A stretch of 63,978 bases of DNA, filler included, from an uncultured Myxococcia bacterium (lineage in GTDB: Bacteria > CAZTWC01): assembly GCA_964617105.1 (NCBI GenBank). It is 15 parts of 15 records of this genome, joined end to end, with 100 filler letters (N's around TTAATTAATTAA, not from the genome) between each part and the next. Parts side by side here need not be neighbours in the genome. Positions count along the whole stretch, not along the records: positions 40,231 to 44,551 come from CAZTWC010000307.1; positions 44,652 to 48,926 come from CAZTWC010000309.1; 13 more parts are not named here. The stretch is one strand, 5' to 3'. The notes below the pieces were generated by a model. It did no database searches. It was not told the origin of the DNA and saw only the letters and a program-made list of their open reading frames with translations. Shown one piece after another: positions 1 to 63,978 of this stretch; the stretch's first letter is position 1, and the number at the start of each line of letters is the position of its first letter. Position numbers and translations under genes: made by a program.

Positions 1-41
1 AATAGAATTACACTCATCATATATTAAAGATTTTTTACGAT

Positions 42-1274
42 TTGGATTGCCAATCCGACGAGTTGTGCGACAGTGGCATCTGCAACACCAAAGGCGGCCA
101 GGGGACCAGTTGCATGGATCAAAACCAATGCGCCAAAGGCTACATCTGCCAAGGTGGAGAATGCTATTTACACTTTGTGCCAGTTGGAGGTGGTGGCTCC
201 CAGGATACTTGTAAAACTGACACCGATTGTCCATCAGGTAGTCAATGCCTAAATAATCAATGTATTCCAAATAATTCTTGCCTGCATGATGCTGATTGTC
301 CCCCTGGACATTACTGTGACATGGGTCTTTGCCGTAAAATGCCGGAAACTGATCCTCACAAGGATGGTGTTATTGATGTTAGTGGCATGTGGTATACCCA
401 ATATTCATTTGACATGACCAATGCTTTGATTGGATTTCCCAAACTTGGCGGTCCTCTGGATAAACTGGACCAGTTGTTTAAGAACGGTTTTAATCTGAAA
501 AATAAGATCCCCATTATCGGAGATATAATTGATAAAGCAGTGGCCAACTATTTAAAATCCCGTTTCAAATCCGGGATTCCCGAGGTGATTACCGCTCTTA
601 ATAACATAGCCAATATGTTACAGACCTGGAAAGCCAAAGGAGAGATGCAACTTCGCCATCTGAATCCCAGGAATAAAATCTCCGGCACTGAGAACTGGAA
701 CAGTCTGATACTCTACTGGATTGACCAGTGTCCCATGGGTAGAGCCGATCCAAACTATCCTCAGTGCGCTGAACTTGATGTAGGCTTTAAGCATGCCGAT
801 GTAAAAATTGAGGTTTTCCCCTTCACCGGCTCGGTGTCTGGCAATACCTTTAACATGGATAACCGCAAAATTAAAATGGAAGTAAACAAACTAATTTCCT
901 ACCTGGTTAACCTGGTAATTAAAGTGACCACCGGACATCCAGACCTGAAAACCATGCTGAAAAAAAGTATTGATTGCACTGAAGTCCAAAAAGCAGTTGA
1001 AGGTTTAGCCTGTTCCATTGGTTACTGTGGCTCCTTGCAATTTGTCCAAATTGCCTGTAACCAGGCCAAAGATCCGGTTGCAGATCTGATTGGCGCCAAG
1101 ATTGATTCTCTAAAATCATCCGACAATGTCCTGGAATTTTCCGGATATGCTCAAATCGTCAGTGACAATAACCAGCCTCCTCAAAGCCTGGAGATGAAAA
1201 ATGGAGTGTTAAATGGAAAGGCCAAAGTGGTTTCCTCCGGCAAAACTACCGGTGACTGGTCGGCTACCAGGTAA
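42..1274 (+). CDS. Cys-rich repeat surface/secreted protein (Myxococcota-type); 5' end uncertain
   Basis: Four C-x-x-(D/Q)-x-x-C...C...G-x-C repeats followed by a ~300 aa globular domain. An in-frame TAG at 3-5 and a weak TTG start make the true start uncertain. Confidence 0.65.
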   Translation: MDCQSDELCDSGICNTKGGQGTSCMDQNQCAKGYICQGGECYLHFVPVGGGGSQDTCKTDTDCPSGSQCLNNQCIPNNSCLHDADCPPGHYCDMGLCRKMPETDPHKDGVIDVSGMWYTQYSFDMTNALIGFPKLGGPLDKLDQLFKNGFNLKNKIPIIGDIIDKAVANYLKSRFKSGIPEVITALNNIANMLQTWKAKGEMQLRHLNPRNKISGTENWNSLILYWIDQCPMGRADPNYPQCAELDVGFKHADVKIEVFPFTGSVSGNTFNMDNRKIKMEVNKLISYLVNLVIKVTTGHPDLKTMLKKSIDCTEVQKAVEGLACSIGYCGSLQFVQIACNQAKDPVADLIGAKIDSLKSSDNVLEFSGYAQIVSDNNQPPQSLEMKNGVLNGKAKVVSSGKTTGDWSATR

Positions 1275-1299
1275 AATTACACATTAATGAGGTATAATA

Positions 1300-2067
1300 T
1301 TGAAACCAGTTAACATTATTTTTCTTTTATTGCTCTTCTTTCTTACCCCTGGTTTGCTCAAGGCCAGCGATATAAATTGTGAATATCCAAATATCCTGAT
1401 TGTATTGGATAAATCGAGCTCCATGACCCACGGCATCTCTGGGGTCACCAAGTGGCAAATCGCCAAAGAGGCTATTGATACTTTCCTGACCACCAATCAG
1501 GCTAAAATTCGCTTTGGCTTGATGCTATTTCCCGATCCAGATAAATGCAATCCCGGAAAAGTTTTAGTGCACCTTAAAGAGAATAACCACCAAAATATTC
1601 TCTTGGAATTGTCCTCTCCCCCGCCAGTAGGAGGAAATTATACTCCTATGGCCCAAAGTCTCCAAAATGCCTCCAATTATTCTGGTTTGGCAGATATTTC
1701 CCGCCGTAATTATGTATTGCTGATTACCGATGGTTGGCAGTGGTGCGATCCCTATGATTCAGCCACTAGATTCACGCCGGTGGATGAAGTTACCAATTTG
1801 ACCCTAAAAAACATCTCCACTTTTGTGATAGGTTTTGGTGGTTCGGTTGATGTCCTAACCCTGAATAGATGCGCGGTTGCAGGAAAAACCCAAAAAGCCA
1901 ATTGCGATCCTCTTAGCAACGATGCAACTTCTAATGCAAACTGCTATTTTCAGGCAGACGACCAAAACGGTTTAGTCCAGGCTTTGACCAACATTGTCCA
2001 GATCATTACCAAAGAGATCTGTGATGGCAAGGACAACGATTGCGACGGGTTAACGGATGGAAAATGA
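1300..2067 (+). CDS. Secreted VWA-domain protein, N-terminal part (probably continuous with 2057-2836 across a 1-nt frameshift)
   Basis: Signal peptide; MIDAS motif DKSSS...YTP...ITDG; ends in the EICDGKDNDCDGLTD Cys/Asp motif. Confidence 0.8.
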   Translation: MKPVNIIFLLLLFFLTPGLLKASDINCEYPNILIVLDKSSSMTHGISGVTKWQIAKEAIDTFLTTNQAKIRFGLMLFPDPDKCNPGKVLVHLKENNHQNILLELSSPPPVGGNYTPMAQSLQNASNYSGLADISRRNYVLLITDGWQWCDPYDSATRFTPVDEVTNLTLKNISTFVIGFGGSVDVLTLNRCAVAGKTQKANCDPLSNDATSNANCYFQADDQNGLVQALTNIVQIITKEICDGKDNDCDGLTDGK

Positions 2068-2836
2068 GTCCTGTGAAACAGGAGCACTGTGTCTTTGTGG
2101 AAAATGTGCCGCACCTTGTTTTAACCACGAATGTAATTTTGAACAATTCTGCGTTAATGGTTTCTGTGTAACTGATCCCTGTTGCGGAAAAAAATGCATC
2201 GCTGGTTTCCATTGCATTGATGGCGCTTGCGCCAGTATATGCGCCCTTACTCCAATAGAATGTGCAGATGGTAAATACTGCGCCATGAACGAGCCATGTT
2301 CATCAGGAAAACCAGAAGAGTGTAAGATTGAATGCCGCCCGGATGACTGTTACTCTACGGAAACTCGCTGTAAAACCGGCGAACTTTGTATCAATGGCAA
2401 ATGTAAAATCGATATCTGCCGCCAGGTTTCCTGCCCCAAGGGAGGTTACTGTGACCAGGAAACTGGAAACTGTTTTCCGATATGCGACAACAACTCTTGC
2501 CCGGACGGTCAATCCTGCTCGAATGGCTTCTGCTCACCCGATGCCTGCGCTGGAGTCAAATGTGTTTATGGGAAGATGTGTGTTCAAGGAAAATGCACCA
2601 GCGACCCTTGCATTTCAACTGGCTGTCCGGCCGGACAAATTTGTCTTGAGGGTAAGTGTGTTGCCAATGCCTGTGAAGGAATAACCTGTCCTGATGATTC
2701 AGTTTGCCAAAAAGGGACCTGCATCTATCTATCCGACCTGCAAAATAATGGACCCGGCCAAAATACTGAAAACAATGATGACAATAACACCAACTCAGTT
2801 AACCCGGGGGGGTGTTCCTGTTCGGTATTGCCGTAA
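2057..2836 (+). CDS. Cys-rich repeat C-terminal part of the VWA protein, ending in GGCSCSVLP
   Basis: Repeated DPC..V.C..G..C..G.C units, then an Asn-rich linker and a terminal GGCSC motif. Confidence 0.75.
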   Translation: MENESCETGALCLCGKCAAPCFNHECNFEQFCVNGFCVTDPCCGKKCIAGFHCIDGACASICALTPIECADGKYCAMNEPCSSGKPEECKIECRPDDCYSTETRCKTGELCINGKCKIDICRQVSCPKGGYCDQETGNCFPICDNNSCPDGQSCSNGFCSPDACAGVKCVYGKMCVQGKCTSDPCISTGCPAGQICLEGKCVANACEGITCPDDSVCQKGTCIYLSDLQNNGPGQNTENNDDNNTNSVNPGGCSCSVLP

Positions 2837-3078
2837 CTCAACGAGCCAATCTTAACCCTGTGGGACGGGCTTATGGCTTTGAGTGCTCATATCGAAACCA
2901 ATGCGGCAGCAACATGATTGATTATGGACGCAAAAATCGTGTTCCTCTAGAAATATATTCTTGCCTAAAAAGCATTTTACCTTTATAGTATAAAAATATA
3001 ATAAAAGTACTACAATAATAAATACTGCCCAAATAGTTCCTGGCAACAAAGGCGGTATCTCTGACTAACACTATATTT

Positions 3079-4460
3079 ATGAATAAAATTAACTGGTTTT
3101 TGCTGCTGTTGATGGCCTTTTTTGTCCTATCCTGCGGGCAAAAAAACTATTCCGGTAAAAAAAGCACTCCAATAATCACCAATGGGGTTTTGGATTTATC
3201 CCATTGGGATTTTAAACTGGATGGACCCATCGCTTTGCGCGGCCAGTGGAAATTCAACTGGATGGCGGATAAGCCGGAGTATGCCCAACCCTATTATGAT
3301 GATTCTGCCTGGGATACCATTAAAGTGCCTGGCACCTGGAAACAAAAAACCGGTTCCAGCCAGGGATATGGATGGTACCGGCTGAAGGTAAAACTGCCAA
3401 CCAGATCCAAAGCCAAAACTAATCCGGCCTCCGCCCTGGCCACTAAACCAGACCGGATGTCCATCATGATCCCATATATACACACCGCGGCAACCATTTT
3501 TATTGATGGCCGCAAAGTTAACCAATCGGGCCGCCCCGGCCTTTACCAGGCAGATACTAAACCCCAGTTTTTACCTATGATGGTAAATTTTGATCTTAAT
3601 CGTCATATCAATTGGGTAAAATACTCAGATGTTATTCTGCCAGCCGCCTCTACCAGGGAGCAACACCTTCCTTCTCAAATTGTCATTGCTATCAAGGTGG
3701 CAAACTTCCATCATGACAAAGGGGGATTGACGATAACACCCAAACTTGGCTTTTCCTCTCAATTAACCCTACTATGCTTGCAGAAAGATATCCTGGGGTT
3801 GATGGTGCTGGGTATTTTGCTGATGATGGCCCTTTACCATTTTTTACTCTATTTTGGCCGCCGTCAAGAGAAGGGGTATTTGTGGTTTGGACTATCTTGT
3901 ATAACGATATTAACCCGTTATTTTTTCTCCTCATGTTATCCTGAGCGATTGTGGCCCGATTTTGATTCTATTGGTTATTATAACCTGCGGATGAAAATAG
4001 AGTATATAATCATGCCGCTTAACACCATAGTTTTTTTGCTGTTTTTGCGCTGTCTATTTAAAGAGGTTATGCATAAGCGGATATTACAGGTGTTGTTTGT
4101 GAGCGGAGGGTTATTTTGCATATTTATTGTTTTTGCCCCCATAATAACCATCACTGAGCAATTATCCCTGATTCAATTACAGGCACTTGTTTGCTCCTGC
4201 TATGCGGCTTATATTTTTATTCAGGCGGTTCGCCATCAGCAGGAAGCCGCCTGGTATATTCTGATAGGTGGATTCGTCTATCTTCTTGTTATTGTCAACG
4301 ACATCCTCTATTTTCAGCAGGTGATTGAAACATTTGTAATGCTTCCCTATGGCCTTGCGGTGTTTATATTTTCCCAGTCAGCAGTGTTGTCCATGCGGTT
4401 TGCCAACACTTTTCACCGGGCGGAAGGATTGAATATCCAACTGGGAGATGCCAACCAAAA
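3079..4460 (+). CDS. 7TM-DISM-type sensor with N-terminal sugar-binding-like domain (3' partial; probably kinase or other signalling output)
   Basis: Lipobox VLSC; LRGQWKF...VPGTW...GYGWYRL beta-sandwich motifs; about seven TM helices; runs into the contig end. Confidence 0.75.
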
Positions 4461-4560
4461 NNNNNNNNNNNNNNNNNNNNNNNNNNNNNNNNNNNNNNNN
4501 NNNNTTAATTAATTAANNNNNNNNNNNNNNNNNNNNNNNNNNNNNNNNNNNNNNNNNNNN
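4461..4560. other. Artificial contig linker (first of 14: also 8971-9070, 13466-13565, 17934-18033, 22382-22481, 26830-26929, 31278-31377, 35705-35804, 40131-40230, 44552-44651, 48927-49026, 53276-53375, 57621-57720, 61960-62059)
   Basis: Identical 100-nt N44-TTAATTAATTAA-N44 spacers with stops in all six frames; genes are cut at each one; contig lengths decrease monotonically. Confidence 0.98.
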
Positions 4561-4812
4561 GATAAACAAGATGAACTTGATGCTGGTTGTATGTATGATG
4601 TGTTGGAGGGAGAAATAATCCCGCTTTATTTCCAACGGTCTGAAGGGAACGTCCCTCACGGCTGGGTCCAGTGTATGAAGGAATCTATTAAAGCCGTAAC
4701 CCGCCAGTTTAATACCCACCGAATGGTCAAGGAATACTTTGAAAGTCTCTATATACCGGCCGGATCCACTGAACAAGATGTCTGGCATCTGGGCCAAGAT
4801 CTGGTATCGTAA
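4561..4812 (+). CDS. glgP: Alpha-glucan (glycogen) phosphorylase, C-terminal fragment
   Basis: QDELDAGCMYDVLEGEIIPLYF...WVQCMKESI...FNTHRMVKEY...LYIP matches the phosphorylase C-terminus. Confidence 0.85.
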   Translation, partial: DKQDELDAGCMYDVLEGEIIPLYFQRSEGNVPHGWVQCMKESIKAVTRQFNTHRMVKEYFESLYIPAGSTEQDVWHLGQDLVS

Positions 4813-4835
4813 CCAAGTTGATTCCCGGAAGGGAA

Positions 4836-5729
4836 CTATTTAATTAAGTGGCCAACCCGGTGACGATTTCGCTCATCCTGTAATTCCTCTATTTGCAGCG
4901 CAACCTGGTGTCTGACAATATGGTGTAACTCTTTGCAATAAACTATATTTTGGTGTTCACCCTGGTATATAGTTGTTTCGATTGGTTTACCAAACAAAAA
5001 GTGCATCTTTTTGGGACGAGGTAAAATGGTGGGACCTATCCCTCTGACCAATGGAGGCAAGTGGTCTCCCTTGAGATGTATTTTTTTCATCAATTTTCCC
5101 AGGGGAGTGGCCATAATCTGGCGGTTGTCCACCAAAATCTGGTAGCATTCCTCTGCTCCCACTGCAGCAAAGGGGATGATTGGACAACCGTGCTTTATAG
5201 CCATCTTGGCAAAACCAGTGCGTTTTTTCCAGATTAATTGATATTGCTCTCCCTTGTTTTTAAAAGCCTCCCTGGCGCCACCAGGAAAAACCAGTATATA
5301 GTTGTGTCTATCTAACAGAGTGGAACAGTTTTTTCTGGTGCCGTCAACCATACCGAATTTGAACATCAAATCTCGCCATAAGGGAACTTTAAAGTGAAAG
5401 TGATCTCCCATGGCTCGAAGGTAGATCCCTTTTTTTCTAAATAGGTGGCTCCACATTAAGGAGGCATCCAAAATTCCCATCAAAGTATGGTTGCCAACCA
5501 GGATTGCCGGACCTTTGCCTAACAGGTTCTCCATTCCCAAAAAACTAGGCCGGGTCAATTTTTCCCATGGTTTGAGCAAAGCCAGCCATTTGGCCATCTC
5601 TTTTTGATCGGGTATTTTTAGGGGCACAGGAACTCCCTGCCGCTCCCTATATTTTGTTCTCTTCTCCTGCTGGTCAAAAAAAGATTGTTTAGAAGCTAAA
5701 GGATGGATTGGGGCTATTGGTTCCGACAT
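4836..5729 (-). CDS. Lysophospholipid/diacylglycerol acyltransferase family protein
   Basis: GNHTLMGILD and VFPGGARE motifs; ATG at 5729 follows AGGAGGAGA. Confidence 0.85.
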   Translation of the reverse strand: MSEPIAPIHPLASKQSFFDQQEKRTKYRERQGVPVPLKIPDQKEMAKWLALLKPWEKLTRPSFLGMENLLGKGPAILVGNHTLMGILDASLMWSHLFRKKGIYLRAMGDHFHFKVPLWRDLMFKFGMVDGTRKNCSTLLDRHNYILVFPGGAREAFKNKGEQYQLIWKKRTGFAKMAIKHGCPIIPFAAVGAEECYQILVDNRQIMATPLGKLMKKIHLKGDHLPPLVRGIGPTILPRPKKMHFLFGKPIETTIYQGEHQNIVYCKELHHIVRHQVALQIEELQDERNRHRVGHLIK

Positions 5730-5801
5730 ATCTCCTCCTATTTGTTGCAGTGACATCATTTATAACTTCGCAACGAAAATTTGGATTCGCTCGAATAACA
5801 C

Positions 5802-7454
5802 CTAATTTGCAGCCGAAGTCAAAGCCTGTTCCACTATATATCTGGCCTCATCAATTATGCTGTCAAGGTGACTTTGGCTTTTGAAACTCTCGGCGTAAAT
5901 TTTATAAATATTTTCAGTTCCAGATGGCCGGGCGGCAAACCATCCGTTTTTAGTAGTAACTTTAAGTCCACCGATAGGTGCCTGGTTGGCCGGCGCTTTA
6001 GTCATTTTATCTTCAATGGGTTCTCCTGCCATTGTAATGGCGCTCACCATTTGTGGAGACATTTTTTTTAAAACCGCTTTCTGTTGCGGGGAGCAAGGAG
6101 AATCTATACGAGTATAAAATGGGTGGCCAAGTTTCTCCGCCAGCCTCTGGAAATGCCATCCCGGATCCTTGCCAGTTAAAGCGGTTATCTCTGCTGCCAA
6201 CAAGTTCATTATAATACCATCTTTGTCTGTGGTCCAAACCTTACCGTTATGGCGCAAGAAACTGGCGCCAGCACTCTCTTCACCACCAAAAGCATATTCC
6301 CCATTTAACAACCCAGGTACAAACCATTTGAAACCCACCGGCACTTCAGCAATTTTTCTGCCCAAATCTCGTGCCACCCGATCTATTATTGCACTTGAAA
6401 CCAGAGTTTTTCCAATCATTGCCGTGAAGGGCCATTGGCGCCGGTTAAACAAATAATCTATAGACACTGCCAAATAATGGTTAGGGTTGAGCAGTCCAGA
6501 AGATGGGGTAACAATTCCGTGCCGGTCACCATCAGGATCATTGCCAAAGGCGATATCAAAATCATCTTTTATGTTGGTCAGGCTGGCCATGGCATACCCG
6601 CTGGAGCAATCCATTCTAATTTTACCATCGTGATCAAGAGTCATAAAGGAAAAAGCAGGTTCGATCTTTTGGTTTACCACAGTCAAATCTAAGTGATAGA
6701 ATTCGGTCAAACGATTCCAGTATTGGATGGTTGAACCGCCCAGAGGATCCGCCCCGATTTTTATCTTTTCTCCTACTATTGGTTCAAAATCGATAATATT
6801 TTTCAGGTCGCTTAAATAAGGTTGAATAAAATCATAGAGGTGGGTATTTTCTTCTTTTAAAGCATCCTTAAACGGCATTCTTTTTATGAAATTTTTAATC
6901 CCGCTTTTCAAAATCTGGTTGGCTCTATCCTGGATTCCTGCAGTAATCTTAGTATCCGCCGGCCCACCGTTAGGAGGATTGTATTTAATTCCACCATCAC
7001 TTGGTGGATTATGCGAAGGAGTAATCACTATGCCGTCAGCCAGGTGCTCTTTTTTCCCATGGTTATAGGATAAAATAGCGTGAGAAATCACCGGGGTTGG
7101 AGTATAACCATCTTCTGACTGGATAAACACCTCAACGCCATTGGCGGCCAACACCTCCAGGGCGCTCTCCTGGGCCGGCCCTGATAAGGCATGGGTATCC
7201 TTGCCCATGTATAGAGGGCCGTCAATCCCATTGGTCTTCCGAAAGTCGCAGATGGCCTGGGCAATAGCGTATATATGAGCCTGGTTGAATGAGCCATGGC
7301 TGGATGATCCTCTATGTCCGCTGGTGCCAAAGGAAACCTGCTGGGATTGTTCTTGAAAAGCAGGTTCGATTGAGTAATAATCATCCAATAATTTATTAAT
7401 ATCAATTAACATTGATTGAGGGGCCTTTTGGCCGGCTAATTTATGAGTAGGCAT
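5802..7454 (-). CDS. pgm: Phosphoglucomutase (alpha-D-glucose-1,6-bisphosphate-dependent)
   Basis: FGTSGHRG, TPSHNP, DPDGDRH, GEESAG and RPSGTE motifs. Confidence 0.97.
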   Translation of the reverse strand: MPTHKLAGQKAPQSMLIDINKLLDDYYSIEPAFQEQSQQVSFGTSGHRGSSSHGSFNQAHIYAIAQAICDFRKTNGIDGPLYMGKDTHALSGPAQESALEVLAANGVEVFIQSEDGYTPTPVISHAILSYNHGKKEHLADGIVITPSHNPPSDGGIKYNPPNGGPADTKITAGIQDRANQILKSGIKNFIKRMPFKDALKEENTHLYDFIQPYLSDLKNIIDFEPIVGEKIKIGADPLGGSTIQYWNRLTEFYHLDLTVVNQKIEPAFSFMTLDHDGKIRMDCSSGYAMASLTNIKDDFDIAFGNDPDGDRHGIVTPSSGLLNPNHYLAVSIDYLFNRRQWPFTAMIGKTLVSSAIIDRVARDLGRKIAEVPVGFKWFVPGLLNGEYAFGGEESAGASFLRHNGKVWTTDKDGIIMNLLAAEITALTGKDPGWHFQRLAEKLGHPFYTRIDSPCSPQQKAVLKKMSPQMVSAITMAGEPIEDKMTKAPANQAPIGGLKVTTKNGWFAARPSGTENIYKIYAESFKSQSHLDSIIDEARYIVEQALTSAAN

Positions 7455-7657
7455 TATATAACCTCCTTGATAAATTTTATGATTACGATTTCGATATTAC
7501 TTTATCCCAACCTAAAAATGATTACAACCCGAATTTATTTCGCAATGCTCACTATTAGTTCTCTTTGACTTTTAAGGTATCTTATGTTAAAAGGCGCTAT
7601 TACATTATATAATACATCTACCTTCATTTATTAATAATCAAGACTTGAGGTGACATT

Positions 7658-7951
7658 ATGGCAGAAACAATAGAAGATATATCAATCGATTACGAAGAGG
7701 ATAATATCAAAATTATCAAAGAGTTGGACAGAAAGATTCTGACCAGGGGCTCCTGGGCTACCGTGCTGTTTCTATTCGAGGACTACGACCGCTCCAAGCA
7801 ACAATACAATCCCCCCAAGGTGAGCATCAGACGCTATCGCAAAAGTGGCGGAACTTACAGAATGCAGAACAAGTTCAACATCTCCAACAAAGTCCAGGCT
7901 CTTAAAATTTCCCAGGCGATTACAGAATGGTACCCTGAAGACGAAGAATAA
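7658..7951 (+). CDS. Small conserved hypothetical protein, possible PC4-like nucleic-acid-binding fold
   Basis: RBS GAGGTG; ILTRGSWATVLF...PKVSIRRYRK...KFNIS basic beta-rich pattern. Confidence 0.6.
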   Translation: MAETIEDISIDYEEDNIKIIKELDRKILTRGSWATVLFLFEDYDRSKQQYNPPKVSIRRYRKSGGTYRMQNKFNISNKVQALKISQAITEWYPEDEE

Positions 7952-8059
7952 TAGTTCCATAGTTCCATTGAACGATAGCATTTCTTTACTCCTGATGTTA
8001 TAATACCAGGCATAATTACCTTTGCTCATTAACTTAACAGCCTGGGTCTGGAGTAAAAA

Positions 8060-8970
8060 ATGGGAAAATATGTTCGTTCTTTCGCACCGGCAACTTCTCA
8101 TTATTATTGTTCTTTTCTTCTTATTTTTATTTCGTTTATTATTTTCTCCTCTTGCGGAGAAACTACTCCAGTAAAAACTGAAGACGAGGAACAAAAACTT
8201 GTCCCGGGAGGTAAAACCCTCACCATTATCGGCCCGGCAATTTTGCGACTTACCAAGAAGGGTAAAATTGATCTTGAAGTGATGCTTACCCAGGAAAACG
8301 TAGGCCCTCTACCCGGGGAACAAATTAGTTATCAGGTTATTGGAAACCCGGCAGGGTCTGCTCTTACCAAGACCTCAAATGTAACTAATGAACATGGCAT
8401 AAGTTCAACCACTCTCAATTGCGGTGATCAGAATGCTGAATTTCAGATCAGGGTCACCTCAATGGAAGCATCATCTATTACCTACAGTATAATAGTGGAA
8501 CCTCTAACCAAATTGGTTAGTTTGCTGAACGGCACCATCAGGACGGCTTATACCTATTCCAAAATAATTCTTCCAGTTCAAATTACCGATAAATATGGCA
8601 TACCTCTTAGAGGCATGGCGATCTCATTCCAATTGGTCGGCCAATCTCATGGAGGCGCATCCTTAACCACCAACCAGACTATTACCGGGCCTGGAGGTAT
8701 AGGCAAAACCTATTTTGTCAGTGGTGATAAAAAAGACTTTTACCGGGTATTGGTAAAAGTTTCGGAAACTGAAGATAAAGAGTTTGAGATAACCGTCAAT
8801 GAACGCAAAGGCAAAGGAGGCATATGTCAAAATGATGCTGAGTGCAACGTTAACTTTCTCTGTAACAATGGTCTTTGCGAAGAGAAAAATTTTATTGACG
8901 ACTGCAACGTCACCAGCTGTGCCGCGGGATTTACCTGCAATAAAACCACCAAAGTATGCACTGGCGGAGT
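8060..8970 (+). CDS. Lipoprotein with two Big_1/invasin-like Ig domains followed by Cys-rich repeats (3' partial)
   Basis: FSSC lipobox; TNEHGIS and TGPGGIG Ig-like motifs; CQNDAEC...C repeats. Confidence 0.7.
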
Positions 8971-9070
8971 NNNNNNNNNNNNNNNNNNNNNNNNNNNNNN
9001 NNNNNNNNNNNNNNTTAATTAATTAANNNNNNNNNNNNNNNNNNNNNNNNNNNNNNNNNNNNNNNNNNNN

Positions 9071-9689
9071 GACCAAATATTCTTTATTCAGGTTGACTGA
9101 AAAATTAGGGCGCGGTTCAATCGTGGCCAAAGGTTGCGATATCCACCCCACCGCCTACATTGAAAATTCCTTTATTGGAGATGGAGTAAAACTAGGCGCT
9201 TTTACCTCAGTTCGCTACTCCTGGATAGGGGACAATTCTGTATTGAACGACCATTCCAGGATCAAAAACAGCGTTATCGGTGAAAATTGTCATATACTCA
9301 GCGATTCCTACCTGGTTGACAGCGTTTCATATCCCGATTCCACCATTGCCAATTTTATGTTGCGCCAATCCCTGGTTGGTCGAGGAGTATTTATTACTTC
9401 TGGAGTTATTTTTATCGATAATCCTTTGCACCATCATCTCGCTCCCTCTGTTTCCAATAAAAATTCAACTTCAGAATTTGAATACTGCGGAGGATGCGTT
9501 GGCCATCAGGCTATTTTGGGAACCAGGTCGGTTTTTCTGCCTGGATCTAAAGTGGGCAACCAATGGATGGTGGTGATGCGGCCTGAAGAGGGAGTTTACA
9601 AGATACCTTCTGGGCTGGAAAATATCCCTCTGACCTGGCACCAGGGTCAATTGATCCCAAAGGAAAATAAAAAGGAGGCGTCTGGTTGA
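9071..9689 (+). CDS. Left-handed beta-helix (hexapeptide repeat) protein (5' partial)
   Basis: KGCDIHPTAYIENSFIGDGVKLG hexapeptide repeats; paralogous to the next gene. Confidence 0.8.
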
Positions 9690-10963
9690 AAAAATTAAAA
9701 GCCTATATTGTAAAAACCAACACTATTATCTCACCCTTTGGGGAAGATGTTGCCGAAAGTCTGGTAGGCTGGCAAAACCTGGCCGAAAATCGGAAAGAGA
9801 TTTTCCTAAGGTTAGGGATGGAAGCAGAGTATATCGATCCAGGCCAAACCATCTCTGATAGTAGATATTTGTTGATTTTTGATTATGTGTACGTCAGCCA
9901 AAAACTACTCAAAGATTTTCTCAATTCAAGTAAAAAAGGTGATAAAAGCCAATCTCTGGCCGTAATAAAAAATGCAGCAGTGGAATATCTTTTGCCCCTA
10001 CAGGAACTGGCGGAATACACTGCCCCGGGGCAAAAAAAACCAGCAATAATTTACGACATTTTTATGGTTTCTGGCGCTTTGCCAAAAGCGGACAACTACC
10101 TTGATCTGAGAAAACATTTACATCAAATTTGCCAACCTCAATTGGTTGCCACCAGGGAAATAACCGTTGAAGTGCGCCTCCCTACCCTGCCCGGACAACC
10201 GGCCTTTATGCTGTTTCCCATCACTTCCAGCCTGGCCTGCCATATTACCAATTGGGTACATATTCTCTGGCTCAACCACCTGATGTTTGGAGTCCGCTGG
10301 TTAGAAAGAATTTATAAGCACAAGGGCTGGACCTCTTACAAGTTGTTAGAAGCCCTGGCCATTCAGCGGAGTATAAAACCCTGGAAACTGCTGCAAAAAA
10401 TGGTGGTGATTGGCAAAGGATGCCATATCCACCCCACCGCCTACCTGGAAGCGGCCATGATTGGCGACAATGTCACTATCGGCGCTCAGGCCTGTATTCG
10501 CAACTCTTTTGTGGGACCCGGCTCTAACCTGGCGGATCACACAGTACTACTCAACTCCACCCTGGGTGCTGATTGCTGCACCATGGAAGACACCTTCTTA
10601 GTTCAGTGCGTTTCCTATCCCAGGGCGATTATTGGCAACTGGAAACTCCAGGTTTCGCTCATTGGCCGGGGGGCATATATCAATCCCTGGGCCGGCTTTA
10701 TCGATGCTATTTTCCAGGGCCATGTCAAAGTTAAGCATAATGGGGAAATAGTTTCCTCCAGGCGGGCTTTTTTGGGTAGTTGTATTGGTCACGAAGCCCA
10801 GGTGGGAGGTAAAGTCTTGATTCAGCCGGGCCGCGAAATACCCAACCACTACAGAATTGTCATGCGGCCGGACGAAGTGATAAGTTGTATTCCAACCAAT
10901 CTACCGCCGGGGGAACCTTTGCACCGTCAAAATGGGACTCTGGTACTCCATAAGAAGGATTAG
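9686..10963 (+). CDS. Hexapeptide-repeat protein with degenerate nucleotidyltransferase-like N-terminal region
   Basis: C-terminal GKGCHIHPTAYLEAAMIGDNVTIG repeats; overlaps the stop of the previous gene. Confidence 0.75.
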   Translation: MKKLKAYIVKTNTIISPFGEDVAESLVGWQNLAENRKEIFLRLGMEAEYIDPGQTISDSRYLLIFDYVYVSQKLLKDFLNSSKKGDKSQSLAVIKNAAVEYLLPLQELAEYTAPGQKKPAIIYDIFMVSGALPKADNYLDLRKHLHQICQPQLVATREITVEVRLPTLPGQPAFMLFPITSSLACHITNWVHILWLNHLMFGVRWLERIYKHKGWTSYKLLEALAIQRSIKPWKLLQKMVVIGKGCHIHPTAYLEAAMIGDNVTIGAQACIRNSFVGPGSNLADHTVLLNSTLGADCCTMEDTFLVQCVSYPRAIIGNWKLQVSLIGRGAYINPWAGFIDAIFQGHVKVKHNGEIVSSRRAFLGSCIGHEAQVGGKVLIQPGREIPNHYRIVMRPDEVISCIPTNLPPGEPLHRQNGTLVLHKKD

Positions 10964-10966
10964 GGT

Positions 10967-11743
10967 ATGAATTTTATCGGCGATTATATAAAAGGAGTAC
11001 TGTTTTTCTTCAAAGGACTCTCTCTAATCAGGAGTAACCTGGAGTTAAAACGGATTGCCTTTTGGCCGTTTTTAATCAACTGTTGCCTTTATATAGCCTA
11101 TATCATCACCGCCATTGGCAATTACCAGTTGTTTGTGCGACTCTATCACCTGGTTACACCCCCTTTTGACAAATGGTATAATATCTTTTATATCCCCTTT
11201 GGCGTTGTCGCGGTTTTTATCGGAATCTTAACCATGTTTTTCATTTTTTTCCTGGCCGCCAACCTGATATCTTCGGTGTTTAACGACAAACTGGCGCAAA
11301 AAACCCTGATTTTGCAAGGGTTCACTTTTGACCAGAAAAAAGGCGGCTTGAAAACCAATCTCCATAATGGGTTGGCGGAGATTTTATACACCCTGAAATC
11401 GGAGTTGAAACGGGGAGTTACCTTTTTAGCGGTGCTTGGCATTTTGCTGCTACTATCCCTATTGCCCGGACTAGGTGTTTTAATCTATTCGGTTGGAGGT
11501 GTGGTGGTGGGTATATTTTTCTTGGCTTTCAATTTTTTAGACTACACTTTATGTCTGGAAAAACTTTCATTTAAAGCCAAACGGGGAATTATCACCACTA
11601 ACCCATGGTTATCAGCTGGATTTGGAACTATAGTTTTCCTGCTTTTACCCATACCGATAATAAATATTATGATCCCACCGGTGGCTGTGGTGGCAGCAGC
11701 ACTAATTTATGCTGAAACCAAATCCGGGGGCCAGGAAAGATAA
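10967..11743 (+). CDS. CysZ/EI24 family membrane protein
   Basis: Multi-TM; ANLISSVFNDKLA, FLDY and GFG...IPIIN...PP..V motifs. Confidence 0.8.
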   Translation: MNFIGDYIKGVLFFFKGLSLIRSNLELKRIAFWPFLINCCLYIAYIITAIGNYQLFVRLYHLVTPPFDKWYNIFYIPFGVVAVFIGILTMFFIFFLAANLISSVFNDKLAQKTLILQGFTFDQKKGGLKTNLHNGLAEILYTLKSELKRGVTFLAVLGILLLLSLLPGLGVLIYSVGGVVVGIFFLAFNFLDYTLCLEKLSFKAKRGIITTNPWLSAGFGTIVFLLLPIPIINIMIPPVAVVAAALIYAETKSGGQER

Positions 11744-11748
11744 TAATC

Positions 11749-12324
11749 ATGGTACACTCTGGTTTTAATAACGAAAATAATTACCGGCATTTTAATGCCT
11801 GGTTGACACAATTATATCTCTATTTTCTCTTTTCCTTTTTTCTTTTATTGTCAATGACGCCAGAAGTTAAGGCGGAAAAAGGAGATGTAAAGTTAATTGC
11901 TGGCGGTGGCTACTGTGCAGTAAGAGGTCACAACAGCGCCGGACGTGGTTGGCTGGCCAGTTTTTCCGGCAGCGTGGGAGTCAGTCGCCATTTTTCTACT
12001 GAACTTAGTTGGCTGGTAACCTCTGTCCAACGGGACAAATTAGATCCTTTAAACATTTTCGGACTCTCTATGAATCTGGATTACTGGATTGACAAATCCT
12101 GGATATCCCCCTTTATCCGCATTGGAGCCGGCTTGTACCTTGACAATCTGCTTGACCATCGCCTCTCCCCCTCTTTTGGCTATAATCTTGGTTTCGGCCT
12201 GCTATCCCCTTTATCAGAAACTATTGAGGTTAAACTTATAATAGCCATTCACAATCTTTACCTGGACATAGATAATAACCTATCGTTTTTCCAGGTCACT
12301 TTGGGACCGGCAATAAAATTTTAG
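11749..12324 (+). CDS. Outer-membrane beta-barrel protein (8-strand type)
   Basis: Signal peptide, alternating beta strands, SPFIRIGAG, terminal Phe. Confidence 0.7.
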   Translation: MVHSGFNNENNYRHFNAWLTQLYLYFLFSFFLLLSMTPEVKAEKGDVKLIAGGGYCAVRGHNSAGRGWLASFSGSVGVSRHFSTELSWLVTSVQRDKLDPLNIFGLSMNLDYWIDKSWISPFIRIGAGLYLDNLLDHRLSPSFGYNLGFGLLSPLSETIEVKLIIAIHNLYLDIDNNLSFFQVTLGPAIKF

Positions 12325-12345
12325 GGTAGATAATTAATATATTTT

Positions 12346-13465
12346 ATGACCACAATAAACTTGATAAAATCCTTGTTTTTTCTGCTTATAACAGGTCTTT
12401 CTTGGCCCTGCGCTTCCGCCTCCCTCAAAATTCTGGGCACTTATCCCCAGGATTCTGAAAGTGTCCCCTTTCATAATCAGGCCGCCGGGATTACCACTGA
12501 CGGTAAAAACTGGTATTTCACCAGTAGGTGGCATATTTTTAAAATAGATCTTAAAAACAACCTGGAGGTGGATAAAAAACATCGGTACCGCCCTATTTTT
12601 AGCGATAACAGTTTATCTTTTCTTGAAAAATGGGTGAAAGTGCTGGAAAAAGAGAAAAACTATTCCCATTGGAACTCCCTTAAATCGATTCAAACTCTAT
12701 GGGATAATTATAATCATTTCGGCGACCTGGATTATTTCCAGGGAAGGCTCTATGTCAGTGTTGAATCGAAAAATAGAGGCAAAAAGTGTGACCGGGTGGT
12801 GATTTTTGATGCTCTATCTCTGCAGTTTATTGACTCCATTGACCTTAAATATAAATCCCATCCAGAATACGGATGCGGGAGTCATGGCAAGCTAATAAAA
12901 AAAGGGATATGTTGTTCCCGGGGAGATACCGGTTGGGTGGCTGTCAACCCGAAAAACCGGTTGTTATACACTTCCAGGGAATACCCGGGGCGCACCAGAC
13001 TTATAGCCTTTAAAATAAAAGAATCCTCTAAAAAACCGATAAGACCTGATAACCGGACAAAAAATAGTCAAGAAAAATCCATTATTTTGTATCCTGACTG
13101 TTTTTCATATAAATCCCCTATTTTCCTGCCTAAAGGTGAATATCCTCTAAGCAGTCTGCGGCGCCTGGCCAAAGCATCGGGTGTTCAATCTGATCTCAAT
13201 GATCTCTTTTCAGCTATATTTATTCCCCAGGGAATTATAGCCACCCTTTTTCAACATCATCATTTAAACGGACTAAAATGGCATTACCCCAAACCCGGTT
13301 ACCAATGTTTTCCCAAAGGCAAAGGTGACATACCACACAACAATCGCATCTCCTCCATTAAAGTTGAACCTAACCCCTATGAAACTTTGATACTGGAGAT
13401 GATTCATCTTCCAGAACATGACCAATGGCTGATGACCAAAAAAAGAAGGCATCTAGAATTGAGAT
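12346..13465 (+). CDS. Secreted protein with beta-propeller-like region and beta/gamma-crystallin-like domain (3' partial)
   Basis: Signal peptide; GITTDG..WYF and HFGDLDY motifs; NDLFSAIFIPQG..ATLF...NNRISSIKV Greek-key pattern. Confidence 0.5.
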
Positions 13466-13565
13466 NNNNNNNNNNNNNNNNNNNNNNNNNNNNNNNNNNN
13501 NNNNNNNNNTTAATTAATTAANNNNNNNNNNNNNNNNNNNNNNNNNNNNNNNNNNNNNNNNNNNN

Positions 13566-16199
13566 ATTTGGGCAGTATCGATTTTGTTTATAGTTGAGGT
13601 TATAATCTTTCCGGTAAGAACTTATTCCGACTATAATTTTATTTATCTAGTCGTAACTCTCATGGCCTGCTCAATTGCTGTATATGGTATTACCAGAGCA
13701 GTTTTGCATAGAAAAGAGGGATCTTTAATAGCCTTGACTGGGTTTATTATAGTTTTTTTGACGATCATAAACGATATGCTTCATAGCCAAAGCATTATCC
13801 ACACCGCCTATATTACCCAATTCGGCCTGGTGGCCTTTATCTTTGCCCAGAGTTATATGCTCTCCAAACTGTTTGCCAACACCTTCCGCCGGGCCGAGAG
13901 GCTGAATCTGGAGTTGGGCGTAGCGTACAACGAAATAGTGGAAAAAGAGCGCGCCCGCACCCTCTTTTTTCACAACACTTCCCACGAGTTGCGCACACCG
14001 CTTAACGGGATTATTGGCTTTGCCGAACTGGTATATGCCGGTCATTTTGGAGCCCTCGCCAAACCCGCTGGAGAACAAATCGGCAAGATAAAAAACCTGG
14101 CTGAATCGTTAAAATTACAGGTAAATGCAATTTTGGATTTGGCCAAGGCTAAAAAGGGAGAGATGAGCCTGGAGATCAGGCAGATAAACCTGAACCAGAT
14201 GGCCCAAGAGAGTTCAATATTGGCCCAGGGGCTGATGATGCAAAAGGAGAATGCCTCTTTTGATATTGAAACTTCCTGGCCCCAGGAACAGGAAATGTTT
14301 TTTTTCAATGACCAGGAAAAACTGCTCACCCTTTTGCGCAATCTTTTAGGCAATGCAGTTAAATTCGCCCGGCCCGATCAGCCCAATCAGGTAAAACTGA
14401 AACTGCAAATAACTGCTCACCAGGGTTTGGTGATCACGGTTTCCGACACGGGCATCGGTATTCCCAAATCGCAGTTGGAGTCTATCTTCGAAGAATTTAA
14501 ACAGGTGGAAGGTCAGGCCTCCCGCTCTTTTGAAGGTACCGGGCTGGGGCTGGCCATGGTAAAAAATATTGTGGATTTGATGGAGGGCAACATCCAGATA
14601 AGTTCAGAGGTTGACCAGGGTTCTGTTTTTACCGTCACCCTTCCGTCACAGGATCACGGGAATATTGTTGTCAAGGAAGAAATGGATGAAAAAGAGAGCG
14701 ATTATGTAGTTGCCACACCAACTGGCCAAAAAATCGAGACCGATGGAAAAACAGCGGCAGAATCAGTTGGACTTCCACAACTGGAGTCAGATAGTCCGGC
14801 GGCGGCCGAATCTCACTTGATGCCTGATCCGGACAATGCTGCTTATACCGTTCTGGTGGTGGATGATATCCAGATAAACGTAGAAGTTTTAAGCGAGCAT
14901 CTGCGGGCCCAGGGTTACAAGGTCCAGGAGGCCTATGGCGGCCGTGAAGCCTTGCAAAAAATGAGAATTAAAAAACCCGACCTGATGCTTTTGGATTTGA
15001 TGATGCCCGAAGTGTCTGGCGAGGATGTGCTCAAACAGGTGAGGGCAGATGAAAGTTTGCACGATTTGCCGGTGATCATTGTCACCGCCCGGGCCTCCCA
15101 GGATGATAGGCTGCTGGGATTGGGGATGGGGGCTGACGATTATCTGGCCAAGCCGATTATCAGCCAGGAGATGTTGCTCAGGGTAAAATCTATTTTAACC
15201 CGTCAGCAGCTAAGTCAGGCTATCGGCGCCCTGGTTAGCCAGGAGCGTTTTGCCCAACTGGGGCTGGTGATGGCCGATTTGGCTACTGAGATTAAAAAAT
15301 TGCAGAAAACCGCCCTTAGTGGTTTATCAAGTGCGCGGGAACCGTTTGAAAACCGATTAAAAAGTTTTTCGGAACTAAAACCCTTTTGGAATTCATTGAT
15401 ACCCGCTCTTTTCAACCCCATTACCCGGCCTGCCAAAGACAAACAAAATCGTCTACGCCAATTGTCGAGTCCGCTCAACATAGCCGTAGAAGATCAAGGC
15501 AGGTTGAAACTTTTAGCATCTATTTTAAGTTCTATTAAAACTAGCGATGACTTTTTAATGCAAATATGGGCAGACTTAAAACAATTGAAAGGGACACAAC
15601 TATTCACTATTGTGGAAACCTTTAAAGCTATCCGCTCTTTTGCCACTATCCAGGAAAACACCTTAATTGCCCAAAATATTCTCGAGTCCATAACCGCTCA
15701 TCAAAACTTTTCCCAGGAGGAAAGTTATAAGTTATCCGAAGTGATCAACCTGGGACTTGGCCTTTTATTTCAGCGATTCTTAAATGAACGAATCAGAGTC
15801 ATTCTGCCGGAAGAAAACCAGTTGGAGGTGGAAATTATTTGTCCTAATTTAGAACAAGTATTTGTGAATATCCTACTGGCATCCCGATATATTTTATTGT
15901 TTAAGAACTCAAATCAGCCAGAAGACCATTTGGCCGCAAAACAGATAGAAATTTCTGCCGGGTCCAGCAATGGAAAGGAAAAAGATATATTCGCTTTACA
16001 AGTGAGGTTGTTGGTCAACAATATCGCTGATCTCGAAAAAGATATATTTAGCCATACCCTGATAGATCCAGATGGTCAAGTCCAGGGACCTGGTTTGAAA
16101 AGCAGCCGGCGGCTGATGGAAAAGAGCCGGGGTTATCTAAATTTGATTCAAAAAGATGGCGCTGTTTTTGAACTGGGAATGGTAAAGGAGAAGGAATAA
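13566..16199 (+). CDS. Membrane hybrid histidine kinase (7TM-DISM-like TM, HisKA, HATPase, receiver, degenerate second kinase; 5' partial)
   Basis: SHELRTPL H-box, NAVKF, DTGIG, GTGLGL; receiver VVDD...LLDLMMP...KP. Confidence 0.92.
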   Translation: MWAVSILFIVEVIIFPVRTYSDYNFIYLVVTLMACSIAVYGITRAVLHRKEGSLIALTGFIIVFLTIINDMLHSQSIIHTAYITQFGLVAFIFAQSYMLSKLFANTFRRAERLNLELGVAYNEIVEKERARTLFFHNTSHELRTPLNGIIGFAELVYAGHFGALAKPAGEQIGKIKNLAESLKLQVNAILDLAKAKKGEMSLEIRQINLNQMAQESSILAQGLMMQKENASFDIETSWPQEQEMFFFNDQEKLLTLLRNLLGNAVKFARPDQPNQVKLKLQITAHQGLVITVSDTGIGIPKSQLESIFEEFKQVEGQASRSFEGTGLGLAMVKNIVDLMEGNIQISSEVDQGSVFTVTLPSQDHGNIVVKEEMDEKESDYVVATPTGQKIETDGKTAAESVGLPQLESDSPAAAESHLMPDPDNAAYTVLVVDDIQINVEVLSEHLRAQGYKVQEAYGGREALQKMRIKKPDLMLLDLMMPEVSGEDVLKQVRADESLHDLPVIIVTARASQDDRLLGLGMGADDYLAKPIISQEMLLRVKSILTRQQLSQAIGALVSQERFAQLGLVMADLATEIKKLQKTALSGLSSAREPFENRLKSFSELKPFWNSLIPALFNPITRPAKDKQNRLRQLSSPLNIAVEDQGRLKLLASILSSIKTSDDFLMQIWADLKQLKGTQLFTIVETFKAIRSFATIQENTLIAQNILESITAHQNFSQEESYKLSEVINLGLGLLFQRFLNERIRVILPEENQLEVEIICPNLEQVFVNILLASRYILLFKNSNQPEDHLAAKQIEISAGSSNGKEKDIFALQVRLLVNNIADLEKDIFSHTLIDPDGQVQGPGLKSSRRLMEKSRGYLNLIQKDGAVFELGMVKEKE

Positions 16200-16389
16200 A
16201 CCATCAAGTTATTCTGCTCAACCTCCTGAATTGAAATCTAGGCCCCAAATCTACTCGAACTTTTTTTTCATTTGCAATAATAGCGTATTTTTTATATGCT
16301 TGGGAGTTTCTATAAATTGGTTTTGATTTGCACCATAAATTGGCCTGTTTTTCGGAAGATAATCGATTCTTCTAAGCAATGGAGATACA

Positions 16390-17532
16390 ATGGCAAATAC
16401 AGTTATAGTCGATGGCGCGCGGTCGCCAATCGGGCGCGGGCATCCGGAAAAAGGGATTTTCAAGGATGTGCGGGCAGACGATCTGTTGGCCCATGTGGTA
16501 AAAGAGTTGGTTGAAAGAAACCAAATTGATGCCGCTCATATAAATGATATTATCGTTGGCGTAGTGGGACAGTATAACGAGCAAGGCAAAAACCTGGGCC
16601 GTCTGGTGGCCCTGCTGGCAGGCTTTCCCCCCACAGTTCCAGGCTGCACAGTCAACCGGCTCTGTGCTTCCAGCATGCAGGCGGTGGTCTACGGCGCCCT
16701 CTCAATCGATGCTGGCTTGATGGACCTGGTGGTGGCCGGCGGAGTGGAACATTTGGGGCATCATCCCATGACCGCCCACACTAACTACAACCCCCGGTTG
16801 TTTGAAAATTATCCGAAAAATTTCCCCAATATGGGCTGGACCGCAGAACTGCTGGCTGAAAAATACCAAATCAACCGTACTCAGCAGGATGCCTTTGCGG
16901 TCACCTCAAATCAGCGGGCAGTACAGGCCTTTGAAAACGGCCGAATTACGAATGAAATTATCCCCATTCCTTCTCCCAACGGGCTGATAGAAAAGGACCA
17001 GGAGCCCCGTGCCGACACCAGCCTGGAGAGCCTGGGCAGGTTAAAAACCCCCTTTATACCCGAAGGCGGCACCGTAACAGCGGGAAATGCCTCTGGGATC
17101 AGTGACGGTGCTGGAGCGGTTGTTTTGGCCTCCCCGACATACTGCAAAACCCATAACCTCAACCAACTAGGGGTTATCAAGCACTGGACCAATGTGGCCC
17201 TGAAGCCACAACTAATGGGGTGGGGACCGGTACCCGCCGTACAAAAACTGCTGGCAGACACTGGTTTGCGCAAAGAAGATATCGATTTGTGGGAGATAAA
17301 CGAGGCTTTTTCCGTCCAGATCCTGGCGGTAATGAAAGATCTCGAACTGGAGATGGAAAATGTCAATGTCAACGGCGGCGCCGTGGCCTTAGGTCATCCT
17401 CTGGGCTGCACCGGCGTCAGGCTGGTGGCTTCTCTGGCCCAGGAACTAAAACGCCGCAATGCTAAACGGGGAATCGCCACCCTTTGTGTTGGACACGGCC
17501 AGGGGATGGCCTTGTTAATTGAATCGGAGTAA
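16390..17532 (+). CDS. Acetyl-CoA C-acyltransferase (thiolase)
   Basis: NRLCASS, NEAF, GHPLG and LCVGHGQG motifs. Confidence 0.95.
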   Translation: MANTVIVDGARSPIGRGHPEKGIFKDVRADDLLAHVVKELVERNQIDAAHINDIIVGVVGQYNEQGKNLGRLVALLAGFPPTVPGCTVNRLCASSMQAVVYGALSIDAGLMDLVVAGGVEHLGHHPMTAHTNYNPRLFENYPKNFPNMGWTAELLAEKYQINRTQQDAFAVTSNQRAVQAFENGRITNEIIPIPSPNGLIEKDQEPRADTSLESLGRLKTPFIPEGGTVTAGNASGISDGAGAVVLASPTYCKTHNLNQLGVIKHWTNVALKPQLMGWGPVPAVQKLLADTGLRKEDIDLWEINEAFSVQILAVMKDLELEMENVNVNGGAVALGHPLGCTGVRLVASLAQELKRRNAKRGIATLCVGHGQGMALLIESE

Positions 17533-17560
17533 GTAACCTTTAATATATTGGGAGGAAAAT

Positions 17561-17933
17561 ATGTCTATTACAGTTAACTGTTGGCAGATGATTGAACCAA
17601 AGGCTCCTTTTAAACAGGCCCAGATAGAGGCCGAATTGGAGCCGGGGCAGGTTTTAGTTAAAGTAGCCGGCTGCGGGGTGTGCCATACTGATTTGGGATT
17701 TTTATATCACGGCGTGCGCACCAAAAAACCGATGCCCCTCACCCTGGGCCACGAGATCAGCGGCAAAGTGGTGGAGACCCATCCTGATGATACGAGTGAT
17801 TTAAAAGGAAAAAAAGTGGTGATCCCAGCGGTATTGCCCTGCGGAGAATGCCTGTTATGCAAAAGTGGCCGGGGCAATATGTGCCTTAGCCAAATAATGC
17901 CTGGCAACGATTTACACGGCGGTTTTGCCGATC
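17561..17933 (+). CDS. had: 6-hydroxycyclohex-1-ene-1-carbonyl-CoA dehydrogenase (Had/BamQ-like Zn-dependent dehydrogenase; 3' partial)
   Basis: GCGVCHTDLGFLYHGVRT..P.PLTLGHEISG, PAVLPCGEC and QIMPGNDLHGGFA are typical of Had. Confidence 0.8.
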
Positions 17934-18033
17934 NNNNNNNNNNNNNNNNNNNNNNNNNNNNNNNNNNNNNNNNNNNNTTAATTAATTAANNNNNNNNNNN
18001 NNNNNNNNNNNNNNNNNNNNNNNNNNNNNNNNN

Positions 18034-18360
18034 ATTTTTATTCGCCATGGCTATTCTTTGACCAACCAAGCCGGAGCAACTACTCTGAAATGTTCACTGA
18101 TTTCATTTAGCGAGAACGCCCTCCCCACTCATAACGCCAAGGGTGCGATTGTTACCGGAATCTACACTATCACCGCCAGGATAAAAATTTCCATAAGATT
18201 AAATAATGGAGAGAGTATTACCAATACCATAAAGAAACAGGTTTCATACAGTCAAAATAAAACCCTTTTGTTCACGGAGGGAAATCGTCAAAGAGCAATC
18301 AAAGAGGTAGCCGCCCTGGTGGCTGAAGAGATTTTTAGCAATTATCATAACCGGTTTTAG
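18034..18360 (+). CDS. lptE: LPS assembly lipoprotein LptE, C-terminal part
   Basis: Immediately upstream of holA; ends ...NRQRAIKEVAALVAEEIF...F. Confidence 0.6.
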   Translation: MFIRHGYSLTNQAGATTLKCSLISFSENALPTHNAKGAIVTGIYTITARIKISIRLNNGESITNTIKKQVSYSQNKTLLFTEGNRQRAIKEVAALVAEEIFSNYHNRF

Positions 18361-18395
18361 TGAGTTCCCGTCCGGGAACTAGTTAGAGAGTTAAA

Positions 18396-19424
18396 ATGAA
18401 TTATTTGGAATTTCACCGTCATATAAAAAATCAGGAGATGCTGCCGGTTTATCTGGTCACTGGTGAAGAGCACTTTTTGCGTAACATTGTGGTGAGTTTG
18501 TTAAAGAGTAAAATCATCAAATCAGATGATGCCCTTACCTTTGATTTTGAACAATTTTCATTTCCAGAGATCGATTTCAATCTGTTTAAACAAACTTACT
18601 ATTCACCTTCAATATTTTCAGAAAAGAAAATGGTGGTTATTTCTGCAGCTCAGATTGGTGGTTCAGCCAAAAAGAGTAAAGGTGATCAAGAGATATTAAA
18701 AAAATTGCTGGCAATCATATCAAAACCAAATCCATCATCCTGTCTAATGATAGTAGCAGATAAAGTTGATGCCCGAACCGCCTTGTACAAGCGGATAAAT
18801 AAAGCCGGGGGCCTGGTGTTTTTAAAAAAGGTAACACTTCAGCAACTGCCCAAATATATTTCATCCCTGGCTAAAAAGAAAAAAGTATCTATTTCTAAAC
18901 TAGCTATCGACCTGTTGACTGATTTCGTTGGTTCTGATTTGGCTCTTATCGATCAGGAACTGGAAAAAATATCCCTATTTATTTCCCCCAGGACCAAATT
19001 GGAAATTGAGGATCTGGAGAAACATTTAATCCGTTGGAAGGAAGATTCTGTCTTTGATATAGTTGAATTCATAGGAACGGGTCGAATCGGCCAGGCGGCT
19101 GCAATTCTAAACAACCTATTTATGGCCAATCCCAGCGATCGGAGTTTTAGCATCAAGTTTTTAGGCCTGCTATCCAGACATTTCAGACTTCTATGGATGC
19201 TTATTGATTTAAAAGGAAAAATAAGCAGCAGCCAAATGGCTTCGAGAATGAAAGTTCAACCTTTTGTGGTCGATAAATTAAGCCGCCAGGCCGGAAATTT
19301 TTCTCCCAGGATATTTCCAGAAATATTTGCTCTGCTTTTAAACACCGACAAAAATCTAAAATCAAGCGGGTTAGGAGATGAGATAATCATGGCCGATCTG
19401 CTATTCAAATTGGGCCAACTTTAG
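18396..19424 (+). CDS. holA: DNA polymerase III delta subunit
   Basis: PVYLVTGEEHFL, VGSDLALIDQELEKI and DKNLKSSG motifs. Confidence 0.92.
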   Translation: MNYLEFHRHIKNQEMLPVYLVTGEEHFLRNIVVSLLKSKIIKSDDALTFDFEQFSFPEIDFNLFKQTYYSPSIFSEKKMVVISAAQIGGSAKKSKGDQEILKKLLAIISKPNPSSCLMIVADKVDARTALYKRINKAGGLVFLKKVTLQQLPKYISSLAKKKKVSISKLAIDLLTDFVGSDLALIDQELEKISLFISPRTKLEIEDLEKHLIRWKEDSVFDIVEFIGTGRIGQAAAILNNLFMANPSDRSFSIKFLGLLSRHFRLLWMLIDLKGKISSSQMASRMKVQPFVVDKLSRQAGNFSPRIFPEIFALLLNTDKNLKSSGLGDEIIMADLLFKLGQL

Positions 19425-19442
19425 GGCTCCCTTAGAGTTTTC

Positions 19443-20327
19443 TCAATATTCATCTAAAAAATCGCGGACCAGGTCTGGATCTTTGAGAATCAAGGTGCAG
19501 GAGGAGGTTTTTTGAATAACCTTTTTTGAGGTGCTGGCATGAAAAAGTTTAGCCCCCACCGTGCGGTTATAACTACCCATTACCACCAAATCGTTGTGAG
19601 CCATCTCTGCATGACCTACAATGGCTTCGGCAGGGTCGGAAAGGAGGAAACGAATATCCTCTTTTGAAGAACTATCGTTTATTTTATCTAAAAAATCGGT
19701 CATCTTATTTTGCGCCATTTTGCGCATAATGCTCTTTGCTTTATCAAAACTTTGCCCCAATGTCCAATATCCGTCTGGTACATTGTAAGCGTTTAAAATG
19801 GTAATTGTTCCATCTTTTTCAACCACCTGCCGGGCAAATTTCAGTGCCAATTCAGAGGATTTTTCAAAATCTATTGGCACCAGTACCCGCGTGGGTTTAT
19901 CGCCGCAGTTATAACCCGTTGGCACCATTATTAAGGAACAGGGACTGTTCATAACAATGGTTTCTATCAAACGATAATGACCACCCAAATGGGCGAAATT
20001 GGGAATTCCGGTCACTACCAGATCAATCTCTTTATCTTTTATGGTCTTGATGGCTATATCTTCAATTGACCCCTGGTTTACTATACAAGTGATCTCAGAA
20101 GAAAATCCTTGAGCCCATTCTTGTAACGATTGGCAACATTTCTTGTAGTGATCTCCGAAATCTTTGTCATCTCCAAAAATCTCCACAAAAAGGTCTTTAA
20201 GCCCCTGCTGCATAACATGAAGAGCATATATATTTTCCGCTTTTGGGGCCAACATTTTTATCGCCTTTTCATCGGAATGGGGCTGAGTTGTTATATCGGT
20301 TAATATGAGGATATTTTTAAAATTCAT
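19443..20327 (-). CDS. Universal stress protein (tandem USP domains)
   Basis: NILILTD, RVLVPIDF and DLVVMGS motifs. Confidence 0.88.
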   Translation of the reverse strand: MNFKNILILTDITTQPHSDEKAIKMLAPKAENIYALHVMQQGLKDLFVEIFGDDKDFGDHYKKCCQSLQEWAQGFSSEITCIVNQGSIEDIAIKTIKDKEIDLVVTGIPNFAHLGGHYRLIETIVMNSPCSLIMVPTGYNCGDKPTRVLVPIDFEKSSELALKFARQVVEKDGTITILNAYNVPDGYWTLGQSFDKAKSIMRKMAQNKMTDFLDKINDSSSKEDIRFLLSDPAEAIVGHAEMAHNDLVVMGSYNRTVGAKLFHASTSKKVIQKTSSCTLILKDPDLVRDFLDEY

Positions 20328-20501
20328 TTTCTTCTCCTGGTTACAAGAAGAGCATTTCTGCGGGCTCTCCCATTGGTATTCTAAGTAGTGCCCGTCCGGA
20401 CACCAGGTAATGGAGTCAATTTTTAATAAATTATCATTTTTCGATTATCTGGTCAATGGAAGAAAATATATTACTTTAAATTTATACATTCCTATTAGCT
20501 C

Positions 20502-20530
20502 TTGACTTTCCTCTTTTTTCCAGAGATAAT
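20502..20530 (+). promoter_or_regulatory. Sigma70-type promoter upstream of tRNA-Ala
   Basis: TTGACT-17 bp-GATAAT, ending 74 nt before the tRNA. Confidence 0.55.
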
Positions 20531-20603
20531 TAGGGACATTTTCGGTTAATTTATATAGAATTTATGTTTTATTTTAATTCCTATTTGTGGTTAATCCAAT
20601 TAT

Positions 20604-20680
20604 GGGGCTGTAGCTCAGACTGGGAGAGCGCCAGAATCGCACTCTGGAGGCCGAGGGTTCGAGCCCCTTCAGCTCCACCA
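20604..20680 (+). tRNA. tRNA-Ala, anticodon CGC
   Basis: GGGGCTG/CAGCTCC acceptor stem with G3:U70; anticodon arm CCAGA-ATCGCAC-TCTGG; GTTCGA T-loop; encoded CCA. Confidence 0.97.
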
Positions 20681-20717
20681 ATTAAATTAGTTTATTCTAG
20701 GAGTAAACTAATAAATC

Positions 20718-20747
20718 AGGGGTTATGATTTATCATAGCCCCTTTTT
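20718..20747 (+). terminator. Rho-independent terminator after tRNA-Ala
   Basis: AGGGGTTATGA-ttta-TCATAGCCCCT hairpin followed by a T tract. Confidence 0.8.
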
Positions 20748-20789
20748 GGGTTATATTCATCTGGATATTTACTAAAGGGAAAACTGGTC

Positions 20790-21089
20790 ATGGCAAAAAT
20801 AAAAGTTGAAAAATGCTTTCAAGATATTTCGGTTGATAACTTCTATTTTGAAACTAAAAACCGGGTTGAAGGTCTGGTAAAAGAGAAACTGGCACCTTTT
20901 GGGACCCAAGAGATTGATTGGAATGATTCAGCCCAACGGGGCAAAATAATCGCCTCCAAATTTTCTGGTGAAATATTTATTAATAACCACAGCATTGAAA
21001 TTGAGGTTGATTTACCATTTTTGCTATCCCCCTTTAAAGGAAGGATAAAAGAAACCTTAAAAGAAAAACTTAACACCTTGTTTGTTTGA
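20790..21089 (+). CDS. Polyhydroxyalkanoic-acid-system (PHA_gran_rgn)-like small protein
   Basis: 99 aa; IDW...FSGEI.I....IEIEVDLPFLLSPFKGRIKETL pattern. Confidence 0.7.
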   Translation: MAKIKVEKCFQDISVDNFYFETKNRVEGLVKEKLAPFGTQEIDWNDSAQRGKIIASKFSGEIFINNHSIEIEVDLPFLLSPFKGRIKETLKEKLNTLFV

Positions 21090-21142
21090 ATATATCGGAG
21101 TAATTGAACTAAAAATTAAGAAAAAACGAAAGCAAAATAGTT

Positions 21143-22381
21143 ATGACAAAATGTTTCAATTGCAATTCAGAGGTCAGGTTTGGTCAAAAATTTTGTGGAA
21201 AATGTGGCACTGTTTTGAACCAACGTAACTGTCCATTATGTGGCCATACGTCTGTAGAAGAAGATCATTTCTGCAGCCGCTGTGGAAGTCCGCTTCAATT
21301 AAGTTCTATCTGCAAACTATGCAGCAGCATCAACCGTCCGGGAGATAAATTCTGCAGTAATTGCGGAGCTTCACTCCTGTCCGATTTTATCAAATGCCGT
21401 TATTGCCAGGCTATATGCTCGAATAATAAAAAGTTTTGCGCTTACTGTGGTCAACCAATGGACATGGATCAAAAAGTTGGTTTTAGCGCTATTATGCCTT
21501 CATCTGGTATAGAATTATTAAATAATTTTCCTACAGGAATGGAAGAATTCGAAGGGGTTAAGATCCACTTTGTGGGCCGGGACATGGAAAAAGAGATTCT
21601 GATGGATGCTCTAATTTATGTAGAAAACATGAATGACCCACAGGCCATTTTAATTGAAGGGGAAGCCGGAATTGGTAAAACCAGGATGCTTTATGAGTTT
21701 GTGAAAAGTGCGGTTGATAACAACGACAACCGGTTCATCCTATTTGCTCAGTCCCAAAAGATAAATCAAACCATACCCTTCAGCCTTATCTCCGAACTTT
21801 TTTATATGCAACTCTTATCCAGCCAATCCGACTCACCGGTGCAATCGGCAGAAGAGTTGCTGTGGCAAATGGCCAGAGTTTACAAAGCAGCAGATTCACA
21901 CGAATTATCATCTTCAGGTCAAGATCGGAAAGAAATTTACTCGCCAGGCGACAACAGTTCTACCTCTATAATCAATGACCAGGTAGTAGAAGACGCTCAT
22001 TTCCTTGGTTATCTTATCGGGCTCCATTTTCCTAAAAGCCCCTATACCAAATCTATTAAGGAGGGTTCGGGAAGATTACGTGAAAGGGCATTCAAAGCCT
22101 TTACTAACCTTTTGAAAAAAATTACCAAATGCAAAACTCTGGTTTTACTAATCGATGATACCCATTGGGCCGACCCTCACAGTGTTGAATTACTTCACTA
22201 TACAATTAAGTTGTTGAAGGGTAGTCCGGTATTGATATTAATGACCACTGAGATTGGACACAGCGGTGAGGCTGAAAAAAAATACCAGGATGCTAATATC
22301 CCTTTGAAAAAAATTGAGTTAGAATCCTTTTCACAATCAAACATTGACCAGATCATAAACAATATTTTGACCAACGTTAAA
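21143..22381 (+). CDS. Multi zinc-ribbon plus STAND/AAA_16 ATPase (3' partial)
   Basis: Four C..C...FC..CG ribbons; FVGR..E; Walker A GEAGIGKT; Walker B LIDDTHWAD. Confidence 0.85.
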
Positions 22382-22481
22382 NNNNNNNNNNNNNNNNNNN
22401 NNNNNNNNNNNNNNNNNNNNNNNNNTTAATTAATTAANNNNNNNNNNNNNNNNNNNNNNNNNNNNNNNNNNNNNNNNNNNN

Positions 22482-23072
22482 TACAGACAAATTTCATCAT
22501 TATGGTGGGACCAATAGCCACCACCAAATCTATTTTAACTCCCTGGGCAACTAATTGGTTAAGCACATCGGTGACCAGCCCTTTGGTGCCGTAAGAGCCA
22601 TCGTCAGTGCATATTTCCAATTGATTGGAGGCGGCTCTCATCTCATCCTCCATAATCAGCAGATCTTGATTTCGGGCGCCCAGGATAGATATTACCTTGT
22701 TACCTGCTTCTTTCATGGCCTGTGCGATAGGATGCATCGGAGCGATACCGATACCGCCGCCGATACACACTACGGTGCCGAATTTTTCAAATGGGTAGGT
22801 TTGCCCAGCGGCCCTACTAAATCCAGGATCTGTTCTCCCTCTTGCAGTTGCGATAGAATAGCAGTGGTTTTACCCACCTCCTGAGAGACAATGGTGATAG
22901 TCCCCTGTTCCGGATTTGCATCAGCGATAGTAAGAGGAATCCGTTCGCCCTCTTCGGACAGCCGTAAAATAACAAATTGTCCGGCTTGCCTTTTGTTGGC
23001 TATATCTGGGGCGTTGACCACAAATTTTGTAACCTGGGGGGCGATTCGTTCCTTTTTAATAATTTTATTCAC
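22482..23072 (-). CDS. nfnA: NfnA/SudB-type flavoprotein subunit, interrupted by a 1-nt frameshift near 22785 (3' partial)
   Basis: AGQFVILR...ERIPLT...GPLG, then in the other frame FGTVVCIGGGIGIAP...TDDGSYG...IGP.IMMKFV. Confidence 0.88.
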
Positions 23073-23234
23073 GGTTTTCTCCTGAAAAGTTTATAGAAGA
23101 TTCGGCTGTCAGCCCGGCTTTTATGATTGAATTCGCAACATCCCTAAAGGAGGTGCAGGATGAGGTAGATGATGCTTGACAGGGCACTTGTTCCAGCCGT
23201 GGAAAAGTTAACTTGTTTAGATCTGGAAATTAAC

Positions 23235-24491
23235 TCAGTTTATATATTTTTCTAGATCACTTTTAAAGTATTTTAGACTGGAAACCAGGGGGGTGGTAGA
23301 GGCCATTCCCAGGCCGCACAGAGAAACATCCTGCATGGCTTTGGATATTACTTCCATCATCTCCAGATCATGTTTGTCACCTTGACCCGCATGAAGTTTT
23401 TCCAACAGGCGCAGGATTTGGTGATTTCCTTCCCGGCATAGGGTGCATTTACCGCAAGATTCATGGCTGAAAAATTCCATCAGAACCAAAAGGATATCCA
23501 ACAGGTTACGATCTTGGTTAAAAGCGATAAAGACCCCTGAGCCCAGGGCCAGTTGATTGCTGGAAAATTCTTTGAAGTCGAGATGGACATCCATTACCGA
23601 TTCATCCACCAGGGGGCCGGATGCTCCGCCCAATTGCAGCATCTTCAGGCTTTTGTCATTTTTAATGCCGCCTCCCAAACCGTAAACCACCTCTTTTATG
23701 GTAATACCAAAAGGAACTTCAAAAACCCCACGGTTGACAAAATCTCCCGACAGGCAGAGCAGTTTGGTTCCCTTGCTGTTCTCAGTGCCGATTTCAGCGT
23801 AACGTTTTCCCCCCTCTAGCATAATAAAGGGTAAGTTGGAAAGAGTTTCTACGTTATTGATTTCCGTAGGCTTACCCCAGAGTCCACTAGTGGGCGGAAA
23901 TGGAGGTTTGACCCTGGATCTGCCCCTTTTTCCTTCTATGGACTCCATCAGGGCGGTTTCTTCACCACAAACATAAGAGCCAGCGCCGGAGCGAATTTCA
24001 ATGTCAAAGTCGAATTTTTTCTTAAGGATATTTTTGCCCAAATACCCTTTTTTGCGGGCTTGTTCAAAGGTGTGGAGGAGTTTTTTCTTGCATTGGTTAT
24101 ATTCACCACGCAAGTAGATATAGCCCTTGTCTGCACCTATAGCATAACCGCAAATGGCCATCCCTTCCACCAGTTGGTGGGGGTCGTTCATAATCAAATA
24201 TTTATCTTTGAATGTTCCAGGTTCTCCTTCATCAGCATTGCAGATGACATATTTTTGGTCACCTTTGGCGCCTGCAGTGAACTGCATTTTTAGGCCAGTG
24301 GGAAAACCTGCGCCGCCGCGCCCCATCAATTTTGAAGTTTTAACTTCTTCTATTACCTCAGCGGTTTTCATGGAAAGGGCTTTTTTCAGTCCCTGGTAGC
24401 CATCTTCTTTGAGAAAATCTTCCAGGGAATCACTGTCGATTTTATCCCATCTTCGGGTCAAAAGGGTATAAGTCAGTTCTTTTTCGGCCAT
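23235..24491 (-). CDS. NuoF/HydB-like NADH-binding FMN/4Fe-4S subunit
   Basis: GRGGAGFPTG, CNADEGEPG, YVCGEETAL, NNVET and ESCGKCTLCREG...C motifs. Confidence 0.95.
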   Translation of the reverse strand: MAEKELTYTLLTRRWDKIDSDSLEDFLKEDGYQGLKKALSMKTAEVIEEVKTSKLMGRGGAGFPTGLKMQFTAGAKGDQKYVICNADEGEPGTFKDKYLIMNDPHQLVEGMAICGYAIGADKGYIYLRGEYNQCKKKLLHTFEQARKKGYLGKNILKKKFDFDIEIRSGAGSYVCGEETALMESIEGKRGRSRVKPPFPPTSGLWGKPTEINNVETLSNLPFIMLEGGKRYAEIGTENSKGTKLLCLSGDFVNRGVFEVPFGITIKEVVYGLGGGIKNDKSLKMLQLGGASGPLVDESVMDVHLDFKEFSSNQLALGSGVFIAFNQDRNLLDILLVLMEFFSHESCGKCTLCREGNHQILRLLEKLHAGQGDKHDLEMMEVISKAMQDVSLCGLGMASTTPLVSSLKYFKSDLEKYIN

Positions 24492-24961
24492 TATTTCTTC
24501 TCCCCTTTGTAATGCTCTATCACTTCCTTGACTTGTGCCTGGGTCATTTTGGTATGAAGGGTATCGTGGATTCTCACCGCAGGAGATTCATCACAGCAGC
24601 CGATACAACTAGTATACTCCAGGGTGAACATTTTATCCTCGGTGGTTTCCCCCATTTTAATGCCCAGTATTTCGGTGAAAACCTGGACCATATCATGGGT
24701 TCCATCTATATGGCAGGAAGGGTCTTTACAGATTTGGATCACATATTTGCCCCGGGGTTTGGTGGACAGCAAGGTATAGAAACTAAGAGTGCTGCAGATA
24801 TGTCCTCCGGAAACATTTAGTCTTTTGGAAATCTCTTTTAACTCTTGGTTGGTGAGGTATTTTTCATCCTTTTCCCATTGAAGTTCGCTCAACACCTCCA
24901 GCAGTTTGTGGGGTTCAGAGCCTACCCGGGATATCACTTTGTCTATTAGGGCTAGAGACAT
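24491..24961 (-). CDS. NuoE/HydC-like 2Fe-2S subunit
   Basis: SFY...ICKDPSCH...CIGCC..P motif; coupled to the NuoF-like gene. Confidence 0.93.
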   Translation of the reverse strand: MSLALIDKVISRVGSEPHKLLEVLSELQWEKDEKYLTNQELKEISKRLNVSGGHICSTLSFYTLLSTKPRGKYVIQICKDPSCHIDGTHDMVQVFTEILGIKMGETTEDKMFTLEYTSCIGCCDESPAVRIHDTLHTKMTQAQVKEVIEHYKGEKK

Positions 24962-25049
24962 GTATGCTCCCCTTTGTAAAAGTTAGTCTAAAATTTACTT
25001 TTTCGACAAATATCCCAATATTGCTACCATATCATTATATAGTTGTCAA

Positions 25050-26654
25050 TCAGGTTTTAACCGGCCTGACTCCGGAAGGTGGGAAAAATAAGCCGTCATC
25101 TTCTGGAGTTGGTTTCCATGACAGGCAATAACATTCTTTGCGGTTTGAAAATGTGGGGTCATAACATCTTCTGAGTCCCAATATCCATAGTATCTGACCT
25201 TGATTATTGAGCAGCATGGGGATAGAACTACGCTGATCCCGGGGAATTTTTTTTTCCATCAGGACCTTTTTTACTTTTTTATGTCCCCCTTTAATGGCAA
25301 TGCGGTCACCAGGAAGGAAATTCCGTATCTGTAAAGGGAAGGTGATCTCTCTCTTTGTAAAGATCTGCTCTCTGTCAGAGGGAGTATAGGGTAACTCTTC
25401 AGGAGCAATTTTTCTTATCTGCAATTCGATTGAAAATTGGGGCACCTTAAAAGTTCCCGTCTCTTTTAATGCCGGGTTGACAATGAATGGTTCAACTGAA
25501 TTTGATGGGGGACGAGAGTTCTTTAAATCAACGGTTTTTAAATCAGGTTCTTTGGTTAGAAAGGGTTTTTTTGACAGCACTAATTTATGGTACCCGCTTC
25601 TAATCCAGATTTTACCCGGCAGTTTGTGGTATTTAGAGCCCTGGTTTTTATTCAGGCAATCTAGCACCGCCTGGATGTGACTAAAGCAGATCTCTTGCGG
25701 TTGGAAAGGATCTATAGTGCGTATAGCAGCCATAATAAGACGGCTTATCACCGCCGGGTGGGGAAAACTTCCAGCCAGAAAGCAGGCCAATTGGGGTAGA
25801 TTAATGGATATTTGGTCTTTTGTTTGCTCGACAATATTATTATCGCCCATAACTCGAAAAATAAGATCCTCAAAAAAGTTTTCGGTCATCCGGTTGATAT
25901 CAGCCATTTGAGCCAGGTGTTGTTTGAGTTTGGGGTTGTAATCTTTTTCCAACCTTGGAAGTAGTTGGTTCCTTACCCGGTTGCGCAAATAATAGTTCTC
26001 CTGGTTGCTGCTGTCTTCATTAAAAGATAGACCAGATTGAACCAGGAACTCTTTGATCTCTTTTTTAGTGCATCCATAAAAGGGGCGGATAAAGGTGGGC
26101 AGCAACGGCTTTTTCTGGGGAGCATTGGACAGGTGGCGCTGTTCTGAAGGCGTTTCCTGGGCAGTCACTGGGCGGATGGGGGGAACTCCGGATAAACCAC
26201 CCGATCCTCCCCTGGTCAGTAATCTGATTAAAACTGTTTCTGCCGCATCATCCTGGTGATGAGCGGTGGCAATTCGGTGGGCTTTAACTTTAAAGGCAAT
26301 ATCAACCATTAAGCCATAGCGCCAATGCCGGGCTTGGTTTTGAAAAGAGGATGATGATCCTGCTTGAGGGCAGTATTGAAAAAAATGAAAATCCGCCTCC
26401 CATCTATCAGCCAACTTTTGGACCAAATCCCGGTCCAGGTAACTTTCTTTTCTGGCCTGGTGATCAAAGTGTATCACCGCCAAGCGCAGGTTCCACCTAA
26501 ATTTTAACCGGAAAAAGAGTTCCCCCAGGGCTACTGAATCGCAGCCGCCGCTGACCGCTATCAGCACCCGGTTTCCCTGGTTAAGCATTTGGAATTGGCG
26601 GATGGTTTTTTCCGCTTTTTTAATAAGTTGAGGTAGGTTACTGGAAAAGGACAT
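25050..26654 (-). CDS. tilS: tRNA(Ile)-lysidine synthase
   Basis: AVSGGCDS PP-loop, AHHQDDAAET, EDSSN...RNRVR, C-terminal PGDRI...KKVKK. Confidence 0.93.
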   Translation of the reverse strand: MSFSSNLPQLIKKAEKTIRQFQMLNQGNRVLIAVSGGCDSVALGELFFRLKFRWNLRLAVIHFDHQARKESYLDRDLVQKLADRWEADFHFFQYCPQAGSSSSFQNQARHWRYGLMVDIAFKVKAHRIATAHHQDDAAETVLIRLLTRGGSGGLSGVPPIRPVTAQETPSEQRHLSNAPQKKPLLPTFIRPFYGCTKKEIKEFLVQSGLSFNEDSSNQENYYLRNRVRNQLLPRLEKDYNPKLKQHLAQMADINRMTENFFEDLIFRVMGDNNIVEQTKDQISINLPQLACFLAGSFPHPAVISRLIMAAIRTIDPFQPQEICFSHIQAVLDCLNKNQGSKYHKLPGKIWIRSGYHKLVLSKKPFLTKEPDLKTVDLKNSRPPSNSVEPFIVNPALKETGTFKVPQFSIELQIRKIAPEELPYTPSDREQIFTKREITFPLQIRNFLPGDRIAIKGGHKKVKKVLMEKKIPRDQRSSIPMLLNNQGQILWILGLRRCYDPTFSNRKECYCLSWKPTPEDDGLFFPPSGVRPVKT

Positions 26655-26713
26655 AGTTTTCACAAACAAGGCCGAAGGGTTTTCTTTCTTGCCAGGTTAG
26701 GTTTTTGCTCGAC

Positions 26714-26829
26714 TCAGGTCGTTTCCTGGCTTTTTAGGGCATTAATGGCCAGGTTAACCGCCTGGGTTGGTGTGGAAGCGGCAAGGATATAGTCTTCTCG
26801 CCGCTGGTCCAGCGACTGGCCGGCCAGTT
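26714..26829 (-). CDS. 3' end of a gene upstream of tilS (possibly TIGR00725/LOG-like)
   Basis: Open frame LAGQSLDQRREDYILAASTPTQAVNLA...*. Confidence 0.35.
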
Positions 26830-26930
26830 NNNNNNNNNNNNNNNNNNNNNNNNNNNNNNNNNNNNNNNNNNNNTTAATTAATTAANNNNNNNNNNNNNNN
26901 NNNNNNNNNNNNNNNNNNNNNNNNNNNNNT

Positions 26931-28466
26931 CCAGAGGAGACAGAAAAGCGCCAGGAAAATGAAAAAAATTTCCAGGAAATTTTTCAGGGGCGTTTACCGC
27001 TATACAAATTTGAAAAATGTTTTACCTGCCCTGAAAACACTATCACCTGGGGTGATATCACTCTGACCCGTATCTCTAAACAAGATAACTCAGACCTCTG
27101 TCTGTTTATGATCCAGGATATAACCGAAAACAAAAAATCTCAACAACGTTTGAAAGAACTGGCACACTTCGATAGCCTTACCGGATTGCCCAACCGGATG
27201 CAATTTTTGGACATTCTGGGACACGACCTGGAAATGGCCCGCAGAAACAAATATATATTAAGCCTGCTTTTAGTCGACCTGGACCGTTTTAAATACTTAA
27301 ACGACAGCCTGGGCCATGAAAGCGGAGATCAGTTGCTCATACAGGTTGGTAAAAGAATAAAAACTACCCTGCGTAATTCAGATACGGTAGCCCGCCTGGG
27401 CAGTGATGAATTTACCGCTATCCTTAGCAAAATAGCCAACAAAGAGGATGCTGCCCTGGTTGCCAGAAAGGTGCTGAAAGAGTTGAGTAAGCCTTACAAA
27501 CTTAACAACCAGGAATTATCCCTGGGCGCCAGCCTGGGAATAGTTGTCTTTCCCTTTGACGGCGTTGACGTCAGAAGCCTTTTAGCTAATGCCGATGCCG
27601 CCATGAATCACGCCAAAGAGTCTGGTAGCAACCATTTCCAATTTTATACTCCTGAGATGAACACCGATGCCCTGGAAAAACTTAAGATGGAAAATGACCT
27701 GCGCCTGGCCATTGAACGGAATGAGTTTGTCCTCCATTTTCAACCGCAAATATCGGCGAAAAACTGGAGAATAGTTGGTATTGAAGCGTTGATCCGCTGG
27801 CAGCATCCGGAAATGGGCTTTATCCCTCCCGGCATTTTTATCCCATTGGCAGAGGAAACCGGGTTGATCATTGAGATCGGCAAATGGGTGCTCAAAACCG
27901 CCTGCGCCATAAACAAAGAGTTGCAAAATAAAGGTTTTCCCCACATTCGGGTTGCAGTAAATGTGGCCAGCAGCCAATTTAAACCCCAAAACCTGGTGAA
28001 AACAGTAACCACAATCCTGTCTGATACCAATCTTGAGCCCAAATATCTGGAACTGGAGTTGACTGAAAGCGTTATTATCAAAGATGTGGACATTACTATA
28101 AATATCCTCAACGAAATGAAAGAGATGGGGATACACCTCTCTATCGATGATTTTGGCACCGGCTATTCATCACTCAACTATCTCAAGCGCCTGCCCATCA
28201 CCACTTTGAAAATTGACCGCTCATTTATTAACGACATTGAAGACGATCCCGATGGCTCCGCCATTGTCAAAGCCATCATCGCCATGGCTCAAAACCTTAA
28301 ACTAAAAACAATAGCCGAAGGGGTGGAAACCAAAGAACAATTGAAATTTCTTTGCACTTATGGATGTGATGAGATTCAGGGTTACTATTTCAGTAAACCC
28401 CTGCCTTTCGAAGATATCTGCCAGATGCTCTTAGATACCGAAGGATTCTATACCTCTAAGGTGTAA
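26931..28466 (+). CDS. PAS-GGDEF-EAL c-di-GMP enzyme (5' partial); GGDEF motif reads GSDEF, EAL intact
   Basis: Frame open from the contig edge with a PAC-like segment; [36 protein letters not shown]. Confidence 0.93.
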
Positions 28467-28760
28467 TAGTAACTCTTACCTGGCCAATTCCCTCTATCAT
28501 ACCGGTTAGTTTGTCACCCTTCACTACCGGTCCCACCCCTTCGGGGGTGCCAGTATAAATCAGGTCTCCGCTATATCAGCGCCGCCACGACCAATAGCCA
28601 ATACCAACTCCACTTCGTATTGAAAATCTTTGGTACAGGAAGGATAGGGTACCTCCCCACCATCTTGCACCAGGGCGGTCCAGGGTTGAAAAAGATAATT
28701 ACTACTGGTATCGCCTGAGAGTTCACCATTTTCAAAAATGGACACAGATGTTTTTATCAT
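28456..28760 (-). pseudogene. Fumarylacetoacetate-hydrolase family remnant with internal deletions and a frameshift
   Basis: DGGEVPYPS.T..FQYEVELVLAIGRGG is joined out of frame to [17 protein letters not shown]; the central region is missing. Confidence 0.8.
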
Positions 28761-29613
28761 GGACTTCCTTTTGTTCTAAAATTTCTTCATAAATATCTTC
28801 GAACCTAAAAGGAGCAATAAAACACTTTTCTAAAATATTACTATAGTTAACATTGATCGTACAAAAAGATTCGGTTGTGCTTTCATCAACCACCAAATAG
28901 ACAAATCCCCGAAAATCCCGCTGGCTAATCTCTTCTATCATATCTTCCGCCAGTTTAAGATCATCGTTAACGTCAACTAAAATTAAAAAAGGGCTATGCT
29001 TATTTATTAAGCCAAAAGCACTATCCACCTGGGTGGCAAAATAGACTTTAAAGCCCATGGCCAACAACGGCTCCCTAACTCCATCCAAAAGCAGGGGAGT
29101 TGGATTAAAAAGCAAAATTCCGGTGTTAAACATCTGCATTATGGTGCGGCTATCCACCATGTCGCAGAGGCCCATCTTTTCAATAATTATTATCGACTTT
29201 TTAACAAACTTCTGACATTTTCTGCTCAATCGTTTCTGTTTGGTCAATTCCTGAGGTTCAATCTCAAACTGCATGAAACGCCTCATGTAATCAATAGCCT
29301 CAAAGGAGAAGTTGATTAGATCAAAAAACTCTTTGTCCTTACTTTGCGTTCCCAGTTTCAGGCTCAGTTCCATCAATACCATCACTATCGGGTAAATGAA
29401 TTTAAAGGGTGAATGCCAAACTATGTTCACTACATTGGTAGACCCATTTTGGATATCGTAACATATCTCTACCAACAGATCTTCTGACCGACCTTCCTTA
29501 TAAGCCTGCTCCAACTCCACCAGTTTGTTACTCAACTCGTCCAGGCTCTCTTCTAAACTATCCCTGTACCCAAGTCTTTCCTCTTCATCTATGATAACAG
29601 TATCATATAACAT
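28732..29613 (-). CDS. Hpt-like helical domain plus atypical receiver domain protein
   Basis: CheA-P1-like EESLDELSNKLVELEQ...; C-terminal GFKVYFA..DSAF..I.K..PFLILVD. Confidence 0.5.
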   Translation of the reverse strand: MLYDTVIIDEEERLGYRDSLEESLDELSNKLVELEQAYKEGRSEDLLVEICYDIQNGSTNVVNIVWHSPFKFIYPIVMVLMELSLKLGTQSKDKEFFDLINFSFEAIDYMRRFMQFEIEPQELTKQKRLSRKCQKFVKKSIIIIEKMGLCDMVDSRTIMQMFNTGILLFNPTPLLLDGVREPLLAMGFKVYFATQVDSAFGLINKHSPFLILVDVNDDLKLAEDMIEEISQRDFRGFVYLVVDESTTESFCTINVNYSNILEKCFIAPFRFEDIYEEILEQKEVHDKNICVHF

Positions 29614-29661
29614 CTTTATATCCGCCTGTCCGGAACAATTGATAGTGATTTAATTTCCATC

Positions 29662-30009
29662 CTAAGAAAAACTCTCCATGGCTTTTTCTCTGGTGTCAAA
29701 ATGATTAAAAAGTTTCTTGAAACCCAGGGTACTATAACTGGTTAAAATCACAGGTGACATGTTGCAAACAGCCATCTTTCCACCCATTTCATCAACCCGG
29801 TTAAAAAGGGTGATCAATTCCCTGAACCCGGCGGAAGACAAAATATTGGTCCCACTAAAATCAATTATGAACCATTGATAACCATTTTTACAATATTCTG
29901 CAACCCTTTCCCTGAAGTTGGTTAAAATCTCTGCACTATCCAAATTAACCAAAATATCGATAACGATTATACCGCTTTTAGGTTCAATAAAATTAAACAT
30001 TTTCACCAT
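29662..30009 (-). CDS. STAS-domain anti-sigma factor antagonist
   Basis: IIDFSG..ILSSAGFR.L...GGKMAVCNMSP motif. Confidence 0.88.
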   Translation of the reverse strand: MVKMFNFIEPKSGIIVIDILVNLDSAEILTNFRERVAEYCKNGYQWFIIDFSGTNILSSAGFRELITLFNRVDEMGGKMAVCNMSPVILTSYSTLGFKKLFNHFDTREKAMESFS

Positions 30010-30011
30010 TG

Positions 30012-31277
30012 TTATTTAGCCTCAAATGTATACAAAGTGCCAAAATTATTGGTGCCATTTCCCTTTTCTCCCACTACTATCCCCTGGCAATGTCCTGGCC
30101 GCCAGGTAATCCCCCTGATTGGGGCCGTGCCAGAATACCAGGTACTGATCAAGGCATCACTAAAATTTCCCGAAGCAAACCCGGGACCCGAATACACCTT
30201 CAGATAACCCATATTATTATATCCTCTTCCTCCCACTAAAGCATATTTTCCATCTGCCGTAAAGCCAATAGAATACAAATTCCAGTAGATAGAATTCTGG
30301 AAACTGAAACGTTCAAATTGCCAACCGTTGATATCGTATTTGCACACCATCCTGCCGGTCCTGGATAAAATCCAGGCCTCTTTGTGGCCAGGCCTAAAAA
30401 CAACTTTACTGGGATTGCCGCTGTAACCATAGCCAATATTATAATTCCATTGGTCGGTGGAAGGGATATACTGCCAAACCTGAACGGCATTGACCCCTAT
30501 GGTTACTAATATGAAAGGATAAAAATCTATGGAGCCATAGGCGATGCTAGTGGCACCTATACCGTTTTTATACTGCCTGCTGACTTCTCTTATTGAGCCA
30601 GTTGAGAGTTGGTATTCATATAGCACTATACCATTGGACGATAAACGGTTATACAAATTGGCCACTAAATAGAAAACATTTTTATCCTTTGCATAGGAGA
30701 TACCAACAAACTGCTGATTGCTGGCGAAACCAGAAGTAACTGCATAAAAATTGTTCTGATTGTGATTATATAGATAAAGGCAACTTCTATACGCTCTTGG
30801 GTCATTGGGATCATAACCATAGCCTGCTAAAAGGGCGTAATCGCCAGAGGGGGTAAAAGATACAGCCCGTAAATGGCTGCAACGCTTGGCAAACAATACC
30901 AGAGTAGGTGGATTGACGGTGTTATCATACTTTAAAACCTCACCATTATCTCCAACTATCAGGGCATAATCACCAGAGGGATGGTAGGCAACATCAACCA
31001 GGTTCGAACTGGTCAGGATATGCTGAACTCTTTTGTAAATTACATTGGTGCTGCATGTTGGGGAGGAGGAATTCTCATCTATTAAGCCGCCAAAAGAATC
31101 TCCGCCCTGCCCTTGGCCTCCATCTTCGCCAATTCCTTCATCAGAATTTCCAAAATCTTGATAGTCTTGGGACTCAAAACCGGCATCTATGTCATCATTT
31201 AATCCATCACTATCATTGTAACTTCCGGCATCCTGGGTTTGCCCACCCTGCTCATTGGTGGTTCCGGCATCCTGGAA
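30012..31277 (-). CDS. Beta-propeller surface protein with acidic DAG-repeat linker (5' partial; longer than the listed ORF)
   Basis: Frame is open to the contig edge: QDAGTT...QDAGSY...DAGFE, then repeats VAYHPSGDYALIVG, VSFTPSGDYALLAG, IGFTADGKYALVGG. Confidence 0.7.
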   Translation of the reverse strand, partial: FQDAGTTNEQGGQTQDAGSYNDSDGLNDDIDAGFESQDYQDFGNSDEGIGEDGGQGQGGDSFGGLIDENSSSPTCSTNVIYKRVQHILTSSNLVDVAYHPSGDYALIVGDNGEVLKYDNTVNPPTLVLFAKRCSHLRAVSFTPSGDYALLAGYGYDPNDPRAYRSCLYLYNHNQNNFYAVTSGFASNQQFVGISYAKDKNVFYLVANLYNRLSSNGIVLYEYQLSTGSIREVSRQYKNGIGATSIAYGSIDFYPFILVTIGVNAVQVWQYIPSTDQWNYNIGYGYSGNPSKVVFRPGHKEAWILSRTGRMVCKYDINGWQFERFSFQNSIYWNLYSIGFTADGKYALVGGRGYNNMGYLKVYSGPGFASGNFSDALISTWYSGTAPIRGITWRPGHCQGIVVGEKGNGTNNFGTLYTFEAK

Positions 31278-31377
31278 NNNNNNNNNNNNNNNNNNNNNNN
31301 NNNNNNNNNNNNNNNNNNNNNTTAATTAATTAANNNNNNNNNNNNNNNNNNNNNNNNNNNNNNNNNNNNNNNNNNNN

Positions 31378-31426
31378 CAAAAAAATGGCCCGGCAGATGT
31401 TGAAGTATCAAGAAGATCTGTTTTAA
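31378..31426 (+). CDS. C-terminus of a probable TatT (TPR lipoprotein of TPAT systems)
   Basis: KKMARQMLKYQEDLF* directly upstream of dctP. Confidence 0.5.
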
Positions 31427-31512
31427 TTTGTCGCTAACTTGAATTAACCACACGATAGACGGCATCTTGGCGAAGGGCGTTGATGTCACATAAACTTAAT
31501 TGGGAGGTATCA

Positions 31513-32541
31513 ATGAAACCGGTAAAACTAATGCTAATTATTACCCTATTGGCCGGATTTGTAATCACTGGTTTGGCACCATCCACAGCCACCGCTAAAG
31601 TCAGGCTTAAATTAGCCACCTTAGCGCCTGATGGCTCTACCTGGATGAAGGCTTTTAACAAGTTTGCACGCGAAATTAAAAAGCAAACCAAAGGGGAAGT
31701 CAAATTTAAAGTTTATTCCGGCGGTGTTTCCGGAGATGAAAAAGATGTGCTTCGAAAAATAAGAGTTGGCCAACTTCATGGCGCCGCCTTTACCGGCATC
31801 GGCATGGGAGATATTTTGCCTATGACCAGGATTTTGGAAACTCCTTTGCTCTTTAATAATCTGAAAGAGTTTGATTATGTGCGTGATCAAATCAAACCGG
31901 TTTTTACCAAAAAATTTGCAGAGAAAGGTTTTGTCCTTCTGGCATTGCTGGAGACAGGTTGGGTAAATATTTTCTCTAATAAAAAAGTGACCTCCAAAGC
32001 GGATATGAAAGGGATAAAGGCCTGGGCGTGGGAAGGCGATCCCATGTCTCAAATCATCTTTAACGAATTAAAACTGGTTCCCATTCCTCTGTCACTACCA
32101 GATGTGATGACCTCCCTGCAAACCGGTTTGATTGATGCGGTTTACGCACCGCCCATGGCGGCTGTGGCCCTGCAGTGGTTTACCAAAGTAAAGTATGTCA
32201 CCGATGTAAAACTTGCCAATGCCATTGCCGGTATCCTGATCCAAACAAAAAGATTTGACAAAATTAAACCTGAACACAAAAAAATCATGTTCGAGTTGGC
32301 CGCCAAACTGGAAAAAGAATTAAATGCCAAATCTCGACAGGAAAACCAGGAAGCCATGGAAACCATTAAAAAGAATGGCATAAAAACTGTGGCCGTGGAC
32401 GATAAAAACATGAAAGAACTGGTCAGTGTATGCTCCAATGTAAAGAAAAAAATGGTTGGCAAAATTTTCCCTGCCTCCCTTTTAAGTCAGGTTGAGGGAT
32501 ATATCCAAGAATTCAGAACCAATCAAAAACAGGCAAAATAG
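31513..32541 (+). CDS. dctP: TRAP transporter substrate-binding protein
   Basis: LKLATLAPDGSTW, GDEKDVLRKIRVGQLHG, SLQTGLID; RBS GGGAGG. Confidence 0.95.
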   Translation: MKPVKLMLIITLLAGFVITGLAPSTATAKVRLKLATLAPDGSTWMKAFNKFAREIKKQTKGEVKFKVYSGGVSGDEKDVLRKIRVGQLHGAAFTGIGMGDILPMTRILETPLLFNNLKEFDYVRDQIKPVFTKKFAEKGFVLLALLETGWVNIFSNKKVTSKADMKGIKAWAWEGDPMSQIIFNELKLVPIPLSLPDVMTSLQTGLIDAVYAPPMAAVALQWFTKVKYVTDVKLANAIAGILIQTKRFDKIKPEHKKIMFELAAKLEKELNAKSRQENQEAMETIKKNGIKTVAVDDKNMKELVSVCSNVKKKMVGKIFPASLLSQVEGYIQEFRTNQKQAK

Positions 32542-32544
32542 ACT

Positions 32545-33057
32545 ATGAATATACTGCAAAAAATCAACCATTATTTCGCCAAAGNNNNNNNNNNNNNNNN
32601 NNNNNNNNNNNNNNNNNNNNNNNNNNNNNNNNCATTTTTACAAGTTACCTTGCGCAATGTTTTCGGCAGCGGTTTTACCTGGGCCGATGTCTTTATCAGA
32701 CATCTGGTGCTTTGGGTTGGTTTTATCGGCGCCTCCCTGGCCACCATGGAAGGCCGGCACATCAACATCGATATCGTTTCCAAACTACTATCACCCTCGC
32801 AACGGCGCTGGTCAGAGTTGGTAACCAACTTATTTGCCACTTTTATCTCTTTTATGCTCTCTTATGCATCCTACCTGTTTGTCGCCATGGAAAAAGAAGC
32901 GGGTTCCAAGTTGTTTATGGAGATTCCCACCTGGATATTCCAATTGATCCTTCCGCTAGCATTTTTTGTTATGGGGTTTAGATTTTTTACCAGGTTTTTA
33001 GAAACTGCCCTTGCTCATCACCTGCAGCATAAGCACAATAGGGGAGGTCAAAAATAG
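32545..33057 (+). CDS. dctQ: TRAP transporter small permease (internal N gap 32585-32632)
   Basis: LWVGFIGASLA...RHINID motif. Confidence 0.9.
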   Translation: MNILQKINHYFAKXXXXXXXXXXXXXXXXXFLQVTLRNVFGSGFTWADVFIRHLVLWVGFIGASLATMEGRHINIDIVSKLLSPSQRRWSELVTNLFATFISFMLSYASYLFVAMEKEAGSKLFMEIPTWIFQLILPLAFFVMGFRFFTRFLETALAHHLQHKHNRGGQK

Positions 33058-34335
33058 ATGATAGCGTTAATCGGTATAATAATAGTATTGCTGGCCCTGA
33101 TGGGCGCTCCACTCTTTTCCATACTTGGCAGTGTGGCAATTTTATGCTTTTACCTGGCCGATATCAGTCTGGCTGCCATTGTGATCGAAATGTATCGCAT
33201 TGCCAGCGCCCCTACCCTGCTGACTATCCCTCTTTTTACCTTTGCCGGCTATATAATGGCGGAAAGCAATACTCCCAAACGGATTGTGGACCTCTCCCGG
33301 GCTTTTTTGGGCTGGTTGCCCGGTGGACTGGCCATTGTAGCGCTTTTTGCCTGCGCCTTTTTTACCGCCTTTACCGGCGCTTCTGGCGTCACCATCATCG
33401 CCATGGGCGGCCTGATGTTTCCTATTCTGCTCAAAGAAAATTACCAGGAACGCTTTGCCCTGGGACTATTAACTGCCGGCGGCAGCCGGGGGCTCCTGTT
33501 TCCACCCAGTTTACCCCTGATTCTGTTCGGTTTGGTAGCTGGCACCAGTATAGACAAACTGTTTGTGGCTGGATTCCTGCCCGGTATGGTCACCATGATA
33601 GTGCTAATGATCTACTGTATCTACACAGGAAAAATCAACAAAGTTACCCGGCAAAAATTTAAAATCAAAGAGTGTTGGCGCTCTTTTCGGGCGGCTATAT
33701 GGGAAGTGCCTCTCCCCTTTATTATTTTAGGCGGCATTTACGGTGGTTTCTTTACCGCCAGTGAAGCGGCGGCGGTTACCGCTTTCTACGTGTTGATCGT
33801 GGAAGTTTTCATCTACCGGGACATAAACCTGTTCAAAGATATGCCCGTAATTATCAGGGACAGCATGGTGCTGGTGGGGGGTATTTTGGTAATCCTGGGC
33901 ACGGCCATGGGCCTGACTAATTACCTGATTGACGAAGAAATACCCATGAAAATTTTGGCGATGATGAAAACCTACATCTCCAGCAAAATAATGTTCCTGG
34001 TGGTGCTGAATGTATTCCTGCTAATAGTGGGTTGCCTGATGGATATCTTCTCTGCCATCATAGTGGTTGTTCCTCTGATTACTCCTATTGCGGTATCTTT
34101 TGGGGTTGACCCGGTTCATCTGGGAATCATCTTTCTTACCAACCTGGAGATCGGTTACTCCACCCCGCCGGTAGGGATAAACCTGTTTGTAGCCTCCTAC
34201 CGTTTCCAGAGGCCGGTGGTTTCCTTGTATCGAGCCACCCTTCCCTTCCTGCTGCTGATGATGATAGCACTAATCATTATCACTTATGTGCCTCAGGTGA
34301 GCCTGTTCCTGGTGGAATATTTAGGGATACAGTAG
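33058..34335 (+). CDS. dctM: TRAP transporter large permease
   Basis: TIPLFTFAG, PPSLP, TASEAAA and TPPVGINLF motifs. Confidence 0.95.
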   Translation: MIALIGIIIVLLALMGAPLFSILGSVAILCFYLADISLAAIVIEMYRIASAPTLLTIPLFTFAGYIMAESNTPKRIVDLSRAFLGWLPGGLAIVALFACAFFTAFTGASGVTIIAMGGLMFPILLKENYQERFALGLLTAGGSRGLLFPPSLPLILFGLVAGTSIDKLFVAGFLPGMVTMIVLMIYCIYTGKINKVTRQKFKIKECWRSFRAAIWEVPLPFIILGGIYGGFFTASEAAAVTAFYVLIVEVFIYRDINLFKDMPVIIRDSMVLVGGILVILGTAMGLTNYLIDEEIPMKILAMMKTYISSKIMFLVVLNVFLLIVGCLMDIFSAIIVVVPLITPIAVSFGVDPVHLGIIFLTNLEIGYSTPPVGINLFVASYRFQRPVVSLYRATLPFLLLMMIALIIITYVPQVSLFLVEYLGIQ

Positions 34336-34339
34336 ATAA

Positions 34340-35509
34340 CTAAAGCCGTTCCCCCATAACAATCTCTTCTGCGACCTTTTTGTAGTTTTTATCCAGAACA
34401 AATACCTGTTCAATAGATTCGACTTTTTGATGCGGTATCGAGTTAAGCACTTTTTCGACTACTTCTACAATTTTATGGAAGGCCAACTGTCTCCGTAAAA
34501 AGGCGGCCACCGCCACTTCGTTAGCAGCATTAAAGGCGATAGGGGCACTTTTACCCTCTTTTAGCGATTGAAAGGCCAGTTGTGGAGCTTTAAATCGTTT
34601 ATAATCCAAGGGTATCAAAGTCATGGAAACGGGTTGGCTAAAATCGAAACGGGTTACGCTCATCTCCAGCCGCTCTGGAAAACCCAGGGCATAGGCGATG
34701 GGAGTACGCATATCCGGACTGCCCATCTGTGAGATCAGGGCCCCATCCCAATACTCCACCATCGAATGGATTATCCCCTGGGGGTGGATAACAATGTCGA
34801 TTCTTTCCGGCTCCACCTCAAAAAGGTAATGGGCTTCTATCACCTCCAGCCCTTTGTTCATCAGAGTAGCGGAGTCGATGCTGATTTTTTTGCCCATGGA
34901 CCAAACCGGATGAGATAGAGCCATCTCTACGGTGATCTCCGGGAACTTCTCCAGAGGATAGTTCAGAAATGGTCCCCCGGAAGCGGTTAACAATAGTCGC
35001 TTTATCTGCCGCTGATCATGGCCGATAATCGACTGAAAGATAGCGGAATGTTCCGAGTCAACCGGGATTATCTTCACCCATCTGCGCCGGGCCTCGGCCA
35101 TAAAGAGTTCTCCAGCCATCACCAAAGACTCTTTGTTAGCCAAGGCTATGTCTGAGCCGCTCTTGACCGATTCAAAGGCGGTGCGTAATCCTGCCCCGCC
35201 ACTAATGGCGCAAACTGCTAAATCAGCCCCGCTGCGAGCCATTTGCAAAAAACCCTCCTCACCCCACACCACCTCTAACTTTTGACCCGCCAGCAAACTC
35301 TTGAGTTGCTTGGCATCATCCTCTCTGAGCACTACTGCCAGCCTGGGAGCAAACTCTTGGCACTGTTGCGCCAACAACTCCACATTATTACCGCAACTTA
35401 AGGCTATCACCTCATAGTTATCTTTAAAACGCTTCACCACATCCATGGTATTTTTACCCACAGAACCGGTGGAGCCAAAAACCGCCAAGGACTTAGTCAT
35501 GCTACGCAC
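34340..35509 (-). CDS. dxr: 1-deoxy-D-xylulose-5-phosphate reductoisomerase
   Basis: GSTGSVG, LANKES, PVDSEH, TASGGPF, MNKGLEVIEAH and NAANE motifs. Confidence 0.97.
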   Translation of the reverse strand: MRSMTKSLAVFGSTGSVGKNTMDVVKRFKDNYEVIALSCGNNVELLAQQCQEFAPRLAVVLREDDAKQLKSLLAGQKLEVVWGEEGFLQMARSGADLAVCAISGGAGLRTAFESVKSGSDIALANKESLVMAGELFMAEARRRWVKIIPVDSEHSAIFQSIIGHDQRQIKRLLLTASGGPFLNYPLEKFPEITVEMALSHPVWSMGKKISIDSATLMNKGLEVIEAHYLFEVEPERIDIVIHPQGIIHSMVEYWDGALISQMGSPDMRTPIAYALGFPERLEMSVTRFDFSQPVSMTLIPLDYKRFKAPQLAFQSLKEGKSAPIAFNAANEVAVAAFLRRQLAFHKIVEVVEKVLNSIPHQKVESIEQVFVLDKNYKKVAEEIVMGERL

Positions 35510-35529
35510 GCCCCTCTCCGCTGCCGTTT

Positions 35530-35704
35530 TCAGACAAAATAAAAATAGAGTAAAGGAACCACAAAAATAAAGGCATCCACCCGATCAAGCAGCCCACCGT
35601 GACCAGGCAGGATAGTACCTGAATCCTTAACCCCAAAACTTCTCTTGATCAAAGATTCGCAAAAATCCCCCACCGGCCCTGCAATAGAAACTAACACCGC
35701 TAAT
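35530..35704 (-). CDS. cdsA: Phosphatidate cytidylyltransferase, C-terminal fragment (not in ORF track)
   Basis: [32 protein letters not shown]; upstream of dxr. Confidence 0.93.
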
Positions 35705-35804
35705 NNNNNNNNNNNNNNNNNNNNNNNNNNNNNNNNNNNNNNNNNNNNTTAATTAATTAANNNNNNNNNNNNNNNNNNNNNNNNNNNNNNNNNNNNNNNN
35801 NNNN

Positions 35805-36314
35805 CCAATTGCGGGGGCCTACAAAATGAGCTACGATTTGTCCAGTCGGAGTAATTAAAAAAGACTCTGGGAATTTTCCCACTTTATAGGCTTCAGCCGA
35901 TCTTTTAGTCGCATCCAGACCTATTGGAAATGGAGGTGGGCCGTGGAAGAAAAAGGAGTCTATTTTGGACCAGTTTTTATCTACGCTAATTGCCAGGAGT
36001 TCTAATCCTTTTCCTTTAAACTCTTTATACAATTGAATCATGGAGGGTAACTCCTCTCGGCAGGGAGCGCACCAGGTGGCCCAGAAATTTAGTAATAGCA
36101 ATTTTCCCTCAAAGGATTTATGTGTTATAATATTGCTGTTTTTCAGGCTGGCAGAAAAGGGGATAACCGGCTTTTTCATCTCCTTTGGCTCCATGACGGC
36201 CCGGGCTTTCTCCCATGAGATATAGTAGTGGCTGCCAATTTTCCCTACCAAAACCAGGCAGATGGAGGCAACGGTAAGGAACAGGAACAACATTTTGATT
36301 GAACGATTTTTCAT
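35805..36314 (-). CDS. TlpA/ResA-like thiol-disulfide oxidoreductase (3' partial)
   Basis: N-terminal anchor; LNFWATWCAPCREELP. Confidence 0.9.
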
Positions 36315-36395
36315 AATAAAAACTAATTTACCACAAGGGAGCAAGGCCATCAATAGATTCCTGGAATTAACTTCGCAGCACAAGGGAGTTTCCAG

Positions 36396-37142
36396 ATGGA
36401 CACTAAAATAAAAACCTGGCCTGAGATAATCGGGGTTTATACAGTTCTGCTGCTTATTTTAACCATACTGTATCAATTGCGCCACCTGGCTTTAATCAAC
36501 CAGATAATTTTGGCTATTGCCGCTTTGCTATTTATCTATCTGCCCCATTTGACCGGCAAGATCTTCCGCCGCTCATTTCCAGATAATTTTTTCTTCCCAG
36601 GCTTTACTTCCAGAGAAGATGGCCCCGGCGCCAAACCATTGCACTTCAAGGGTTTGACACCGATTTTAAAGAAGGATTTAAAGGCTTTTTTACTGGCCTG
36701 TGCCCTGATATTACCCCCTTTTACAATAGGATATGGGCTGTATGCCAGATATCTCTTTAACCGCTCCCTGGCAGAGGTGGATTTTGGCCTTTTTCCCCAT
36801 ATCTTCCCATTTATTCTAACCAACCTGCTTTTAATCTCCTTTCCAGAAGAGTATTTCTATCGCGGTTATCTACAGTCCAGGCTCAATGCCCTTTATGCAC
36901 GGCATTGGAAAATTGGCCCGGTCTTCATAGGTCCATCTCTGCTTATCACGGCCCTGCTGTTTGGGTTGGGCCATGTGATAGTGGGATTCGACCCCCTGAG
37001 GGTGGTAGTATTTTTTCCAGCGTTGATTTTTGGGTATCTGCGGGAATACAGTGGATCAATTATCTCGCCCATCCTCTTTCACGCCGCCTGCAACATCTAC
37101 ATAGCTATCATGGAGGCATCTTTTTTAGGTCTGCACAGATGA
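36396..37142 (+). CDS. CPBP (CAAX-II) glutamic intramembrane protease, myxosortase/JDVT-CTERM-protease-like
   Basis: PEEYFYRGYLQ, LFGLGH, R..VFFPALIFGYLRE and FHAACN motifs. Confidence 0.85.
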   Translation: MDTKIKTWPEIIGVYTVLLLILTILYQLRHLALINQIILAIAALLFIYLPHLTGKIFRRSFPDNFFFPGFTSREDGPGAKPLHFKGLTPILKKDLKAFLLACALILPPFTIGYGLYARYLFNRSLAEVDFGLFPHIFPFILTNLLLISFPEEYFYRGYLQSRLNALYARHWKIGPVFIGPSLLITALLFGLGHVIVGFDPLRVVVFFPALIFGYLREYSGSIISPILFHAACNIYIAIMEASFLGLHR

Positions 37143-37157
37143 AGCCCGGGAAAATTT

Positions 37158-37583
37158 TTATTGGCAACTGCAGGAAGATTTTGGGATATCGCAGGTTGAG
37201 GTCAGGTGGCAGAGAATTCCGTCCTGGTTGATGCACCATTGGTCATTTTTGGCGGATTCGCCGGAGCAGTTGCCCTTGGTAATGGCTCTGAAAGTATCGG
37301 CACTGGCGCTGATATCGGTTGCATCAATGGAATAGGGTCCTTTGGTCATCTTGGCCCCGAAATTTTCCAGGTCGGTAGAGATGGCGGTATAGGTGCCCTT
37401 GAGAGCCCGGTACTGCTCCTGGGCGGCCCTTAACTCCTCCAGTATAAGTTTGCCCTGCTGGGCTTTTGACCTGGCAACATAGGCCCGGTATTGCGGAACT
37501 GCCATGGCAGCCAAAATACCGATGATAGCCACAACTATCAATAATTCAACTAAACTGAAGCCAAAAGCATTAGATTTTTTCAT
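37158..37583 (-). CDS. Type IV pilin
   Basis: Class III signal G|FSLVELLIVVAIIGILAAMAVPQY; C-terminal cysteines. Confidence 0.92.
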   Translation of the reverse strand: MKKSNAFGFSLVELLIVVAIIGILAAMAVPQYRAYVARSKAQQGKLILEELRAAQEQYRALKGTYTAISTDLENFGAKMTKGPYSIDATDISASADTFRAITKGNCSGESAKNDQWCINQDGILCHLTSTCDIPKSSCSCQ

Positions 37584-37766
37584 CTTAGGTCCCCATTTTA
37601 AGATTCTGGTATTAACGCGAACTAGTCAGCATGAGCAATTATACCAGAGCATTTATATTAGTAATATCCAAAAATATTTTCAGCCAGAATTTTGAGCGAG
37701 TTTTTAGTTGCCGACTAAAACAGTTATTATAAATATAAAGGTCAAAGTATGTAAAGAAAAATTCGA

Positions 37767-37814
37767 CTAAGGGCTCACGCGAAAATGTGAAGTTATTTTT
37801 TAGTGAGCCCTTAG
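37767..37814. repeat. Perfect 12-bp inverted repeat in the pilin/amidohydrolase intergenic region
   Basis: CTAAGGGCTCAC...GTGAGCCCTTAG. Confidence 0.8.
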
Positions 37815-37857
37815 AACAGTAGTTTCAGGCAACTAACATGCGCCCCAAACAAATTTA

Positions 37858-37866
37858 TGCTATAAT
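37858..37866 (+). promoter_or_regulatory. Extended -10 promoter element for the amidohydrolase gene
   Basis: TGcTATAAT about 30 nt before the start; RBS AGGAG. Confidence 0.5.
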
Positions 37867-37897
37867 AAAAAAAATAGATTCATAATAACAGGAGCAA

Positions 37898-39238
37898 TTG
37901 ATGTCGTTATTGGCTGGTGATTTGTATATCAGGCAAGTAAATCTACTCGATTTTTCTCGGGAAGATTTTGTGGGAGAGATGGATATTTGGGTTAAAGATG
38001 GCCGTATCCATAAGATTTTACCCTCCGGGCCGCCTTCCCAGGCGTTGCCAGTTTCTTCGGACCAGGTTATTGATGGTAGCGATAGGTACCTGATTCCCGG
38101 ATTAATTGATTGTCATGTCCATCTGATCAGTCCTTTTTATTCCCCTGACGTGGAGGTAAAACTAGAGGGGTGGATGCTTAAGCAGATCAAGAAAAATTTG
38201 GCTGCTTTTCCCCGGGTCGGTGTCACCTGGGTGCGTGACCTTTTGTCTCCCATAACCTTGATCAGCATACTCAAACGATTAACTGAAACCGGTTACTTGT
38301 CCGGACCAGATATTGTATTCAGTGGTCCGATATTCAGTACCATAGGAGGCTATCCAGATTATTTGGATCCTCTTCCCGGTTTGTCCTCGATTATTACCGG
38401 TCAGATGAAAGTGGAGATCGATTCTTCCACAGACCTGGACAGATACTTCAAGTTTTTAAGCAAAATGGGGGCCACCTTTATCAAGGTAGGATTTCAGAAA
38501 GAGTTAGGATTATCGGGTTTACCTCCTTTGCCTTTACTATCCCCATCTATGTTAGACAAAGTGGTTAAGAGGGCTCATGCAAACCATCTGAAAGTAGCCA
38601 TCCATGTCTGTGAGAAGCAACAGATACTGCAGGCGGCTGAAAGTGGGGTGGATTCTATTGAACATATTGCCATAGACGGTATTCTGGATGATAGATGTTT
38701 CGATCTTATTCTGGATAAAGGGATCATTATGGTCCCTACCCTCCATTGTTCTTATCGTTTTGCCCACTTTGAGACCACCTCAGATTATCTACATTCGCCC
38801 CAGGCATCGGAGAGGTTTGAACCTAAGGCTTTGAGAATTCTTCGACCTATATCCAGAAAGTGGAGTCAGGTCAGCGTAAAGCACCGGTTTAAAGATGTAA
38901 AATCCTATCGTCGTGAATATGATATTAATCAGAAGAATGCCAGGATATGCGTGGAGAGAGGGGTCACTTTGGCCACTGGCACTGATGGCGGGGCTTTTTC
39001 AACTTTTATGGGTGATACCATTGAGGAGATTAAAAATTTGTACCGGGCCGGTCTTTCCCGCCTGGAAGCGCTCAAAACCGCCACCCTGAACGCGGCTCAA
39101 CTTTTATCTCTGGAAGATCGTCTTAAGTTCACTGAAGGTTGCCGGGCGGACCTGGTTTTACTTAGCCAGAATCCCCTGAAAAACCTGGATAACTTGTATA
39201 AAGTGGAATACACAATTAAAAATGGCCGGGTGATTTAA
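37898..39238 (+). CDS. Metal-dependent amidohydrolase family protein
   Basis: PGLIDCHVH, KVAIH, DSIEH, GTDGG and G..ADLVLL motifs. Confidence 0.92.
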   Translation: MMSLLAGDLYIRQVNLLDFSREDFVGEMDIWVKDGRIHKILPSGPPSQALPVSSDQVIDGSDRYLIPGLIDCHVHLISPFYSPDVEVKLEGWMLKQIKKNLAAFPRVGVTWVRDLLSPITLISILKRLTETGYLSGPDIVFSGPIFSTIGGYPDYLDPLPGLSSIITGQMKVEIDSSTDLDRYFKFLSKMGATFIKVGFQKELGLSGLPPLPLLSPSMLDKVVKRAHANHLKVAIHVCEKQQILQAAESGVDSIEHIAIDGILDDRCFDLILDKGIIMVPTLHCSYRFAHFETTSDYLHSPQASERFEPKALRILRPISRKWSQVSVKHRFKDVKSYRREYDINQKNARICVERGVTLATGTDGGAFSTFMGDTIEEIKNLYRAGLSRLEALKTATLNAAQLLSLEDRLKFTEGCRADLVLLSQNPLKNLDNLYKVEYTIKNGRVI

Positions 39239-40130
39239 CCACCAGACTTAGTCCCCTGATCTCAACAATTTCCACTTGTTGCCCCTCCTCAACCTGGTCA
39301 AGGCAGAAACTCTTCCAATATTCACCATGCACAAAAATCTGACCCGGCAGGGGCGGTGAAATAACCTGAATTACGGTGCCTATTTCACCTATCAATCCGT
39401 CTTTGCCGGTTATCACTTTTTTTCGCTTGGCCTTAACCACATAATAGCCGGCCAGCAAGGTAAATAGAATAAATAGAAAAGTGACCGGGATCACGGTTGA
39501 CAGGGAAACACCATAGCCATCGCTAAAGGAAAAGTTTGGATTCATATCATCCACCAGTAGTAAAGAACCTAATATTAATGAAATAGCGCCGCCAATTCCC
39601 AGGGCGCCGAAACTGGATATATATATTTCTGCCACTAAAAGACACATGCCCAAAATGATTAAAAGCAAACCACCATAGTTAATGGGCAGTATCTGGAAGG
39701 AGATCATAGCCAGAAAGAGGCAAATTCCGCCCGCCACTCCCGGAAAAATGGCACCTGGATGGTAAAATTCCATCATCAGGCCCATCATGCCGATCATCAT
39801 TAAAAAATAGGCGATGTTGGGGTCGGCAAAAGTGTTGACCAGGGTTTGCTTGATATTCATCTTATTTCTAACCGTACCCACCCCGGCAGTATTTAATTTA
39901 ACCCGGCCTGCGGCGGTTTCCACAACCTGGCCATCCAGCCGCTGCATCAACTCCGGCAAATCCCGGCAGATCATATCGATAACCTTCTCCCGCAAGGCTT
40001 CCTGGTCGGTAATGGAAACCGCTTCCCGCACTGCTTTTTCCCCCCATTGGGCATTGCGTTTTCTCTGCTGGGCGATTCCGCGGATAAAGGCAGAGGCATC
40101 GTTGGTTACCTTGGTGTCGAGACCTACCTT
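39216..40130 (-). CDS. nfeD: NfeD membrane-bound serine protease-like protein (5' partial)
   Basis: KVTNDASAFIR...VREAVS...DPNIAYFL...PG..GG...VHGEYW. Confidence 0.9.
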   Translation of the reverse strand, partial: KVGLDTKVTNDASAFIRGIAQQRKRNAQWGEKAVREAVSITDQEALREKVIDMICRDLPELMQRLDGQVVETAAGRVKLNTAGVGTVRNKMNIKQTLVNTFADPNIAYFLMMIGMMGLMMEFYHPGAIFPGVAGGICLFLAMISFQILPINYGGLLLIILGMCLLVAEIYISSFGALGIGGAISLILGSLLLVDDMNPNFSFSDGYGVSLSTVIPVTFLFILFTLLAGYYVVKAKRKKVITGKDGLIGEIGTVIQVISPPLPGQIFVHGEYWKSFCLDQVEEGQQVEIVEIRGLSLVVKSPGHF

Positions 40131-40230
40131 NNNNNNNNNNNNNNNNNNNNNNNNNNNNNNNNNNNNNNNNNNNNTTAATTAATTAANNNNNNNNNNNNNN
40201 NNNNNNNNNNNNNNNNNNNNNNNNNNNNNN

Positions 40231-41362
40231 TTAGTTTTTCTTCTTTAAACCACAAATCGGGAAATTCACGCCTGGCGGTCTTCATGGCCACCGGATCAAA
40301 AGCCTTGATGGTAGCACCCGCCTCCAACAAGCGCTGGATAATTACCTTTGAGGGGGCTTCCCGAACATCATCTGTCCCCGGTTTAAAGGCCAGTCCCCAT
40401 AAACCGAATACCAGCGAAGATAGATCCTGGCCAAAATAATCGGTTATTTTTAACACCAGGTGTTGTTTTTGTGATCTGTTTCGTTTTTGCACCGCCTGTA
40501 GCAAGAGAGGCTCGATACCATGCCGCTCGGCCATATTGATAATCGCCTTGACATCCTTGGGGAAGCAGGAGCCGCCGTATCCGCAGCCAGGATAGATAAA
40601 GGAGTATCCTATTCTGGAATCGGAGCCGATCCCCTGGCGCACCATGTCAACATCAACACCCAACTTATCACATAGAACAGAAATCTCGTTCATAAAGGAG
40701 ATTTTGGTGGCCAGCATGGCATTGGCGGCGTATTTGGTCATTTCTGCCTCTTTTACACCCATAAAAATTACTTTGTCTTTTTTCATCATAAATGGAGAGT
40801 AGAGAATCCGCATGGTATTTTTGGCACGTTCGCTGTCAATTCCGACCACAATTCGATCCGGCCGCATAAAATCGGTAACCGCTGCTCCCTCTTTGAGAAA
40901 TTCAGGGTTGCTGACAACATCGAATTCTATTTTGACCCCTCGTTTGGCTAATTTGGCGGAGATCTTCTTCTTGACTTTTTCCGCCGTGCCGACCGGAACG
41001 GTAGATTTGTTGGCTATAATGCTGTATTTATTGATGTTTTCGCCAACCTGTTCAGCTACCTGTAATACATATTGGAGATCGGCTGAGCCATCCTCTCCCG
41101 GCGGTGTCCCCACCGCGATAAAGATGATATTGGAGTTCGCCATGGCTTCTTTGATGGAAGTGGTGAAGCGAAGTCGCCCCTCTTGATAATTACGCTTAAC
41201 AACCGCCTCCAGCCCCGGCTCATAAATCGGGATTATCCCATCTTTCAGTCTGTTTATCTTTTCCTGGTCGATATCAACACAAAAAACATTGTTGCCCATT
41301 TCGGCAAAGCCGGTGCCGGTGACCAGACCCACATAGCCAGTTCCAATTACGGAGAGGTTCAT
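40231..41362 (-). CDS. ugd: UDP-glucose 6-dehydrogenase (3' partial)
   Basis: GTGYVG, KSTVPVGT, NPEFLKEG, GYGGSCFPKD and LAFKP motifs. Confidence 0.95.
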
Positions 41363-41363
41363 T

Positions 41364-42296
41364 TTATTTCCTTTCCAGGTAAAATTTCTTTAAATGTCCG
41401 ATTGCACTTTGACCCATGGCTAGAATTGCCTCTTTGGCATTGCCGCCGATGTGAGGAGTACAAATCAGGTTTGGCAGACCTAAAAATTCGAGATCCCCGG
41501 GAGGTTCTTTTTCATAGACATCCAGGGCTGCGCCGGCGATTTTATTTTTTTGCAAAGCATGTTTCAAGTCGTCCAGCTTGACAATAGGCCCTCTGGCAGT
41601 GTTGATCAGAAAGGCATCGTGGTTCATCATCGCCAGAGTTGATTGGTTAACTAAATGAAAGGTCTTTTCGGTCAGTGGGGTATGAATAGTAATAAACTGG
41701 CATTGTTGAAAGATATTTTCCTTGCTGGCTTCTTCTACTTCCTGTTGTTTATAATATTCGTTTTGATCGATAATATCGTTGACCATCACCTGACATCGAA
41801 AAGGCTTTAACAGCCTGATTATCTCTTTACCGATATGGCCGACCCCGATTATTCCCACTTTTTTTCCGCTCAATTGGCAGCCGCCCTGCTTATTCCATTC
41901 ACCCTTTTTTAAGGGCAGACAGGTATAGAACAGGTTCCGGGCCAGGTCCAGCATAAAACCAACCGTCATCTCTGCCACCGACAACCGGTTTACGCCACCA
42001 GTCCAGCCAATGGCTACCTGGAACTGTTTACAGGCATCCATGTCCAGGTTATCCAGTCCTACTCCATATTTGGAAACTATTTGCAGTTGTGGGCAAGACT
42101 TGATTACCTGGAGATCAAATTTCTCAGTGCCCAAAATAACTGCCTGGGCGTCGCTTACATGGTCTAATAATTCCTGGCCAGCCAGGAGTTTCCCATCCAG
42201 GTTAAATTTAATTTTCGCTCTTGGAAAAGCGGCGATTAATTCCTCTTTTAACAGGTGATTTTTTGAAAAAGATACCGAAGTAACCGATATTTTCAT
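41364..42296 (-). CDS. D-isomer 2-hydroxyacid (phosphoglycerate-like) dehydrogenase
   Basis: GVGLDN, GVGHIG, INTARG and TPHIGG motifs. Confidence 0.9.
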   Translation of the reverse strand: MKISVTSVSFSKNHLLKEELIAAFPRAKIKFNLDGKLLAGQELLDHVSDAQAVILGTEKFDLQVIKSCPQLQIVSKYGVGLDNLDMDACKQFQVAIGWTGGVNRLSVAEMTVGFMLDLARNLFYTCLPLKKGEWNKQGGCQLSGKKVGIIGVGHIGKEIIRLLKPFRCQVMVNDIIDQNEYYKQQEVEEASKENIFQQCQFITIHTPLTEKTFHLVNQSTLAMMNHDAFLINTARGPIVKLDDLKHALQKNKIAGAALDVYEKEPPGDLEFLGLPNLICTPHIGGNAKEAILAMGQSAIGHLKKFYLERK

Positions 42297-42355
42297 GCTG
42301 ATTTCTCGCTTCCTATGGTTGAAATGATAACATAACACAAAATGTTGTTGTAGGG

Positions 42356-43417
42356 TTACACCATCCGGTAAAACTGTCTATACCACGTATAAAATTTTTC
42401 AATCCCTTGTTTAATGGTGGTCCTGGGTTGATAACCTAAATCCTTTACCAGGTCTGATACATCAGCCCAGGTGGCCGGCACATCGCCTGGCTGGAGGGGA
42501 AGATAGTTTTTCTGTGCTTTTTTGCCCATCATCTCTTCGATGGTGTTGATAAAGTCCAATAGGTCGATGGGGGAGTTGTTGCCGATGTTGTAGAGTTGGT
42601 ATGGCGCCATACTCGAGGAAGGATCGGGTTGATTTCCGCTCCAATCGGGATTGACAGTTGGAATATGCTCAATTACCCGGGTCATACCATCGACAATATC
42701 ATCGATGTAGGTGAAATCGCGTTTCATGTTGCCCTGGTTATATACATCTATTGGTTTACCTGCCAAAATAGCGTTTACAAACAGAAAATAAGCCATGTCG
42801 GGTCGTCCCCAGGGACCGTACACCGTAAAAAATCTCAACCCGGTGGTAGGAAGATTATAGAGGTAACTGTAAGTGTGAGCCATCAGTTCATTCGATTTTT
42901 TGCTGGCTGCATACAGGCTAACCGGGTGATCCACATTGTGGCGGGTGGAAAAGGGCATCTCTTCGTTCAAACCATACACAGAAGAGGAACTGGCATAGAC
43001 CAGATGCTCCACATTAAAATGGCGGCAGGCTTCCAGGATATTCATAAACCCGACAATATTGCTCTCCACATAGGCCTGGGGGTTGGTCAGGGAGTACCGT
43101 ACACCAGCCTGGGCAGCCAGATGGCAGACTATGGTGATCTGTTCACGTTTAAACAACGATAAAATATTTTCTCGATCCTGCAAGTCTAGTTTGATGAACC
43201 GGTAATTTGAATAGGTTTTGCTTTTAACCGCTTGATTGTATTCTATTTTGTTTTGAGGGATACCAGAATTGGCCAGACGTCCGTATTTTAATGATATATC
43301 GTAGTAGTCATTGATATTATCAAGACCGATAATCTGGTTGTATTGAGAATTTTTAGCCAGGTTGTTTACCAGATGGAAACCGATAAAACCAGCTGCACCA
43401 GTTACCAGTATATTCAT
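42356..43417 (-). CDS. NAD-dependent epimerase (UDP-glucuronate 4-epimerase type)
   Basis: GAAGFIG, LAAQAGVRYS, YAASK, FFTVYGPWGRPDMA. Confidence 0.95.
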   Translation of the reverse strand: MNILVTGAAGFIGFHLVNNLAKNSQYNQIIGLDNINDYYDISLKYGRLANSGIPQNKIEYNQAVKSKTYSNYRFIKLDLQDRENILSLFKREQITIVCHLAAQAGVRYSLTNPQAYVESNIVGFMNILEACRHFNVEHLVYASSSSVYGLNEEMPFSTRHNVDHPVSLYAASKKSNELMAHTYSYLYNLPTTGLRFFTVYGPWGRPDMAYFLFVNAILAGKPIDVYNQGNMKRDFTYIDDIVDGMTRVIEHIPTVNPDWSGNQPDPSSSMAPYQLYNIGNNSPIDLLDFINTIEEMMGKKAQKNYLPLQPGDVPATWADVSDLVKDLGYQPRTTIKQGIEKFYTWYRQFYRMV

Positions 43418-43449
43418 TTTTTTACATCTCCACAACTAGTACCGGTCAC

Positions 43450-44517
43450 TTATGAGTGTTCGATTCTCTCAACCACTCCAATAATAAATTCAACCAGTTT
43501 TTTCTGCTCGGTTTTATCCACGCCGCTCCACATGGGCAAACACAGTATCTCCTGGCAGACCTGTTCTGCCAAAGGATAGTTTGCTGCTCTCTCCTCCAGG
43601 TATTTAAAGGCCTGCTGCTGGTAAATTGGCCGGGGATAATGGATGGCATAGGGGAGGGCTTTTTTTCTCATCATCTCCAAAATTGCCTCCCGGTTTTTAA
43701 CTCTGATGCCGTACTGGGCGAAAACCGAAGTGCGATCAGAATTTATTTTAGGAGGGATAATGGTTTTAGAGTCCTTTAGAAGTTCGGTATAGATATTGGC
43801 CACCTGTTGCCGCTTTTCTATCTCCCGGGAGTAATATTTGAGTTTTACGTTCAACACTGCAGCCTGCATGGCGTCCATCCGGCCGTTTAAGCCGATCAGT
43901 TGGTGACTGTAGGTGCCATCAGTCTGGCCGTGGTTCATCAATCTGCGCAATTTACTAGCCAGTTTTTCATCACTGGTAAAAATAGCGCCGCCATCGCCAA
44001 AACCGCCCAACGGTTTTGAGGGATAAAAACTGGTGCAGCCAATATGGGAGAGATTGCAGGATTTTTTTTCTTTGTATAGAGCGCCAAAACTCTGGGCAGC
44101 ATCTTCAATCACCATCAGGTCGTATTTGAGGGCCAGAGTATTAATTTCATCCATATCAGCCGGTTGGCCAAAGATGGAGACTGGCATAATCGCCCGAGTG
44201 GCCGAGGTGATTTTTTCTTCAATTTTGGATACATCCAGGTTGTAAGTATCTTCGGTAATATCCACAAACACCGGTTTGGCGCCCAAAAGAGCAATCATCT
44301 CTGCGGCAGCGATAAATGAGAACGGAGAGGTTATCACCTCGTCTCCCGGCTGGAGATCAATTGCCATTAGAGAGAGCAGCAAACCTATGGTGCAACTGCA
44401 GCAGGTGATGCAATATTTACTATCGCAGAAATCGGCCAGACCCTTTTCCAGTTCTGCCACTTCCCGGCCCTGGATAAAGGCGGTATTTTCAATAACCTGC
44501 CCAATGGCGGTTTGGAT
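43450..44517 (-). CDS. DegT/DnrJ/EryC1/StrS sugar aminotransferase (5' end missing)
   Basis: IEDAAQS and SFYPSKPLG..GDGG; homology extends upstream of the listed start (AIGQVIENTAFIQG). Confidence 0.92.
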   Translation of the reverse strand: MQTAIGQVIENTAFIQGREVAELEKGLADFCDSKYCITCCSCTIGLLLSLMAIDLQPGDEVITSPFSFIAAAEMIALLGAKPVFVDITEDTYNLDVSKIEEKITSATRAIMPVSIFGQPADMDEINTLALKYDLMVIEDAAQSFGALYKEKKSCNLSHIGCTSFYPSKPLGGFGDGGAIFTSDEKLASKLRRLMNHGQTDGTYSHQLIGLNGRMDAMQAAVLNVKLKYYSREIEKRQQVANIYTELLKDSKTIIPPKINSDRTSVFAQYGIRVKNREAILEMMRKKALPYAIHYPRPIYQQQAFKYLEERAANYPLAEQVCQEILCLPMWSGVDKTEQKKLVEFIIGVVERIEHS

Positions 44518-44789
44518 CCAGAACGTGATGATGTATATTTAACCGCTGAAGNNNNNNNNNNNNNNNNNNNNNNNNNNNNNNNNNNNNNNNNNNNNTTAAT
44601 TAATTAANNNNNNNNNNNNNNNNNNNNNNNNNNNNNNNNNNNNNNNNNNNNTGAGACGAGCCACAATATTTGATGGAAAAAAGGAGAGAAATGTGCAAGA
44701 TAAGTAAGGGACGTTCAGGAAATTCCATCATTTACCTCGCTAAAAATATATGAATTCAGAACTCCTGTTCGTCCCCAGAACAGGATTAT

Positions 44790-45350
44790 ATGTTACCAGA
44801 ATTTCTTAAAACGTCCAACCTGTTTAAAATTCTTTATCGTATTGATCAGGAACTTGCGCAAAAGTGTAGTCAAGACAAGTGTGTTCATTGCGGTAGTCCG
44901 TTATATCAATCCAATTATCAGCGAAAGCCGCGAGGTGGTCCAGAAGGGATACCGGAAGAATATCTTCTTAGGCACAGTTTATGCTGTGGTCAGGAGAGTT
45001 GCCGCCGGAGAAAATTGCCTCCTTCCTGCCGATTTTTTGGTCGGAGAGTATATTGGGGTTGCATAATTTTGGTAGTGATGTCTCTCCGTCAAAGTAGGCC
45101 GGATGGAGCAAGCGCCAGAAAACTTAAACGTTTATTTGGTGTTACCCGCCCGACGATAATCCGTTGGATGATCTATTTCAGGGAGCATTTTCCTATTAGT
45201 GAAAAATGGAGGCAAATACGCGGCAGAGTAGGTCATCAAGTAAAAGATAATGAATTGCCGGGCGGTCTTGTTTCTTATTTTTATAAACATTCAGCAACCA
45301 ATAAGGAAGGGATGGTCAACTGTCTTCGTTTGCTTGCCACGGGCGAATAG
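44790..45350 (+). CDS. Zn-ribbon plus HTH accessory protein of the element
   Basis: CVHCG...CC...C; SARKLKRLFGVTRPTIIRW helix-turn-helix. Confidence 0.75.
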   Translation: MLPEFLKTSNLFKILYRIDQELAQKCSQDKCVHCGSPLYQSNYQRKPRGGPEGIPEEYLLRHSLCCGQESCRRRKLPPSCRFFGRRVYWGCIILVVMSLRQSRPDGASARKLKRLFGVTRPTIIRWMIYFREHFPISEKWRQIRGRVGHQVKDNELPGGLVSYFYKHSATNKEGMVNCLRLLATGE

Positions 45351-45503
45351 ATATTGTCCAAAATCATGCTAAATGAAGGGAGATATCGGTCACGCAAAAG
45401 TTGTGCAGTTCCCACGGCATATAAAGTTGGATATAGTGATTCCAGAAAGCAGGGGGAAGATTTTTGTTCAAGAATCATTAAAATTCCGGAAAGGAGTCAC
45501 AAA

Positions 45504-47009
45504 ATGGGGGAAGAATCGAATGGTCGGTTAACCACATGGGAGCAGTTGCGATTTTCAATCGTGGGAGAGTTGTTGGCCAGACCGCCGGAGGCAGGAGAAT
45601 TGCAATCAAGATTGAAAGAGTTGGCCTCCAGACGTTATCGTCATCCGACCAAGAAAAGCACCTGGATTACTTTTGGAGTGTCAACCATTGAGCGCTGGTA
45701 TTACCAGGCACTGAGGTCACCCAATCCTATAGAGGTTTTATCCAGGCAAATCCGTTCTGATGCGGGAATTACCAGGGTAATAAGTCCAGCCTTATTAGTT
45801 GAGATAGAGAAGCAATATGGGAGTTATAAGAATTGGAGTTATCAACTTCATGCCGATAATTTATCAGCATTGGTGGAAAAGCGGCCGGAGTTGGGTAAAG
45901 CGCCATCTTATTCAACATTATTAAGGCATATGAAGGGACGTGGCTGGACAAAATTACGTTCTTGTAAAAAAGGTAAAAAGCAAACAGCCGGTCAAAAGAA
46001 GGCACAAGAACGGCTTGAGCAGCGAGAAGTGCGGGGTTATGAGTCAGCATATGTTCATGCCCTCTGGCATCTGGATTTTCATGAAGGCAGTCTGCGGGTA
46101 ATAGAACCGGATGGCTGTTGGTATTCACCTCATGTGCTTGGTATTTTAGATGATTGTTCCAGGTCATGTAGCCATATTCAATGGTATCTAAATGAGACGG
46201 CAGAAAATTTGGAACATAGTTTGACCCAGGCGTTTTATAAGCGTGGACTTCCCAGCGGATTGATGACAGATAATGGTTCGGCTATGATGGCGTGGGAGAC
46301 ACGAAATGGCCTTGAAAGGCTGAGTATACTTCACGAAACTACATTGCCATACAGTCCATATCAAAATGGCAAACAAGAGAGTTTTTGGGGACAGATAGAA
46401 GGTCGCCTGTTGCCAATGCTTTGTAAGGTTGAACCTTTGACTCTGGAATTTTTAAATCAGGCAACCCAGGCATGGGTGGAACAGGAGTATAATAACTCGA
46501 AACACACAGAAATCGGCACCACCCCGATAAAGAGATTACTCGAAGTTTCCGATGTTTCCAGGCCATCTCCAGACAGAGAGACAATAAATTTTGCCTTTAC
46601 TATCCAACAAACCCGGATACAGCGCAGAAGTGATGGCACCATCCAAATAGAAGGTGTTAGGTTTGAAGTTCCATCAAGGTTTCGTCATTTTCAAAAACTT
46701 ACCGTTTGTTACAAAAGATGGGATCTATCTATTGCGTATCTGGTAGATGCCAAGACAGGTAATAAATTGGCCACTATCTATCCTCAAGATAAGACTAAAA
46801 ATGCTGACGGGCGTAGACGAACTTTAGTGGCACCAATTGAAGATTCACAACTGCCTAAGCCCTCAAATAATAGTGATCCAATACCACCTCTATTGCGTAA
46901 ATATTTGGCTGATTATGCTGCCACAGGTTTGCCGCCAGCCTATATTCCCAAAGATGAAATAAAAGATTTGTCTACAATTACAAAGGAGGCGCAAAATGAA
47001 CAACAATAA
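45504..47009 (+). CDS. DDE (rve) transposase with Mu-like C-terminal domain
   Basis: WHLDFH...DDCSR...TDNGS...PYQNGKQE; start at 45504 chosen from the AAGGAG RBS. Confidence 0.92.
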   Translation: MGEESNGRLTTWEQLRFSIVGELLARPPEAGELQSRLKELASRRYRHPTKKSTWITFGVSTIERWYYQALRSPNPIEVLSRQIRSDAGITRVISPALLVEIEKQYGSYKNWSYQLHADNLSALVEKRPELGKAPSYSTLLRHMKGRGWTKLRSCKKGKKQTAGQKKAQERLEQREVRGYESAYVHALWHLDFHEGSLRVIEPDGCWYSPHVLGILDDCSRSCSHIQWYLNETAENLEHSLTQAFYKRGLPSGLMTDNGSAMMAWETRNGLERLSILHETTLPYSPYQNGKQESFWGQIEGRLLPMLCKVEPLTLEFLNQATQAWVEQEYNNSKHTEIGTTPIKRLLEVSDVSRPSPDRETINFAFTIQQTRIQRRSDGTIQIEGVRFEVPSRFRHFQKLTVCYKRWDLSIAYLVDAKTGNKLATIYPQDKTKNADGRRRTLVAPIEDSQLPKPSNNSDPIPPLLRKYLADYAATGLPPAYIPKDEIKDLSTITKEAQNEQQ

Positions 47010-47847
47010 AATCATACAAGCATTATACGGGCTAAAATGGAATCCATTTTTACCGGAAATTCCGATTGAATCTCTCTGGATACCTCCTGGAGTCGAAGAC
47101 TTTTTCTTCAGTGTGGAAGATTTTGTGATAGATGGTGGCTTTACCCTTATCTGTGGAGACCCTGGGCTTGGCAAATCAAAAATATTGCAACTGTTGGCCC
47201 ACCGTTTACAGCGCCTCGATGATGTTGTTGTTGGTGTAATGGAACGGCCTCAGAGCAGTCTCAATGATTTCTACCGGGAATTGGGAGAGTTGTTTGGCGT
47301 AAATCTTTCACCAGCAAATCGTTATGGTGGTTTCAAGACTCTCAGGGAACGATGGAAAAACCACATAAAAACTACTCTGTTTAGACCAATTTTGATCATT
47401 GATGAAGCACAAGAGATGATAGCACCCTGTCTTAATGAAATTCGCTTGCTTGGCAGTGCAGATTTTGACTCTGTTTGCCTTTTAACCACTGTAATTTGCG
47501 GGGACATGAGAATGCCTGAACGTTTCCGATCCCAATCACTAATGTCGTTAGGAACCAGAATCAGGCTGCGAATGACACTACATGCGTATCCCAGAAATTT
47601 ATTACTTGAGCATTTGGAACATTCACTTGTGCAGGCGGGAGCCCCCAATCTAATGACTAAATCGCTCAAAGAAACACTCTGCGATCATTGTGCTGGGAAT
47701 CTACGCTTGCTCAATACAATGGCAGCAGAAATGCTGAACAAAGCCGCTAAAAAAGAATTAACCCAACTCGATGAAAAACTTTATCTGGAAACATTCTCAC
47801 GCCAACCTACCGGCCGTAATTTAAGGATAAAAAAGTATGAATCATAA
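46996..47847 (+). CDS. ExeA/TniB-like AAA+ ATPase (transposition helper)
   Basis: LYGLKWNPF; Walker A GDPGLGKS; Walker B IIDEAQ; GNLR. Confidence 0.9.
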   Translation: MNNNKIIQALYGLKWNPFLPEIPIESLWIPPGVEDFFFSVEDFVIDGGFTLICGDPGLGKSKILQLLAHRLQRLDDVVVGVMERPQSSLNDFYRELGELFGVNLSPANRYGGFKTLRERWKNHIKTTLFRPILIIDEAQEMIAPCLNEIRLLGSADFDSVCLLTTVICGDMRMPERFRSQSLMSLGTRIRLRMTLHAYPRNLLLEHLEHSLVQAGAPNLMTKSLKETLCDHCAGNLRLLNTMAAEMLNKAAKKELTQLDEKLYLETFSRQPTGRNLRIKKYES

Positions 47848-48853
47848 TATCTTACCTGTTTTTCTGGCGGCTGATATTGACAAACAACCGCAAGAAGAAA
47901 ATTGGCTAATTAAACATATTTGGACAAATATGGCGGTAGGTATTATTGGTGGTGCTCCCAAATGTTGTAAATCCTGGTTCGGTCTCGATATGGCTATCAG
48001 TATTGCATCTGGAACACCATGCCTGGACCATTTCCCAATACAATACAAAAAAGGGCCAGTCCTTATTTATCTTGCCGAAGATGCTTTGGGCTCTGTCCGC
48101 TCTCGTATCGAAAGTATCTGTCAACACCGCAAATTAAAGATTGAACATCTGCCTATTTACGCCATCGCCTCACCTGTTCTAAGGCTGGATATCGAATCTG
48201 ATCGTCAGCGTCTGATGAAAACTATCGATAAATTAAAACCCAAAATGCTCCTTCTAGACCCTCTGGTGAGAATGCACAGGTTGGATGAAAACTCTGCCCA
48301 GGATATCTCCGGATTGCTTGGATATCTCAGAGAAATGCAAAGAAAATTTAACCTGGCGGTTGTGCTTGTCCATCACTCAAGTAAAAAAAATCGCTCAAAC
48401 CCAGGACAAGCCCTGAGAGGCTCTTCTGACTTACATGCTTTTGGCGATTCAAATGCGTATCTGATAAGAAAAAATGACAAATTGATCCTTACTGTGGAAC
48501 ACAGGGCAGCACCCTGTCCTGAACCTTTCTCTTTGCAATTAGTGACTAAACCAGACGGAAAACATACCCATCTTCGGGTTTTTAATAAATCTTTGCCAGA
48601 TAACTCTTCATCTACCAATAATCTTGACCAAATTATCTTTGAACTTCTTGACCGTTGTAACTCTCCTCTTTATAAAAAAGATATCAGAAAGCACCTCAAA
48701 GTTAACAACCAAAGACTGGGACAAGTCTTGGCCGGAATGGAAAAACAAGGCATGATCGAAAAAACAAAATCCGGATGGAAAAAAGTTGTAAGCAAAACTG
48801 TTACGGATAGTAAAAATCAAAAACAATCAGTTCAACTCCAATTGCCCATATAA
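47837..48853 (+). CDS. AAA_25 / RepA-like RecA-fold ATPase with C-terminal HTH
   Basis: WLIK.IW; atypical Walker A GAPKCCKS; YLAED; LLLDP; VHHSSK; LRGSS. Confidence 0.85.
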   Translation: MNHNILPVFLAADIDKQPQEENWLIKHIWTNMAVGIIGGAPKCCKSWFGLDMAISIASGTPCLDHFPIQYKKGPVLIYLAEDALGSVRSRIESICQHRKLKIEHLPIYAIASPVLRLDIESDRQRLMKTIDKLKPKMLLLDPLVRMHRLDENSAQDISGLLGYLREMQRKFNLAVVLVHHSSKKNRSNPGQALRGSSDLHAFGDSNAYLIRKNDKLILTVEHRAAPCPEPFSLQLVTKPDGKHTHLRVFNKSLPDNSSSTNNLDQIIFELLDRCNSPLYKKDIRKHLKVNNQRLGQVLAGMEKQGMIEKTKSGWKKVVSKTVTDSKNQKQSVQLQLPI

Positions 48854-49026
48854 ATAGTATAGTTATGCAGTGTAAAATCATTACAAATTTCGTAAATCCG
48901 GGTGAAACGGAGGCAGGCTCTGCTGGNNNNNNNNNNNNNNNNNNNNNNNNNNNNNNNNNNNNNNNNNNNNTTAATTAATTAANNNNNNNNNNNNNNNNNN
49001 NNNNNNNNNNNNNNNNNNNNNNNNNN

Positions 49027-49740
49027 GGTGCGTACGATGATCGCAGCGTCAAAATTTCCAAGGCCATGGTGGAGTTGCTAAATATGGCTGGCGTCAATTT
49101 TGCCATCCTGGGCATGGAGGAGGGCTGCTGCGGAGAAACCGCCCGCCGGCTGGGCAACGAGTATTTGGCCCAAATGATCATTGATGGTAACATCGAAACC
49201 CTAAAGAACTATAAAATCAAAAAAATATTGACCCACTGCCCCCACTGCTACAACACCTTAAAGTCGGAATATCCCTCGTTCGGAGCGTCTGGAACGCCCG
49301 GCGCCGATTTCCAGGTAGTTCACCACAGCCAATTTTTAGCCCAACTGCTGGAGGAAAAACGCCTTACCATAAAAGAACCCTTACAACAAAAGATGGTGCT
49401 TCATGATTCCTGTTACCTGGGCCGTTACCATGAGATTTATACCCCGCCCCGGGATGTTATCCAGGCTGCCAACGGCAAAAAATCGCTGGAGATGCAGAGA
49501 CGGTGTTCAGAGAGTTTTTGCTGCGGCGCTGGTGGTGGGCGCATGTGGTTAGAAGAAAATTTGGGTTCCCGAATCAATATTCTCAGAACCGAACAGGCCC
49601 TGGAAACCGGTGCGGATACTATTGGAGTGGCCTGCCCCTACTGCCTTACCATGCTGGAAGACGGAATCAAAAGTAAAGATTTGGAAGATACCCATCGAGT
49701 AATGGATCTGGCCGAGATGCTCCTCAAAGCCTGCAAGTAA
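49027..49740 (+). CDS. HdrD/GlpC-like CCG-domain Fe-S oxidoreductase (5' partial)
   Basis: EGCCGE, CPHC, HDSCYLGR, CCGAGGG and CPYC motifs. Confidence 0.92.
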   Translation, partial: GAYDDRSVKISKAMVELLNMAGVNFAILGMEEGCCGETARRLGNEYLAQMIIDGNIETLKNYKIKKILTHCPHCYNTLKSEYPSFGASGTPGADFQVVHHSQFLAQLLEEKRLTIKEPLQQKMVLHDSCYLGRYHEIYTPPRDVIQAANGKKSLEMQRRCSESFCCGAGGGRMWLEENLGSRINILRTEQALETGADTIGVACPYCLTMLEDGIKSKDLEDTHRVMDLAEMLLKACK

Positions 49741-49741
49741 T

Positions 49742-51082
49742 ATGGATAATCAATTCGAAATTGGTAAATTATACACCAAACCTTTTTATGAAGGCCAACA
49801 GGAAGGCTCTCTCATCTCTGGTCAAACTGTGATTCCCGCGATATTAGAATATTTTAAACCGCAAAGCGTGGTCGATGTTGGCTGCGGAGTGGGTTCCTGG
49901 CTGGTCACCTTTTTGCAAAACGGCATTCAAGATATCCTGGGAATTGACGGCCTTTACGTTGACCAAAAAATGCTCCTTATTCCCCCCTCCCGGTTTATCC
50001 CCTTTGATCTTCAACAACCCCTGCGGCTGGATAGAAAATTTGATCTGGCTATCTCCATGGAAGTGGCGGAGCATATACCGGAGGAGAAGGCTGAGTCTTT
50101 TGTTGATTCCCTGACCAGGCTTTCGGAGGTGATCCTTTTTTCGGCAGCGGTTCCATTTCAGCCTGGACGCGGCCATGTAAACGCCCGCTGGCCCAAATAT
50201 TGGCAAAACATGTTTCAAGCCAAAGAGTTTGTGCTTATTGACTGCCTGCGAAATAAATTCTGGGACAGCCGCGAACTCGAATATTGGTATGCTCAAAACA
50301 TGTTTTTCTTTGTTCAACAAAACAATCTATCAAATTACCCCCTGCTGGCTAAGGCAGCAGAACAAACCAATTATAGGCAGTTGGATATTGCCCATCCAGA
50401 GTTGTTATACACTTACCAGCGGTTGCAGATGAAAGAGATAGTTGCCAGAGATAATAGATGTCTGGGGTTAGAAAAAGTTATTGCCCAATACCAAGAAAAC
50501 CCCCTGGCCAGGCCGGAAAGAGATCAGATGAGTCAGGCCCGAAAAAATCTGGCACACCTCTTTACCAATGCCCTGGAAGAGCAATTAGAGGGACTATTCA
50601 CCGGTGAAGCCGGGATGGCTTTCAGAAAAATCTTAGATTGCGGGATTAAAAATACCCGGCTAACAGAAGAGGAAAAACGGTTTTCCCTGGAGCTGACAAG
50701 GATGGTATTTTCAGGGACAAAAACAACAGGTAGAACTCAGCATCTAATCGCCTTGATGCTCTATTATCCCGCCTATATGCTGCCCCAGAGATGGTACTTG
50801 GATGTGAATATCCCCTCTTGGTTGGCAAGAGATTTTATCGATTATCTGTTTAAAATTCCCAGTTCTTTTATCGCTGTGGGGGAGAAAGATCAATACTTTC
50901 ATTATTATAGAGAGTTGTTGGAAATTATAAATCTAAATATCCAGAAAAACCCTCAATCAACCCTCTGGCGAGAGATGGCTGAATCTTTAGCCAAAAATCG
51001 AGATACCAATCTGCTCCACAACCTGGATGCTGACCTGGATAATTTAATCGATTTGCAGACCAATATCCTTAATTTAATTTAA
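49742..51082 (+). CDS. Class I SAM methyltransferase fused to a helical C-terminal domain
   Basis: VDVGCGVG, EVAEHI, FSAA.P.Q.G.GHVN..WP.YW, WYAQN. Confidence 0.85.
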   Translation: MDNQFEIGKLYTKPFYEGQQEGSLISGQTVIPAILEYFKPQSVVDVGCGVGSWLVTFLQNGIQDILGIDGLYVDQKMLLIPPSRFIPFDLQQPLRLDRKFDLAISMEVAEHIPEEKAESFVDSLTRLSEVILFSAAVPFQPGRGHVNARWPKYWQNMFQAKEFVLIDCLRNKFWDSRELEYWYAQNMFFFVQQNNLSNYPLLAKAAEQTNYRQLDIAHPELLYTYQRLQMKEIVARDNRCLGLEKVIAQYQENPLARPERDQMSQARKNLAHLFTNALEEQLEGLFTGEAGMAFRKILDCGIKNTRLTEEEKRFSLELTRMVFSGTKTTGRTQHLIALMLYYPAYMLPQRWYLDVNIPSWLARDFIDYLFKIPSSFIAVGEKDQYFHYYRELLEIINLNIQKNPQSTLWREMAESLAKNRDTNLLHNLDADLDNLIDLQTNILNLI

Positions 51083-51120
51083 CACCTAAGCGCGCGGACA
51101 GGGGGAATCTTCCGTCGTTG

Positions 51121-52731
51121 CTATCCTCTCCTACCAGACAACCTGAATATTATTGATTTGAGCGCCTGGTATTCAACTCCTCCTAAAAGCATGGTCAAAA
51201 GGAGTGCCAAAAGCACATAAACTCCGCCGGTCACAAAAAGTTGCAGGAGAGCACCCCAGTGAGTCAAAGGGTCTAAGGGAAGCAGTTTAAACTGAATAAT
51301 AAACATATAGGTAAAAATAAAAGCCACTAAAGAGGCTGCCGCACCTTTAAAAATGGTTTTTATTATAGGAGCGGTCCAAAAACTACTCTGCCGGCCGTAT
51401 CGTAGCCGGTAATCTATCAAAGTTACCATAAACATCAGCCAAAAACTGGCGGCAGTGGCCAGGGCCAACCCCTCTCCACCTAACATCTTTTTCAATCCAT
51501 AATAGATAAATATTGACAACAGGGCCACCAGGCTGTTTACCATCATAACCCGTAAAGTATTACTCCGGGCATAGTACCCGTTTATCAAAATCTGTTGAGC
51601 GGCAAAGGCGGGGATGCCAAGGGAAAGATATTGCAGTAAATTAGCGGTATAGATGGCGTTAGCTCCGCTAAAGGCGCCGCGCTTAAAGATCAGGGTAACA
51701 GCAGGCAAAGATATCAAAGCCAATCCGCCCGCCAAAATAAAGGTAATAAACAACACTCCCCGGATAGTTTTAGTAAGCACCCTGGAAAAATCTTTTAAAT
51801 CTTTCTGCTGTAAAAGTTGGGACAGGTAGGTTAATGAGGCCTGGCCAGCGGTCTGTCCCACCAGAGCGATAGGCACAAGCATCAGAATTCGGGCATACCT
51901 CAGGCAAGTTATGGTTCCTTCGGAAATATCGCTCTGGGCTCCAAAATAGCGGCTGTACCATTCATCCACCGTCAACAGGGTGATGCCCAGCATCAGAGGG
52001 ATGTTCAACTTGATAAAATTGACAAAATGGGGTGAACGGAAATTGAGGTTAAAACTATACTTAATGGTTCCCCGGGATAAAACAAAAGGCAGTAAAAAAG
52101 GTCCCAAAAAAGCGCCGGCCAAAGCACCCAGGCTAAAACCAGCGATGCCCCACCAGGCGGCCAGAAAAAGTCCGGTGCTGATGATGCCCAGGTTGTATAT
52201 CGCCCCCCCCAGAGAGCCTCTGAAATCACCGCGGGCCCTCAAGGTGGCGTTAATCATACCGCCGATGGTAAAAAATATTTGAGCCGGAATAACTATGCGG
52301 GTCAACTTTACGGTAAGGGCGAATTTTTCCGGGTAAGCAGTAAAATCGGGGTACAGAAGCGCAGTTAATTGAGGGGTAAAAATCTCTGCTCCAATGACCA
52401 ACAATATAATTATTATGGACATGGGCGCCAGGATACTGGAAAATACCTTCGAACCCTCCTGGTTGAAGGTGTCCTCTTTTATCCCGGAATGGTGCCTGGT
52501 CAGAATAGGTACCAACACCAAACCAAAGGCGCCGGCTGCCAACATGTAGTTAAGGATATCGGGAATTAAAAAAGAGGCATTGTAAACATCGGTACTTCTG
52601 GCTGCTCCAAATTTCCAGGCTATAGCCATCTCTCTAAACAAGCCAAAAAAACGACTCACCAGGTAGGCAAAAGCCAGGAAACCCGCGCCCGAAATGATTT
52701 TATTTATTTTGTCGTGCATTTTAACTACCAT
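51121..52731 (-). CDS. murJ: Lipid II flippase MurJ
   Basis: SRFFGLFRE...FGA...D.YNASF.IPD; MOP-family multi-TM topology. Confidence 0.9.
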   Translation of the reverse strand: MVVKMHDKINKIISGAGFLAFAYLVSRFFGLFREMAIAWKFGAARSTDVYNASFLIPDILNYMLAAGAFGLVLVPILTRHHSGIKEDTFNQEGSKVFSSILAPMSIIIILLVIGAEIFTPQLTALLYPDFTAYPEKFALTVKLTRIVIPAQIFFTIGGMINATLRARGDFRGSLGGAIYNLGIISTGLFLAAWWGIAGFSLGALAGAFLGPFLLPFVLSRGTIKYSFNLNFRSPHFVNFIKLNIPLMLGITLLTVDEWYSRYFGAQSDISEGTITCLRYARILMLVPIALVGQTAGQASLTYLSQLLQQKDLKDFSRVLTKTIRGVLFITFILAGGLALISLPAVTLIFKRGAFSGANAIYTANLLQYLSLGIPAFAAQQILINGYYARSNTLRVMMVNSLVALLSIFIYYGLKKMLGGEGLALATAASFWLMFMVTLIDYRLRYGRQSSFWTAPIIKTIFKGAAASLVAFIFTYMFIIQFKLLPLDPLTHWGALLQLFVTGGVYVLLALLLTMLLGGVEYQALKSIIFRLSGRRG

Positions 52732-52785
52732 ACCTTATGATATTGCTTTTGGCTAATTTTTTACCTGCCAGGTTCCCGGAAGGGT

Positions 52786-53040
52786 CTGAATTTCTATTCA
52801 GGAAACAGTAAGGTTGTTTCGCCTGATTTAGGGCGTTCTACGGAGCCCCAGGGCGCCTAACAGAAGTGCCACCCTGACACTTTGTCCTTCTCCTTCGGGC
52901 GCGCTGGTTTCTCCGCTGCACCCCAGGGGGCCTAAAGGAGGTGACCCGAGGCTGTCTGATAACTCCTTTTCCGATCATTTAGGGCCCTGAATACTTTACA
53001 CCCCATCTAAATGGCCGCAACTGTGCCCAAATTCGGCCAA
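52786..53040. other. GC-rich, hairpin-dense non-coding region (candidate ncRNA or MITE remnant)
   Basis: Several inverted repeats and a 14/15 direct repeat (52846-52860, 52921-52935); no ORF in the track. Confidence 0.4.
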
Positions 53041-53375
53041 ACAGTGGCAAATTCCCGCATAAACCCCGGAATTGGACGCAACAGGCCGATAAAAATTTTA
53101 ATTATTACTTGACACAACCTGTTTCATAGCAGTTGATTGGCACGATGAGAGGATTTGCTTGAAATTTTTCCAGATCAAGTCTGGATTACTACAGTTATGA
53201 CAACATTGAGGAAGATAATCTATCTCGGCCAGATATGGCAGGATTTTGCCTGATTATTATGACAACTTTGGGGAANNNNNNNNNNNNNNNNNNNNNNNNN
53301 NNNNNNNNNNNNNNNNNNNTTAATTAATTAANNNNNNNNNNNNNNNNNNNNNNNNNNNNNNNNNNNNNNNNNNNN

Positions 53376-54263
53376 ATCGTTTCCAATCCTCAACGCTCTC
53401 GGCATGACATTGATGCAGTGCATGCAGTGCAGGCAGTTTTTGTTGTCAATATCTAACTCTTTGCCGTCCCAGGCAACGCATTTGCCTGGGCAATTATCCA
53501 CGATATCGGCCGTGATATCTTGACCATCTTTGACATAGGAAGCAACAGCGTCTTTGTCAATGCGGATATCATCACGCCAGGTACCAATAACAGAAAGATC
53601 AGACCGGGCAATGGAAGCAACGCAATCGTTGGGGCAACCGGAAAATTTAAATTTGAACTTATAGGGGAATGCTGGCCGGTGCAATTCATCCTGATAGTTC
53701 ATGGTAATTTTGTGACACATATCCATAGTATCATAACAAGCCCATTCGCAACGAGCCTCACCACAGCAACAACTGGGGGTACGAACCACAGAACCTGAAC
53801 CACCCAGGTCAAAACCTTTTTGGGTCAATTTTGCAAAAATAGGCTCCAACTCGGAAGTTTTGGTTCCCAAAAAAATAATATCACCAGTGGATCCGTGCAT
53901 GTTGGTGATGCCACTGCCGTGTTCATCCCAGATATCGCAGAGAGTTCTCAAAGCCTCGGTATTATAAAACCAAGCACTGGGCATATTTACCCGAATAGTG
54001 TGAAAGTGAGCCACATCGGGGAATTTGTCTGGTAATGAGGAATATCTGCCGATAACACCGCCGCCGTATCCCATTACCCCCACGATACCACCGTGTTTCC
54101 AAAACCCCATATTCTCATCATAAGAATATTCTAACTGTCCCAGCAGGTCGTTAGCCATAGCATTTTTTGTCGCCGATTTTTTAATTTCGGTAACAAAACT
54201 GGGCCATGGTCCCTTAGTCAATTCATCTAGTTTGGGAGTCTTCCTTAATTCTGGCATGTTCAT
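53376..54263 (-). CDS. dsrA: Dissimilatory sulfite reductase alpha subunit (3' partial)
   Basis: [65 protein letters not shown]. Confidence 0.97.
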
Positions 54264-54495
54264 TTTCTCCTTTGTTTGTTGTGTGGACCGAATATAAACT
54301 TAAAGCCTATTTAGTTCCTAATCCAAATTAGAAACTGTTTAACATAAAAATTTTTGGAGCCATGATGTTAGATCAGACACTTATTAATGTCAATGATTTT
54401 TTAGGAAAATGGGCAGGATTTTCTGCGTAAATTCAAGCGGTTTTATCAATTAGTCATATAATATATGATATTGGCAGTGTTGCTAAAAGCAAGTA

Positions 54496-55611
54496 TTATT
54501 TACCATTGGATATTTTCCATTTTAGCAGAGCCAAAAAGCGATAAAATATGTGAGCAAATTTGGAAAAGGGCAAATATATAATTAGCACAAAAACAAAGAC
54601 CAGATGAATAAAGTATATTGGATATGCCAATTTGGGCAGATCGGCAAAGCGAAAAAACTCGGTAAAAAAGCCGGTTGCCGCCGTGGAGATCATGGTGATT
54701 ATTAACAACCAGTCGTAGTTGCTGGTTTTACTCTTGGAGGCAATATAGTTCATCCTGGTGAAAATTATAGAGATACATCCAGCCAATAACAGAATCCCGG
54801 ACAAGTTGCCCATTACTTTTAATGGATGCCAGAGAGTTAAAGGATATTGGCCCAATTTAGCCAAGATAGCCACTACCCCGGTGACAAAAAACAGCCCCAA
54901 AAACCCATAGAACATCCCCAAATGTCCCAAATAGCGATTTTTGTTTTCATTGCAATCTTCAAAAGACTGGTGAAAAAATAGATCTTGCAGAAGCGACTTA
55001 CCGTATTTAATCCAGTTGTCCCTGTCCACTTTTTCAGGGGTCTGCAGGCCTCTAAACTCAATAGAACGCCAAAAAATCCTCCCCGATAAAAATGAGGCGG
55101 CAATCATCCCCAAAAACAGCAGCCCGAACAGGGGCTCAATGATATAGTGGGGGAAAAATTTGGCAAACATAACCTCCCCTTCGGGAATATTGAAAGTTCC
55201 GTTTAGGGTTAGCATGATAAACAGGATGATCATAGGTATGCCGAATACCACTGGTAAATACTCATGATCATAGAGCAATTTGCCTAATATAGGGGGATTG
55301 GCATAGTGTTTGATCTGCTGTGCCCTGATAGCATTCAAGGTATCACCGGGACGGGCGCCACGGGGACAATGTTCGCCGCAGTCGTTACAAGCGTAACAGA
55401 GCCAGGCATTACCATCTTTCATCAATGCATCTTTATCCCCCCACTGAGCCTGACGCATCTCCCGGCGGGGAAAGGGATTTTCATCCTGGTTCAGATTGCA
55501 GACCACCGAGCAGGTGCCGCACTGGATGCACTTCTTAAAGGAGTCTACCTCCTGCTCCGACACCTCTTGGATAAATTCACTGTCAGGGGAAACTATTCTC
55601 TTATCACTCAT
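54496..55611 (-). CDS. qmoC: QmoC (two 4Fe-4S clusters plus membrane heme b domain)
   Basis: CIQCGTCSVVC...PFPRREM..AQWG, WLCYACNDC..CPRGA.PG, LPFSKFAH. Confidence 0.93.
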   Translation of the reverse strand: MSDKRIVSPDSEFIQEVSEQEVDSFKKCIQCGTCSVVCNLNQDENPFPRREMRQAQWGDKDALMKDGNAWLCYACNDCGEHCPRGARPGDTLNAIRAQQIKHYANPPILGKLLYDHEYLPVVFGIPMIILFIMLTLNGTFNIPEGEVMFAKFFPHYIIEPLFGLLFLGMIAASFLSGRIFWRSIEFRGLQTPEKVDRDNWIKYGKSLLQDLFFHQSFEDCNENKNRYLGHLGMFYGFLGLFFVTGVVAILAKLGQYPLTLWHPLKVMGNLSGILLLAGCISIIFTRMNYIASKSKTSNYDWLLIITMISTAATGFFTEFFRFADLPKLAYPIYFIHLVFVFVLIIYLPFSKFAHIFYRFLALLKWKISNGK

Positions 55612-55652
55612 GTTTATCACCTAACCCGGACAAGCCGGAATTGAAGTCGATC

Positions 55653-57620
55653 TTACATATCTTTAAAAGGATTGGGACCAATATCCTCTATGGTTTCCAT
55701 ATACTCTTCGAGAATACCAGCCAACTTGTCATACTCGTTGATGGCAACTTCGTGCTGTTCCACCCGTTCCTGTTCCAGCATCATCTGGGTTAACTTCTCA
55801 GACACGTTCTCCATCCGTTGTTCCGCCAACTCACTCCCTTTGATAAAATGGCACTGGTAGTCATCGCCATGTTTACAGCCAATATAGAGAATACCGTCAA
55901 AACCATTGTCCAGGGCGTTAGACACCCAGACAGTGTTAACTGAACCCAGGCATCTGACCGGAATAATCCGCAAATAGGGAGAGTATTTCACCCGGTTTGT
56001 CCCCAGCATATCAAAGGCTGGATAAGCATCATTCTCGCAGACCAAAGCCAACACCCGCGGTTTCTCCTCATCCTCTTCCGGTACTTCAACTGATTTAATC
56101 ACATTGGCGATCATATCTACACTGTAATTTTTGAAAGAAACTATCCGTTCGGGACAGGCGCCCATGCAGACACCACAACGCCGGCACCGCTCTGGATGCG
56201 GCTCAGGCGTTCCCTTTTCATCTTCGTCCAGAGCGCCAAAGGGGCACTCCTCAGTGCAGCGCTTACACTGAGTGCAGCGTTGCAGAAAAAATTCGGGATA
56301 AGAGAAATCAAGAGCCCGGGGATGAACTGCAGCGCCTTTAGAGGTCAGTTCTATACACTGAATCGCCTTTAATGCGGCTCCCAAAGCATCTTCGCGGGCT
56401 AAACCTGCATCCATAGGCTGCCGAACACTACCAGCCGCATATATACCAGTTCGCCTGGTCTCGTAGGGAAAACAGATAAACTCAGAATCGGGAAAACCAT
56501 ATTCCTTGACAGTAGGCAACTCCTTACCCTGGCGATAAGTTAGATTCAACACCTCGTCTTCCAGGGTGGTGGGAACCATGCCAGTGGCCAACACCAGCAA
56601 ATCCACATGCAACTCCACGGTATCACCCAGCAGTTTGTCATCGATCTCAACTTTTACGTCGCCACCTTCTATTGCTTTGACCGAGTTGATCTCTCCCTTG
56701 GTGAGAAAAATCCCCATATCATCCTGCATGGCTTTGTAAAAAAGTTCATACTGGGCTGGGGTACGCATATCTTTATAGATAATGTAAGCCTGAGAGTCCT
56801 CATCAGCCTGGCGCAAATATTTGGCCTGTTTCAGGGAGTTAAGACAACACTCAGCAGAGCAATAGGGCAAATGCTCGCCGTCTCTGGAGCCGGCGCACTG
56901 GATAAAGGCCACGCTCTTGGCCTGGGAGCCGTCAGAGGGTTTGAAAAACTTGCCCTCTTTGGCCATCTTTTCAAAATCAGCCGCAGTAATAACATCTGCG
57001 CTCTGGCCAAAGCCCAGGTGAGTCAATTTGCCGGCATCGTAGGGACGAGCGCCGGTAGCCAACACAATAGAGGCCACCCGAAAAGCATCTTTGTTGTCAT
57101 TTTCCAAAGTTACTTCGAACATGCAGGGACCACCGGAGATATTACCCACTGTAGAGTTGAGATATACCTTGATGTTGGAATGATTGTTTACCTTTTCTAA
57201 CAAATCATCCAGGCCCACTTCCTGCAAGTCGGTATATGGCATGGAGGTGGGGATCTCCATTTTCAGATTTTTAGCCCAGCCACCCAGAAAACCTTCCTTT
57301 TCCACCAGCACTGTTTCATAGCCAGAGTCAGCCGCAGCCAGAGCAGCGATAATACCGGTCATACCACCGCCTACCACCATAACCACCCGAGCCAGGTCTT
57401 CGCCAATAAAAGGCTCTATCGGCAGAATTTTTTGGGTCTTTACCATGCTCATCCGCATAGTATCTTCGGCCAGCATGTCGGTATCTTCATCATTGGGCTC
57501 GTGACACCAGGCAACCTGCTCTCTCATGTTGGCCCGCTCAACCACCATATCGGATCCAAAGTCAAAGACATCCTGCATTACCCGGGGTGAACAGGCTGCC
57601 ACTACCACAGAATCCAGACT
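55653..57620 (-). CDS. qmoB: QmoB (HdrA-like plus MvhD-like domain; 5' partial)
   Basis: QCAGSRD..HLPYCS, FICFPYETRRTGIY, CTQCKRCTEECPFG, CENDAYPA, GCKHGDDYQCHF. Confidence 0.95.
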   Translation of the reverse strand, partial: SLDSVVVAACSPRVMQDVFDFGSDMVVERANMREQVAWCHEPNDEDTDMLAEDTMRMSMVKTQKILPIEPFIGEDLARVVMVVGGGMTGIIAALAAADSGYETVLVEKEGFLGGWAKNLKMEIPTSMPYTDLQEVGLDDLLEKVNNHSNIKVYLNSTVGNISGGPCMFEVTLENDNKDAFRVASIVLATGARPYDAGKLTHLGFGQSADVITAADFEKMAKEGKFFKPSDGSQAKSVAFIQCAGSRDGEHLPYCSAECCLNSLKQAKYLRQADEDSQAYIIYKDMRTPAQYELFYKAMQDDMGIFLTKGEINSVKAIEGGDVKVEIDDKLLGDTVELHVDLLVLATGMVPTTLEDEVLNLTYRQGKELPTVKEYGFPDSEFICFPYETRRTGIYAAGSVRQPMDAGLAREDALGAALKAIQCIELTSKGAAVHPRALDFSYPEFFLQRCTQCKRCTEECPFGALDEDEKGTPEPHPERCRRCGVCMGACPERIVSFKNYSVDMIANVIKSVEVPEEDEEKPRVLALVCENDAYPAFDMLGTNRVKYSPYLRIIPVRCLGSVNTVWVSNALDNGFDGILYIGCKHGDDYQCHFIKGSELAEQRMENVSEKLTQMMLEQERVEQHEVAINEYDKLAGILEEYMETIEDIGPNPFKDM

Positions 57621-57720
57621 NNNNNNNNNNNNNNNNNNNNNNNNNNNNNNNNNNNNNNNNNNNNTTAATTAATTAANNNNNNNNNNNNNNNNNNNNNNNN
57701 NNNNNNNNNNNNNNNNNNNN

Positions 57721-59721
57721 TGTAAAATCTTTGACCTTGTGTAAATACATTGGCTGTTGAACAAACCAGTTATCCCGTTTATCGTTAAATTGCTTAAAAT
57801 ACTTACAGCCCTCCAGGTGTTTACAAAAAACACATAGATGGTCATTGACATTAAGCCTCATCTCCCTTAGACGACTGGCTGCATTGGGAAAATGGCAGTT
57901 GGCCGGGAAAATTCCTGTTTTCTTTTTTACCTCTCCGTGCCGGCCTTCTATTCTGCGCCAGATAAGTTTTAGAGGATCGGGGATATTTTTATACATATCG
58001 TGTCTGGTTGCCACCCACAGAGTGCGCAGATTTAAGTTGGCCAGAGTGTTGAAAGTGGTTGTAGTCTTGCCGGAGCCAGCCGGGGCTTTGACTAATAAAG
58101 GCGGGATGCGTTTTTCTTTGGCATACCGACCAGTGCGGACATCGGCCAGGTATTGCTTTATCTGGGCTGTCAAATCTTTTCGCAAGTCATCGACTTTATC
58201 GAATAAAGGGCCTTTGGCCACAGATAGGATGGCCGATTTATCGGCATTGTTACCTTTTGTATTGTCTGGTAGTTCAACTTTATACAATCGCCTGGAACTG
58301 GCTGTTTCCTGGTATGATCTAAACAACTCACAAGTATCGTTGCACATCAGATTAAAACTTCGACAAATCCGGCAATTAAAGTGATATTTTTCATGGCGAA
58401 AAACAGTTTTTACTGCAGTTTTGGTCGAATTTTCAATCTCTGATCGTGAAGAATGTGAAAACTGTGCCAATATTGTCAATGCATGATAGGTTAAAGATTG
58501 GATAGATTCTTCCACATTTCTGCCAATTGCTTTAAAATATGATGCCAGTAGAACTGTTATCTGGTTACGGTTTGCTTTATCAGTGTCAACTACACCGATT
58601 TTGAGTGCCTGAGTGATGCAGGGAGGATGGTGTAACTTGTCGATAGCCATGACCGGTCTAACAATGGTCTGGCCGTTTTTACCCGTTTTTGTTTTGCTCT
58701 TTGACTGCCTGGCTGCCTGGAGTTCATCGATATTTTTCGTAACATTAAACTTTGGCCTACTTCGAACGTCCCTGGCCGCTAAAGCATAGAGATTTGACAA
58801 GTATTCACTATGCCCGGTGGGCACTGGCGGACGCTGTGATGGTTGCCTGGCTTTTTGAATAATATGGTCTTCACCACGGGCCAGATCATCGTCTGTTAAA
58901 ATAACTTTAAAAAGTCCAGTTTTTTGATGCCGTGTGTTTGGCAGACGAAACTGCCGACGGTTTGAATAGATGGCTGGATCAATAAATAACTGGCCGGTTT
59001 CCTCCTGAATTAACTCTGTTATCTTGCGGTTGATAAAGTGGTTGTCATCCGATATTGTCTGGGTATAGGATTTGTATGGGACTACCAGGTGAAATCCCTT
59101 CGAACCAGAAAAGAAAACCTGGTTGGGGATATTATACCGCTTGCAAAAATCGATGAGTTTGACTACATACGGAATAGCATCGTTGATATTTTTTACCTCT
59201 TTATCACCGCCAACATCAAAGTCAAATGCCAGGTCGACCCAGCACTGTTTGGGAATTTTGTTTTTTTCATTTTCTATCAGATTTACAATTTCTGGCGCGA
59301 TGGACGCTATTGACGGTATGTGGCTATTTAAAATAGCCAGACGATAGCGCTCTTCGATATGGGCTATTTTTAGTTTTGAAAAAGCATATTTTAATGGGTA
59401 ATGGTTCAAAGTTGTGTACACATTGAAAAACTCAAAAATTTTGGCAAAATCATCCAGAATTTCTGTTTTATCTTCAACCAGCAGCCATTTAATTCGATAG
59501 TGGTCTTGCTTTGACCGTCTCATGTAGATTTGCGGGATAGAATATCCCATCTCTTTTTTGGCCTGATATCCTAAGTCTCGATTGTGAATAAACCGGCCAA
59601 AATGCTTTTTAGTATGGGTGTGCCAGACCTCCCGAACTAAAGACTTTTCTGGCAGTTTTCTAAAATGACCGATCATCTCATTAAATATCGTGGGCTTATT
59701 TAAAAAATCACTTAGTTTCAT
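57721..59721 (-). CDS. AEP primase-polymerase fused to a PriL-like Cys domain and a helicase domain (3' partial)
   Basis: FDFD, FSGSKGFH, ID.AIY..RRQFRLPNT.H.KTG; HPPCI...C..C....C...C; Walker A APAGSGKTT. Confidence 0.85.
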
Positions 59722-61959
59722 AGGTCAGCCTCCCGACACTTTGACAAAAGCGTAATTCTATTGTCCGCTCTTTGCCGCCTGGCTGCCCGGTAAACCCCTT
59801 TGGAATCGCCAATAATAATCACCCGCTCTTTGGCCCTGGTAACGGCTGTATAAAAAAGATTGCGATGAAGCATAAAACTGTGGGAGGAGTGCATTACGCA
59901 GACTACACAAGGGATTTCCGAGCCCTGGAACTTATGTATGGTGCTGGCATAGGCTAAAATAATTTTATCCCGCTTGTCCCTGGTGATTTTCACATTTCCC
60001 TTATCTTCAAAATCAATAATGCCCTGCTTTTTCTTTGGATCAGCGTCAATCACATATCCCATATGGCCGTTCATCACCCCAAGGTTGTAGTCATTTTTTA
60101 TCTGCATAACTTTGTCGCCGGGATACAAAAGCGGCCTTTTATTGGGATGGACAGGGGGGATATTGATATTAAACAATTTCTTTTGGATTACCGATTGAAT
60201 GGCAATATTGAGATTTAAAATCCCCAAAACACCTTTGCGCTGCGGCGATAACACCTGAACACCTTTAACAATGTCATAGCCCAATTTTTCTTTGAAAACA
60301 TTTTCATAGAGGTGGAGAATGTAATTGAGACCATCGTCAGGATCATCGAATTTATCAATTAAAATCCAATCTAATAGTGTCGGGTTGTCATTTTTAATTG
60401 TCCTTGCTACCCGGCCATACAGAAGGTCTAGACTGTTTTTCCGCAAAATACCGGCTTGTCTGACCACCTGGCATAAAACCGTATAGGGAATTAGATTGTG
60501 CTTGATAATATCTCTGAGAGGATTGCCCGGGCCCACAGGAGGAAGTTGGTTGTGATCGCCTGAAAGAATCACCCGGGTTTTTTCAAAGTCTATTGCTGAA
60601 AATAAACGGTAGAGAAGAGGAACATCTGTCATCGAGACTTCATCAATAATAATCACGTCACTCTCTAGTTTATTATCTTTGCCATATCTCCAAAAAACGC
60701 CGTTGTAACCGAGCAGCCGGTGAATAGTACAGGCCGTCTCACCGGTTGCCTGCTCCATCCTTTTGGCCGCCTTGCCAGTTGGGGCGGTCAGAGCAACATA
60801 TAATTTTTGACCGTGAAAATATTTGACCAAGTTATCGATAAGATAGGTTTTACCAGTACCGCCAGGCCCGGTAATCAGATACATTTTATGACTTACAGCC
60901 CCTGTAAATGCTTTTTTTTGACCATCTGTCATACCTTTTAGGTAGGGGCTCAATTTGATGTTAAGCGGTAATTTTTCACAGCCATGTTCACTTAGGATTC
61001 GGTGTAGAAAAGATTCCATCTTGTGCAGCCAGGACAAGGCTATCCACAATGTTCCATCATTTCTAAAGGTGACAACCTTATCTATAAATTCCAAATATTC
61101 CTGGGCCGAACGGACAAGACTCTCAGCGTCTTCACTGTCAAGTATCAAAGTTTGCCGAGCTTTTAGTAGAAATAATGATTTTTCCAGGCAGGTATGACCC
61201 TCGTCAGAAGCCTGGAAGAGAGTATAAAGCAGACCGGCCTGAAGCCTACTGCTATTATCTTTGCTAACTCCTAGTTTTAACGCCATATCGTCGACTCGGC
61301 GAAAGCCAAAGCCTTCGACTAGATCAATCAGAGTATATGGGTCATTTATTATAGTTGGCAGTGTCTGGTCGCCCAAATTTTCAATAAGTTTTTCCACCTG
61401 ATGAGGAGTGAGGCCGAACCTCGATAAATATGAAATCGCTTTGCCATATTCTCTGCGAGCGTTCCACTCGTTTCGGATATTTTTTGCAATTTCAGGGGTA
61501 ATCCCTTTTATCCTCGTTAACTTTCCAGGATCTTTAGTGACAACCTGATCAAACCTGTCGCCAAATTTTTCGATAATCTTTTTTGCCCTGGCTTTGCCAA
61601 TACCACTAAACCGTTTACTCTTAGAAAGAAAAAGTCCCAAACCTTCCCGATCAAGTTTCATGTCGGGTTCATAGGATTCAACCCGCAATTGCCGGCCCCA
61701 TTTGGTATTTTGAAAGGTTCCTGTAAAAATTACCGGGTCATCTTCTTTAACCAAATAGGGACCGGCAAAACGGATGGACGCTTCGCTGGAGGACAAAACC
61801 CCGGCGCAAAAACCAGACTCGCAATAAAATACTTTGGCAATTTTGCCTTTAACCGTAGTCTGGGAGTCTAATTTTTCTGCTAATGAAGTTTTCATTTGAG
61901 ATGTCGCTTCCAAATCTGTTTTAATAAATTTTCTAAAATCAACCGGCAAAGGTGTCTCT
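59718..61959 (-). CDS. recD2: RecD2-like SF1B helicase (frame open to contig edge)
   Basis: N-terminal OB fold, HhH (SGIGK, KGIT, GFGF..VD), GPGGTGKT, APTGKAA, IIDEVSM, GDHNQLPPVG, TIHKFQGSE, YTAVTRAK. Confidence 0.93.
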
Positions 61960-62098
61960 NNNNNNNNNNNNNNNNNNNNNNNNNNNNNNNNNNNNNNNNN
62001 NNNTTAATTAATTAANNNNNNNNNNNNNNNNNNNNNNNNNNNNNNNNNNNNNNNNNNNNTCTAAAAGGCAAGTCAGATGCTATGGGAGGGACCCGGCC

Positions 62099-62947
62099 AT
62101 GACCGCGACCTATCAAATATCCAAAATAAATTACCTGGCGCCGGTGGTGGAAGTGGAGATAGCCGGAAAGATTTATACTGAAATATCACATTTTGTGATA
62201 AGTGCCTGTCATTTCGAGCCATCAGCGCAGTGTCTACTGTCCATGCCTACACCAATGTCGATACCAATGTCGACTTCCCTGTCAAAGCCCTCTGCTTCCA
62301 ATGGTGCTGCTAAAAAAGTGTTCCACCGTGGAGATATGATTGCAATCAGATGGGGGTACGAAGGGTTTGACCTCAAGCAAATTTTTACCGGATTTGTCCG
62401 GGAAGTCTACAGGCAAGGAAGTGAAATCGTAATTGAGGCCATTGATAGAGCGGCGTTGCTATTTGACACTCGTGTAACCAGGGCTTTTCAGTTTGAAACA
62501 CCAACTGCCATTATACAGTCACTGCTGCATATGGCAAAAGTGGATGAATATGATTACGAAATAGAGCAGATCGATAAGCCTTTAAACCGTTTGCCATTGG
62601 TGAACAATACCATTGCCGAAGCAATCCATTACATCAATCGCCGCACTGGACTTGAGTATGATTTTTGGTTTGACCCTGACGGAAAATTCCACTGGCAGTC
62701 CAGAGATAAGGCTAAGCACTCCGGTTATCGGCTGGAGTATGGTCAAAACATCCTGGTTTATAAATTGAGCGATGGCGGCCACATGGAACTAACAACCGTT
62801 GGGTTGCCTCTGTTTCATAGTCAACTTATCGACGTGGCCGGTCTTGATGGTGAATCCAGCACCTATATCATTAATAAAATACGTCACACTTTTGGCCCCG
62901 GCAACAGGGGTTCCAGGAGCAGTTTATGGTTAAACAGGGTTGCCTAA
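62099..62947 (+). CDS. Contractile-tail baseplate hub protein (gpD/gp27/XkdQ-like)
   Basis: GD.IAIRWGY....IFTGFV...I.IEAID and FWFD.DG.FHW pattern; next to a spike gene. Confidence 0.7.
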   Translation: MTATYQISKINYLAPVVEVEIAGKIYTEISHFVISACHFEPSAQCLLSMPTPMSIPMSTSLSKPSASNGAAKKVFHRGDMIAIRWGYEGFDLKQIFTGFVREVYRQGSEIVIEAIDRAALLFDTRVTRAFQFETPTAIIQSLLHMAKVDEYDYEIEQIDKPLNRLPLVNNTIAEAIHYINRRTGLEYDFWFDPDGKFHWQSRDKAKHSGYRLEYGQNILVYKLSDGGHMELTTVGLPLFHSQLIDVAGLDGESSTYIINKIRHTFGPGNRGSRSSLWLNRVA

Positions 62948-62962
62948 TTGGGTTGCATAAAA

Positions 62963-63978
62963 ATGGATAAAAGTCTGACAAAAGCCCTAAAAACACTGGT
63001 GGAACAGATAAAACCTGATCTGCGGCAGCACATGCGGTTGTCCCTTTTGGGCAAGGTTGTGGCTGTTAATGAAGATGACTACCGGGTGGATGTAGTGGTT
63101 GGGGATATTAGGGAAGTATATGAAACAGGTGATGCTGGTGTAGTTATCAGTGACGATAGTGGTGACAGGGATGGCAGTGATAAACCAGATACCAAAACTC
63201 TGGACTTACCAAATTTACCTGTCAGCAGCCTCTTTGGTCAGGATGGCTATGGGATATGGGCACTTCCCGAGGTTGGTTCCGAGGTGACCGTCTCTTTTTA
63301 CGAGGGGGACGTAACCAGACCCTATGTAGAGGCACCGGTGTTCTACAACAACATGGCGCCAGAGGGATTTAAGGGTGATTCTTTCAAGACCGGCACTATC
63401 GCCATAGTGGGCAAACAGGGCCAGAAACTGATTATCAGCCCCAATTCATCTGAAGTTGTGGTTATAGCCAATAGTATCAAGAGCATTATCACCGGAAGCA
63501 AACAGTCGACAGTCACAGGAGACTCACAGGAGAGGATATCAGGAACACAGATAAACACTGTTGGAGGAGACAGAAAAATCAAAGTGAACGGCAACCAACT
63601 CTTTGAAAGTAAAAAGTATTTTGGAACAGTAAAGGGATTGTCACAGGAGCAGTACAACAGCAGGAGAGTAAAGACAAGAGGCGAAGAAGAACACACTTGC
63701 CTGGGAAATAGTTCTCTCACTATTGGAGGCAACCTGAACCATAAAGTGCTTGGCACCACCCAGACCACCACTGTTGGCCCCAAACAGGAAATTATCGGCG
63801 GGGCTTATTCTATGGTTGTGGCCAATGGTCCCACACCTCAGCCCAATGCCTGGTCAATTGATGCGGCTATGGGAAATATATCCATAAACACCATGGCCGG
63901 GCAGATCAAGATCGGCGGCAAGACTGCTATATCACCGGCTGTTTTGGGAACAGAGTTGGTAGCATTGTTACAGTCGCT
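62963..63978 (+). CDS. Baseplate spike protein (gpV/gp5-like OB fold plus beta-helix); not in ORF track, runs off the window
   Basis: Translation LGKVVAVN...GYGIWALPEVGSEVTVSFYEGDVTRP followed by repeats VTGD/ISGT/VGGD/VNGN/IGGN. Confidence 0.82.
   Translation, partial: MDKSLTKALKTLVEQIKPDLRQHMRLSLLGKVVAVNEDDYRVDVVVGDIREVYETGDAGVVISDDSGDRDGSDKPDTKTLDLPNLPVSSLFGQDGYGIWALPEVGSEVTVSFYEGDVTRPYVEAPVFYNNMAPEGFKGDSFKTGTIAIVGKQGQKLIISPNSSEVVVIANSIKSIITGSKQSTVTGDSQERISGTQINTVGGDRKIKVNGNQLFESKKYFGTVKGLSQEQYNSRRVKTRGEEEHTCLGNSSLTIGGNLNHKVLGTTQTTTVGPKQEIIGGAYSMVVANGPTPQPNAWSIDAAMGNISINTMAGQIKIGGKTAISPAVLGTELVALLQS

Follow-up and report, generated by a model that had tools for sequence, protein, structure and literature searches.

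The 4275-bp contig at positions 44652-48926 of the window (the whole stretch of DNA analysed, 63,978 nucleotides, filler included, from an uncultured Myxococcia bacterium, assembly GCA_964617105.1) covers the leftmost ~93-95% of a Tn6049-family element with four genes, and the element belongs to a group of mobile two-component Mu-like DDE transposons. We propose, with a probability of about 0.5 for the explanation as a whole, that it is a four-gene Mu-like transposon of this family whose AAA_25 helicase helps the replication step. Its first three genes make up the core of the known element Tn6049, a core that is very common in metagenomes.

The region is a single entire contig, flanked on both edges by the spacer N44-TTAATTAATTAA-N44, with four co-directional, overlapping genes. 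The original prediction had described four ORFs in 44652..48926 (Zn-ribbon/HTH, DDE transposase, AAA+ ATPase and AAA_25 ATPase), and all four were recovered in place. The features are as follows:

44652..44676, + strand: left terminal inverted repeat, TGAG-N15-TGATGG, matching the termini of identical copies and of many loci
44725..44730, - strand: second TGATGG motif, inverted orientation, putative subterminal transposase-binding site
44790..45350, + strand: ORF1, 186 aa, N-terminal Cys-rich zinc-ribbon-like domain and C-terminal helical HTH-like domain
45354..47009, + strand: DDE (rve) transposase, longest ORF 551 aa (rve E=9.9e-10)
46996..47847, + strand: AAA_22 AAA+ ATPase, MuB-like (E=4.1e-19; Walker A GDPGLGKS, Walker B DEAQ)
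47837..48853, + strand: AAA_25 RecA-fold ATPase, RepA/DnaB-like, with C-terminal winged helix (AAA_25 E=5.4e-32)
48854..48926, + strand: first part of the 3' non-coding arm; the right terminus lies beyond the contig end

The 5' start of the contig, TGAGACGAGCCACAATATTTGATGG, is the same as the left termini fixed by identical copies in other genomes with differing flanks, in keeping with the proposal that 5'-TGAGACG was consistent with a TG...CA end; by this sequence comparison the first base (44652) is the true left terminus. The motif was also found in many loci of relatives, and the contig of one relative (L016) likewise starts exactly at TGAG. When a loose regular expression permitting 8-22 nt between the two motifs was run across the window, it matched at 44652 alone, apart from a weaker variant, TAATGG, at 52044. 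The ends of the family are TGAG...CTCA (5'-TG...CA-3') with repeated TGATGG sites, which are putative transposase sites; in relatives an extra TGATGG lies inside the terminal one, at ~24 nt (right end) or ~45 nt (left end), and the motif at 44725..44730 is possibly such a subterminal transposase-binding site. The right terminus, CCATCA-N15-CTCA, was not found 3' of the last gene up to the contig end; the contig stops short of it, at ...GGCAGGCTCTGCTGG, and the terminus is expected ~0.2-0.4 kb beyond. The assembly breaks at 48829-48926, a place with variant short contigs. Comparison of copies, recommended with the original prediction for defining ends and duplications, yielded the left end at 44652 and, in relatives, duplications of 3-6 bp, the right end of the window element being absent from the contig.

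Mobility is seen in the relatives. In one Desulfosarcina genome a three-gene form of 3445 bp occurs six times, at 99.97-100% identity, and one Verrucomicrobiae genome contains five copies of a 4.54-kb four-gene form (99-100% identical, one of them 5'-truncated), with the AAA_25 gene at 10255-11280 within ends at 7106 and 11645 and 3-bp target duplications in both of two copies checked. Among complete relatives the closest, L001, measures 4308 bp, and three-gene relatives are 3.27-3.52 kb, with inverted repeats and 3-6 bp duplications. Target duplications of recent copies are 3, 4, 5 and 6 bp, not a fixed 5 bp, and neither they nor the flanks share a common site. Copies with matching duplications on both sides look like simple insertions, which alone are no proof of replicative transposition; no resolvase gene was found in the element. 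The AAA_25 gene, as had been claimed, belongs to the transposon: it lies inside the ends of multi-copy, mobile relatives and recurs with the transposase.

The transposase residues D241, D306 and E342 are invariant in 18 sequences, the N-terminal region carries HTH domains and matches ShTnsB (E=0.008), and a weak Mu-transposase C-terminal match is present in 8 of the 18 homologues; the domain order is MuA/TnsB-like. Because homologues align only from about residue 46-62, the true start may plausibly be the ATG at 45504 (M51). The top NCBIfam model is IS481 (E=1e-24, 87.6 bits against a model cut-off of 224 bits), and the core scores closest to the IS481 and IS3 models, two families thought to use copy-out-paste-in. 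The transposase gene overlaps the AAA_22 gene by 14 nt. For the AAA_22 family, the profile matches MuB (8xvb, E=3e-6, profile positions 31-260) and ShTnsC (0.06), and the encoded ATPase presumably captures target DNA; Pfam gives the window ATPase AAA_22 and ATPase_2 only, with no IstB_IS21 (PF01695) match at E up to 0.01. The proposed Mu/IS21-like pairing therefore stands as to the transposase-plus-AAA+ kind, with an ATPase that is MuB-like and not IstB-like.

In Tn6049-type elements ORF1 is conserved as the first gene, with a tblastn match in 76 of 80 loci and invariant C31, C34, C65, C66 and C71 in 21 homologues. The window protein has no Pfam match of its own, and its homologues show weak matches to HTH_23 (14/21) and HTH_28 (10/21); the Tn6049 counterpart carries the annotation 'transposase'. 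The suggestion that ORF1 may act as a TniQ analogue gained no support, as no Pfam TniQ match and no PDB match by sequence search were found, and no TniQ or TnsD was among the fold matches listed (best Z 4.2).

The AAA_25 protein combines a winged helix with what is predicted to be a ring ATPase of the RepA/DnaB type. Its profile matches the RSF1010 RepA helicase (1g8y, E=7.8e-13), and its predicted structure (pLDDT 83.8) resembles DnaB and RepA best (E about 1e-10), with a TM-score of 0.71 normalised to RepA. Homologues show little or no variation at the Walker A K and S/T, at the glutamate of AED or at the aspartate of Walker B, and the C-terminal winged helix is conserved; the C-terminus of the window protein is weakly MarR-like. 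The odd Walker A noted earlier as GAPKCCKS was found as the variant GGAPKCCKS: a Cys replaces the second Walker A Gly, before the lysine, in 62 of 87 AAA_25 sequences, which is unusual for an active P-loop. The gene overlaps the AAA_22 gene by 11 nt in the window. Current annotation calls this fourth gene just 'AAA family ATPase' or 'hypothetical protein'. In a word-index search that scored up to 8000 candidates for each protein, at least 7560 AAA_25 and at least 8000 transposase candidates reached E<=0.001.

The AAA_25 gene is an integral yet optional, dispensable and exchangeable cassette, which has been exchanged between backbones. Of the loci retrieved with the transposase, 56 could be classified, and the gene was present in 18 of these and absent in 38, so that the predicted four-gene synteny recurs in many loci with an optional AAA_25 gene; the three-gene forms are multi-copy and commoner than the four-gene forms. 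Its presence switched at least nine times on the transposase tree, and the trees reject a single capture. Loci found through AAA_25 were the best 80 of 586 confirmed, so that other settings may exist in the remainder, and 74 of them had at least 300 nt of upstream sequence; in all 74 a transposon AAA+ gene immediately precedes AAA_25, the backbones being of five kinds (one Tn6049-like, one IS21-like and three further MuA/MuB-like types). The upstream gene was AAA_22 by tblastn in 66 of the 74 and was identified by other queries or Pfam in the remaining 8, among them L159, which rests on a partial match, and L130, which is IstB (PF01695, E=1.6e-61). In Tn6049-type loci the AAA_22 and AAA_25 genes overlap in 28/45 and are 0-60 nt apart in 16 more, a 4-nt ATGA-type overlap being present in 26/45. 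A downstream primase, another feature that had been recommended for inspection, was found in relatives: a DnaG-type primase gene follows AAA_25 in 13 of 99 loci, on three backbones, and in none of the other 86, nor in the window contig. In some cassettes the primase consists of a CHC2 Zn-ribbon and Toprim; in one locus (L078) its gene lies inside the right terminus, and a close kin of the window element (L099) retains a ~50-aa primase remnant.

We infer that a portable helicase, with or without a primase, assists the replication step of Mu-like transposition. The role in replication is suggested by the RepA/DnaB fold together with the recurrent primase pairing, and the earlier proposal to that effect finds circumstantial support in the primases downstream in relatives, the window contig itself being without one. 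After strand transfer, the AAA+ ATPase on target DNA would help place the helicase on the forked intermediate, where in five-gene forms the DnaG-type primase would join it; host restart and loader proteins might then no longer be needed for replication across the element to begin, an independence that would suit an element spreading across many phyla. Several observations weigh against this reading: the helicase is dispensable, most AAA_25 loci and the window contig are without a primase, the Cys in Walker A is unusual for an active P-loop, the copies with matching duplications look like simple insertions, and the transposase core scores closest to IS481 and IS3. A broader version may be advanced tentatively: two-component DDE transposons of at least five lineages would repeatedly have taken up a helicase cassette, with or without a DnaG-type primase, always at the place right after the AAA+ gene, and the AAA+ ATPase would double as helicase loader, as DnaC loads DnaB, giving a self-contained start of target-primed replication independent of host restart proteins.

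Other explanations have to be weighed against a helicase acting in transposition. That the cassette is selfish or host-directed cargo without part in transposition (for instance a defence or anti-defence gene, or part of a replication module from a plasmid or satellite), sitting behind the ATPase gene as the sole insertion-tolerant place, would agree with its being optional, often lost and sometimes decayed (a broken AAA_25 copy in L063, the primase remnant in L099), and with its movement between backbones, as cargo does; we consider it unlikely, however, since the 74/74 loci leave none free-standing or plasmid-like among the best 80 of 586, no orthologue was found in the plasmid collection (best matches 25-28% identical), and 26/45 loci preserve the ATGA-type overlap with the ATPase gene. 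The AAA_25 protein might instead be a regulator or target chooser and not a helicase, its winged helix reading a DNA site or structure and switching the MuB-like ATPase on at targets, like TniQ, TnsD or TnsE. The conserved winged helix, the variant Walker A, which could mean slow, switch-like hydrolysis, and the tight coupling to the AAA+ gene with no other target selector visible speak for this; it nevertheless seems quite unlikely in view of duplications and flanks without a common site, three-gene forms that insert without the AAA_25 gene, and the recurrent pairing with a DnaG-type primase, which points to DNA synthesis.

Slightly less likely still, in our estimate, is a small replicon, in which the helicase (and primase) would turn an excised or copied-out circular form into an IncQ RepA-like replicon, the winged helix binding an origin in the 3' arm and raising donor copy number rather than acting at the target. 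The closest solved relative is indeed a plasmid replicative helicase and the transposase core is nearest IS481 and IS3; a public contig has 324 nt before the left terminus and only 8 nt past the contig 3' end, its total of 4607 nt being about full element size, so that it could be a circular permutation, and the contig of a relative (L061) has a 77-nt terminal overlap. But the 324 nt may be ordinary flank, no right-end-to-left-end junction was found in 161 sequences (160 loci and the window contig), the 3' arm of three-gene forms has about the same length (~290 nt) with no extra origin region evident, and on this model the cassette would not have to stand strictly behind the AAA+ gene, as it does on five backbones. 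It is hardly credible that the assembly wrongly joined a three-gene element to an unrelated gene: the assembly is highly fragmented, but the stretch was recovered in contigs of four runs from two studies with 0-6 differences, entire and in one piece in three runs and with a longest piece spanning 44652-48858 in the fourth, and the same overlapping-gene arrangement recurs in many independent records.

To our knowledge, the details of how replicative and Mu-like transposons pass the strand-transfer intermediate to a replisome have been worked out only for phage Mu in E. coli, which relies on host restart proteins for this step. The present loci suggest that very abundant environmental transposons encode a helicase themselves, and sometimes a primase too, and the swappable cassette behind the ATPase gene suggests that some transposons may bring along replication proteins of their own. 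Should the cassette take part in transposition, it would provide a compact, directly testable four- or five-gene system linking a MuB- or IstB-type ATPase to helicase loading, and may explain how the elements function across many phyla. Orphan contigs of 3-6 kb in metagenome assemblies are also often due to these elements.

Among known systems, Tn6049 is closest. It was named in 2009-10 and its family is little studied; the class that the original prediction described as little-characterised thus already has a name for its three-gene core, Tn6049. Published descriptions give Tn6049 of Cupriavidus metallidurans as a 3.5-kb element, present 12 times and always carrying an ATPase gene (PMC2864759), with inverted repeats and a 4-bp duplication (PMC4739549). 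The window transposase is 48% identical to that of Tn6049 (pMOL28, pMOL30, pHS87a) over 84% of its length (residues 62-525, E=2e-125). The gene order in C. metallidurans CH34 and Pseudomonas aeruginosa pHS87a is the same (small 'transposase' ORF, IS481-annotated rve transposase, AAA ATPase 'gspA'), all three genes are on one strand in the window element, and Tn6049 and the kin of the window element all have short inverted repeats, multiple copies and short target duplications. Tn6049 measures 3517 bp and has a hypothetical ORF of 216 bp downstream of its ATPase gene, whereas the window element is at least 4275 bp, longer owing to its fourth gene; the published Tn6049 repeats, TGTGCATAAGCA, differ from the window end TGAG-N15-TGATGG. 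The original prediction had been staked on there being no described family that includes the AAA_25 gene; the described element that it matches, Tn6049, is without that gene.

Phage Mu MuA/MuB and the related pairs TnsB/TnsC of Tn7 and TniA/TniB of Tn5053 and Tn552 share the rve transposase, the MuB/TnsC-type AAA+ ATPase, TG...CA ends and several inner sites. The window element differs in being far smaller, in having an extra Zn-ribbon/HTH gene and no TnsA, TniQ or resolvase, and in family duplications of 3-6 bp where theirs are a fixed 5 bp; the element does not look Tn7-like, as none of the four proteins has a TnsA or TniQ/TnsD match in Pfam or NCBIfam. Mu depends on host restart proteins and host DnaB, whereas the window element encodes its own helicase-like protein. 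IS21 (IstA/IstB) has the same two-component DDE transposase and AAA+ design, and in L130 the cassette directly follows a true IstB gene, but assignment to IS21 was rejected because the window ATPase is AAA_22/MuB-like without a PF01695 match; the transposase is not IstA-like by NCBIfam. IS481 provides the best NCBIfam model and the annotation of the Tn6049 transposase, but IS481 elements are single-gene and this family was rejected for a four-gene element with an AAA+ ATPase and a score of 87.6 bits, under the cut-off of 224. Finally, RSF1010 (IncQ) RepA and DnaB of the DnaB-DnaG pair share with the AAA_25 protein the RecA-fold core, the Walker A Lys-Ser/Thr, the catalytic Glu and the Walker B Asp, whereas identity to RepA is ~28% only, and the AAA_25 protein adds a C-terminal winged helix and is encoded in transposons, not plasmids.

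Positions 44652-48926 coincide exactly with one 4275-bp contig of the window, and the four-gene array claimed for it in the original prediction was borne out as four co-directional ORFs at 44790-48853:

44790-45350, + strand: ORF1, 186 aa, no Pfam or NCBIfam match
45354-47009, + strand: transposase, rve core (E=9.9e-10)
46996-47847, + strand: third gene, AAA_22 ATPase (E=4.1e-19)
47837-48853, + strand: fourth gene, AAA_25 ATPase (E=5.4e-32), Walker A GGAPKCCKS, winged-helix tail

The transposase and AAA_22 genes overlap by 14 nt, and the AAA_22 and AAA_25 genes by 11 nt. Cysteines C31, C34, C65, C66 and C71 of ORF1 are invariant among 21 homologues, and the C-terminal part of the protein gave weak matches to HTH_23 (14/21 homologues) and HTH_28 (10/21). 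The ORF1 model (pLDDT 74.7) consists of an N-terminal zinc-ribbon-like part and a C-terminal helical, HTH-like part. A Foldseek comparison of this model with the PDB returned nothing at E≤0.001; in a wider fold search TniQ and TnsD were absent among the matches listed, all of them weak, the top one being the NudC zinc ribbon (Z 4.2), with HTH effector domains at Z≤3.9. The ORF1 profile matched AlpA alone in the PDB (E=0.16), and its Atlas neighbours are labelled "hypothetical", with DUF6431 on some lower-ranked clusters, a label unconfirmed by Pfam in the 21 homologues. In the transposase, 18 sequences share D241, D306 and E342 without exception; rve was matched in 18/18 homologues, HTH_32 in 15/18 and Mu-transpos_C, weakly, in 8/18, and the transposase profile picked up retroviral integrase cores (2e-6) as well as the N-terminal DNA-binding region of ShTnsB (0.008). 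The NCBIfam IS481 model scored 87.6 bits on this protein, below its 224-bit cut-off. The AAA_22 family profile matched MuB (8xvb, E=3e-6) along the greater part of the AAA+ module, and ShTnsC more weakly (0.06); an IstB/IS21 identity of the window ATPase was rejected by the Pfam result.

The AAA_25 profile matched the RSF1010 RepA helicase (7.8e-13), and the tail resembles small winged helices (1e-3). With the AAA_25 model (pLDDT 83.8), DnaB, RepA, RadA, KaiC and Dmc1 were all retrieved at E ~1e-10; target coverage was highest for RepA. An identical AAA_25 protein is encoded on a contig of up to 10,064 nt. The Walker A motif had been singled out as odd: it is indeed a variant P-loop, and it is better described as a clade trait than as decay, because the form GGxPKxxK[S/T] occurs in 85 of 87 cassette proteins (motif not found in the other 2), and these proteins retain the Walker A Lys-Ser/Thr, the AED glutamate and the Walker B aspartate. 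The residue preceding the Walker A lysine is Cys in 62 of the 87; Gly (11), Ala (8), Ser (2) and Tyr (2) also occur there.

The first three genes have counterparts on plasmids. The top transposase matches in the plasmid collection (47-48% identity over 84-86%) lie on Paraburkholderia and Cupriavidus plasmids, and matches annotated as "IS481 family transposase" were found on pMOL28 and pMOL30 of C. metallidurans CH34 and on P. aeruginosa pHS87a; in pMOL28 the gene is preceded by a 546-bp "transposase" ORF and followed by an "AAA family ATPase". Tn6049 is given, in published accounts, as a 3.5-kb element with 12 copies in CH34 and the ATPase gene gspA in each (PMC2864759), and as having imperfect 12-bp inverted repeats and a 4-bp duplication in pHS87a (PMC4739549). 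Mapping of the published inverted repeats onto pMOL28 delimited a 3517-bp element with a TATGG duplication. Based on the plasmid matches, the pMOL28 gene order and the published naming, genes 1-3 of the window element are the core of Tn6049, a named but mechanistically unstudied transposon, reportedly first named in a 2009 paper.

Relatives of the transposase are numerous (at least 8000 at E≤0.001, the best 120 at 59-67% identity) and lie mostly on 2-6 kb contigs, as expected since repeats assemble on their own. With one genome taken per species, 601 stretches matched the transposase profile and 590 of them were confirmed; in the best 80 of the 590, ORF1 was recovered 76 times by tblastn with the window proteins, and the AAA_22 gene 73 times. 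The misses were mostly contigs ending too early, together with one long locus without an ATPase gene (L065). Two loci, L035 (9251-10926) and L022 (430-888), have a second, distant rve match (25-26% identity) a few kb from the Tn6049-type element, so that two-component transposons of more than one kind are present at these loci; a distant AAA_22 match (30% identity) is also present in L035 and absent from L022.

Element ends and target duplications were checked with identical copies inside single genomes: six copies of the three-gene form (3445 bp) in a Desulfosarcina genome, three copies of ~3270 bp in an Eisenbacteria genome, and copies of the four-gene form (4498-4540 bp) in a Verrucomicrobiae genome. 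The termini so defined read 5'-TGAG-N15-TGATGG ... CCATCA-N15-CTCA-3', with a second TGATGG site lying inward of each end, at ~24 nt on the right and ~45 nt on the left. Duplications around recent copies are variable, 3-6 bp (act, catt, gtt, tcttt, gtag, gcg; ttg, gtc; ctc, gacg; caccac), and the L048 copy has none. The contig start, which had been read as consistent with a TG...CA end, is an exact TGAG-N15-TGATGG left terminus, and the same is seen in the contig of another relative, L016. L001, the closest relative that is complete, measures 4308 bp; its right end falls 227 nt past the AAA_25 stop codon, at the point where similarity to its 96% identical kin L099 ends. The stretch L001:860-930, just left of the element, resembles the end of another transposase gene, which may explain the lack of a target duplication around that copy. 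A decayed copy at L056:7148 has lost the initial ~44 nt of its left end.

At its 3' end the window contig extends 73 nt beyond the AAA_25 stop without a terminus, and variant short contigs at 48829-48926 explain why the contig breaks there. The right-end motif was not found anywhere else in the window, an exact 36-nt pattern from the 3' end had no match among metagenome contigs, and public contigs extend this end by 8 nt at most. In a 4607-nt public contig the window stretch occupies 325-4599, with 324 nt before the left terminus and 8 nt after; the 324 nt could be a circle junction, a tandem junction or plain flank. Near-identical public contigs come from runs of two studies labelled marine and seawater metagenome, and are not independent support, since some of these runs are possibly the source of the window DNA. 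The window itself consists of ~16 contigs of 1.2-4.5 kb ordered by falling length and separated by spacers N44-TTAATTAATTAA-N44, with an extra 48-N gap at 32585-32632; it is not one genome piece, so genes on either side of the spacers are not linked.

That the AAA_25 gene is part of the element was confirmed in the multi-copy Verrucomicrobiae relative, in which the gene (10255-11280) lies inside the element ends (7106 and 11645). In a search of that whole genome, four copies proved full-length (99-100% identity) and a further one was 44 nt short at the left end; fragments also turned up. Both full copies inspected are flanked by 3-bp duplications. The predicted four-gene synteny held in that the array recurs with the transposase, and failed in that the fourth gene is not fixed: among the best 80 transposase-found loci, several of which are copies from one genome, 18 have the AAA_25 gene and 38 lack it, 17 being too short and 7 having no ATPase match. 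The 18 carriers are labelled Neomarinimicrobiota, Thermodesulfobacteriota, Desulfuromonadaceae, Verrucomicrobia, Victivallales, Terriglobia, Solirubrobacterales and Dormiibacterota. On a transposase tree of 71 distinct full-length rows (quick IQ-TREE, LG+G4; identical and incomplete rows dropped), at least 9 changes are required to explain where the AAA_25 gene is present and where it is absent, in a count that excluded 14 rows of unknown state; the gene occurs in 25/39 rows of one major clade and in 5/32 of the window's clade. In a decayed copy at L063:10323-11176 the AAA_25 gene is broken into two tblastn pieces.

In the reciprocal direction, 598 stretches of metagenome contigs matched the AAA_25 profile and 586 of them were confirmed. 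Of the best 80 of these, 74 have 300 nt or more of upstream sequence, and in 66 of the 74 tblastn with the window protein detected an AAA_22-type gene immediately upstream. The 8 loci initially scored as ATPase-less each have a transposon AAA+ gene (a partial match in L159), and the cassette is thus immediately behind a transposon AAA+ gene in 74/74. The upstream ATPases fall into a Tn6049-type class (46-70% identity), accompanied by a transposase and ORF1 of the same type, and a more distant one (21-29% identity). In Tn6049-type loci the AAA_22 and AAA_25 genes overlap in 28/45 cases (by 4 nt in 26) and are 0-60 nt apart in 16 more. No cassette orthologue was found in the plasmid collection, where the top matches, IncQ-type RepA helicases included, are 25-28% identical.

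Transposon backbones carrying the cassette in annotated example loci, other than the Tn6049 type (backbone A)
Backbone B: 230-310-aa ORF of unknown type, ~465-aa rve transposase with weak Mu C-terminal match, AAA_22
Backbone C: ~650-aa rve + Mu-transpos_C transposase, AAA_22
Backbone D (locus L097): small HTH ORF, 426-aa transposase, AAA_22
Backbone E (locus L130): transposase with rve and strong Mu-transpos_C_2 matches, then a true IstB (PF01695, E=1.6e-61)

The first ORF of backbone B (L087:409-1143 and relatives) has invariant Cys and His and an R-x-R-K-T-G-P motif that, by eye, recalls Y-x-R-K-P-R-G of ORF1; homology of the two was rejected at an hhalign probability of 0.7%, despite the R-K-x-x-G-P motif seen by eye. 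Downstream of a backbone-C element (transposase, AAA_22, AAA_25), L124:7208-8884 encodes a 558-aa DUF6399 protein (E=2.5e-41), and the cassette of L130 is followed by an open-ended ORF that weakly matches Phage_integrase (E=0.004).

As judged from trees and DNA alignment, the cassette has been exchanged among transposon backbones. On an AAA_25 tree of 87 distinct complete rows, with backbone labels preset from upstream ATPase identity, the Tn6049-type label needs at least 5 changes on well-supported branches alone, and the window protein groups with backbone-B proteins, outside the large Tn6049-type clade. Placing the 39 Tn6049-type rows as one clade against the 35 distant rows was rejected by the AU test (ΔlogL 199, p=4.9e-5). 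Loci L094 (backbone B) and L097 (backbone D) differ in the parts upstream of AAA_25 and share 85% DNA identity from within ~10 nt of the AAA_25 start through the next gene. The downstream primase that had been suggested as something to look for is absent from the 73 nt of the window contig and present in relatives: a DnaG-type primase match follows the cassette in 13/99 AAA_25 rows, the window counted (L078, L083, L084, L086, L087, L088, L090, L091, L094, L097, L099, L103 and L110), on backbones A, B and D, with the Pfam CHC2 Zn-ribbon and Toprim confirmed in L086, L087, L078 and L097. L078 is a five-gene Tn6049-type element with its right terminus beyond the primase gene, and L099, close kin of the window element, has a ~50-aa primase remnant.

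The element is of the Tn6049 type, with Mu-like parts, defined ends and multi-copy three- and four-gene forms. The cassette is located within the element ends, stands behind the AAA+ gene in every case and is often paired with a primase. We propose that ORF1 would assist the transposase at the ends, that the transposase would pair the TGATGG sites, and that the MuB-like ATPase would coat target DNA and activate strand transfer; the helicase, with the primase if present, would then be put on the forked product, leading to DNA synthesis through the element. We give this identity and the replication-helicase role, taken together, a probability of about 0.5, the identity alone being very probable. 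Against the fork-helicase role, the gene is dispensable and often lost, the primase is missing from most cassettes and the P-loop is of an unusual form. In addition, the duplications at the flanks resemble those of simple insertions, there is no resolvase, and the transposase core is nearest to IS481 and IS3.

The cassette might instead replicate a circular form of the element. In the contig of a three-gene relative, L061:1-4465, the two ends overlap by 77 nt, which in assembler output points to a circle or tandem; however, L061 is the only one of the 161 sequences searched with a terminal overlap, and the pattern of a right-end-to-left-end junction occurred in none of them. The ORF1 homologue of L061 is on the strand opposite to the transposase, unlike at all other loci. 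There are two further readings: the AAA_25 protein, with its winged-helix tail, might be a regulator or target chooser, or the cassette, present in some elements and missing from others, might be plain cargo.

In searches of full-text literature with few subscription journals, we came across no description of transposons of the Tn6049-, Mu- or IS21-like kinds that carry a gene for a helicase or primase. The core being known as Tn6049 and the cassette apparently undescribed, we rate the element as a variant of a known one. Phage Mu uses a host restart and loader route, for which, under the fork-helicase reading, helicase placement by the element would substitute. In IS21 the helper ATPase is IstB, and in L130 (984-4639) the cassette stands directly behind such an IS21-type pair. 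A wider reading is that the AAA+ ATPase of a transposon might serve as the loader for a portable helicase.
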